Shown here piece after piece: positions 1 to 64,000 of a stretch of DNA of 64,000 nt. The stretch's first letter is position 1; each line of letters starts with the position of its first letter. The notes beneath the pieces are model-generated. The model was given only the letters and a program-made list of their open reading frames with translations, searched no databases and was not told the DNA's origin. Both the position numbers and the translations under genes were made by a program. The DNA is from Anolis carolinensis. Its lineage: Eukaryota. The stretch covers positions 25,559,923 to 25,623,922 of the forward strand of contig NC_085844.1 in the NCBI RefSeq assembly GCF_035594765.1. Reading direction: 5' to 3'.

Positions 1-3000
1 GATCAATGCCTATGGGTTTACTAATACTATTAATATTGGAAGAATTGCATAGCCAACAAACTCTCTGAAACACAGTTGGTAAATTGTAGTTCGTTGGATG
101 GGACCAAGTTTTTACCCTTGTTACTTCTGAGGGCCAGGCTACCAAAAAGACAAAACAAAACAACAACAAACAAAAAAACAAAGAAGAAATAAGGAAGTAA
201 GACAACTCCTGTACAAAAATATTTTTTTTCCTATCCTTTCCATGTGAAACTTAGTCTTGTGAGTTCAAGCAATTTCTGTGTGAGGCTGGCAAGCTGGAAG
301 ATTGCAAACAAAAATAATAATAAACAAATAACCACAACTATATAGGAAATGTTACTCTTCAATCTAATTAATTTTGTTTTCTACCAGTGACATCATTATA
401 TATCCATATCTGGCTGTGTGACCAAATCAAGATACAGGACAATCTTACAAGGATGAAGGATATTCATAATGGGGAAAAATTATGCCAAAGCTACAGATTG
501 CCAACGCAGCACCAAAATTGAGCTGCTACTTGATTATTCATCTGAGTATGGGGGACTCCAAAACTGCTTAAATTCCTCATATGTACAAGGCTCTACAGCA
601 GCCCTATAGGAGGGAAATGTTGGTGAAAACATAATCAAAATCACTCAAGTGGGTGATTTGTTTTTTGGTTTAAAGTTTCTGTTCAGTTGTATTTTCTCTT
701 TGGCTCTAATTTCATTGGGATTCATTTTGGGGGGGGGGGGGAGGACCTTCAAGGACTTTCCAAATTTTATAGAATGTTCTGTGCTTGAAAGAAAAAAAAA
801 TTCAAAAAATAAATGGATAGCTAGATAAAACTGAATTCTACCTATACAGGAGCTCTCAGTGAATTTTGACTTCAGAGCCGAATGTCTTCTGTAAACATAT
901 TGAGACTCAGTAATTGCTGGAGTTGAACTGTACTCTGCTATCCATGATATAAAAGGAAATCTTATCTGCATGTTACAGATGTTCTTCAAAAGACTTAATA
1001 AAATAAAAGAACATCTTCTTCGTAAATGAAACAAATGTGTCATTGCAACTCTCACAGTCTTTCATAATTAAAAGCAAGACCACCAGCTGACTTCTTTTAT
1101 TTCTGGAAAGCACAACTTGATCAGCTCCGGGAATACAACCTTCGTCAATAATATTTTCTTCCTCCAGAAAGTAGGAACCCACCTGTTGATCCATAGGCTA
1201 ATGCTACTAGTTGTCCAACAGCCATTCCAAAGTTTAATTAATTCTGCTTTCCTGTGGGCATTCAATATTCATCACAACAGTAAAATTTTTGTCATTAATA
1301 TCAGTAAAAATGTAAGAGAATATTTAATCTAGAAGAAAGTGCTCCCTATGTATTTTCCTCATGTATTCTTTAATGGCTCACAGTTGGCAAAAAGGGACTC
1401 TGACATCTCACAGCAGGAACCAAAACATAGGACATCTCTCCCGCATAATTAAAAAAATGGTTCCATGTTAACAATGTTCAGTGTTAACCATTTAAATAAA
1501 TGTTATTGAACAACTTGGATCCTTCTTCAAACGAATGGCAATTGAAAATAATTGCATTGCTAATAGTAAAAATGAGTAGAGCTGGAATCCTCTTTGGATT
1601 TTATAGTAATTTAATCATTGGTTACATTAGTGGATCTGCTCTCTCAGATGTTATGTAAGAAGGTTTGCAGTACTTCCATAAACAACAGTTTTGTTTAATA
1701 GTGTAATAGCTGCTAGGTGACATCCAGGCATAGCTCCACTCCCCAATCCAAATGGGCACTGACTGGTCATGTAGCTTCACTGGAAAGCCGACCTTATTCA
1801 TTTTTCCAGTGTTAAAACCTCCACATAACTTTGCTGGAGGAACCACCTGCTTTCTGGAATCTCATCCTGATTTAGACCAAATCACTTGCATATAATTCGG
1901 TTTGAAATGCAGATGTGTTACTCTAACAGATTAAAGCACAGTCTTTTTTCCCCATTGGAAACTCAACATCAAGTATGGGCAGGATTACAGAATTTACGTC
2001 CCTAAACTCACCAAGAGGTTCTAAATGAAAATAATAATAATAGTGGAATAGTCCAGCCAAACAGAATAAAAGAAGTGAATGCACTCAGCCTGGGCATTTG
2101 ATTTAGGTATTACAAATAAGGTTATTGTTTTTTTCAGTTGTAAGACCACTCTTATTTTGTTTTTCTCATTTCAATAAATGTATTGGGAATAAAATAATCA
2201 TTTTTATTTATTCCTGTTCTTACAACCCCATCAGACAAGGCTGAATTAAGTGACATACGCTGGTTCCCCTTTCCTTTTGCCACAGAGCCCATTGGCTCCC
2301 ATCCCATAATTCACAGCTACTTCCAGTGGGGCTCCATGGTAAAAGGGATGGGGATATGCAACCATAACAATGAAACAGGAAGTTTCCTGTGTTGCATAGA
2401 GATCAACAGGGAAAAGCCGGGGGGGGGGGGTGGACGCTTTCCCCCTGATGGAATGAGGTAAGAGGGAAGTGACAGGTTCACCGCACCCCGCCGGGCACTG
2501 CCAGTGTCAATTCCGGTGGCAAATGGGATGAGGTTGTTAAACAATTTGGAGACAATCCTCAATCTATGCAAGTATTCCTGCAAGAACTGGTGCCTGCTTA
2601 TGATGTAATGCACAGCCCTGAAGTCTCATCCAGAAAAACTAAAGAGGAAATAAGGAAGACAGGAAAAGAAAGAAGAAAATGAAAGTGGAGGAAAGGAAGA
2701 AACAAGAGAAAGGAAGCACAACACAGCAGAAAATAGTACAAAAGAAGAAAGTAGGTGAAAATGATGTTTTCTGAAATCCCAGATTTCTGTAGCGGTTTGT
2801 GTTTCTCCATTGTTTTTCATTGCAAAAGTTCTATGAAGATATTACAGATCTGGGTGAATGGATGGCTTTCTTACTGTTGGTGGCAGTACTCTGCACACCA
2901 TTAGTACTAGAAGAGACAAGGAGTAATTCAGGAAAAACATGTAAGAACATGCTTCTCTCACATATACAATAAAGACAGCAACCAAGGAGCATGCAAAAAG

Positions 3001-3245
3001 GATGGTTCACTTCCGTACAACTCTGGCAAATGGAAACACTGGTATGTTACCTTACTTAATGTCAAATCTGGCATAAGTGAGAGGTAAAATCTATACAGTC
3101 AAAGGTTAAAAAGTTGGAAAAAAATAAAGAACCAAATAAGATTTTCAATAAAAGACAATATCCTTTCTTGTAAGCTTAGAGTTCTAGCCCAAGCAGTTGG
3201 GAAAAAGGATGCTCAACCTGTACTCTAAAATATGAGCTTTAATAG

Positions 3246-4350
3246 TAGGGTTGTGCAATCCATTAAAAATGATTGAAAAGTCTTTACAAAACTAAGGGGG
3301 CACTGGCGCTTCATTTCTAAAGTGTTTCTAAAGTATAATTAGTGAAAAATTTGTTACTATTACGAGATTAACAAAATTCCGTAACTATTTCATTATATAG
3401 TAATTGAGCATAATTACTATAATTGAGGAAAAAATAGGGGCTCCTTTCTTCCTCATTTTTACAGCTATTCGGGTGAAACTCACTACACTGGTAGAACACA
3501 TTTACCACTCTTAGCCCACTAAATTTGATAATATTTCACTTATTCAAGGATTTATGGGAAATTTTCAAGGTTTTTATAAACAATACTTTTTAACAATAAA
3601 GAAAATATGTTCTTAGTTTGAAAGTATTATTTCTTGTTTAATTGTGTAGTTCTTATTTTGAAAGTAGTGGTTCTACTCTGAGAACTTTGTGAACCAAAAA
3701 CTTTGTTAAATGGGTGGATGATGATGTTAAATTAGTGGACTGGATACAACAAGATACTACAGCAAAATGTGCTATAACATGATATCCCTCATGCAAAGAC
3801 AAAGTTTTTGCAGTTTTATAAACTTTTACCATGTTTTTATGATAGAACCAATTAGGAAATAACATTTATAACCCAGGAATAAAAATCATAGTGTAGATTA
3901 GAATATTAAATTTATTGGAACTCTGGTTGGCTACGGAGGGGCAAATCTCTCTGATCGTGAGCACTGGGAAATGTAGTTTGGGGCAGGGGCTTTTGAATTC
4001 TCCCCGCCTTCCCAAACCACAATTTCCAAAGTTCTGTGCTTTACCCAGCAAACTCTGCTTTATCCCTCCTTTTCCGGCCTCTTCTAATGGCAAAAGGTCA
4101 TTAATGTACAGAGGAAAAGAAATGCACTAAGGCAGCCTTTTTGGCTTTGATATCAGCATTGCTTCCTTGCACTGAATATGAAACTGACTTTGGAAACCTT
4201 CTGAGATTTACAAAACTAAAACGAAAAAGTATGGGGTAAGTTTTGATTCGTAAATGTTTGGTGCAGGCCATGCCCATGAATCCCCTCTAAAGCATGAATT
4301 TAACAAATTTGATACAATTTATGAGAACAAACAAAAAATGCACACCTCTG
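3246..4350. mobile_element. Non-autonomous hAT-like DNA transposon (~1.1 kb)
   Basis: Imperfect TIRs TAGGGTTGTGCA (3246) and TGCACACCTCTG (ends 4350); 8-bp TSD-like flanks tttaatag (3238-3245) and ttaaatag (4351-4358), 7/8 match; no coding capacity. Confidence 0.65.
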
Positions 4351-4365
4351 TTAAATAGCTTAAAG

Positions 4366-4550
4366 CACACATGTCAAACGCAAGGCCCACAGGCCAACTC
4401 CAGGCCACTATGCCATTTTATGTGGGCCATGAGGTTTTCACTATCAGGGCAACGTAGTTACATTGATACAGTCTCAGAATTACAACCAGTCCTTTGAAGG
4501 CAACCATAAGGCTGATGTGGCCCTCTGTGAAAACGAGTATGACACTCCTG
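4366..4550. mobile_element. hAT (Charlie-type) MITE
   Basis: Degenerate TIRs cacacatgtcaaac and gtatgacactcctg resembling CAGGGGTGTCAAAC; 185 bp. Confidence 0.6.
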
Positions 4551-4557
4551 TCCTTAA

Positions 4558-4655
4558 GACCCCAGATACTGGCTAATCTTGGAAGCTAAGCAGGCTCAGC
4601 ACTGGTTAGGACTTGGATGGGAGATTGACAATGAATACCAGGTGCTGTAGAGGAA
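4558..4655 (+). mobile_element. 5S rRNA-derived SINE head (5S-Sauria-like), degenerate
   Basis: atcttggaagctaagcagg...ctggttaggacttggatgggaga...gaataccaggtgctgtag resembles the 5S rRNA internal control region with many substitutions. Confidence 0.75.
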
Positions 4656-6383
4656 GAAAATGACAAAAGTCAGGGCTTGAGCTCCTTCTGGACTCTCAGG
4701 CTCCAGTAATTTGAACCAGTATTCCCCACTCCCACTCCATGAATATGCTATAATGGCACATTCATAACTTGAAAATTCATAAGTGTTTCCTTCTGTCTTG
4801 CAAAAGTTTTCCAAGCCATAGGATTCTGCCCAACACTGACTTATCCCTGCCATACCTTCACCTGACCTCTGTGCAGTTTGAATACTTAGCAGACACAGAA
4901 TACCTAGAAATTCTTTGACTGTATTGTTCTTTGGAACCATTTTTGATTTGAACATGTTAAACATTAAATACAAGATGCTTGGAATCATAGTGCGAGAATG
5001 CTACAAATTAGGCCTTCAATACCTGATTAATTCCAGAAATTACCAAAATAAATACAGGCTAAGTATTTGCTCATTGAATAAGGATAAAGTAACTTCAAAA
5101 TCCACAGCCACTGGTTGCCATGCAACCTGCTATAGTATTATGGCAGAAATAAGCTGTGCTTGAATTTTCCATGCCCTCTCGCTCAGCCGTCTTGATGTTG
5201 TGATACTCTAATGCTTCTCAGCTAACTTCCATTAAGTAGGGGTTTTTTTCTGTGGGGTAGAATTCCAAGGTTAAAATGATTAAATAACTTTTATGGTTGA
5301 TCAAATATAAGCCCTTATTATACACAGTAGGCAAAACCATACATTTTAATTACTTCACTATCAAAGATCTAGGTATTTACATTTCAATTTTTTCACTTAT
5401 AATTCTGAATTGAGAGTTTGACCTTCAAATAGCCCCATCCACACCCAAATATTATTGTTGTCCCTATATATTTCCATAAACATCTTTCTCTAACCCAAGG
5501 CATTCATTTTTGAATTTACTAATACAATATTACTTACTATGCTTGTTTTGCTTAATTGGACATATGCTTTTATCTTTATTTAAGTTAGTTTATTTCATGT
5601 AATATTTGATTAGTGTAATGATGTGTGTTAGTCCTCTATTTCCATTTTTGCAATCAGGCACAAAACAAAATTAGTTAATCAATAATTGATCATTTTTACA
5701 CTGTGATATTTCAGTTTATTTTTTTAGTGATATTGAATGCTGCTATTGGCTTTTCTGAATTAAATAGTTGGAAATAAATGGCTTTTTGAGAGTAGGATTT
5801 AAAATATATCATGAACTTGCTTTCTATAAGCTGGTAACAGCCTTTAGATATTTATCAGAAGCATAATTTCACCATTTAGATTTTACAAAAATTTTAAAAG
5901 TTTCATTGTTCAAATATTTTTGTTTCTTAAATTGTTACACAAGAAGAAAAATAACATGCAAAATAAGGGGTCTTGTATATTATAAAAAATGTAATGTAAT
6001 TTAAAATCTTTCCATTAACCTCTGACACTTATGTGAGAAGAGATTTATTAGGAAATCATAGAAATACCATTTTATTAATTTACACTATAAATATTTCAAA
6101 ATAAAAATATACTACCTAAAATTAAAATGAAGCTTTATGGCATCTTTGTTTCAGCATTATTGATGGACATTTTTGTCACCTGATAGTACGTTAAAGGAAG
6201 GCCAGAACTGTATATTTAGATTCAATGTAATTAAGCTATATTTTATACTAAACTTAAGTTATGGAAATTAGAACAGCAAATTATATTATGAATATCTTTG
6301 CATAGAGTTTATTATTATTTCTGCCTCTGTGTGTGTCTTGATATATTTGCCTTGCAAAAACTGAAATGGATGGATTGATAGGC

Positions 6384-6384
<1 letters not shown>

Positions 6385-6428
<44 letters not shown>
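6385..6428. repeat. (GATA)n microsatellite
   Basis: About 11 tandem GATA units. Confidence 0.95.
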
Positions 6429-6430
<2 letters not shown>

Positions 6431-8029
6431 GCACATATGCATTCAACCATGCACAAATTCATGCCCTAACCACAGGCAAGATAACAAAAAATATCAGGCA
6501 AGAAATGTAAATGGTCTAGTTAGGTCAGAATTGTTTGTGATATTTTTCACAACATCTTCCATGGAAACTGCCAAAGTAGCAGTTTGTAATAGGCTCCAGC
6601 AGTCATTCGAGCTAATGCTCTGAAACTGAATCCCAATAAAGGGCTCAAGGCATATAAGCTGTAATATTGTTTGTTTTTCTTCATTTTCCTCCCCAGATTG
6701 TAATGATGCACACATGACACAATTGCTTTTATGAAGTGACGGCTTCACACCCCATTTGAGCACTTTATACTTTGTGTCTGTACAGCTCTTATACAACCCT
6801 GGTTTCCAATTCTACTGTTCCAAATAACTCTTGACATCAGTTTTGACATTAGAAGTGTGTATGTGTGTTCACATGCAGTGCTAAGGGTAGGTGCCTGCAT
6901 TCACACACACAATTTTCCATGTCCTATATATGAGACAAAAGAAACAACATTCTAAATGAAAATCTTGAGCCATTTCAAAGGGGAGAAGGAAATACGAGCA
7001 GACGGCATGTTAAGTGACACATTGTCTTGTTTTTTTCGGAGACAGATGGGGGCACTATCCAATATGCTCAAACAACTTCATGTACAAAACAGGATAATCA
7101 CAGCTCACTTCAGTGTAGAAGGCGGTGGCATAAGCAGCAAACGTGGATTTGAGCCGTTTATAATTAGCAATGCTAAAAATGCAAAGACTTAGTCGTTACT
7201 GTCAGGTGTTTAGATAATGCCATCAAGCGTGGAGACTGGAACCCTTGAATCGTTTTGTAAACTCAGTGTAGCCGTCTGAAGACCAAATTTCAATTTCTTA
7301 ACATATACACTTTAGACCTTCTGGTGAAATTATACAATATAAAAGAGAACCCCACACAACACAGTCAGAGATAGAAAGCAGCAAAGAACTTTAAAGAAAA
7401 AGTTTAAAGGATCTGTCATCGAAACTTTAAATAGGCCTTTCTCCAGCTGTAGCTAAATTATTGTACTTCGTGATACTGTTTGCTTCTCATAGCAATTGAA
7501 AGCATATGCAATTTAACAGCAGGCCTCAATCCTTTAATAAGCTGTCTTTAAAATACCTTACATGGATTACCTATCTATAAATCTGCTTCCCATGCAGAAT
7601 GTGACAGCATTATGGAAATTGTGAGTTCAGTAAAGATGGCATGTACCAAAGAGAGCCACATCTGCACACTATAAGATTATACCAACATTGGAAGTAATCT
7701 TTAGTCATTTATAATACTGCAGAATGCATAATTAAGATTAAGGGGTCTATTCTGCCCTTACTTAGTCTTACATCTTCCTCCTCCTTTTTCTTTTTTTAGT
7801 AAATTAAAACGGGGGGAGTTCGACAGCGGCATCTTACAAAAACAAGCAATGCTGGAATCTGCTTTTCCCAAATGTGACATGATGTCCAAAATTATATAAA
7901 ATGAATAACATGAATAAATCATAATGAAGCAGTTGACTAAATGGAGAGAAGTTGAACATGGACAGTTATCTATCTAATCTATCTATCTATATGTATGTAT
8001 GTATGTATCTATATGTTATCTCTATCTAT

Positions 8030-8205
8030 GGCTGCAAAATTATAGCAGTTGGACACATTAACTGCCATGGCTCAATGCTATAGAATTCTGAGATTTGTAA
8101 CTCTGTGAGATACTTACCCTTCTCTATTGGAGAGCTCTGGTGACATAACAAACTACAAAGCCCAGGTTTCCATAGGGTAGTGCCATGTTATTATTCTACA
8201 ATGAA
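8030..8205. mobile_element. Degenerate Harbinger-like MITE fragment (same family as 11202-11390)
   Basis: Shares gacac..ttaactgccatggctcaatgctat.gaat core with the 11.2-kb copy; partial foldback. Confidence 0.5.
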
Positions 8206-8350
8206 TAGTATACATGTATTCTTTCCCTTGTCTTTTGTTTCTGTTTTCTTTCTTGATATTTTGTTTAAAAATATGAAACTTGTATTATATGTTGAAAATG
8301 TTAATCTATCTATATCTATTATCTATATCTATATCTATTATCTATATCTA

Positions 8351-9520
8351 TCTATATCCATAATAAAAGTGAAAACCCGTATGTGTGTATGTGGCACAGA
8401 TGTCCGCTCACACAGACAGCCTCCAGCCTCCACAAACAGGATACAGTTCCCAGTGATGAGAAGCCAGCAAGTCACTCTTTTCCACTGACATTGCGGTTAC
8501 AGTGGTCTCCATGAACATGTAGCCCAACCCCTGCCAATGTCGTTCCCAAACATTACGGCTCACCACCCAAGGACTGCTTTCATTTGGGGACCATTTCATC
8601 CTAGATTTTCCTCCACCACAAGCAGGTATCCCAGGGTTCTCCATTGGTGTGAAATTTGCTTGGCCCCACTACTGCCCTTCCCTTTTAAACCTGTCTGCAT
8701 AATGAACAGCAGAACTGAGCAGCAAGTAAACTTACTGGAGGAGTTTGGGGGATTGACTCCGCATTGTGGAAGTTGTAGTTCACCCTGAACCAAGTCAGAG
8801 CACTGTGACTCCTACTGGGGAATGTAGAGGAGTTGTAGTTCACCTATACCCAGAATGCTATGAACCCAAACAATGATGGGTCTGGACCAAACTTGCCATG
8901 CATCCCCGATATGCCCAGATTTGAATACTGGTGGGTTTGGAGGGGAATTGGCCTGGACATTTGGGAGTAGTAGGTACTGGGATTTATAACCAAAAGAGCA
9001 TATTGGACAAGTTTGGGGGAAAGGGAGAAAAACAGTGACCCCCACCGACAATGAACCGGGACCAAACTTTGCACAGAAAAGCCTCATGACTAACTGAACA
9101 TACTGCAGGGGTTTGTGGGAATGGGCCTTAATTTGGGAGTTGTAGTTCACCTGCATCCAAAGAGCACTGAACCCAGCCAATGACGGATCTGGATCAAACC
9201 TGGCACACAGACTCAACATAGCCTGCTGTGGATACTGAAAGATGTTTTGGGACAATTGCCCCTGGAATCTGGGAGTTGTAGCAGTTCACCCCCATCCAGA
9301 GAGCACTGGAGCCAGGCGATGCCCAGCCAATGGCAGATCTGGATCACACTTGGTACACAGACCCAAAATGGCCAACTTTGAATACTGGCATGGTTTGGGG
9401 AAGATTGACTCATGATTCTGGGAATTGTAGTTCACCCACTCCAAACCGAGAATACCTAACAATCAAAGACAAATAATGTCTTTATTAAATAACCCGGGCA
9501 TCACCAGGTTCCCAAGCTAG
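8351..9520 (+). mobile_element. Non-autonomous Helitron with internal tandem repeats
   Basis: 5' TC start in tctatatccataataaaagtg (exact start ambiguous within TCTA repeats); 3' end has a short GC-rich hairpin (aacccggg...ccaggtt) then CTAG|T at 9517-9521; repeated ggagttgtagttcacc units near 8770, 8830, 9135, 9270 and 9420; no TSD. Confidence 0.8.
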
Positions 9521-9849
9521 TAATATATAAAGCATGAAAAGTCAGATATGCAGGTAGTGGTAGGCAGATGCAAAGTGTAGTAAATGAGTTTTAATCTGCA
9601 GGTTATCATATCACTTCACTGTTATATTTCCAATGGATTACCCAAAAACAAGGATTGAGTGAGACATATTTCATCTGCCAGCAGAATCATTGGGAGGTAC
9701 CTTGCTCAGAATGGCACCTGCAGAGTTAACAGCAAAGAGAGAAATCTCTCTGGGGACCTTATCCCATCCCCCCTTCCCCCAGTTTTAAAAGAGTTCTAAG
9801 CCACTGAGGCAATTAAAAGTGATGGAGCCTATTATTATTATTTATATCA

Positions 9850-9952
9850 TGGGGTTGTTGTATGTCTTTCGGGCTGTGTGGCCATGTTCCAGAAGCATTC
9901 TCTCCTGACGTTTTGCCCACATCTATGGCAGTCATCCTCAGAGGTTGTGAGG
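9850..9952 (-). mobile_element. Penelope-like element terminal-repeat fragment with a degenerate minimal hammerhead ribozyme
   Basis: Minus strand reads CCT-CTGAGGA-stem II-(A)AAAC-GTC-AGG (9904-9944), the layout of the minimal type I hammerhead known from Penelope-like elements. Confidence 0.75.
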
Positions 9953-11201
9953 TTAATGTTTGTTACTTTGGAACATGTGGCATTTCCACATCATTAACAG
10001 TCCCAAAAAAGGGAGAGGGGGAGAAGACAGTCTGAGATCATCTTCTGGACTCAGGAACTGGGATATTGCATTTCAAAAGTACAAAAACACATGGGATAAA
10101 CGCTGTCAGAATTGCCTGCATTGAATCAAATCTATGACGTGGGCAAATGGGCTGTCATGTGGATGGTCTCCTAACCAGCAGTGAGTCCCCAGTACTCTGC
10201 CATAATTCAGCTGCTCAACTCTTTTCAGTATTTTTTTACATTTAAAACAAAGAAATATTGCTACTTTAGTATATTGCTATTTTTCTTTGCCTTTAATTAT
10301 ACAAATTCCAATACTGCGAGAGTTTGATCCCTTGCAATGTTGAAGTAAGACCTAATTTTTTAAAAGGGGGAGGGGAGGGTAACAATCCACTCACTTTTGG
10401 AATGAGGATGAAAACAGTTAGCAATGGAGAAACCATCAAATTCAGATGACATGTGGGAAGTAATGAATGACGGAATATAGTTATTTTCAATGCTAGAGGA
10501 CTAAACACCACGATTACATGACATTACCCATGCTGCCCCCATATGATAAGGTCCTAGGACTCAACCGTGGAAAGCAAAGCCACAATGGTTAAGTCCAGGG
10601 TAAAGACATTGATTAATGATCTAAATCCTTTCATCATGGTTCCATCCTCCTCCTCGAATTTGCCCTAAACAAAACTGTGCTCATACTGGAGACAGAGTTA
10701 GTGCCCATAGTAAGTAGGGAGAAATACTGTGTCCAGTGGCTGTTAAGAAAACTGCATGCTTCTAGCACTCACGGTTGAAATGCAAAGGTATGGCTCTATA
10801 ATATTATAACAAACACAAATAATAGAAAAATCCTATTACGGCAAATATATTTTTCAGTAATTTGGTAGGAAAACCACTTTAAGTTGGTTTTTACCCTTCT
10901 GCCAGTGTTGCCAGATGCAACAGACATATAAGTGTTTTCTGAGTTAACACAGAAAGCTAATCTAGGGCACTGTTTCTTGAACTGTGAGTCCCAACACTGT
11001 TTTCAGTGGACTCTGCAGCAGATGCTTCTGCTGCACTTCATAAAAAAATCAGCCTGTTTAACAAGCCTTTAAAATGCTGGTGTATTATCAGTAAATGTTT
11101 TATTTTTATACTTATTTTATATATATTATACCCCTAAAGTCACTATAAACATTACTTGGACCAAAAGGGGTTTCAGGTGGAAAGTTTAAGAAGCCCTGAC
11201 G

Positions 11202-11390
11202 TAGGACACTTCTATACTGCAGAATGAATGCAGCTTGACACCACTTTTTAACTGCAATGGCTCAATGTTATGGAATCATGGAATTTGTGACTTGGTGAAG
11301 CACCAGCACTCTTTGGCAGAGAAAGCTAAAGACACTTCCTTGGCAGTTAAAGTGGTGTCAAACTGTGTTAATTCTACAATGTAGATACAT
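11202..11390. mobile_element. Harbinger-like foldback MITE
   Basis: Long imperfect inverted ends tctatactgcagaatgaatgcagcttgacaccacttttaactgc and gcagttaaagtggtgtcaaactgtgttaattctacaatgtaga. Confidence 0.65.
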
Positions 11391-12379
11391 TTTACCCATA
11401 TCATTAATGATGGGATCTTAACTGAGCTCCTTTCTTTTTATTTATATAAAATAATTTAGTTTTCAGTCAAAACTACAGTGGGGAAATTATTTATCTCTAG
11501 TAAGTAGAAAGAGGTGATAAGCAATATAATGCCACAGAATACTTCATGGTCACAAAATTTAGGATACAGAAGAAAACAGCTCATGTTCTATTCCATTTTT
11601 GGCTCTCTTTGTGCCAGCATTTTCTACAAGCCAAAAAAATCCTTTTTTCCCCCTGTGAGAAATCTGTACAGAACAGTAAGATTCATACACATGGTTAATG
11701 TTTGTTACTTTGGAACATGTGGCATTTCCAGGGCTTAGCATTTGAGACAGCAGATGGGGTGAAAAGGAATTTGCCTGCAGGGCTGGGGTATTATATCAAT
11801 CTCTTTTTCTTCAGTTCACTGCTGGACTTTTGTATTTTGTTTTTGTTCAAAGTCAAGAAGACACTGCCACTGCAAACATTAATGACATTTTGTTTTAGCA
11901 CTTATTTTTACACTAAGGAAACACATTTACTAAAGAGTAAGATCCTATTAATCCAGTAAAGATTGCTCCTGAGTAGGCATGCACAGCATTTCTCTTTTCA
12001 AGTCTTTACAAGGTCTAAGCATAGCATGCACTGAGATTTTAAAGCTTGATATTTCATACAGGAGTCAAATATATATTTCTCTCTCATTCTATGTATATCT
12101 ATGGGTCATTCCTCCTCCCTTTATTTTTTATTTTTATTTTTGCAGTGTGCGCATTTTTTCCTCTGAGAAAACTTAGTTGATATTATTCCAAATGTTCTTG
12201 AGGCAAAATAATTTTTAAGATTTAGCAATATTCTCATCTTTGTCAAAGTATAAATTAACACTTTTTAAAATCTCATATGTCCTTTCAAGCATCAAGGAAC
12301 TAAACAAACACAGGATGAGACTTTTTTTGTGCATGCTCCCTCACATATTTCTAATAATCTAGCAGAACTTTCCATTCTC

Positions 12380-12590
12380 TTGTTGTTGTATGCCTTCAAG
12401 TCATTTCCGACATTTTGCCAACCCTAAGGCAAACCTGCCATGGGGTTTTGTGGCAAGATTTGTTCAGAAGGGGATTTCTGTTGCCTCCCTCTGAGGCTGA
12501 GAGTGAGTTACCCAAGGTCACCTAGTGGGTTTCCATGGCCAAGCAGGAGTTCATCCCTGGTAACCAGAATCAAAGTCCAGCATTCATGGT
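12380..12590 (-). mobile_element. tRNA-derived SINE (AnolisSINE2-like)
   Basis: (TTG)n tail then tgccttcaagtcatttccgac...ctgaggctgagag...cccaaggtcacc.agtgggtttccatggcc; recognised from memory as an anole SINE in reverse orientation. Confidence 0.7.
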
Positions 12591-12640
12591 TTGAATATTA
12601 TCTCTTTCTATTAATACAGAAAGATGTCTTGTATCAGACT

Positions 12641-12710
12641 AGCGGTTCTTAACTTCTTGGAGTCACAGGCCCCTTTGAAAATCTGGTGAAATCTACAGAC
12701 TCCTCCTTCA
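12641..12710. mobile_element. Old hAT (MER5/Charlie-like) terminal fragment
   Basis: agcggttcttaac...gtcacaggcccctttgaaaatctggtgaaa resembles the left end of this group. Confidence 0.4.
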
Positions 12711-13779
12711 AATACAGAATTTGAGATATAGCTATGTACAACTGAGACACAGCTGATTGGCAAAATGTAATTCATTATTACTGAGGTTTGAGAAAGGAGA
12801 TGAATAAATTATGAAAACCATGGTAAGTGCTTAACAACGTCCTAGTATGAAGACAAAGCTTCAGCAACATTGTTGATCGGTAACTTGCCTCGATGTACAG
12901 TATAGCTGACTTATAAAAGCACATGTAAAATATTGTTATTGATAATAATTATATTGATGTTTATTCTTTGTCTTAACAGTGTCTCAAGTAATGGCTTATT
13001 TCCAGAATGAATTAAAAACATCCATTTGGACTCCTAATATTTACTTAACCAGTGTTTTAGTTATGATTTGTCATCAGCTTACTATTAGGTTTTGCTCTTT
13101 CAAAAGTCTGATCATGACTATTTGCATCAAACATGTCCTTCATAATGGGAATTTCAACTGAAGACACAGATGTTCAGTTGAGGTCAAATGAAAAAAAATC
13201 CAAAGAGATGAGACAGATCACTCAGTATCACTTAAATATCAAATAAAAAAGAGCAGCTAAAGTTGTAGGATGCATAAACCTCATTGGCCCAAATTGCTTA
13301 AAATATTACTGCCAAAGACTTTGCTCAGCACAGCCCCCATCAAGAGCACAACTACACTAACCACTTATCGCAAAGGTCCAGGGAATGAACTCTGTGATGG
13401 TTAAATGATGCACAGAGCTGATTTGGATTAACATGAGCCAAAGCTGCTTAACATGACCTTGCACCATGTTAACCAAAGTCATGGATTGCTCTAAATTGTC
13501 CCCCAAAATCTAGAGCAAACCATGACTTGGAACCCATGTAAACAGCCATCCCATGCTCCCCAGTATCGGCTAGGGGACATGACATGTCACTCACAGTTCC
13601 CTCCCTTTGTTTTTGTTTGGGTGAACAGCAGTGGTGACATGAGTCATTCCCTTTCTTGGCACCTGGAGGCAATTGGAGAAGGGAGAGGGGAAAAGAGAGA
13701 GCGGTTCCTCCCAGCTCCCGCATCACTCTAACACCCCGGCTATCCTCACTGCAAGCAATGAACTACCAGAACTAGCCAT

Positions 13780-13842
13780 GTTTATTTATTTACTCTCTAT
13801 TTATACCCCGCCTTTCTCTACCCCGCAGGGGACTCAAGGTTG
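13780..13842 (-). mobile_element. L2 3' tail fragment
   Basis: tttatttatt...tataccccgcctttctc...ggggactcaagg, reverse complement of the tail type seen at 58440-58520. Confidence 0.55.
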
Positions 13843-16800
13843 CACCTGCTGGCCACCATGATATGGAGAAAAGGGGGAGATGGTAAAGGTGGCTGTCCTC
13901 TACAGTGGCCAGGAGGGTGGCAGTCTAAACCATCCTGGGGCCATGCTGGATTGGGCCCAGGATAAGCCTTCAATATAGAACTGCCCCATGTATTTGCTTA
14001 TGTCAAAATCTTGCTTAGGCCACATAATCCCATTCGACTTTGGTAGGAGGTACATGCACAGCTCTCAGGTCTTTCCATTATACAACATGATTTTGTTGTC
14101 CTATCAGTACAATATTACTCTTTAAAATATGGTAGCTGGCCAAGATCCTAATTCATAGTTTCCAACAAATTTTATTTTCCATTTTCCTGATCTACCTGGT
14201 CAACCTTTCTTGGGTCTCTAATAGCCATTCAAAACAATCCCAGCCTGAAAATGTATAAATGTTATCAAATTAAGAAAGATGTATAAATGATGTAAGAGTA
14301 CATAAATACTGCAACACATTAGAGAGGAGGGAACACCAAGATGTGAACTTCTATATGAGCTTCTTTGAACAAGATAAACATCTCTTTTCAAAAAAAGGTA
14401 CAATGTCCATGCCCATGGCACTGATACCTCCAACAAAATATGTCTTCCCTAGGAACTGGAGTTGTCTAGGTCCTCCAGAACAATTCTCTTGTGATTTGTG
14501 CCAGAAGTCAATATTTAAGTATTATTTATCCACTGTTTCATATTTTCATGTTAATTCTAGGAACATATCCCCCAGAGATATGGTGCCATGCTGTAGTACT
14601 AAAATACTCTTGTAACCTCTTTAAAAAGAAATAATAAGTAATCTTATAAAAAGAAACAAAAATAATCAAGGAATAGTTTTCCTTGTTTAAAACTACACTA
14701 AAAGAATGTAAAACATACTGCATATTCCTTCAAAAATAGCTTATCTAAAATCATGTCATGAAACATATAATTCTGAAACTGTAACTATAAATTGCAATTG
14801 TATGACACACTGAAAATGTGGGATACAGAACAAGACAACAACAATTATAAAATACTAATTAAAAATCAACACAGAAAGAAGGCATAACGATTACTTTTTA
14901 AAATTATTCATTACTATATAGCTGCCTTGCTATAGGTTCTTCTTTTCGTCGTACAATTCCCTTAAATTTTCTTGCATCTTGGCTTATTTTCTCTCTTTCT
15001 CTCTCTCTCTTTTAAAGCATTTTCACGGTGCTGAATTTCTTCCACTCCGTTCTGAGTAGTGGTATGAGGTAAGAACCTCCATCTTTTGTCAAAATAATCA
15101 CATCTTCAAATCAACTGAAACTGATATTTTGAATGTACAAAATAGTTGGTTGCAAGACCCGAGACACCTTCTCCATAATAAAATTATACTTTCACATACA
15201 GATTTATTTTTTTCATAGGCTGTGTATTCACAGCCAATAAATTATAATAATTTTATGTCAAAAGTGTCATTGTCACTGCCAGTTCTCCAATTGCTATAAG
15301 GACAGAATGTCCTCTTACAGCAACATCTCAAAGAGCTCCATCACAGTTTTCCTATTCTTTTCTGGCTTCCCTGGAAGAATTTCCATCACCATTAAAGTAA
15401 TGGGGTCCTACTAATGTTCATTTACATTAGTGTTCTGACTTCCTTTATGGTGGTTCAAAGAGACACTGGTGGCAGAGGCAAGAGCACAAAGAACAGCTTG
15501 CTGACTATAGACCCACTTTTCAATTCTTGGCTTTCTGGAAGGTCTATGAAATCAGCACCTTCTTTCATCGCTGTTACTGCAGAACCTATTCCTTTTTTTA
15601 CTGCCACCTTTTATATTTCAATGTTGTTATTTTCACTTCCACTAGTATATTACTGGTAGAGCCAAAAGTATCCCAGCCAATGTTTGATTTCCAATGTTTG
15701 GGGTTTTTCCAGAAAATTCTTAATACATCCATTGGAATGATGAAGATCTGACATAGCTGAAGCTCTGGCAAAGTGAAGAAGATGCATAACATAAAATACT
15801 AAAAATGAGATAATATTATTTTTGCTACCATAAATATAAAACTAGTTCTGCATCTTCCAAATCAATATGAATTGTTGTATTTCTAAAAGTTGTATTTCTA
15901 AAAGTTAAAAAAATCAGGAAAGAGTTTCTGGTTTTCTGGACTCTAATCAGACACACAATCAGGATTGAGTAATGGATAAGGATTGTCTCCTTTTAAGAGG
16001 AAATTAGTAGGCTAAATGAACACAGTGCATTTTCTCTTGTGAATCACTTTATAAATCTATCACCCAATTTGTACAACACATACTTTCAAACCAGAGTCTT
16101 AACCCCCTTTCCTCAGCACACTGTATATTACTGCTATGAATGTGTATAGCACTCATAGGATGCAAAAATATACATGATGTTTTGAGCTAGATAGGTTAGT
16201 CTCTGGTTTCCCAAAAGTAGAATGCAAAGCAAGAATCTACTTTTCTGCTAAGTTTTCAAGATCTGATCTCTCTCTTTAAAAAAAAAAAAGCCATAGCACA
16301 TGTTTGGCCATAGAAATATTAAAGACAGGAAAGCATTTTAAAAAAAGAATCAAATATGCCTTTTCTGAACGTCGGAAGCAGATTGTGATAAAAAAACTTC
16401 TCCATTTTTTGGGAGGCACAAAAAGCTACACACCTTTGGTAATACAATCTGGAAAGACTTAACAATGGTTGGCATTGAGCATGTCTGAAGAGAAAGATAG
16501 TTGCATAGGGGAAGATCCTGTTTGTAACATCACCATGGAACTGTAATCCAAATACATTTCTCATGAAATATTAAGGTCACTCAAAATGACGTAATTTATC
16601 TCAACTGTTAAAACATCCCATTTGTAGAAGCCAAAAAATTATCTTGTTTAATCTGCTCACCTATTGAATTATAGCAGCAGATACATGTCATAGGAACCAT
16701 AAGGTTCAGTGTGTGTGAATGGTCCAGCTTTTTATCTGCCTGATGGAGGCATGTTTATCTTTCCTTGCATTTTTTAAAAACATAAAATTAAGTGTATCAT

Positions 16801-16937
16801 ATAGCACAAAAAATTGTTTATGCAAAATTCTTATAAATTTGAATAAAAATGTAAAATTTTATGGATGAACTGAGGCATCATCTTTCAAAGGTAAAAAGGA
16901 CTTCGGTACACTGTGCACAGTTGATAATGACTATTAG

Positions 16938-17624
16938 GGCCTTTCGGGCCCCAGTAGAGCTGGGGACTGGGAGAGATTGGTTGCCTCCCATGTGGAAGAG
17001 GCTGGCTGAAAGTAATCCCCGAGGGACTTCTTTCAGGGCAGCGGAACCTAGGAAGTAATTCACCCCCCCTCTTCACTTTTGGGGCAATCAGCAACCCACC
17101 TTCCTGCCCATTAACAGTAAAACAGCAGTGGTTGCCCACAGGGTCCGGGTAGGAATTTTCCCCTCTCTAATTTATAGGGGTGGGGGTTGCCTACTCTATA
17201 CTGTTCTAGCAGGACAAATTGGGAGAAAGGCCAATTAAATAGGCAAACGCGGAAAGCAGCAGGGGCGTTGAAATTGGTGCACTACCAAGGCGCCCATTTG
17301 AGACCAGGCCAGGAGCTGCAGCCCTCCTTCATGTGGTAAAATAAAGGGAGGGAGGAAGGGGGAGTGCAAAGGGGCCTAGAAAATGAGAAATATGACATCA
17401 ATAATTCGGGGAACAGAAATGCCCACATCATGCCCATTATCAAGTTTAGCGTTAAGTTCTTTGCCAAGCTCATTGTCAAGTTCAGGGCTAAATTGATTAA
17501 GTGCTATATGCCTGCCTGGGGGAGGTAGAATGATAGATTTTTAATTAGGTAACATTAATAAAAGTTGTCCTTAGTTAACCCATACATGTATGTTGCCTCT
17601 TCATTTGTGGGGGCTGCGTGGCAA
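16938..17624. mobile_element. GC-richer repeat remnant, possibly a retroelement terminal repeat (DIRS/Ngaro-like or solo LTR)
   Basis: Abrupt GC-rich island in AT-rich flanks; AATAAA at ~17557 about 60 bp before the end; imperfect inverted ends; family not identified. Confidence 0.3.
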
Positions 17625-19239
17625 TCACTAGAAGACAGTCATTTATACTTAGAAAACTTAAGAGCACAGAACCTCTTCCAACTATACAGCTTCAATGGAG
17701 ATTTGTGTGACACTTATTGTGATCTAAATAATCCTCACTAGTAAGTTAGACTCTGTGAGTTCTGTGTGCCTTATTCTCAGGTATACTTTCATATTTTGTT
17801 TTAAGTTATGTATTATTAACTATTTAATGTACCAGAGTAGGGGAAAAGTTGGGAAAATATTGTAATGTTTTCTGTTAAATGGCCAAAGCTCTGACTCAGT
17901 AACATTAAATAAAAACTTTGTAATTTTTTTCAGCTAAGATTTGCTCCAAGACAGCTTTGTGAACAATGTAAAAGCAAAATAATTAGAACTATCCTTCTGA
18001 TCCCCAAACAATATCAATAAACATTGTATCATTATTTCCAATACCTTTGACTGATATTATTTTCTTTGTGCATACCTTTCTTTCCTCATTTTCCTATTGA
18101 AAGTAGGCACAGCTGGCCTACCTGCTGGTACACATAAGTTTAAAGTTAAGTTCTCTAACTTTCTCTCTTAAAATCCAATATGCATAAAGCAAATAATTGG
18201 TCTGTGCAATATAGTTCAGAATCAAAAGGGTGGTACAATGATCACGGTCAAATGTGACTGGAAGTAGTAAAATCAATAAATGCAGTTAACAACAGTAAAC
18301 TTATAGACAATATTTGCAAAATATTAAAGGCAGACATACCAAAGGGAAGATTTTTTTCGCCTCCTTTTTGCTTACTCACTGTTATAGATATGCAGAAATG
18401 CAAAATGTTTCTAATACAGAAAAATACAGAGTCATTAAGCTCATATGATAAATCTGTTGATGGAATGTACTACTTTTACCCCAAATTTCAATTTTTACAT
18501 GTTCATCTTATATAATTCCTTGTACATTCAAAACAGCACCTCTAAATAAGATAGTTCAGAGAGGCTTGTTATTTTTGTCTTATAGAGGAGCTCTTGTGCA
18601 TTCATCACCTTCTGTAAGTCTTGATATGATATAATTCAACAACTGGTTCATGATATGGGACTGGTGTTAAAACAAAAAAGCAAACAAAAGAAAAACAAAT
18701 CTTGAGCCATATGCTGGGAGAATTCTTCTGTATTTCTGCTGTCCAATGCATGTCTAGAAGATACGCAGGCTGCCAAAATGCCCAGACAAAACAGCAGTTA
18801 TACTATGTATACTCTGTAATCCAGCAAAATGAGTACTGATTAAGGAAGAGCAAATCTATCAAACATAATTTCATAAGGTGAAACTTCACTTATTCACTAC
18901 TAAGTTTATTGTTACATAAGACTGAATTTTTCAAAACATTCCACATTTACATTTATATACCGGTATATTTTCATTGGCATTCTTAGAAATATACAATTTT
19001 AATCTTGTTTTGTGAATATGTGTTTTGTAATGTACACATTTTCCTATGCAGTATTATAAATGTATGCTTCTGAATACACCAACTTGTGCACATTTTACCA
19101 CTCTTATCTACTATCTGAGATATACAAATTTTAGGTCATACTTTTTCAGTGTATACATTTTATACTTTGTTTCTGCACAGCATAAAAATTCAGCAAAATA
19201 TGATTCAACAACTGATTTTGGGAAATGTAAATACTGTTT

Positions 19240-19550
19240 CCCCTGATGGCATAGCGGGTTAAACCGCTGAGCTGCTGAACTTGCTGACTGAAAGGTTGAT
19301 GGTTTGAATCTGGAGAATGGGGTGAGCTCCCGCTGTTAGCCACAGCTTTTGCCAACCTAGCAATTCAAAAACGTGCAAACGTGAGCAGATCTATAGGTAC
19401 CATTCTGGCGGTAACGGCACTCCATGCAGAAGTGTCTATGGACAACACCAGCTCTTTGGCTTAGAAATGGAGATGAGCATCAACCCCCCGAGTCGGACAC
19501 AACTGGACTAAATGTCAGGTGGTAGTTTGTGTTTAAACCTTTACCTTTAC
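19240..19550 (+). mobile_element. Sauria SINE (internal deletion)
   Basis: tRNA-like head, gagctcccgctgttagc core, BovB-like 3' part gagtcggacacaactggact and an (ACCTTT)n tail. Confidence 0.9.
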
Positions 19551-22039
19551 GTAAGTTCCATTAGTTTGTGTTTAAATGCAAACTGAACAAATTTTGTAGC
19601 ATTCTCTAGGGTTGACGCATGAAACCTTCTGCCACAATAAATGTTAGACATTATTATTATTATTGAGTCCTTCTATTTCATTTAGTGCCTAGCATGGAAA
19701 CCCCTTAGATGTTGAGACAGAAGTATTCCATTAGTACTGTTCCTGTGGAGCAACTGATAGAAAAAGGTAGAATGCCTAAAATATAACACTGATTTTCTCT
19801 CTTTTGTTTTCCTTTAATGAGAAATATTCCTATTAAAAATAGGGACCACATTTTAAAACAAATTGTGACCGATTTTTGTCACACTCTTAATTATTTCTGC
19901 ATCCCCATGCAAGTATTAAAGTAATTATGAAACATGGCATTTAGGCCTGATATCTACAATGTCTTTTGAAAAATTTTGTAAAGTTTTTCATCCACTCCAT
20001 TTGTCTCTTCTAGTATCTTGCAGAGTTATGGGCACTGTGTTTTGTGTTTATAACCTTAAGTGTCCAATAGGTTTTAAGGACCCTGAGTGAATGAGGTGGA
20101 ACAATATTAAGGAATTACAAAAATGTCATGTAGAGCTAAGCTGGCAAGCTGTTTAGATCGGTGACTCTAGCAAAAGTCTGCTATTCTGAAACAGCAGCAT
20201 AAACCTCTGGTGTTTGGAGCCTGCTGTACCCCAGTGGATATGGCTTTGCACATGGGTGTTGCTATGGGCACGAGAGCCAATGCGCCATCCACAAAAGAAG
20301 GTTTCCAGAAAGAAACAAAGAAGAGGAAAACCTAGAGGATAGAAATGGAGAGTTGCCAATTAAAATTACAATGCTGCAATTTTGTTAGTTGTCAGTGACA
20401 GAATAAAGTCCAGCTTAACAGAAAGAAAATGTCTTTTGTGGTACAAATATAACCTAGAGATTCCTGACTTTTTAGCGTGCCGAGCCCAGATGGTACTTTT
20501 TGCTTCACGTTGTGATCAAGAGGCAGAAAGGGCATTTCTAAAACAGTAGTACTGAAAACAAGCACAGATCAAAGACAAATTGAAGCCATTCTATGAGTGT
20601 CTAAGGAACAAATAGTATAACTGCCACTGGTAATCCTTCCCAAAAGGTACATAGGGTGAGAAAAGAAATGTTTTTGAAATTAGCATTCTCAAGTGTATTT
20701 AGGAATTGCTTGTACAAGTATTTTAGGATCATTGAAGGGGGAAAAGTGGTACAAAACACCATTACTTCACTTCCAAAGGGGGAAAAGTCATGAAAACACA
20801 ATACCCTCATATCATTCAACATACTGCTTTAGTTTGACATTGCTATTTTAATATTATATTGCATTACTCCTTTTCTGATATTTAAGTAGAAAAAATGGAA
20901 ACCTTATTGAGTAACAAACTAATTACAGTATTTGTTTATTTAGTTGTTTATTTTTCAGTGTTGCAAAATTCCTGCAGGTGGCTTCTCAGTAGTAAATCAG
21001 AAAGGTATTAATGAAGTCAAACAAAAAACCAAGACATTCTTTGATTGAACGCTTTAAAATATACACACAAGAGAACAAAGCACACAAACATAATATTCTA
21101 AGGGCCAGTGTATAAGATCAGGCTGCCTTAAGGGCTCCCTGAACTGGCTGTCTTGGCCATTTATGCTGAATTTTAAAGAGCCATCTATTACAGTATTCAA
21201 CAAAAAAGAATACTTCCAAAAGGTTTTTTTTAAAGCTAGAAGTATAATAATTTTGTAAGTCAAAATTTGGAAGTGTTCCCAGTTTTTGGCAGTAAAATGA
21301 TAATACTGGGCATATCATTTTAAAGTGGAATCTCATGGAAGTTAATTCAGACGACAAGGTCACATTTAGACATTTTCTTTCCTTATGTTTTGGACCGAAA
21401 ATAATTCCCAAATCCTATTATTTGAAGCAGGGGTACTTACCATGTCAATCCATGCCTCCCCTGATACACATGCTACCTCTGAGATAGAGTTCTTTTTAAA
21501 TAAGAAAAGAAGAAGAAGACTATCATTCACTAGGATATATATACTCTCTGGGTAGAATAATTTCTTACAGAGGAAAAGAAAGTGTTATAGTAAGGATTTA
21601 TATGTGACCACTATGTGGTACCCAAGACTAAACTCTTTAAGCTATTATAACATGGCCCTACAACTTTCATGACAACTATGAAAGAGTTCAGAACTGATCC
21701 TACAGGAAAACTGCTTTCTAAAATATATTTCAGTCAAGGTAAAAAGAACAGGAAGCTATTCTGCATCTATTAGCCAGGGGTAAGTTTAAATCTATTAGCC
21801 AAAGGTTCTCTTGGAAGTCTTGTGTCTTCAGCATCTACATGACCCACACATCTCTTGGAATTCAACTTTATAAGCTCTTTGCCTGCATCCACCTTCCTCC
21901 AAATAACAAATCATTTCTTTTTCATACATAATCTCCTGATCTTGTTACCAGACATGGTAGCCATTGTCTACATCCAGCTCATGCATTCGGCTTCTTGCTC
22001 TGGTACATCTTTGCTTTCTGATTCTGTAAATGAATTTGT

Positions 22040-22937
22040 AACCGTGAAGCCAACAGGAAACTGAAAGTTACTTGGGAAGGCCAAGAGCTCGAACACTGTT
22101 TCCATCCTAAATATATTGGTTTCACCTTTGATCAAACACTAACATATAGGAAACACTGCATGAACACCAAGCACAAAGTAGCTGCATGCAATAACATCCT
22201 GCGGAAACTGACTGGCAGTGTATGGGGTGCAGACCCACAAGTAATAAGAACATCAGCCCAGGCCTTGTCTTTCTCAACTGCTGAGTACGCCTGTCATGTC
22301 TGGCACAAGTCTGCCCATGCGAAGCAGATGGACATAGCACTGAACGAAACATGCAGAATCATCACAGGATGTCTTAAACATACACTGGTTGATAAACTCT
22401 ATAAGCTAGCTGGCATTGCCCCTCCTGATGTGCAATGGGAAGTTGCTGCTAACTGCGAGAGAAATAAGATCGAACATTGTGAAAGCCACCCACTGCATGA
22501 CTATCAGCCTTTTCCCACCAGACTCAAATCAAGGAAGGGCTTCATGAGAACCACCACTCCTCTTGATGTCCCCCCAGCAACAGCAAGGGTGTCCCTCTGG
22601 GCAGCTAAACCAGGCAATTCCAACTGGATGGCCCCTCATGAGGGTCTTCCTCCTGAGAAGCGGAGTGGGCAGATCAAAAGACAACCTGGCAAGATGGCAC
22701 TACCTGGAGGAATCCTCCACCTTGTGTGACTGTGGAGCTGAACAAACAATTCCTCATATGTATGCTTGCCCACAATGCCCTTCTTCATGCATGGAGGAGG
22801 AGTTGTTTAAAGCTATGGACAATGCGATTGCTGTTGCCTGCTTTTGGTCCAAAACTATTTAGCTGTTTGTGATTCCTTTTATTTTATCACTTTTAAACTT
22901 ATTTATTATGCAATGCTTTTGATACGAAATAAAGATA
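22040..22937 (+). mobile_element. 5'-truncated Vingi (Ingi-clade) LINE, C-terminal part of the RT ORF
   Basis: ORFs 22160-22729 and 22563-22862 give WGADPQVIRTSAQALSFSTAEYACHVW...LNETCRIITGCL and CDCGAEQTIPH..CP; frame break near 22652; 12-bp TSD aaatgaatttgt at 22028-22039 and 22938-22949. Confidence 0.85.
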
Positions 22938-23040
22938 AAATGAATTTGTCCCTATGACCCTAAAACAGACCACTCAGACCACTTGCTTGAGCCTAAAACA
23001 GACCACTCAGTCAATCACCCAAACACAAATGGGCAAACAT

Positions 23041-23043
23041 CTA

Positions 23044-23080
<37 letters not shown>
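23041..23080. repeat. (CT)n(CA)n microsatellite
   Basis: Direct reading. Confidence 0.9.
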
Positions 23081-23081
<1 letters not shown>

Positions 23082-23140
23082 ATTCTCTTTCTGCTATCAA
23101 AGTAGTGGATGGTAAGGTAAAGGTAAAGGTTTTCCCCTGA

Positions 23141-23186
<46 letters not shown>

Positions 23187-23204
23187 AACAACAACAACAA
23201 CAAC

Positions 23205-24037
23205 AACAAAACATTGCATGGAAAGTTCCTTGACAAAATTGAAGGAAAAGCTGATAAGGAGAAGACCTGGCTATGGCTCACGAATGGGACACTGAAGAAG
23301 GAGACAGAAGGCCTGATCCTTGCAGCCCAGGAGCAAGCCATCAGAACAAATGCAATTAAGGGCAAGATCGAAAAATCAGCTGATGACCCAAAATGCAGAC
23401 TGTGCAAGGAAACCGACGAAACCATTGATCATATCCTCCGCTGCTGTAAGAAAATTGCACAGACAGACTACAAACAGAGGCACAACTATGTGGCCCAAAT
23501 GATTCATTGGAACTTATGCTTCAAGTACCACCTCCCAGCAGTAAAGAACTGGTGGGATCACAAACCTGCAAAGGTATTGGAAAATGAGCACGCAAAGATA
23601 CTGTGGGACTTCCGAATTCAGACTGACAAAGTTCTGGAACACAACACACCAGACATCACAGTTGTGGAAAAGAAAAAGATTTGGATCATTGTTGTTGCCA
23701 TCCCAAGTGACAGTCGCATTGACGAAAAACAACAGGAAAAATTCAGCCGCTATCAGGACCTCAAGATTGAACTTCAAAGACTCTGGCAGAAACCAGTGCA
23801 GGTGGTCCCAGTGGTGATGGGCACATTGGGTGCCGTGCCAAAAGATCTCAGCCGGCATTTGGAAACAATAGACATTGACAAAATCACGATCTGCCAACTG
23901 CAAAAGGCCAACGTACTGGGATCTGCACGCATCATCCGAAAATACATCACACAGTCCTAGACACTTGGGAAGTGTTCGACTTGTGATTTTGTTAAACGAA
24001 ATCCAGCATATCTATCTTGTTTGCTGTGTCATACAAT

Positions 24038-24038
<1 letters not shown>
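23205..24038 (+). mobile_element. 5'-truncated R4-clade (Dong/Rex6-like) non-LTR retrotransposon
   Basis: ORF 23214-23960 with CCHC knuckle (CRLC..ETIDHILRCC), RHN, KILWDF and a restriction-like endonuclease segment PDITVVEKKKIWIIVVAIP...EK..RY..L; bounded by (ATT)n/(AAC)n repeats. Confidence 0.9.
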
Positions 24039-24078
<40 letters not shown>

Positions 24079-24081
<3 letters not shown>

Positions 24082-24221
24082 CTGCAAAAGGCCACCCTGC
24101 TGGGATCTGCACGCATCATCCGAAAATACATCACACAGTCCTAGAAACTTGGGAAGTGTTCGACTTGTGATTTTGTGATATGAAATCCAGCATATCTATC
24201 TTGTTTGCTGTGTCATAGTAA

Positions 24222-24222
<1 letters not shown>
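24079..24222 (+). mobile_element. Second short 3' fragment of the same R4/Dong family
   Basis: Near-duplicate of ~23895-24035 (caactgcaaaaggcca...gctgtgtcata) followed by (AAT)n. Confidence 0.85.
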
Positions 24223-24268
<46 letters not shown>

Positions 24269-24420
24269 CTTTATTTATATCCCGCCACCATCTCCCTGAA
24301 GGGACTTGGGGCGACTTACACAGTGATAAGCCTGAACAACAACATAGACACAGTAATTTAACAATAAATTTAAAAAACTTACAATATAAAATAAAAACAA
24401 CATAACATAACAATTACTTA
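24223..24420 (-). mobile_element. L2 3' tail with (TTA)n end
   Basis: (AAT)n-aacaactttatttatatcccgcc...gggacttggggcgacttac; same structure as 46132-46345. Confidence 0.7.
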
Positions 24421-24860
24421 AAAGCCTGAGCTTAAGTCTAGTCGTGTCTGACTCTGGGGTTGGTGTCATCTCCAGTTTTAAGCCGAAGAGCTGGCATTGT
24501 CTGTATACACTTCCAAGGTCATGTGCCTGGCATGACTGCATGAAGTGCTGTTACCTTCCTGCCAGAGCAATAACTATTGATTTACTCACATTTGCATGTT
24601 TTCGAACTGCTAGGATGGCAGATGCCGGGGCTAACAGCGGGAGCTCACCCCGTACCCCAGATTCAAACCACCGATCTTTTGGTCGGCAAGTTCAACAGCT
24701 CAGCAGTTTAACTGACTACGCCACCAGGGGCCCCATAGTGAATCGTAGTGGTGGTCAATTGCATTCCCATGCAATCATAACAAAATATCCAGGCATCTGC
24801 ATTTCTACCATTTCAAAACAGGCACGAGGAGGCGTTCAGTGCTGTCTGCATTAGTCTCTT

Positions 24861-24990
24861 NNNNNNNNNNNNNNNNNNNNNNNNNNNNNNNNNNNNNNNN
24901 NNNNNNNNNNNNNNNNNNNNNNNNNNNNNNNNNNNNNNNNNNNNNNNNNNNNNNNNNNNNNNNNNNNNNNNNNNNNNNNNNNNNNNNNNN
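24861..24990. other. Assembly gap
   Basis: Run of N. Confidence 1.
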
Positions 24991-26019
24991 CCTCCATCCC
25001 TTCTTCTAGTGGGACACTCAGTGAAAAGTTTGAAATTGGTGGGCAGAAAGCAAAAGAGCAGTGATATCTTTAAAATCTCCATACATTTGAAAAATCTGCC
25101 TGGATAGAAATTTAAACTTTGAAAAGGAAGACATTTCCCAAAAAAAGAGTATGAATGGGCACTCCTCTCACTTTACGATATACTTGTGGTTTGTTAGATT
25201 AATGAGATTCAAGAAAAAATTATTAACTCAGGGTAACATTCATGGGGTATTATGAGCTTTAACAATCCTTTATGTTAAGAAGCTTTGTTTTGTTTTAGTG
25301 CCCCTGCAAGAGATACAGGATGCCAGGATTTGGCTTAGGCAACTGGACTTGGAAACTTGTGGTCAAGTAAATGATGTCTGTGTGGCTACAAGTAAAAGAA
25401 CATAGGATCACGATCAGCCACTGAAAAGACTGGTGAGAATTGCAATCCACCAGCACCTGGAGGGTCATGCAATTATCAAACAATCTGATTTAAAATGCTC
25501 CAATTATGACTGGAACCCTTTGGCCATCCACTTGGGCAGCACCTAATGAGCCTTGCTGGTGACACTGATCAGATGTCTGAGCATCCTAATGTGACATCAC
25601 CAGAAATGTGATGTTGCCAGGAAGCCTCTGGGAGGGAGTTGCTTGCTGGCAGCAACACAGCAGTGAATTTAGTGTAAGTGTGGACAGAGGATTGGGCTGG
25701 AACCAGCCTAATCAATCTGCTGACATCTCCGAAACTCCAGGATCATTCCAGAGCATCCAGGAAGTGTTCTATTGACATGCATTTTCTGCTGGATGCAGCA
25801 ATTTTGCTGCAAATCCAGTTTTGTGTCATGGTGACTGCCTGAAGCAGCTAAGTGGTACATTAACTTTGTTTTGGCCACAGAGACACAGCCTAATCTATAG
25901 TAACTTGATAAATCAACACTGATGGAAGTTCCACTGTTTCAGTAGATCTCCTCTAGTTGGGGCTACCAATAGGATTTAGGCCATAAATCCCCTTGAAATA
26001 AAATACAGTTAAAGTAAAG

Positions 26020-26235
26020 TAAGGCACCAGATTCTGTCTGATCTTGGAAGCTATGCAGTGTGATCCCTGGCTAGTATTTGGATGGGAGACTGTCAATGAA
26101 TACCAGTTGCTGTAGGTTTAATCAGAGGAAGGAACTGGCAAAGCCACCTCTGGGTATTTCCTGCCTAAGAAAACCTTATGAAATTCATGGAGCCTCCATA
26201 AATTGAAAGATGACTGGGTACATACATACATACAT
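26020..26235 (+). mobile_element. 5S rRNA-derived SINE (5S-Sauria-like), near full length
   Basis: 5S-like head (ctgatcttggaagcta...ttggatgggagac...gaataccagttgctgtagg), body gaggaaggaactggcaaagccacctctg and a (CATA)n tail. Confidence 0.8.
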
Positions 26236-26459
26236 GTTTCTACTTAGTGCCAGAATAACTGCAGCTTTAGCACCAATTAGACTTCTAAGGAGAGGACATT
26301 CCATAACTGTGGTGTCATTGCAGAGATGTCCTTCTCCCATGTTCTCCCACTGCAAATTGCTAAGGCTGGTGAGAAACAAAGGACTGCGAGACAGGCATGT
26401 AGAGAGAGATATGCTCCTTCAAGTAATGAAGTCTAAAGTAATTTATGCCATTACCAGCA

Positions 26460-26990
26460 ATTGAGACAGGAAGTGTATTGGTATCCTGGGCAATTATTTT
26501 AAAACCAGCGCTCTCTAGTTTTGACATAGTGTTTCAGCAGCTTATCCTCTACATTTTACACTAGCTGAAGCTCCTGAGTGATCTTCTAGGGCAGCCCCAC
26601 ATGCACTACATTGCAGTAATCTAATCAGGAAATTACCAGTGTGTGACCAACTGCAGTTAATTTATCCCTGTCCAGGAATGGCTGCAGTCATAGGTCCAGT
26701 CAAAGCTATCCCTAAGCCGTGGATTCCATATGGACTTTCAGTGACAAGGAAGTATATAAGAGTATTTCAAAGAGGATGCACCTGCTCCTTTGGTGGAGTA
26801 TAGCAACATGAAAGGCAGGGAGTTCCCAGACTCAAGAGCTATGAATCTACAGAGGCTCCAGTTTATCAGGATTTGGTTTCAGTTCACTGGCTTTCATCCA
26901 GACACTTACCAGGTACTTGCACAGCCTCAGCCAACCAAAGGACAACAGTTCGCTGTCATTAGCACATTGATGGCACCCAGCCACAAAACT
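26460..26990 (-). mobile_element. Degenerate L2 LINE RT fragment
   Basis: Minus-strand remnants QCANDSELL (QYADDTQL), WMKASELKPNPDK (WMxxNxLKLNPDK) and LDYCN; multiple stops and frameshifts. Confidence 0.75.
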
Positions 26991-27325
26991 CTTCATATAT
27001 AAATATTGAACAACATGCGTGAAGATGAGAAAGAACTTGGGGCAGCCCACAGTTTAATGACCAGGGAGCTAAACAGGAGTCCTCTAATGCCACTCCATGG
27101 AACTGTCATCATTAATAGGATTAGAATAAATAATAATAAATAACGATTTAAATATAATGCACACCCTAGTCCCATCATACATGCTCCTAAATAATTTACT
27201 CAGAAGTTACTTCCTGGTATATCATTCTTATCAGCCATAGAAGCAACACATTCATTATATTTAACACAACATTTCATCATTGCAGAAAAATCAACTGAAA
27301 TTCATTTCAATTTCTGATTGACAAC

Positions 27326-28474
27326 TGTCAAGGACAGAACGCCACAAGATTCAAAGTAACAGAGTTTATTAGATTACAGAACTCAAAAATGCCCGTAAAA
27401 CACAAGGGCCAGGCAGTTTTTGCCTTTAGGAGCAAAAAGGGGCAAAAGTAAATGTTCAAAAGATAAACCGGATTAAACCGGAGTTTAATCCGGGTAAAAA
27501 CAAACTGCTTGCGTCAGCCTGGGTATAAACGAAACGAAAGCCAAGGAACAAAAGATACAAAGAATGCAACTAATTGGCAGCAGATTCCTCTCTGCTGCCA
27601 ACACTGTGCTTAGAGTAACTTGCGTCGCTCCCCCACACACACAGCAGACAGGATCTCCAACACGAGTAAAACAGCCAAGGATTGTAGCAGTTGAGTAGAC
27701 CAGTTCCGTTCCGTAGATCAAAGCCAGAAGCAGACGTTTGTAGTTTTTCCAAGTCCAAGAAGGGGGGAAGACAAGCCGTGGTCAGTTCAGTCCGAGTTCT
27801 CAAAGCAGGAGATGGCGTCCGTCAAGAAGACGACGGAGGGTCAAGCTAATAAGAGTAAGCACAGGTTTGCACAAACAAATGCCCACACAATCCCTCCCGC
27901 CGTCTGACCCTGGATTCCAATCAACTTACGTCACAGCACAGGAAAGCACACAAGTCTTCAGGGAAGCGTCCCACACACACACGGATCCCAAGCGTTTGCC
28001 CAGATTACCTTGCCCAACGCAATTTGCAATTGCTCCCAAGCCCCATTTTATGCCAGTTACAAATCTTCATCACTGTCAGCTGTCCTCCTTAACCCGGGCG
28101 TTTCCTCATCACTTTCCTCGTCAGAGCTGGAACACCTCTGACTACGCCCAACAGCATCTCCAGCTGTGGATCCCGTCCCATCCCTCCAGCTAAACCATGG
28201 GTCTAATCCTGAAGGTCCCCATTCATCTTCTGTCCCATCATGGCCAGTGGCACCCACTTCCTCCCTTACCCGAGTCCAATCCATCTCATCCTCCTCTGAG
28301 CTAACCAGCCCCTCCTCCATTCTCTCCGTAAACCCTTCGAAAGACTCCTCGTCAGAAGGTGCTGCAAATATGTCTCGCAGTCTTTTTCTCTCTCGCTCCT
28401 CGAGAGTATCTGACTCTCGAGGAGTCTTACGCCCACGTCTGTCAGTAACAGAGCCATGAGGCTCAATCATAACA
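27326..28474 (-). repeat. 3' LTR
   Basis: Minus strand TGTTATG...TGACA; AATAAA at 27365-27370; CATAAAA TATA-like box at 28046-28052; U3 fully occupied by the pol reading frame. Confidence 0.97.
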
Positions 28475-31400
28475 CTATCCCCTCTCACAAAGGCCTCCTC
28501 CCCCGATGGCGGAGAAGTGGCAGTGATACCCTCCGCTATAGCACCACGACGACTAGAGGTATCAAGTTTCAACAGCGAACGATGAAAGACTGGATGGACC
28601 TTTAAACTAGACGGTAAACGCAAACGAAACGCAACAGAAGAAATCTTTTTAACGATAGGAAAGGGACCCAAATACCGAGGCGCAAACTTTCCCCCAGCCT
28701 GTTTAATATGTTTGGAAGATAACCACACCAAATCCCCTTCTTCCAACTCCTCCCCTGCCTGCCTGTGGCGGTCAGCCTGAGTCTTTTGCGTTGCCTTAGC
28801 TTCCAACAGTAAGCGACGGGCAACATCATGCAACGCAGCCATTTCCGAAGAGCGGTACACAGGGTCCGAAGAGACCACATTGGTCGACGGCGCCACACCT
28901 CCCCGTGGGTGAAAACCATAAGTTAGCTCAAATGGCGTATGCTGACTAGACGTGTGCACCGCATTGTTGTAAGCAAATTCCGCCACCGGTAACCACTTTA
29001 CCCAAGCCGTGGGTTGATCTAAACAAAAACAACGCAGATACTGCTCTAAGAGCCCATTAACCCGTTCCGACTGTCCATCCGTTTGCGGATGGAAAGCTGA
29101 AGACACGTTTAACTTAGTCCCCAAACACTCATGGAAGTGTTTCCAAAAGCGTGACACAAATTGCGGAGCCCTATCTGAAATAATCACCTCGGGTGCTCCG
29201 TGCAAACGATAGATGTGCTTTGTAAATAGTAAGGCCAACGTAGGGGCCGCCGGAATGGTTGAACAAGGAATAAAATGAGCCAGTTTACTAAATAAATCCA
29301 CCACCACCCAAATACAAGTATAACCCCCAGACTTAGGCAAATCTGAAATAAAATCCATGGAAATGATTTGCCATGGCCTCTCCGGAACAGGTAAAGACGA
29401 TAACAACCCTCTAGGGCGCCCAACAGGCGTCTTACTCTGCTGACAAACGGCGCAGCTGTCACAAAAGCGCAGAATGTCTTGCCGCATCTTTGGCCACCAG
29501 TAGCTCCTGGTGATAAGCTGTACGGTCTTGAACCTGCCAAAGTGCCCAGCCATGGGTTCGTCATGGTGGGCTCTAATCACCTCCAACCTGAGGGCCCCCA
29601 CTGGTACGTAGACCTGCCCCCTTCGTACCAATACCCCGTCTTGATCCTGGAGATGCGGCAGTATGGTACGGTTACCTGCAGAGAGCAGCATCAGTTGCTC
29701 CTGAGTCCACACATCATCCTTCTGAGCCTCAAGGATCTGGTCATGTAACCCAAGCTCATTATCTACAACACACAGAGAGGCAGTAGGCAAGATGGTCTGA
29801 CATACTACCTGCTCATTGGTCTTAAATTCCGGCTTGCGGGATAAAGCATCGGCCCGCAAGTTTGCCTTCCCCTCCACGAACTGCACCTTGAAGTTAAACC
29901 TGGAGAAAAACAAAGCCCAGCGGATTTGACGCTGGTTTAACTTCTTTGCTGTTTGTAAGTGCTCTAAGTTCTTGTGATCAGATCTGACCACGATCTGATG
30001 CCGTGCCCCTTCAAGCCAGTGCCGCCACACCTCAAACGCCACCTTAATCGCCAACAACTCCTTCTCCCATATGGTATAGTTCTGCTCGAAGGGTGTTAGT
30101 TGCCGCGAGTAAAATCCACAGGGACGCAAGGTCCCTGAGGAATCCTTCTGAGACAATACAGCCCCCAACGCGTAGCTAGAAGCGTCCGCTTCTACCACGA
30201 ACGGTCTGTCAACATCAGGATGGGTTAGTATGTTGTCCGATTGAAAACTAGACTTTAGTTGTAGAAACGCCTCGTGAGCTTCCCGCCCCCACACAAATGG
30301 CTGTTTCTTGCGCAGAAGCTGCGTCAAAGGTACCGTGAGCTTTGCAAAATTCGGAATAAACTCCCGGTAGTAATTAGCGAAACCCAAGAACCTTTGTACA
30401 TCCTTCTTAGTCTTCAGCTCCTGCCATGAGTTGACGGCGTCAACCTTATGTGGGTCCATTTTAAGTTCCCTACCTGACACTACATGACCTAGGAACTCCA
30501 CTTCAGGCACATGAAAGACGCACTTGGAAGCCTTGGCGAAAAGCCCATTAGCCCGCAGTCGGTGCAGAACCTGCTTGACATGTTGACGATGTTCTTTCTC
30601 GTCCTTAGAAAAAATCAAGATATCATCCAAATAAATCACTAAAAATTGGTCAATTAGGTCCCTGAACACATCGTTCATGAACCTCTGGAATACCGCAGGA
30701 GCATTACAAAGCCCAAAAGGCATGACTCGGAACTCGTGGCATCCGAAACACGTGTTAAATGCCGTCTTCCATTCATCCCCTTCCCGTATACGAATTAAGT
30801 TATAGGCCCCCCGCAGGTCAAGCTTGGTAAAGACCTTAGCCCCTTGCACCCTTGATAACAGTTCCGAGATTAAAGGGAGCGGGTACCTATCCCGAATGGT
30901 GTATTTGTTTAGGATCCGATAGTCACAGACCAGCCTAAGTTCCCCAGTCTTTTTGGCTACAAAGAATACTGGTGCCGCAGTTGGAGAACTAGATGGGCGA
31001 ATAAACCCCTTGGCTAAATTTTCATCTAGAAACTCCCGCAAAGCTTGCCTTTCCGGTACAGTCAAGGCATACAGCCTCCCTGCTGGCAGTTTCGCACCTT
31101 CTGCCAACTTGATGGCGCAATCATATGGCCTGTGCGGTGGTAATTTGTCCGCTTCTCTTTTACAAAATACATCAGAGAACTCCCCATACTCAGCAGGCAC
31201 TCCCTCCATATCAGAATGAGTAACATTTAGAGTGCAACAATCCTGCCTCTTTAAGATCACTTTACGTGTTGCCCAATCTACTTGTGGGTTTACTACAGCT
31301 AGCCAATCCATCCCCAGGATCACATCATATCTAGGCAAGCTCGTAATATCCCACACAAACGTTCCCGTTACTCCCTGCACCTCCCACGTTACTGCTGAGG

Positions 31401-31680
31401 TTTCATGGTTAACCACCCCAGTCTCCAGCAGTCTCCCATCTGCTCCTTCCACCCACACGTCGCATGCCTTGCGCACTCTAGGAATGCCATGCTTCTTAGC
31501 AAACTCAATATCTACATAGGAGACCGTAGCTCCTGAGTCCAGCAGTGCCAAAGTAGAAACAAGTTCCCTTCCCCCAACAGATAATGTAATGGGTACGAAA
31601 ACATGCTTCCTCCCCTCAGTTGACTGCTTGAGGAGCCCTAGTGCGTTGGACTCACGTCGCACTAGGGCTGGCCTTTTCCC
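28057..31680 (-). CDS. pol: Pol polyprotein (protease, RT, RNase H, integrase, LTR-encoded acidic tail), probably expressed by -1 frameshift from gag
   Basis: Uninterrupted 1201-aa ORF (28057-31662): LLDSGA protease, YLDD RT (30622-30633), EADAS RNase H, H..H..C..C zinc finger, D-D-E (SMDF/SDR/SERVN), GPF motif; no chromodomain; frame open upstream to the slippery site at 31674-31680. Confidence 0.95.
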   Translation of the reverse strand, partial: GKRPALVRRESNALGLLKQSTEGRKHVFVPITLSVGGRELVSTLALLDSGATVSYVDIEFAKKHGIPRVRKACDVWVEGADGRLLETGVVNHETSAVTWEVQGVTGTFVWDITSLPRYDVILGMDWLAVVNPQVDWATRKVILKRQDCCTLNVTHSDMEGVPAEYGEFSDVFCKREADKLPPHRPYDCAIKLAEGAKLPAGRLYALTVPERQALREFLDENLAKGFIRPSSSPTAAPVFFVAKKTGELRLVCDYRILNKYTIRDRYPLPLISELLSRVQGAKVFTKLDLRGAYNLIRIREGDEWKTAFNTCFGCHEFRVMPFGLCNAPAVFQRFMNDVFRDLIDQFLVIYLDDILIFSKDEKEHRQHVKQVLHRLRANGLFAKASKCVFHVPEVEFLGHVVSGRELKMDPHKVDAVNSWQELKTKKDVQRFLGFANYYREFIPNFAKLTVPLTQLLRKKQPFVWGREAHEAFLQLKSSFQSDNILTHPDVDRPFVVEADASSYALGAVLSQKDSSGTLRPCGFYSRQLTPFEQNYTIWEKELLAIKVAFEVWRHWLEGARHQIVVRSDHKNLEHLQTAKKLNQRQIRWALFFSRFNFKVQFVEGKANLRADALSRKPEFKTNEQVVCQTILPTASLCVVDNELGLHDQILEAQKDDVWTQEQLMLLSAGNRTILPHLQDQDGVLVRRGQVYVPVGALRLEVIRAHHDEPMAGHFGRFKTVQLITRSYWWPKMRQDILRFCDSCAVCQQSKTPVGRPRGLLSSLPVPERPWQIISMDFISDLPKSGGYTCIWVVVDLFSKLAHFIPCSTIPAAPTLALLFTKHIYRLHGAPEVIISDRAPQFVSRFWKHFHECLGTKLNVSSAFHPQTDGQSERVNGLLEQYLRCFCLDQPTAWVKWLPVAEFAYNNAVHTSSQHTPFELTYGFHPRGGVAPSTNVVSSDPVYRSSEMAALHDVARRLLLEAKATQKTQADRHRQAGEELEEGDLVWLSSKHIKQAGGKFAPRYLGPFPIVKKISSVAFRLRLPSSLKVHPVFHRSLLKLDTSSRRGAIAEGITATSPPSGEEAFVRGDSVMIEPHGSVTDRRGRKTPRESDTLEERERKRLRDIFAAPSDEESFEGFTERMEEGLVSSEEDEMDWTRVREEVGATGHDGTEDEWGPSGLDPWFSWRDGTGSTAGDAVGRSQRCSSSDEESDEETPGLRRTADSDEDL
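28475..28488 (-). promoter_or_regulatory. Polypurine tract
   Basis: Minus strand GTGAGAGGGGATAG abutting the 3' LTR. Confidence 0.85.
31635..31680 (-). promoter_or_regulatory. -1 programmed ribosomal frameshift signal
   Basis: G GGA AAA heptamer in gag frame (31674-31680), 5-nt spacer, perfect 11-bp stem GCCCTAGTGCG/CGCACTAGGGC; pol is in the -1 frame. Confidence 0.85.
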
Positions 31681-32361
31681 GAAAGCTGGGAAGGTTTCAC
31701 ATTACAATTTTTGGCAAAATGCCCAGCATTCCCACAGTACAAACACAAGCCCAGCTGCCTCCTACGGCTCTTTTCCTCTGTAGACAGCTTTTTAAAGACC
31801 CCAAGCTCCATGGGCTCTTCCCCCATCACCACAGGTGCCCTGGTTACATGCATGGGTGGCGCACACATTGCTTTTGAGTGTTTACGAGCCTCGAACCTTG
31901 CGTCTAAACGCAGCACCTTAGCTACTAAGGCGTCCCAGCTTTCAGCCGGCTCCAAGCGTGCTAATTCATCCTGGAGCATATCACTTAACCCGGCAGTAAA
32001 TAAAAGCATGAATGCATTTTCCCCCCAATCCAGCTGGTGGCGATACAGGTTAAACTTATTTAAGTAATCCAAAACAGTCCCCTTTCCCTGTTTCAACCGA
32101 TACAGAGCCCACCCAGCGTTCTCCGTGCGGAGAGGATCCCCAAAAGTATCAGTTAACAACTTTTTGAAATTATTCAAATTGTCCTTGACTGGGTCATTTC
32201 CCAAAATTAAATTAGTGGCCCATTGTCCTGCGGGACCGGTCAACAAACTCAAAATAAAGGCCACCTTGCTAGTGTCTGTAGGAAAAGCATGAGCACTGAG
32301 CTGTTTGGCTAACGGTAAAAGCCGTTTGCAATTGGTCTACTTTGGCCCGTAACTCATCCAT
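31662..32361 (-). pseudogene. gag: Gag (capsid-like region plus CCHC knuckle), disrupted near the N-terminus
   Basis: ATG at 32361 gives MDELRAKVDQLQTAFTVSQTA and stops at 32269; a different frame from ~32300 gives QLSAHAFPTDTSKVAFILSLLTGPAGQWA...LKQG...EPMELG...CLYCGNAGHFAKNC. Confidence 0.88.
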
Positions 32362-32403
32362 CGTCTTCCTGACGGGTTTATTGCTGCAATAAACCTTTTA
32401 TGG

Positions 32404-32414
32404 GCGTTGGGCAA
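32404..32414 (-). promoter_or_regulatory. Self-priming primer-binding site (Tf1 type)
   Basis: TTGCCCAACGC begins 2 nt after the 5' LTR, lacks the TGG of tRNA-primed sites and is exactly complementary to GCGTTGGGCAA at 33111-33101. Confidence 0.85.
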
Positions 32415-32416
32415 TC

Positions 32417-33565
32417 TGTCAAGGACAGAACGCCACAAGATTCAAAGTAACAGAGTTTATTAGATTACAGAACTCAAAAATGCCCGTAAAACACAAGGGC
32501 CAGGCAGTTTTTGCCTTTAGGAGCAAAAAGGGGCAAAAGTAAATGTTCAAAAGATAAACCGGATTAAACCGGAGTTTAATCCGGGTAAAAACAAACTGCT
32601 TGCGTCAGCCTGGGTATAAACGAAACGAAAGCCAAGGAACAAAAGATACAAAGAATGCAACTAATTGGCAGCAGATTCCTCTCTGCTGCCAACACTGTGC
32701 TTAGAGTAACTTGCGTCGCTCCCCCACACACACAGCAGACAGGATCTCCAACACGAGTAAAACAGCCAAGGATTGTAGCAGTTGAGTAGACCAGTTCCGT
32801 TCCGTAGATCAAAGCCAGAAGCAGACGTTTGTAGTTTTTCCAAGTCCAAGAAGGGGGGAAGACAAGCCGTGGTCAGTTCAGTCCGAGTTCTCAAAGCAGG
32901 AGATGGCGTCCGTCAAGAAGACGACGGAGGGTCAAGCTAATAAGAGTAAGCACAGGTTTGCACAAACAAATGCCCACACAATCCCTCCCGCCGTCTGACC
33001 CTGGATTCCAATCAACTTACGTCACAGCACAGGAAAGCACACAAGTCTTCAGGGAAGCGTCCCACACACACACGGATCCCAAGCGTTTGCCCAGATTACC
33101 TTGCCCAACGCAATTTGCAATTGCTCCCAAGCCCCATTTTATGCCAGTTACAAATCTTCATCACTGTCAGCTGTCCTCCTTAACCCGGGCGTTTCCTCAT
33201 CACTTTCCTCGTCAGAGCTGGAACACCTCTGACTACGCCCAACAGCATCTCCAGCTGTGGATCCCGTCCCATCCCTCCAGCTAAACCATGGGTCTAATCC
33301 TGAAGGTCCCCATTCATCTTCTGTCCCATCATGGCCAGTGGCACCCACTTCCTCCCTTACCCGAGTCCAATCCATCTCATCCTCCTCTGAGCTAACCAGC
33401 CCCTCCTCCATTCTCTCCGTAAACCCTTCGAAAGACTCCTCGTCAGAAGGTGCTGCAAATATGTCTCGCAGTCTTTTTCTCTCTCGCTCCTCGAGAGTAT
33501 CTGACTCTCGAGGAGTCTTACGCCCACGTCTGTCAGTAACAGAGCCATGAGGCTCAATCATAACA
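32417..33565 (-). repeat. 5' LTR
   Basis: Copy of 27326-28474; CATAAAA at 33143-33137; predicted transcription start ~33111; ATG-initiated 137-aa ORF at 33561-33148. Confidence 0.97.
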
Positions 33566-33787
33566 ACAACCAAACAGAAAGATGTGAGTCTTCGCTGAAA
33601 GATTTATGAATCTTTGCACCACAAAGGAGTTTGGATTACAACACTGCTTACTTTATAAAATGAAATTTTACCATTATGGGCAAAAGTTCATGCCTGTAAT
33701 TATTTCAATGCACTTCTCAGTTGATGTGTCTTAGGCAGCTGAGCCAAACCCTATTTTACATATGCAGGTCATTTCATAAGAACTGCA

Positions 33788-34023
33788 NNNNNNNNNNNNN
33801 NNNNNNNNNNNNNNNNNNNNNNNNNNNNNNNNNNNNNNNNNNNNNNNNNNNNNNNNNNNNNNNNNNNNNNNNNNNNNNNNNNNNNNNNNNNNNNNNNNNN
33901 NNNNNNNNNNNNNNNNNNNNNNNNNNNNNNNNNNNNNNNNNNNNNNNNNNNNNNNNNNNNNNNNNNNNNNNNNNNNNNNNNNNNNNNNNNNNNNNNNNNN
34001 NNNNNNNNNNNNNNNNNNNNNNN
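33788..34023. other. Assembly gap
   Basis: Run of N. Confidence 1.
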
Positions 34024-36225
34024 GTATGACTAAAATTGCCTTTCTTGACATGCATGTTTAGAAGAATAAAATTGTATTTAACATTTCTTTTATCTCATCA
34101 TATTCTCATAGATCGTTGAGGGTTTTTTTAAATTCTTCTTCCAACAATGTTCCTGTTTAAAAGCAAGAGAAAGTGAGTTGATTCACGCACACCATTTTCC
34201 CATTGTTCATTTCCTGGATATAAGTCATTCCTTAGTGCCAGTAGTTTCAGCAGATTTCATTACCAACATTGCACTATGCCTTGGGAATATACAGTGCTCT
34301 ATTTTAATGGGCTGTCATCCCACTCAAAACAAAAGGACCATTTGAAAAGTAGTTCAAATGTGTCAGAAAGGTCAAAATTTCTCTGAAGATTCTACAATAG
34401 CACTCAAATGACAAAATACATGAACTTAAACTTCCAAACACTTGGGTACAGATAAAGCCGTGACCTGTGTCTCTAGTTCTGATGTGTTAAATCTAAGCAG
34501 AAACAGACATACTACTGAAAATTTTAGTGGCAAAATTTAAAGCTGCATTAATGCAGTCTGCTTCTTATCTGCTGGCCAGAAACAAATCACAAATGTTCTT
34601 GTGGGGGGAAGAATATAAAAGGCGAAAATTGTGAATTTATCCTCAGTGGGTGGCTGACCTACTGACTATCCTAGGGGGAAAAGCCATTCTATTTGCATTT
34701 ACAACTAAGAATAGGTATTACACATTACTGCTGTCTCCAAGCAGGGACAACTATAGGGTGTTGTAGAGCTTCATGAATGTGAAGTCTATCATCAAAAGTG
34801 CTCTAGTCCTTTAAAGTAAAAATAACAGAGATATCTCACATTTCTTATCTGGCCATTATGGAGTAAGGTATCTCAGTTCTCCCAAATCGTGAAGTCAGGG
34901 TAAAGACCAGAAAACACATTTCCCACAACAGACCTTCTATTGCCAACTTTCACATTGGAAACCACAGAGTTGGCCTATATTTTTGGATTTCTAAGATTAA
35001 CGAAGAGAATGCTGATAAATCTAATGCAAGTAGACATTCTCCAAAAATATTCAGCAGAATTCTCTTCTGTGAATTTCCCAATCCCTACCGCCCACCCCCA
35101 CCACCATGCATCATTTTAATGAGATCTATAGTTTATGAGATCCACCAAGACTCATCACTCATGTCTTAGGTAAAGCTCAGCAGCAAAGTTTGAAAAACAT
35201 ATATATTTACAGTCCTTATAAGAAGCATCCAATAGCTCCCACTATATTTTGCTGATGCCAAGTAGTGTATTATATTGCCGCTTACAGGGTGCTCCCCCAA
35301 AATGTATATCCCCATTAGCATCTTATAATTATGGCCATTTTTGCACACGCGCACACACACACATACAAATATATACACCCTTAACAGCATGAAACATTCT
35401 GATAGGAGAGAAATGTCATGAAATTACAAGAGAAACTTTGAGTGAGTCTTGCAACTCTGTTTCAACAATGAGATCAATTCATTTGCTATGCAGGGGACAA
35501 CAATATGAGCAGTTTACACAAAATTGTAATTTAAAATGAAATTTGTAACTCTGATTAAATCATTTTATATTTATACTTCAATATTAATGTATTTATTTGG
35601 CATTCAAATAATCACCATAGCTACTATTTGATACTTTTTTTCTGAGTTTTATGCAGTATACATTTTTCTTGAGTATAATACAAGATTTTTGTATACATTT
35701 TCCTGAGTATAATGCAATATTGGGAATTATTCTCAATACTATAGAAAAGTACCTGTGTCCGATTATGAGAACGAGGTAAAGGATGCAAAGGAAATTATGG
35801 GCTTTATTCAAGTTATCAAAGCAACCAATTGAGCCATCTTTGGAAAAAGAAATCAGATCATTTGGAATAAGGAATCTTCTTTTCTTCTTACATCCAAAAT
35901 GTACGAGGAAAACGTGTCTTGTAAAATCATACATACATTCATACATGACAGAGAGAATAAAATGTATTTATAATTACGTGCTGCGAATAACATATTCAAA
36001 ATGTTTTATATATTCACAATAAAGCAACAATGGCATCTTTTTAGACTGTCTCAATGCTAATTCCAGTTATTTTACTCGCCCATTCCCCACTCCTTAGATT
36101 TCATTCTATGTATACTTTGGATAAAATTCAGCCTTCCTATACTGTGATGGGTTATACTTAGGCTTTGTGGCAATGAAGTCCACTAGCTACTCTGCTACAT
36201 GTAAGCAGTGTAGTAATTTTCTCTA

Positions 36226-36560
36226 GTAAATGTAAAGGTTTCCCCTGACATTAAGTCCAGTCGTGTCCGACTCTGGGGGTTGGTGCTCATCTCCATTTCT
36301 AAGCCGAAGAGCCGGCGTTGTCTGTAGACACTTCCAAGGTCATATGGCCAGCATGACTGCATGGAACACCATTACCTTCCTGCCAGAGCAGTACCTATTG
36401 ATCTACTCACATTTGCATGTTTTCGAACTGCTAGGTTGGCAGAAACTGAAGCTAACAGCGGACGCTCACTCCGCTCCCCGCATTCGAACCTGCAACCTTT
36501 TGGTCCACAAGTTCAGCAGCTCAGTGCTCAGTGTTTTAACACGCTGTGCCACCGGGGGCT
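36226..36560 (-). mobile_element. Sauria SINE
   Basis: gtaaaggtttcccctgacattaagtccagtcgtgtccgactctgggg...gccaccgggggct; near full length. Confidence 0.92.
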
Positions 36561-36636
36561 TCTATAGGAAGTATCAAAGTCATTCTATCTAAGCAGGAAA
36601 GAACCGTATTTCATATTTTTGAAGGAATCCCTAGAG

Positions 36637-36771
36637 TAATGGTTCTCAACCTGGGTTCCCCAGATTTTTTTGTCTTACAACTCCCAGAAATCCCAGCCAG
36701 GTTACCAGCTGTTAGGATTTCTGGGAGTTGAAAGTCAAAAACACCTGGGGACCCCAGGTTGAGAACCACTG
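36637..36771. mobile_element. hAT MITE with SPIN-like TIRs
   Basis: TIRs taatggttctcaacctg and caggttgagaaccactg; perfect 8-bp TSD ccctagag (36629-36636, 36772-36779); foldback interior. Confidence 0.9.
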
Positions 36772-38147
36772 CCCTAGAGTAACTTTATTGTAATGAATGC
36801 TTACACAGTATCACACAATTATCTGTCTGGATGGCATGGCAGAAATAAAGAAAGACTTGTAAATACTTTTGATTTCTCATTTTGAAGCCTCCCTACGACC
36901 AGATATTAATGAGTTGCCTTGCAAATATAATCTTCTGCATATATATTTTTGATTTATATTAACTATACTCTGGTTTTTCAGCATTGACTTGCTTTTTTAT
37001 ATTCTTGAATAGGTACAGAAAAATTTCCCTTTAACATATACGGTATGTGAAATAAGATTCAAGTAAAGCGGGGGCGGGGAAAGTGTTACAAAATATTTAT
37101 CACAGCACACAATACAACAAATTATTTCCTTGTCATTATTTGTATTACAGAGCTGGAGGGAGCAAGGAAGTACAGAAGTAGAGAACTAGAATACTTCCTT
37201 CCAAGTAACTCTCGCAGTGATAGCATTCTGTTTTCATCTCAAAGACATCCATCCACCTACACTTTTCTACGAATAGGAGCATGATACCAGTCCTCGTCAA
37301 TTAAAATTACATGTGATAGTATGAAGCAATGTATGTGAGGTATAGGAAATTCATGTTGGAAAAAGAAGAGTGGAAAAACTGCTTGAAGCTCTCACCCCTT
37401 AGTGCAGACCTTTCCAACAACTTCAAAGTGCCCAGAATCTGGTGGCAGGATTGAAATATGAATGGTAAAATATGGTAAATCATTGTATTTCATTGCAAGA
37501 AGAGGGATTTCTGCAGGGCTTTACAATGGCATTTATGTTAATGCTCGTTTATTCCACCAGTCTGTAGTTCTGACGTGCTGTTGCTTTAGAATTATGTCCT
37601 GGGCTCCTGCTTTTCTGCACGTTCCTTTCCAATTAGAGCTCACATAAAGACGATTCAGATAATCCGATCATGTCTTTAAGATATGCACAAGCTCTATGTA
37701 CCTGCACATCATTCCTTTGCTCCCAGGTTTCTCCTCTTTTAGCATGAGGGAATGAAGAAGCCCAAAACCTGTGATTTGTCATAAAATTTGGTCAACATAC
37801 AAATGTGGAATTGTGCTTATTGGCTTCAAAAGAAGCCAGGATTTGAAAACTGATGATTCATATATCATAGGAAGACATCCTGCATTTATTTTATGCACAC
37901 ACTGTTTTAGTAAGCTAGTTTGATTTTCTGGATGCAACTACTGAATGTGAAGTCATATAGCCTTTCAGAATGTGCCACAGAGGAGCATTTCTATGGAAGC
38001 AAAATACTGGTGCTTATTGTACTGTGCTGTGGTTGTTGAGCTTGGACCCCCCACTGGTATAAGTCTATCAAAACTATAACACAGTGCTATAGAGCTACAA
38101 GTAAGAATTCTGAAAGTGAAACAAGGCTGGAGACTGAGTCTCAAATG

Positions 38148-38283
38148 CAGACATCCTCAAACTGCGGTCTTCCAGCTGTTTGAGCCTCCAACTCCCAGAA
38201 TTACTGACCATTGAACAAGTTACCTAGGGCTTCTGGGAGTTGGAGTCTCAAACAGCTGGAAGGCTGAAGTTTGAGGATGCCTA
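38148..38283. mobile_element. hAT MITE
   Basis: TIRs cagacatcctcaaact and agtttgaggatgccta; foldback interior. Confidence 0.75.
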
Positions 38284-38510
38284 CTTTACAACGAGTCAGT
38301 AGCAACTGTCCTGGGTTTCCCATTCATTCTTGGAGAAGCCAAAGACTGAGTCTTATGCACATAAACAACTTTCTTTACTACTGATCTATGGGTCTTCCTT
38401 CAGAAAACAAGCTGTTGTGGCTCATAGAATGTTAGCCACTAAGATGGAGTAATAAGAAGAGTTAATTGGGGGAATGTAACATTTTAAAGATGGTACAATA
38501 ATTTCAGATG

Positions 38511-38729
38511 TAGTATGATCCCCATATCCACAGGACTAGTACCCATGGTTTCATTTATCCATATCTAAAAAAAAAGTTCTCACTAGGCATGTTTTACGTC
38601 CTCCAATGTGACTCAGTGGTATTCCTGGGTTGGAGGTCCTTCATTTCAATGGGATTTGGTATTATTAATGATTTAGCATATCCAAACAAAGTCCAGGAAT
38701 GCCTCCCCATGGATATGGGGATCATATTG
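38511..38729. mobile_element. Tc1/mariner (Tigger-like) MITE
   Basis: Inverted ends agtatgatccccatatcca and tggatatggggatcatatt. Confidence 0.65.
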
Positions 38730-38769
38730 TTGTTGTTGTTGTTAATTTATATACTGCTATTCTCCATGC

Positions 38770-39502
38770 CGAAAGCGAGAAGGAGCTGAGGAGCCTTATC
38801 ACCAAGGTGAAAGAAGAAAGTGCAAAAGCTGGGTTGCAATTAAACGTCAAGAAAACCAAGATCATGGCAACTACACCTATTGATAACTGGAGAAAACGTG
38901 GAGGCAGTGACAGACTTTATATTTCTAGGCGCGAAGATCTCTGCAGATGCAGACTGCAGCCAGGAAATCAGAAGACGTTTACTTCTTGGGAGGAGAGCAA
39001 TGGCCAACCTTGACAAAATAGTGAAGAGCTGAGACATCACACTGGCAACGAAGGTCCACATAGTCAAAGCAATAGTATTCCCCATAGTAACTTATGGCTG
39101 CGAGAGCTGGACCGTAAGGAAGGAAAATAGACACTTTTGAACTCTGGTGCTGGAGGAAAATCCTGAGAGTGCCTTGGACCGCAAGAAGATCCAACCAGTC
39201 CATCCTCCAGGAAATAATGCCCGGCTGCTCACTGGAGGGAAGGATATTAGAGGCAAAGCTGAAGTATTTTGGCCACATCATGAGGAGACAGGAAAGATTG
39301 GAAAAGATCACGATGCTGGGGAAAATGGAAGGAAAAAGGAAGAGAGGCCGACCAAGGGCAAGATGGATGGACGGTATCCATGAAGTGACTGGCTTGACCT
39401 TGAAGGAACTGGGGTGATGATGGCTGACAGGGAGCTCTGGCGTGGACTGGTCCATGAGGTCACAAAGAGTCGGAGACGACTAAACGACTGAGCAGCAGCA
39501 GC
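38770..39502 (+). mobile_element. 5'-truncated BovB (RTE-clade) LINE inserted in an L2 tail
   Basis: AESEKELRSLITKVKEESAKAGLQLNVKKTKIM and LKYFGHIMRR...GKMEGKRKRGRPRARWMD; (AGC)n tail; 11-bp TSD attctccatgc at 38759-38769 and 39503-39513. Confidence 0.93.
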
Positions 39503-40140
39503 ATTCTCCATGCAAGGGGACTCAAAACGGCTTACAACCCATAAAATCAGACAGTTACAATAAAAAATACAAATTAATTCCCCATGTAACAATTAATAAA
39601 TTAAAACATTTAAACATTAAAATATTTTTTTTAAAAAAAATTCCATTCCACATAACAAAAGATATAAAACTGATATAAAAACATATTAAACATACAATTT
39701 AAAAGCCATATCATATCCTATTACTTTCGGTCATAAGAAACAAATCAATCAATCAATATTGCATATCTTTAAATAATAGAGTCTCTTTGGGGAGGACAAT
39801 TGTTATCAGTGTGAAAAAGTTAAAATGTTTGTCATGGTGGACTGTGCTGCATGTTTTAAGCTATGCAATTATATTCTGAAATGAAAACCGGGAAGCCCCC
39901 ATTTAATCACTATAAAATTGTTTTAGCAAATGATGGCAGAACCTGTGGCAAAAAAAGCAATTGTAACGCATCATTTGAACCACTTGTCTATCTCTTTGCT
40001 GTTTTAGTACCCATAGAAGAAATGAAAAATCTATGTAGTTTAAATGTAATATAGAGAGGCTTATATTATTTTCTTTGTGACAGATTCCACAGCTATTTTT
40101 TCACTGCTTGATATAGAGACTAAGTTAGGCCTCAGGGAAG

Positions 40141-40142
<2 letters not shown>

Positions 40143-40213
<71 letters not shown>
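40143..40213. repeat. (AT)n(AG)n compound microsatellite
   Basis: Direct reading. Confidence 0.95.
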
Positions 40214-40223
<10 letters not shown>

Positions 40224-40461
40224 CGGCAGGATTTGCCTAACAGCAGCATCTTTTTCCCTCCTGCAACTTTATCCACCTTCCCTTATACATAAAAAGCATT
40301 TTATTCCATGTTTCTTTTAAAAAATATGCACACCATTAGTTATCTCCTTCTTAATCCCTCTCAGAACCAGTAGATTGTTTGTCTAGAAAGCCTTACTTCA
40401 GTATCAGCTGCTGTGTTTGCTACTCTCCCTTCCTCTCCTTTCCGGCGACCAGCCTCCCTGC

Positions 40462-40742
40462 NNNNNNNNNNNNNNNNNNNNNNNNNNNNNNNNNNNNNNN
40501 NNNNNNNNNNNNNNNNNNNNNNNNNNNNNNNNNNNNNNNNNNNNNNNNNNNNNNNNNNNNNNNNNNNNNNNNNNNNNNNNNNNNNNNNNNNNNNNNNNNN
40601 NNNNNNNNNNNNNNNNNNNNNNNNNNNNNNNNNNNNNNNNNNNNNNNNNNNNNNNNNNNNNNNNNNNNNNNNNNNNNNNNNNNNNNNNNNNNNNNNNNNN
40701 NNNNNNNNNNNNNNNNNNNNNNNNNNNNNNNNNNNNNNNNNN
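40462..40742. other. Assembly gap
   Basis: Run of N. Confidence 1.
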
Positions 40743-43064
40743 TTGAATTCTGCATTACAGTACATTAAACAGAAAATTCTTCAAGCGTGATGACAAAGCT
40801 TGAAACCTTGCCTCAAAGCTGTTCCTTGTAGCTTTCTTTAACATTTCAGACTTTATGGTGCAAGCCTCCCGTTGACACAACTTTAGTCCAGCTATGAAAA
40901 ATCACAGAGCCTCACAGGGATTAAAAGAAATAAAGGGGAAGGGGAGGGGGGGTAAAGAAATGTGTGAAAGCTGGTCTTGGCACTTCTCTTCTCTTAGTAT
41001 ATCTATTGAAACTATATTACCAGCAGACTAGAACCTGAGATGTATTATAGAGGACTGTAATCTAACAATTTCAAATGCAAGAGTATGCTCATTCTGTTCA
41101 GGTGCTTTCATGCATGTTCTTTTTTTTCCAAGGACGTACAGTGGCTCACAATATCTCCTATTAGCACATTATATATGTTGCCTGAGGATTTCATCAGCCT
41201 AGGAACTGAAAAAGGCACCGACCTTTCTTTCTCTGTCCTAGTCTTCATCATAAGAAATTTGAATATCAACAGCTTACAACTATGGATTGGATTTTGAACT
41301 ACTCTGTCAGAAAGAAGTGAATGGCAGGTAACTTTAGAATAAGATCAGCATCCAGATTCCAAGTACACTGCATTGTAAGTCTCACACTATGGTCATTTGT
41401 ATAGGGATGCAAATTGTTGCTTATTTTGCTTTTTCATGCAAGAAGGGAAAAAAACAGAAGTTTCTTCACATTCACTTTTAAAAGTTGTACATTTTGAAAA
41501 CTTTTTACATTTCAAAGGCATGTTTTGCATAAGGATTTATGTTGGAAAATAATTTTGTAATGTGCATGAGTTAATGTTTTCTGCAATTTTTCCTATTGTT
41601 TTCAGCAGATTATGTGTCACTTATCATTTTAAAACAATTGTTATGCCAGTCTGTCCTTAAAGTGTTAATGTGCTTTGCTTAATGAAGGAGAAAATAAATT
41701 TATTCGTGAAGAAATAAAGAATATTCACACATTTTCTCCTTTTCACAAAAAAGGGGTGAAAAACATTGACACAGTCCATAGAGAAAAGGTGTGCTGTAAT
41801 ATATTTTACATTTTAGAACTTTTGGTGAAATAAAATTGACTATGAAAAAACTGACTTTTACCTAAAGAGCTCTTGCTCGAAACCCAGTGTAAATCCTATC
41901 CTATTTTATGCATAAAAATGTGTTTGTACAAATTAAATAGATTTTGTACATTTTTTCTGCAACCAATCCTAAAGTATAGGAAAACGTCACAAATCAAATA
42001 GGAGAAGATTTACATCATTAGCAGTTTTGCACAGCGCTTCTGTGCTTACATTGTGGAGACCAATTTACACATAAAAAAGTACTGATCTTTTTATTCTTGT
42101 GTGTGGTAAAACATTTGGCACTTGACAAATGTTCAATGAGTTGTTTCGGTTTGTCAAGACACCCTTTCATATTGAAGATTAGAAAAATTGTAAATATTCT
42201 TTACATCTTTATTTTCTTTTATTTTTTCCTTGTCATAAAAATAAAGCCAGATGAATCCAATTTCGACCACACATCTTTCTAAAGTGGCACCATGGATTTA
42301 AACAATTTTCCATTGCCAAGCTAATATGAAGTCTGAGTCCTTTACTATAATACCAAGTAGTGACATATGTGCCCTTCAGTGTGTCCCATTTCTATATTAC
42401 ATGGAGTGATGGAGAAAACGCCTTTATGATATGAAGAAACAGCAAGCCACATAAATGATACAATGTATGAGTTGAGTCTTAACAGAAACACCCAATTCTA
42501 TAATGGTTCCATTTGCTACAGGTTTTCCCATTTTTATTTCTCAAAAGGACCACAAAGTGGCTGTAAACACTTTAAAAAAACAAAAACAAGGATAGCCTTA
42601 AAGTAAAAAATAAAACCACAATCACAATAAAAATACTAGAATAAAAATATCAAAACAGCAGAGAAAATGTGAAAAACTAGCAGTGTCCAGCAAAGCAGCA
42701 AGCACTACTGCCTACTTAGGGATTCTGAGAAATTGAAGCAAAGTCATAAAGGATCTCATTATAGAGGGGGGAAAGTACTGTTGAAGCACTTCACGCCTCT
42801 CTGCTCTAGGAACCACTGTTTTTCCTGCATTGGAAGTATTAGAGTCCAAGAAATCAAGAAGATTGACAGATGTAAAGCAACCATTTTGATGAGACACATG
42901 CAATGTATTTCTTTGCAACACACACTATAGGAGAATGTTTTGCAAAACGAAACACAGAAAACTGGTGGTGAAGGGATGGTGAGATCTGTGCCCCCATTAC
43001 AATTTCTATAGCAGTTGAGCAGAGCTGAGATCCACCTCCAAGAGAAAGGATAGATCATCTATGG

Positions 43065-43213
43065 TAGTGGTTCTCAATCTGTGGGTTTCCAGATGTTTTG
43101 ACTTTTAACTATAGTTCTGTTTATTATGTGTATTGTATTGTATTGTATTGCTTTTATCATGTTGGAAACCACTGTGAGTCCCCTTAGGAGATAGAGTGAT
43201 ATATAAATAAATT

Positions 43214-43263
<50 letters not shown>

Positions 43264-43360
43264 ATATAACTCCCAGAAATCCTAACAGCTGGTAAACTGG
43301 CTGAGATTTCTGGGAGTTGTAGTCCAAAACCCATGAGGACCCACAGGTTGAGAACCACTG
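43065..43360. mobile_element. hAT MITE with SPIN-like TIRs, interrupted by an L2-type tail plus (TTG)n (~43110-43265)
   Basis: TIRs tagtggttctcaatctgtggg and cccacaggttgagaaccactg; TSD atctatgg and atctgtgg (7/8). Confidence 0.85.
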
Positions 43361-45140
43361 ATCTGTGGTTTTGTTCTTCCAGCAGGAGCTTCTTGAACGT
43401 CTATAATAGAAATGAAATGGACTGGTGGACATAGTAGCGGTCACTTGATCTTTTGGCACCAATCTTCTGCATTTCTATGCTGCTAGGTCTGGCCCAAAAC
43501 AGTGTGCCCTGAAACGGAGTAGCACTAGCCATCCTCCCATCCACATCAAGAGATGTAGTATTTAAAACAATGCGAGTGAATTTGGTACATGAAGCAAGCA
43601 TTCCTTCTTCAACCTTGTGATAAAAACAACATTCAAATAAAACGAATAGATAATAATTATTCACCCAAAAATCTGCCAGCTGAGCCAGCTGCCTCACTCT
43701 GCCTAATGGATAGGACAGTCCTACTGGATACTTGGAGAGCAAAGAGAGGGAAGTCCAGTGAAAGATGCAGGGTGTGCTTCTTCTAAATTTGACTTGTTTC
43801 ACCTGCCCACCTCCTGCAAGTTTCTCTTCTGAATACAGGGCAGGTAGATGAAACAACTGCAGCCCAGTAACTTTCAGTAGATTATTCTAGGGGGTTATGT
43901 CTTGGTTTGCAAACAATTTGTTTATTTTTAAAAGATAAGCCAGGTACCTGGGATAGGGGTCGAGACAGAGAAACTGCATTTCCAGTTTCAAAATTTATAC
44001 AAACTCAAGTAGGCTTATAATTAGAAATAAGTGAATCATTATAAGTGTATTATAACAGGCATTGAATAATGTTTATTAACATTTTTATTAAAATTCATTT
44101 ATTAATAATAAATTCTATTTTAATGTATTTATATCCAAAAACAAACAACACCTTTGTGGAAATGCAGACTAGCTGACTTCCATGAAAAGGTTAAAATTGT
44201 CCCAGAGCAAGAAGAAATATTGCAAAATTTCTATGGCTGGAAAAAAAGAATTTTTTTATGTATGTACTCATTATAGCATGGCTTTCATACATACTCTTAT
44301 ACAGAACATTTTCTTCCTTTTCTGTCACATCTTAACTGCCTTTGCCCATCACACAATATCAGTATATTTGCTGGCTGGCTAGAGACCCAGTTCACTCCCT
44401 CATGTCTCATATGCTTCCGTTCCAACATTTCCAAGCATTTGCTACAGCTAACAGATCAACCCCATTAAGTTCATCACAGTTTCAGAGTTGAAGGTTAGGG
44501 CATATCAGTCAATTATTCCTGTGAATGATCCCTGTATGTGTGTTTTGTTTTGTTTAAAACAAAGACATATCTTTGTTATGATCTGTGTTCCAGTGTCTAG
44601 TTTCCTATCTAAAATGTATTCAGTAATATTTTTACAGAGAACTATAGTGATGCTGTTTATGAAGATTATGTTACAAAGCATCATATTATCAGACTCTGCT
44701 CTTGAATGCATCAAAGAAATACAGGGCAAGGTTTGCTAAAACTCCCCAACAAAATATTGAAGGATTTGAAACAACAAACCAGGAAGATGAAATGTAGAAT
44801 AAATATATTAATACATAATACATTTATAATTATTTAATAACTAAGCAACTTTTTCACAGTCTTTCTTTTTCTCTCAATTTGTCAAAGATCATCTTCTTTC
44901 AGAACTTTAATTTATAATTAAACTTGTACTGATCATATACTGAAGTAATTTACAATGTTATGATATATCCTGATTCAGTGTAGATATTATGTATGCTGAT
45001 ATCGATATACATTCTGTGTTTCTGCAATCCAATATATATCTGCTACATTATCAGTGCAACATTAAGCCAAAACAGGAGAGATATTTATGGAAAACCCACA
45101 ATAGCCAGAATATTCTCCATTTTGTACCATGTAAATCTTA

Positions 45141-45268
45141 GGGCCCTTCCACACAACCCAGAATATCAAGGCAGATAATCAGCAATATCTACTTTGAACT
45201 AGGTTATCTGATTCTATATAATATAATCCAGTTCAATGTGGATTTTCTACAGGTGTATGGAAGGGGCC
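45141..45268. mobile_element. Harbinger-type MITE
   Basis: TIRs gggcccttccacaca and tgtatggaaggggcc; TTA on both sides. Confidence 0.8.
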
Positions 45269-45271
45269 TTA

Positions 45272-45951
45272 GGGCCCATCCAAACAAAGCCCAAAACATG
45301 TGTGTTCACATGTTTGTACCAGAGGCACCTAAATGATGCCTCTGGTAAAATCAAATTAATTCAAGACAAAGCAGGAAAACCCTGCTTTGTCCTGAATTAA
45401 TTTGATACCTGGTAAGACCCAGATCTTTGATAAGTTCTGGATCTTTCCAGGTCTGGACTCAGTGTGTATTTGGTCTGGAGATCGTGTCACATGGTCGCTG
45501 GGCCCAATCCACACAGCCTTCTCGGGCTTTTCGGGTTGTACAAGCCCGGAAAACCCAGAGGGCACTACCCCCCCCCCCCAAAGCCTTAAAAATTAAAATA
45601 ACTTACCCGGCTGCCATTAAGGTCCTGCCAGAGTCCTCCTGGCATGTAGAAATAACACAACAGGAGAGGGGGGCATAAGGAAAATTGCTTCCCCCCCCCC
45701 CGGTCTCCTAGTGTGTCATTTCTATGCACCAGGAGGACTCTGACAGGACCTTTAAGCCCCCCCCCCCCCCAATTTAAATTGTTTTAATTGTAAGGCCTTT
45801 GAGGAGGGGTTGGGGTGTCTCGGTTCCTTCCTAGATACCCCTCTCGGAAACAGCAGGCTTTGTGGGGGGATGTGTAGGGACTTAAACATGCTTCTAAGTG
45901 GGTTTCTTAAACCCGCTTCGGTGTGCATTTAAATGCTGCCTGGAAGCGGCC
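45272..45951. mobile_element. Harbinger-type non-autonomous element
   Basis: Ends gggcccatccaaaca and tgcctggaagcggcc; TTA at 45269-45271 and 45952-45954; internal long hairpin 45620-45750. Confidence 0.7.
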
Positions 45952-46131
45952 TTAGATAACAGCTCACTATTCTTTTGGTCCTGCTGGACTTCTCAGCAGT
46001 TTTCAACACAACCATTCTTACTGGTATGGGACTTGGGGGTACTATTTTACAGTGGCCACGTTCTTTCTTGGAATAATGAACACAGAAGGTAGTGCTGGGG
46101 AATTCCTAGTTCACACCTTGGCCATTGGCCT

Positions 46132-46345
46132 ATAATAATAATAATAATAATAACAACTTTATTTTTATACCCCGCCTCCATCTCCCCGAAGGGGACTCAG
46201 GGCGGCTTACATGGGGCCAAGCCCGAATAAAAACAGTAGCAGTATAAAACACAGCAATCGACAACAACTTGCACAATAAAAAAAATAAAAAATAAAAATA
46301 AAACATTAGCCAATAAAAAACAAGAACTAATAAAAACATGGATTA
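46132..46345 (-). mobile_element. L2 3' tail
   Basis: (TAA)n-caactttatttttataccccgcctccatctccccgaaggggactcagggcggcttac. Confidence 0.75.
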
Positions 46346-46374
46346 AAACTGAGAGATTGTAAAAGTAGACTGGG

Positions 46375-46490
46375 TAAAGTGGGGCCTTTCAGGATTCAGT
46401 TCTGTCCCCCTTTGCTATATACATGTAAATGAGTTTTGGGGTATGATCCATCAGTAAGTAGATGACACCCAATTTCATTACTCCTTTCTG
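46375..46490 (+). mobile_element. Highly degenerate L2 RT fragment
   Basis: Remnants of QGSVLSP (caggattcagttctgtccccc) and HQYxDDTQ (catcagtaagtagatgacacccaa). Confidence 0.5.
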
Positions 46491-46711
46491 TCACAAGCCA
46501 AGGAAGTGATTTTGGCAATGCCAGTTTGGGACCAAAATAAAGACTTTTCTATTCTGGCAGGCATTAGGTGAATGACTATATTGAGCACATATTAAACAAT
46601 AAGCTGGATACTGATTATTGTAGGTCTAGAGTGTGTGTACGTTTTAATGATGTTATGTTTTAATCTGATTTCAATTTTATTTGATTGTTTAATCTTATTT
46701 TAACTTCTATA

Positions 46712-47041
46712 GGTAAAGGTAAAGGTTTCCCCTGACGTTAAGACTAGTCATGTCTGACTCTGGGGGTTGGTGCTTTTCTCCATTTCTAAGCTGAAGAGCC
46801 AGAGTTGTCCGTAGACACCTCCAAGGTCATGTGGCCGGCATGACTGCATGGAGCGCTGTTAACTTCCCACCGGAGCAGTACCTATTGATCTACTCACATT
46901 GGCATGTTTTCGAACTGCTAAGTAGGCAGAAGCTGGAGCTACCAGCGGCCGGAAACGCCGCTCCCGGGGTTTGAACCTGGGACCTTTCGGTCTGCAAGTT
47001 CAGCAGCTGAGTGCTTTAACACACTTCACCACTGGGGCTCC
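46712..47041 (-). mobile_element. Sauria SINE, full length
   Basis: (GGTAAA)n tail through to the head ggggctcc; perfect 14-bp TSD ttttaacttctata (46698-46711, 47043-47056). Confidence 0.95.
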
Positions 47042-47089
47042 TTTTTAACTTCTATATCTTGTGTTTTTATCTTGTGTTTTTTTTTAATT

Positions 47090-47308
47090 ATAGTTGGCCA
47101 TGAATTCTGCATCCATATATTCAACCATCAAAAAGCTTTAAAATATTAAAAATAAAATCCAAAAAGCAAACCATGATTTTGCCAATTTATATTAGGGATA
47201 TCACTTTACTACACCACTATATGTAATGGCACTTGAACATCCATGGCTTTTGGAATTCAGGCAGGGTCCTGGAATTAAACTGCTGTGGATACAAAAGACC
47301 TACTGTAT
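47090..47308. mobile_element. Tc1/mariner (Tigger/MER2-like) MITE, degenerate
   Basis: tatagttggcc...tgcatcc...attcaacc...aaaaagcaaacc...gtggatacaaaagacctactgta; TA ends. Confidence 0.6.
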
Positions 47309-47899
47309 GATTTATTTAATTGCTGTAAACTGATTTGAATCTGAGAAAAAGATAGGACAGAAATGATCCTCTTTCTGATCTGCCAGAAAGCAGACTTATG
47401 GGCATCTATAAAGTCCAACATTCCAATATTCATGCCAGGTTACATTGTATCCTTTCATTGGCTTAAATGTGCCTCAATTTTTAGCCATCCCCCCTCCCAA
47501 AAAATACAAATTATTTGAACACATACCCTCATTGACTAAAACATGCTTTTGCAGCATTTGTATGTACTTAGTGTGTACTTTTTTTTCTTTTTCACAATTT
47601 GAGATATGCACATTTTAAAGATATGTTCACAGCAACCTGTCAACATGATAATTCCATAGCATTAATTGTGTCTGACACACATATATACTGATTAGAATTA
47701 ATGATCAGGATATATCAGAATTAAATCAGAATTAAAACAAGTCCATCAAATTGTATCCTGCAAGAGAATTTTCATCCTCACAACACGCAAAAAGATACAT
47801 AGATATAACGTATGTCCTGAGCAAGCAATAACTTAGTTTGAAGATCTTCAGTCTAACTGGAGATGTGTTTAATGTTCACAAACCAAAAACAATGTTGAT

Positions 47900-48250
47900 A
47901 TAGTTCCCAGTTTTAAAAGTTAAACCCATTATTTGAAAGGAGAACTTTTAGAGAACTTTGTAAATGAATGGCAACCAATGATCCAACATCTCAATGTAAA
48001 ATTAATCTTAAAATGTATATAGGGGAACCTATAAAACTGTAGACAAGGAAGAAACGGATATTAGTTTAGAGCCTATGATACCTTTATATATACTATTTAA
48101 ATATAATATTGTGACCCCTTAAAGAAAATATATTATCTGAAAAATGTTTATGGAACACCAGTAGCTGGGAACTATTGCACTGTATGCAACAAACACTTAT
48201 AAATGTATATCTATTTGAATAAATAAAAGAAAGAAGGAAGGAAAGAAAGA
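47900..48250 (+). mobile_element. Possible L1/Tx1 3' end
   Basis: Translates ENFVNEWQPMIQHL (F...W.P...L C-terminal pattern), then AT-rich sequence and an aataaa/A-rich tail. Confidence 0.35.
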
Positions 48251-49905
48251 AATGTTGGTTTTAGTAACATTATTTCCTATATTGTCATGATTCAACTTTC
48301 TATATGATACTGACTCTCAAAGCATCTTCTGGGCAAATAGCTAGGAACATGACTGACAGTCCAATCCAGGAACCAAGGTAAGCCAACGTAATTGGACAAA
48401 AACCAGTTTATTGCATCAATTTCAGTGGGATTTGATCAGCTTAAATAGAAATACTTTGCTCAACTGAGAGTTACTCTGAAGACCACACTTACTCTGTAAC
48501 AGCTTATTAACATTAATTGCATCTTCCAGAATATAACTATAACTCTGTGTAAAGTTAAACATAAAATGCTTTAAAAATTAGAATACATAAAAAAGACTTG
48601 TACAACATAATGCTACACACACATACCTACTCAGAGGTAAGGTCCAACATTTTCCATTGGACTTACTTCTAAGTAAGCAGTATAAAACTGTAGAATGAAT
48701 TTATTTAAATCAGTGTATTATCATTGTTCCCACATTAATAGTGGTGGGTATTTTTCTGATGTTTAGGATTTTCAAAATATGCTATTCAGTTTCACATGTG
48801 CTGATCAGAAGAAGAAACTGATGAAGGTTTGGGGATTTTTTTTAAAAAAAAGTATTAGTAGTAAATGTATTCTAAATATGTTGCATGGAAATAATTTATA
48901 AAATATAAACTATTGTACAACAGTCTAATCTCAGATACGTGCACTTGTGTGTAACACTCAGATTGACTGCATTATGTGATCTTGTTGAAATCAATTAACT
49001 GGGTCCTTACAGTGCAAGGTACATTATTGCCCATTTGCCCAATCACCCTGGGAGACTGACGAGTCTTTCACTTGCATTATTAATTACTAGTGTTAGCTGG
49101 ACTCCCCAAGAAGCAAACCTCTAAGCACTTCCACGAGGGGGAGCCATGTAAATTTCTTTTTTTCCCTTGAAGATCTGTAATCATCAGCTAGCAACCACAT
49201 ACATACAAGGAGGATTTAAATGTTTTGTTCCATGTATTCATTTAACTGCTCACATCCAATACCCAGGTTGCTTTTTAACATTTTCCATTCATCTTCCTTG
49301 GGAACTAGTAATCACTATAAATATTATAACAAAGTTATTATCTTAATTAAATTGTTTATTCTCTTATTCTTTTTTATTATTATTAAAACCAGATTGGATA
49401 GCCAGAAGGCAAGTAACATATTAGTTTTATGTTCCAGAAACAGCTTTTTAAAAGTAGAGTTTCCAGTAATCAGTGAAAAATAAATGCAGAGATTTCTCCT
49501 CTTTTATTTTCCACAAAGTACACCTGCCAACATTCATTTCCTTCTGTGTCAGAAACACAGTGCAGGGAAATTTGACAGGAATCAGTATAAAATAGGCTGT
49601 GGATAAATTCATTCTTGTTTCATTTTATATAGACCTTTTTGCTCTCTGTTCTGATGGGTCTGTTTGAAAAGAATGACCAAGGTTTGATATTAGGCTTCTA
49701 GGTCATGGTTTCACCTTGACAACAGCTCTTTCATTTCAAGCAGTAACATTTGCCAGGATCCCTAAGGTGCTTTCATTTTTGTCAAACCTTGTTTTTTAAA
49801 AATAAAAATGCTATGAGTAGCAAAGGGGAAAAAAAGATAAATCTTAATTCACAAGCTGCAATACTATCTCTGTGTCTCCAGCACAAAACTTCAAATTCAA
49901 TCCAA

Positions 49906-50085
49906 NNNNNNNNNNNNNNNNNNNNNNNNNNNNNNNNNNNNNNNNNNNNNNNNNNNNNNNNNNNNNNNNNNNNNNNNNNNNNNNNNNNNNNNNNNNNNNN
50001 NNNNNNNNNNNNNNNNNNNNNNNNNNNNNNNNNNNNNNNNNNNNNNNNNNNNNNNNNNNNNNNNNNNNNNNNNNNNNNNNNNNNN
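49906..50085. other. Assembly gap
   Basis: Run of N. Confidence 1.
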
Positions 50086-63361: not shown

Positions 63362-64000
63362 CTGTTTTTTAATTTTTCCAAGATCCTAACCATTTTAATT
63401 TGAGTTTGGGCATAATAGAAAATGCCACAATGGCTTGATGTTGCATTCAGACATCATGGTTCTGTAGTACTAATTCAGAACCATAGGATTCATTTTTTAG
63501 CCTTATGTTCTAGCCACATCACCACACTGGGCTGTTTTAGCATGCTGCCCATCACACTACATTGCTGGATTTCTGGTGGAGGCCCTGCCCACAACTAGAG
63601 TGGTATCATCCTAGGAAGCTTCCTTTTAAACAGGGGAGCCTGCCTATGTTGTGCTTTCTCTAATAGAGCCAACACAGATCCATGCTGCTTTGGTGATGCT
63701 TCCCCTTTGTGATGGGGAAGTAGCGTCATGATGATGTGTCATGCAGGGATGTAGAATCACCCGTCATTCCTGTCATTTTATCATGTAGGCTGCCAAAACA
63801 GCATGGGGGGAGCCCCCCATGTGATGAAGTCTTAAAACTGAGACTCTGCTTATTAACCAAAACCACACAGTATCACTTCTATGATTCCCAAGGTTTTATC
63901 TATGTATGTGCAGTAATAGAACTTAGGTTCTGTGTTTGCTCCAAATCATACCCAAGAGCATCTTCACTATTAAACCGAGCTGTGTGTTCGGTATTCTTTG

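What the first reader, a model, noticed from the sequence alone, without database searches (positions are those of the whole stretch)
28057..28474. Integrase tail encoded in the LTR carries a LEDGF/TND-binding-like motif (RLRDIFAAPSDEESFEGF) in place of a chromodomain
Seen: after the integrase GPF motif and VHPVFHRSLLK there is no chromodomain. The pol frame continues through the PPT and ~139 codons into U3 of the 3' LTR, giving a low-complexity acidic tail with a basic stretch (RRGRK...RERKR), then LRDIFAAPSDEESFEGF (28330-28380), then several CK2-type sites (SDEE, SSEEDE, SSSDEESDEE, SDED). Established: host partners of the LEDGF/p75 integrase-binding domain and related TFIIS-N-terminal domains (JPO2/CDCA7L, POGZ, MLL1, IWS1) bind through a helix + acidic linker + FxGF motif strengthened by CK2 phosphorylation; HIV-1 integrase uses the same LEDGF domain to reach transcribed chromatin; sushi-type chromoviruses usually end in a chromodomain. 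From memory, JPO2 motifs read roughly VADIFNAPSDDEEFVGF and LRRIF..DSETEDFAGF (needs verification). Inference: this lizard retrotransposon replaced its own chromatin reader with a mimic of a host short linear motif that tethers the integrase to LEDGF/HRP2 or another TND factor. I do not know of a description of this system.
Basis: partly seen in the sequence, partly recalled or inferred. Interest (0 to 1): 0.92.

Follow-up and report, generated by a model that had tools for sequence, protein, structure and literature searches.

The report
Integrase tail mimics LEDGF-binding motif
A very young Gypsy retrotransposon of the green anole has lost its chromodomain; its integrase ends in a disordered tail encoded inside its own LTR, and the most conserved part of that tail copies the short motif host proteins use to dock onto LEDGF/HRP2, the chromatin reader that HIV uses to choose integration sites.

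Summary
On the minus strand lies a complete Ty3/Gypsy element (27326-33565) with identical 1149-bp LTRs and a 5-bp target duplication. Its pol frame has no chromodomain and runs 138 codons into the 3' LTR.

The tail is a selected protein-coding sequence:
- dN/dS is 0.12-0.23 in frame and about 1-2.4 in the other two frames.
- There are no indels in 418 nt, against 19-182 gap columns in the rest of the LTR.
- The 27-codon motif stretch has dN/dS 0.03, as low as the RT and integrase cores.

The model is disordered except for one helix that ends in the hydrophobic anchor. A 7-residue acidic linker with a CK2-type serine follows, then FEGF. The best single-stretch PDB match is the LEDGF IBD-JPO2 motif 1 fusion (6EMO, 12 of 20 identical). 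A relative with 33% tail identity gives the same hit. A separate Podarcis chromovirus clade carries different FxGF tails.

First-stage notes flagged the same family on other DNA of this genome. I found no published description. I rate it a new variant of integrase-tail tethering.

The parts
27326..28474 (-). 3' LTR (1149 bp, TG..CA); its first 418 nt are coding
   Evidence: 100% identical to 32417-33565 at an offset of 5091
32417..33565 (-). 5' LTR; holds the same open frame (33148-33573), which is not joined to pol there
27321..27325 (.). target-site duplication ACAAC (the other copy is at 33566-33570)
31662..32264 (-). gag ORF (Ty3 capsid-like domain plus a CCHC knuckle); overlaps the start of pol in another frame
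28057..31662 (-). pol ORF, 1201 codons: PR, RT, RNase H, integrase, tail
28567..28737 (-). integrase C-terminal SH3-like domain (aa 976-1032), the last folded domain
   Evidence: Pfam PF24626, E 1.6e-16
28475..28566 (-). tail segment before the LTR (aa 1033-1063), including the polypurine tract at 28475-28486; no chromodomain fits here
   Evidence: dN/dS 0.37
28060..28474 (-). LTR-encoded integrase tail, 138 codons, acidic and predicted disordered
   Evidence: dN/dS 0.12-0.23 in frame only; no indels; pLDDT about 50
28414..28440 (-). basic patch (aa 1075-1083), a possible nuclear localisation signal
   Evidence: read directly from the sequence; the function is inferred
28363..28404 (-). predicted alpha-helix (aa 1087-1100) ending in the L..IF hydrophobic anchor
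   Evidence: the only helix in the AF2 model; aligns with the helix of JPO2 motif 1 in 6emo_A
28342..28362 (-). acidic linker APSDEES (aa 1101-1107) with a CK2-type serine
28330..28341 (-). FEGF (aa 1108-1111), the FxGF element
   Evidence: population variants at 28333 and 28336 are third-position synonymous changes
28261..28281 (-). second conserved block DWTRVxE, function unknown
   Evidence: invariant down to relative P0034
28177..28200 (-). third conserved block WxSWRD, function unknown

Best explanation
The element is a recently active member of a squamate chromovirus clade (Ty3/Gypsy) in Anolis carolinensis, and it has lost its chromodomain. Its integrase continues past the SH3-like domain into a 169-residue disordered acidic tail, and the last 138 codons of that tail are supplied by the first 418 nt of the 3' LTR. 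Within the tail, one short helix with an L..IF anchor, a 7-residue acidic and phosphorylatable linker, and FEGF together form a TND-interacting motif of the FxGF subclass (an IBD-binding motif). Its layout is nearly the same as motif 1 of host JPO2/CDCA7L. I infer that this motif docks the integrase onto the integrase-binding domain of the H3K36me2/3 readers LEDGF/p75 and/or HRP2. That would tether integration to transcribed chromatin and take over the tethering role of the lost chromodomain, with CK2 phosphorylation of the linker possibly raising affinity. Shown here: the anatomy, the coding constraint, the motif match, the disorder-plus-helix prediction, and conservation and recurrence. Inferred: the binding partner and the effect on target choice.
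For: - Structure of the element.
- Host and family.
- PDB match: the 38-residue stretch window:28285-28398:- gives 6emo_A (LEDGF IBD fused to JPO2 M1) as the best single-stretch hit, 12 of 20 identical and covering helix, linker and FxGF. The matching stretch of the 33%-identical relative P0034 gives 6emo_A as its only hit.
- Published definitions: helix, acidic linker and FxGF, with FxGF essential for LEDGF/HRP2 partners and CK2 strengthening binding (PMC9987994); consensus (S/E)xFxGF (PMC7337902).
- Structure prediction: the AF2 model has a single helix, at the expected place.
- Selection: tail dN/dS is 0.12-0.23 in frame and about 1 or more in the other frames. The motif stretch is at 0.03 with dS about 1, against 0.15-0.17 for the rest of the LTR tail and 0.37 for the segment before the LTR.
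- Codon changes: 11 synonymous and 5 conservative changes in the motif, against 20 and 37 elsewhere in the tail, Fisher p 0.02.
- Indels: none in the coding part of the LTR.
- Conservation: FxGF is kept in all intact tails.
- Phylogeny: the family is nested among chromodomain-bearing squamate elements.
- Recurrence: a separate Podarcis clade has other FxGF tails, and the motif is the longest invariant block of those tails.
- Precedent: integrase C-terminal tails tether MLV to BET proteins and Ty5 to Sir4 (PMC4176367).
Against: - There are no binding data and no complex model. No lizard PSIP1/HDGFL2 sequence could be obtained with the session tools.
- Short linear motifs give many false positives, and the PDB E-values are weak by themselves (0.11 and 0.95).
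- The linker is at the short end of the 8-16 residues stated for TIMs, though it is as short in JPO2 M1.
- The other conserved blocks of the tail show that the motif is not its only function.
- Of the four other copies whose neighbourhood I could see, only one lies inside an annotated gene range. The sample is too small to count either way.
- The Fisher test against the closer subfamily gives only p 0.086.
Confidence: 0.55

Rival explanations
1. The motif is a working TND-interacting motif, but its partner is another TND protein (TFIIS, Elongin A, MED26, PPP1R10, IWS1). Alternatively its role is not target choice, for example recruiting elongation factors or stimulating integrase.
For: TNDs share one binding mode, and several read helix-plus-acidic-linker motifs (PMC9987994). 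The tail holds further conserved blocks of unknown function.
Against: According to the same review, the FxGF part is a feature of LEDGF/HRP2 ligands, and many other TIMs lack it. The closest solved match is a LEDGF complex.
Confidence: 0.12
2. The tail is a selected disordered region with a different job, such as nuclear import through the basic patch, control of integrase solubility or multimerisation, or a nucleic-acid chaperone-like acidic tail. Its likeness to JPO2 would then be coincidental.
For: The whole tail is under purifying selection, not only the motif. The basic patch and the two Trp-rich blocks are conserved as well. The PDB E-values are weak.
Against: The motif stretch is about five times more constrained than the rest of the tail. 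Every replacement keeps a TIM feature: I to L, S to T, E to D, A to E. The chance of the consensus in this composition is 0.05-0.33%. FxGF tails recur in another clade.
Confidence: 0.2
3. The open frame in the LTR has no protein function. Its conservation reflects regulatory DNA in U3, or simply the youth of the copies.
For: The copies are young (LTR pairs 99.5-100% identical), and the 5' part of U3 could hold enhancers.
Against: Between subfamilies, synonymous change is abundant (dS 0.3-0.8) while dN/dS is 0.12-0.23, and only in this frame. There are no indels in 418 nt, against 19-182 gap columns in the remainder. The frame and the motif survive at 73% LTR DNA identity and at 33% protein identity.
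Confidence: 0.03
4. This is a rival about origin, and it is compatible with the best explanation: the motif was captured from a host CDCA7L/JPO2 transcript rather than evolving by convergence.
For: Identity with JPO2 motif 1 extends into linker residues (A-P-S-D) that the minimal consensus does not require.
Against: Only about 20 residues are alike and nothing beyond them aligns. The Podarcis motifs differ and resemble other host motifs, which favours repeated convergence.
Confidence: 0.15

Closest known systems
JPO2/CDCA7L motif 1 and the other host IBD-binding motifs or TIMs (POGZ, MLL1, IWS1, ASK, MED1, DPF3a)
   Same: Both have a helix with a hydrophobic anchor, a short acidic Ser-containing linker and FxGF, all within a disordered region. 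12 of 20 residues are identical to the JPO2 M1 part of PDB 6emo_A. The tail fits the (S/E)xFxGF consensus.
   Different: This motif sits at the end of a retrotransposon integrase and is encoded in an LTR. Binding has not been measured.
HIV-1 and other lentiviral integrases bound to LEDGF/p75
   Same: The proposed host partner and outcome are the same: integration tethered to H3K36me-marked transcribed chromatin (PMC9987994; PMC4176367).
   Different: Lentiviral integrase binds the IBD through its folded catalytic core dimer, not through a linear motif. Here the proposed contact imitates the host's own ligands.
Gammaretroviral (MLV) integrase C-terminal tail bound to the BET ET domain; Ty5 integrase hexapeptide bound to Sir4
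   Same: Both use a disordered C-terminal integrase tail carrying a short motif that tethers to a chromatin protein and is dispensable for catalysis (PMC4176367).
   Different: The motif class and the host partner differ, and this tail is far longer and lies in the LTR.
Chromoviruses (the chromodomain-bearing Ty3/Gypsy clade)
   Same: The pol tree places the family inside a squamate chromovirus clade. It shares the SH3-like GPF domain.
   Different: The chromodomain is absent. Only 31 residues separate the SH3-like domain from the LTR.

Membership tests
TND-interacting motif, FxGF subclass (IBD-binding motif) | FxGF preceded by S/E at position -2 | tested here: met
   E-S-F-E-G-F at aa 1106-1111; consensus taken from PMC7337902
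TND-interacting motif, FxGF subclass (IBD-binding motif) | an obligatory short alpha-helix with conserved F/V/L/I anchor residues upstream | tested here: met
   The AF2 model has one helix, aa 1087-1100, ending in L..IF. This is a prediction at pLDDT about 70, not a solved structure.
TND-interacting motif, FxGF subclass (IBD-binding motif) | acidic flexible linker (8-16 residues in the review) with phosphorylatable Ser/Thr | tested here: inconclusive
   The linker is 7-8 residues, depending on where the helix is taken to end. It is acidic, with a CK2-type S-x-x-E. The length equals that of JPO2 M1 but is at the lower limit.
TND-interacting motif, FxGF subclass (IBD-binding motif) | lies in an intrinsically disordered region | tested here: met
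   pLDDT is about 50 outside the helix, and there is no Pfam family
TND-interacting motif, FxGF subclass (IBD-binding motif) | Phe-dependent binding to the LEDGF/HRP2 IBD, strengthened by CK2 phosphorylation | not testable with these tools
   No lizard IBD sequence could be obtained, so complex prediction was not run
Chromovirus clade of Ty3/Gypsy | phylogenetic placement of pol among chromoviruses | tested here: met
   Squamate clade with SH-aLRT 100. The sister is Podarcis P0054, which has a Chromo domain. The family sits on a long branch.
Chromovirus clade of Ty3/Gypsy | a chromodomain at the integrase C-terminus | tested here: not met
   No PF00385 hit in pol or in the tail
Complete LTR retrotransposon | paired LTRs, target duplication, polypurine tract, gag and pol frames | tested here: met

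The most novel reading that the evidence does not exclude
Squamate chromoviruses carry a modular targeting cassette in the 5' part of U3. In this reading the integrase reads into the LTR and ends in exchangeable mimics of host chromatin-docking motifs. The candidates seen here are JPO2-like and DPF3a-like LEDGF/HRP2 ligands in some lineages and an HMGN-like RRSAR[IL] nucleosome-binding motif in others. Because the cassette is part of the LTR, it could be swapped between families by recombination, letting lineages change their genomic niche.
Probability: 0.3. Interest if true: 0.9.

Novelty: new variant of a known kind. Interest (0 to 1): 0.8.

Why it matters
LEDGF/p75 tethering is the textbook case of retroviral target choice, and it has been regarded as specific to lentiviruses. 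If this reading holds, a retrotransposon reaches the same reader by imitating the host's own ligands rather than through a folded integrase surface. That would be an independent evolutionary solution. It would also add a third class of integrase-tail tether, after BET/MLV and Sir4/Ty5, as the 2014 NAR review predicted. It would further suggest that a chromovirus can move from heterochromatin tethering (the usual role of chromovirus chromodomains; my background knowledge, not checked here) to gene bodies by swapping a domain for a motif. The hypothesis can be tested directly with peptides and with the many young anole insertions. It also shows that the 5' part of an LTR can be protein-coding, which repeat annotation usually ignores.

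Tried and rejected
- The PDB search with the whole 167-residue tail returned only a de novo designed protein. The short stretch was needed to find 6emo_A.
- PDB searches with the two Podarcis motifs gave no LEDGF complex: a chance citrate synthase hit, and nothing.
- The HMMER scan of 1.84 billion representatives with the tail found only anole sequences plus one spurious bacterial protein. I therefore have no evidence for the tail outside Anolis.
- A search with P0034 found no further relatives. Its genomic locus, and those of P0111 and P0083, are not on record, so I could not check whether those motifs are also LTR-encoded.
- Expression: all runs holding the sequence are contigs of uncertain kind, so neither transcription nor transcript ends could be shown.
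- Insertion preference: four further copies give one intronic, two near a called gene or ORF and one nested in an older LTR with no other gene called in the 21-kb locus. The sample is far too small, and the window copy is not in the gene-call index.
- Complex prediction was not run. The tool takes eukaryotic partners only from session results, and no PSIP1/HDGFL2 sequence could be reached.
- Literature searches found no paper linking FxGF, IBM or TIM motifs with a transposon integrase.

Full report
**Anatomy**

The feature lies on the minus strand. A direct repeat at an offset of 5091 defines two 1149-bp LTRs, 27326-28474 and 32417-33565. They are identical at every base, begin TG and end CA, and are flanked by the 5-bp duplication ACAAC.

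Between the LTRs lies a gag frame (32264-31662) with a Ty3 capsid-like domain and a CCHC knuckle. In another frame lies a 1201-codon pol frame (31662-28057). Pfam finds protease, RT, RNase H, the integrase zinc domain, the rve core and the SH3-like Tf2-1 domain at aa 976-1032, but no chromodomain.

The frame then continues for 169 residues. The polypurine tract GAGAGGGGATAG (28475-28486) is itself translated, and the last 138 codons lie in the LTR. The only poly(A)-signal-like hexamers are at LTR positions 986 and 1105. The coding part (positions 1-418) is therefore very probably U3, but the transcription start was not mapped.

**Host and family**

The tail finds two 90%-identity clusters of Anolis carolinensis 'Gypsy retrotransposon integrase-like' proteins, with 46 and 75 members.

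I examined five genomic copies: the window copy and one in each of loci L001 to L004. Their LTR pairs are 99.5-100% identical. Three of the five keep the full 1214-codon pol frame, counted stop to stop. The subfamilies differ by 6-14% internally, so differences between them record the evolution of lineages that were recently active.

**Is the tail a real protein segment?**

- Pairwise Nei-Gojobori dN/dS of the 138 LTR codons is 0.12-0.23 in the pol frame. In the two other frames it is about 1-2.4.
- Across lineages down to 73% LTR DNA identity, the 418 coding bases have no indel. The remaining 730 bases have 19-182 gap columns.
- Region-by-region values against two other intact copies:

| Region | dN/dS |
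|---|---|
| RT, RNase H, integrase domains | 0.01-0.05 |
| SH3-like domain | 0.06-0.08 |
| Segment before the LTR | 0.37 |
| LTR tail overall | 0.15-0.17 |
| 27 codons holding the motif (aa 1085-1111) | 0.03, with dS near 1 |

- Within those 27 codons, the window copy differs from subfamily L001 by 9 synonymous and 2 replacement codons.
- It differs from the most distant LTR by 11 synonymous and 5 replacement codons. The rest of the tail shows 20 and 37 (Fisher p 0.02; p 0.086 for the closer pair).
- The replacements are I to L, S to T, T to S, E to D and A to E. The anchor, the phospho-acceptors and the charge are all preserved.
- In public read-derived contigs, the two common variants inside the FEGF codons (28336 and 28333) are third-position synonymous changes.

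**What the motif is**

The stretch RLRDIFAAPSDEESFEGF lies at 28330-28383. An AlphaFold2 model built on five tails is disordered (pLDDT about 50) except for one helix, aa 1087-1100, which ends in L..IF. The linker APSDEES follows, then FEGF.

This is the published architecture of a TND-interacting motif: a helix, an acidic linker that CK2 can phosphorylate, and an FxGF element. The review describes FxGF as essential for the ligands of LEDGF and HRP2 and optional elsewhere (PMC9987994). The sequence also fits the IBD-binding consensus (S/E)xFxGF (PMC7337902).

A phmmer search of all PDB chains with 38 residues around the motif gave 6emo_A as its best single-stretch match. That chain is the LEDGF IBD fused to JPO2 motif 1. 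The E-value of 0.11 is weak on its own.

Three further points add weight:
- The target was predicted in advance.
- The matching stretch of the divergent relative P0034 returns the same chain as its only hit.
- Shuffles of the tail yield the consensus in 0.33% of trials and the stricter form in 0.05%.

**Conservation beyond the family**

Every cluster member with an intact tail keeps FxGF. One copy has FKGF. The helix anchor varies only between I and L.

A solo or 5' LTR at 69% tail identity (P0032) keeps DLFAEPTDEDSFEGF.

P0034 is an anole protein at 33% identity that aligns across the polypurine-tract/LTR junction. It keeps the helix, linker and FLGF at 16 of 24 identical positions. It also carries a further FEGF upstream and a degenerate third copy.

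Two other blocks, DWTRVxE and WxSWRD, are equally conserved and unexplained.

**Relatives**

By integrase similarity, the nearest non-family proteins (46-52% identity) are lizard and frog chromoviruses, and most carry Pfam Chromo.

A quick maximum-likelihood tree of pol, with the tails cut off, gives a squamate clade with SH-aLRT 100. In it the window family is sister to a Podarcis element that has a chromodomain (support 96). Loss of the chromodomain is therefore the parsimonious reading, although the family sits on a long branch.

In a different part of that clade, two sister Podarcis groups carry FxGF tails downstream of a recognisable or degenerate chromodomain:
- One has MFETSEDEEDSFRGF.
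- The other has WLFTPTLSASTFQGF. This is the longest invariant block of its tail, and it resembles the DPF3a motif that binds HRP2.

Among 117 non-family pol proteins (158,310 residues), the consensus occurs only in that Podarcis lineage and once inside a plant integrase core. FxGF tails therefore arose at least twice, or were lost several times.

**Mechanism and its limits**

I propose that the tail docks the integrase onto LEDGF/p75 or HRP2. This would direct insertion to H3K36-methylated transcribed chromatin. It parallels the disordered C-terminal tails that tether MLV integrase to BET proteins and Ty5 integrase to Sir4 (PMC4176367).

The partner and the effect on target choice are inferred, not shown:
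- No lizard IBD sequence was reachable, so no complex was modelled.
- The run data could not show expression.
- The four further copies with visible neighbourhoods are too few to test targeting. One is intronic in an EBF-like gene, two lie near a called gene or ORF, and one is nested with no other gene called in the 21-kb locus.

**Novelty**

Six full-text searches found no paper that connects FxGF, IBM or TIM motifs with a transposon integrase. First-stage notes of this scan flagged the same family and other LTR-encoded tails elsewhere in this genome. Those notes are unchecked and are not independent evidence.

Noticed in passing
P0083:1118-1155, P0068, P0111:1050-1085 and kin (Podarcis muralis): A separate clade of wall-lizard chromoviruses carries FxGF-type motifs after the chromodomain. 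In one group the motif is the longest invariant block of the tail, and it resembles the HRP2-binding motif of DPF3a.
   Followed up: partly
P0064 and P0070 (Anolis, 366 and 94 cluster members), P0054 (Podarcis): In these chromodomain-bearing relatives the pol product shows the same GD[SG]VM stretch that in the window spans the polypurine tract and the LTR start. This suggests, without their DNA having been examined, that they also read into the LTR. Their tails end in RRSARI/RRSARL, which resembles the nucleosome-binding core of HMGN proteins.
   Followed up: partly
P0034 (XP_016852620.1, Anolis): A 210-residue model at 33% identity to the tail, with two clear FxGF motifs and one degenerate copy in series. 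Its locus could not be fetched.
   Followed up: partly
window 28177-28200 and 28261-28281 (-): Two Trp-containing blocks of the tail (WxSWRD and DWTRVxE) are conserved as far as P0034 and have no explanation.
   Followed up: no
window 33148-33573 (-): The 5' LTR holds the same open frame, 141 codons from a TTG. There it is not joined to pol and lies upstream of the presumed promoter. In one other copy (the L002 element) the 5' LTR version has lost the second Phe while the 3' LTR version keeps it.
   Followed up: partly
P0003, P0010, P0032 (Anolis gene models): Annotation chimeras were seen. An OGFRL1 'isoform X4' consists largely of this family's RT. One model starts in the 5' LTR frame and continues in pol. 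One joins a LINE-like fragment to an LTR frame.
   Followed up: no
L002:10524-17851: A full-length copy of the family is nested inside an older LTR of the same superfamily at 73% identity. The target LTR resumes after the insert.
   Followed up: partly
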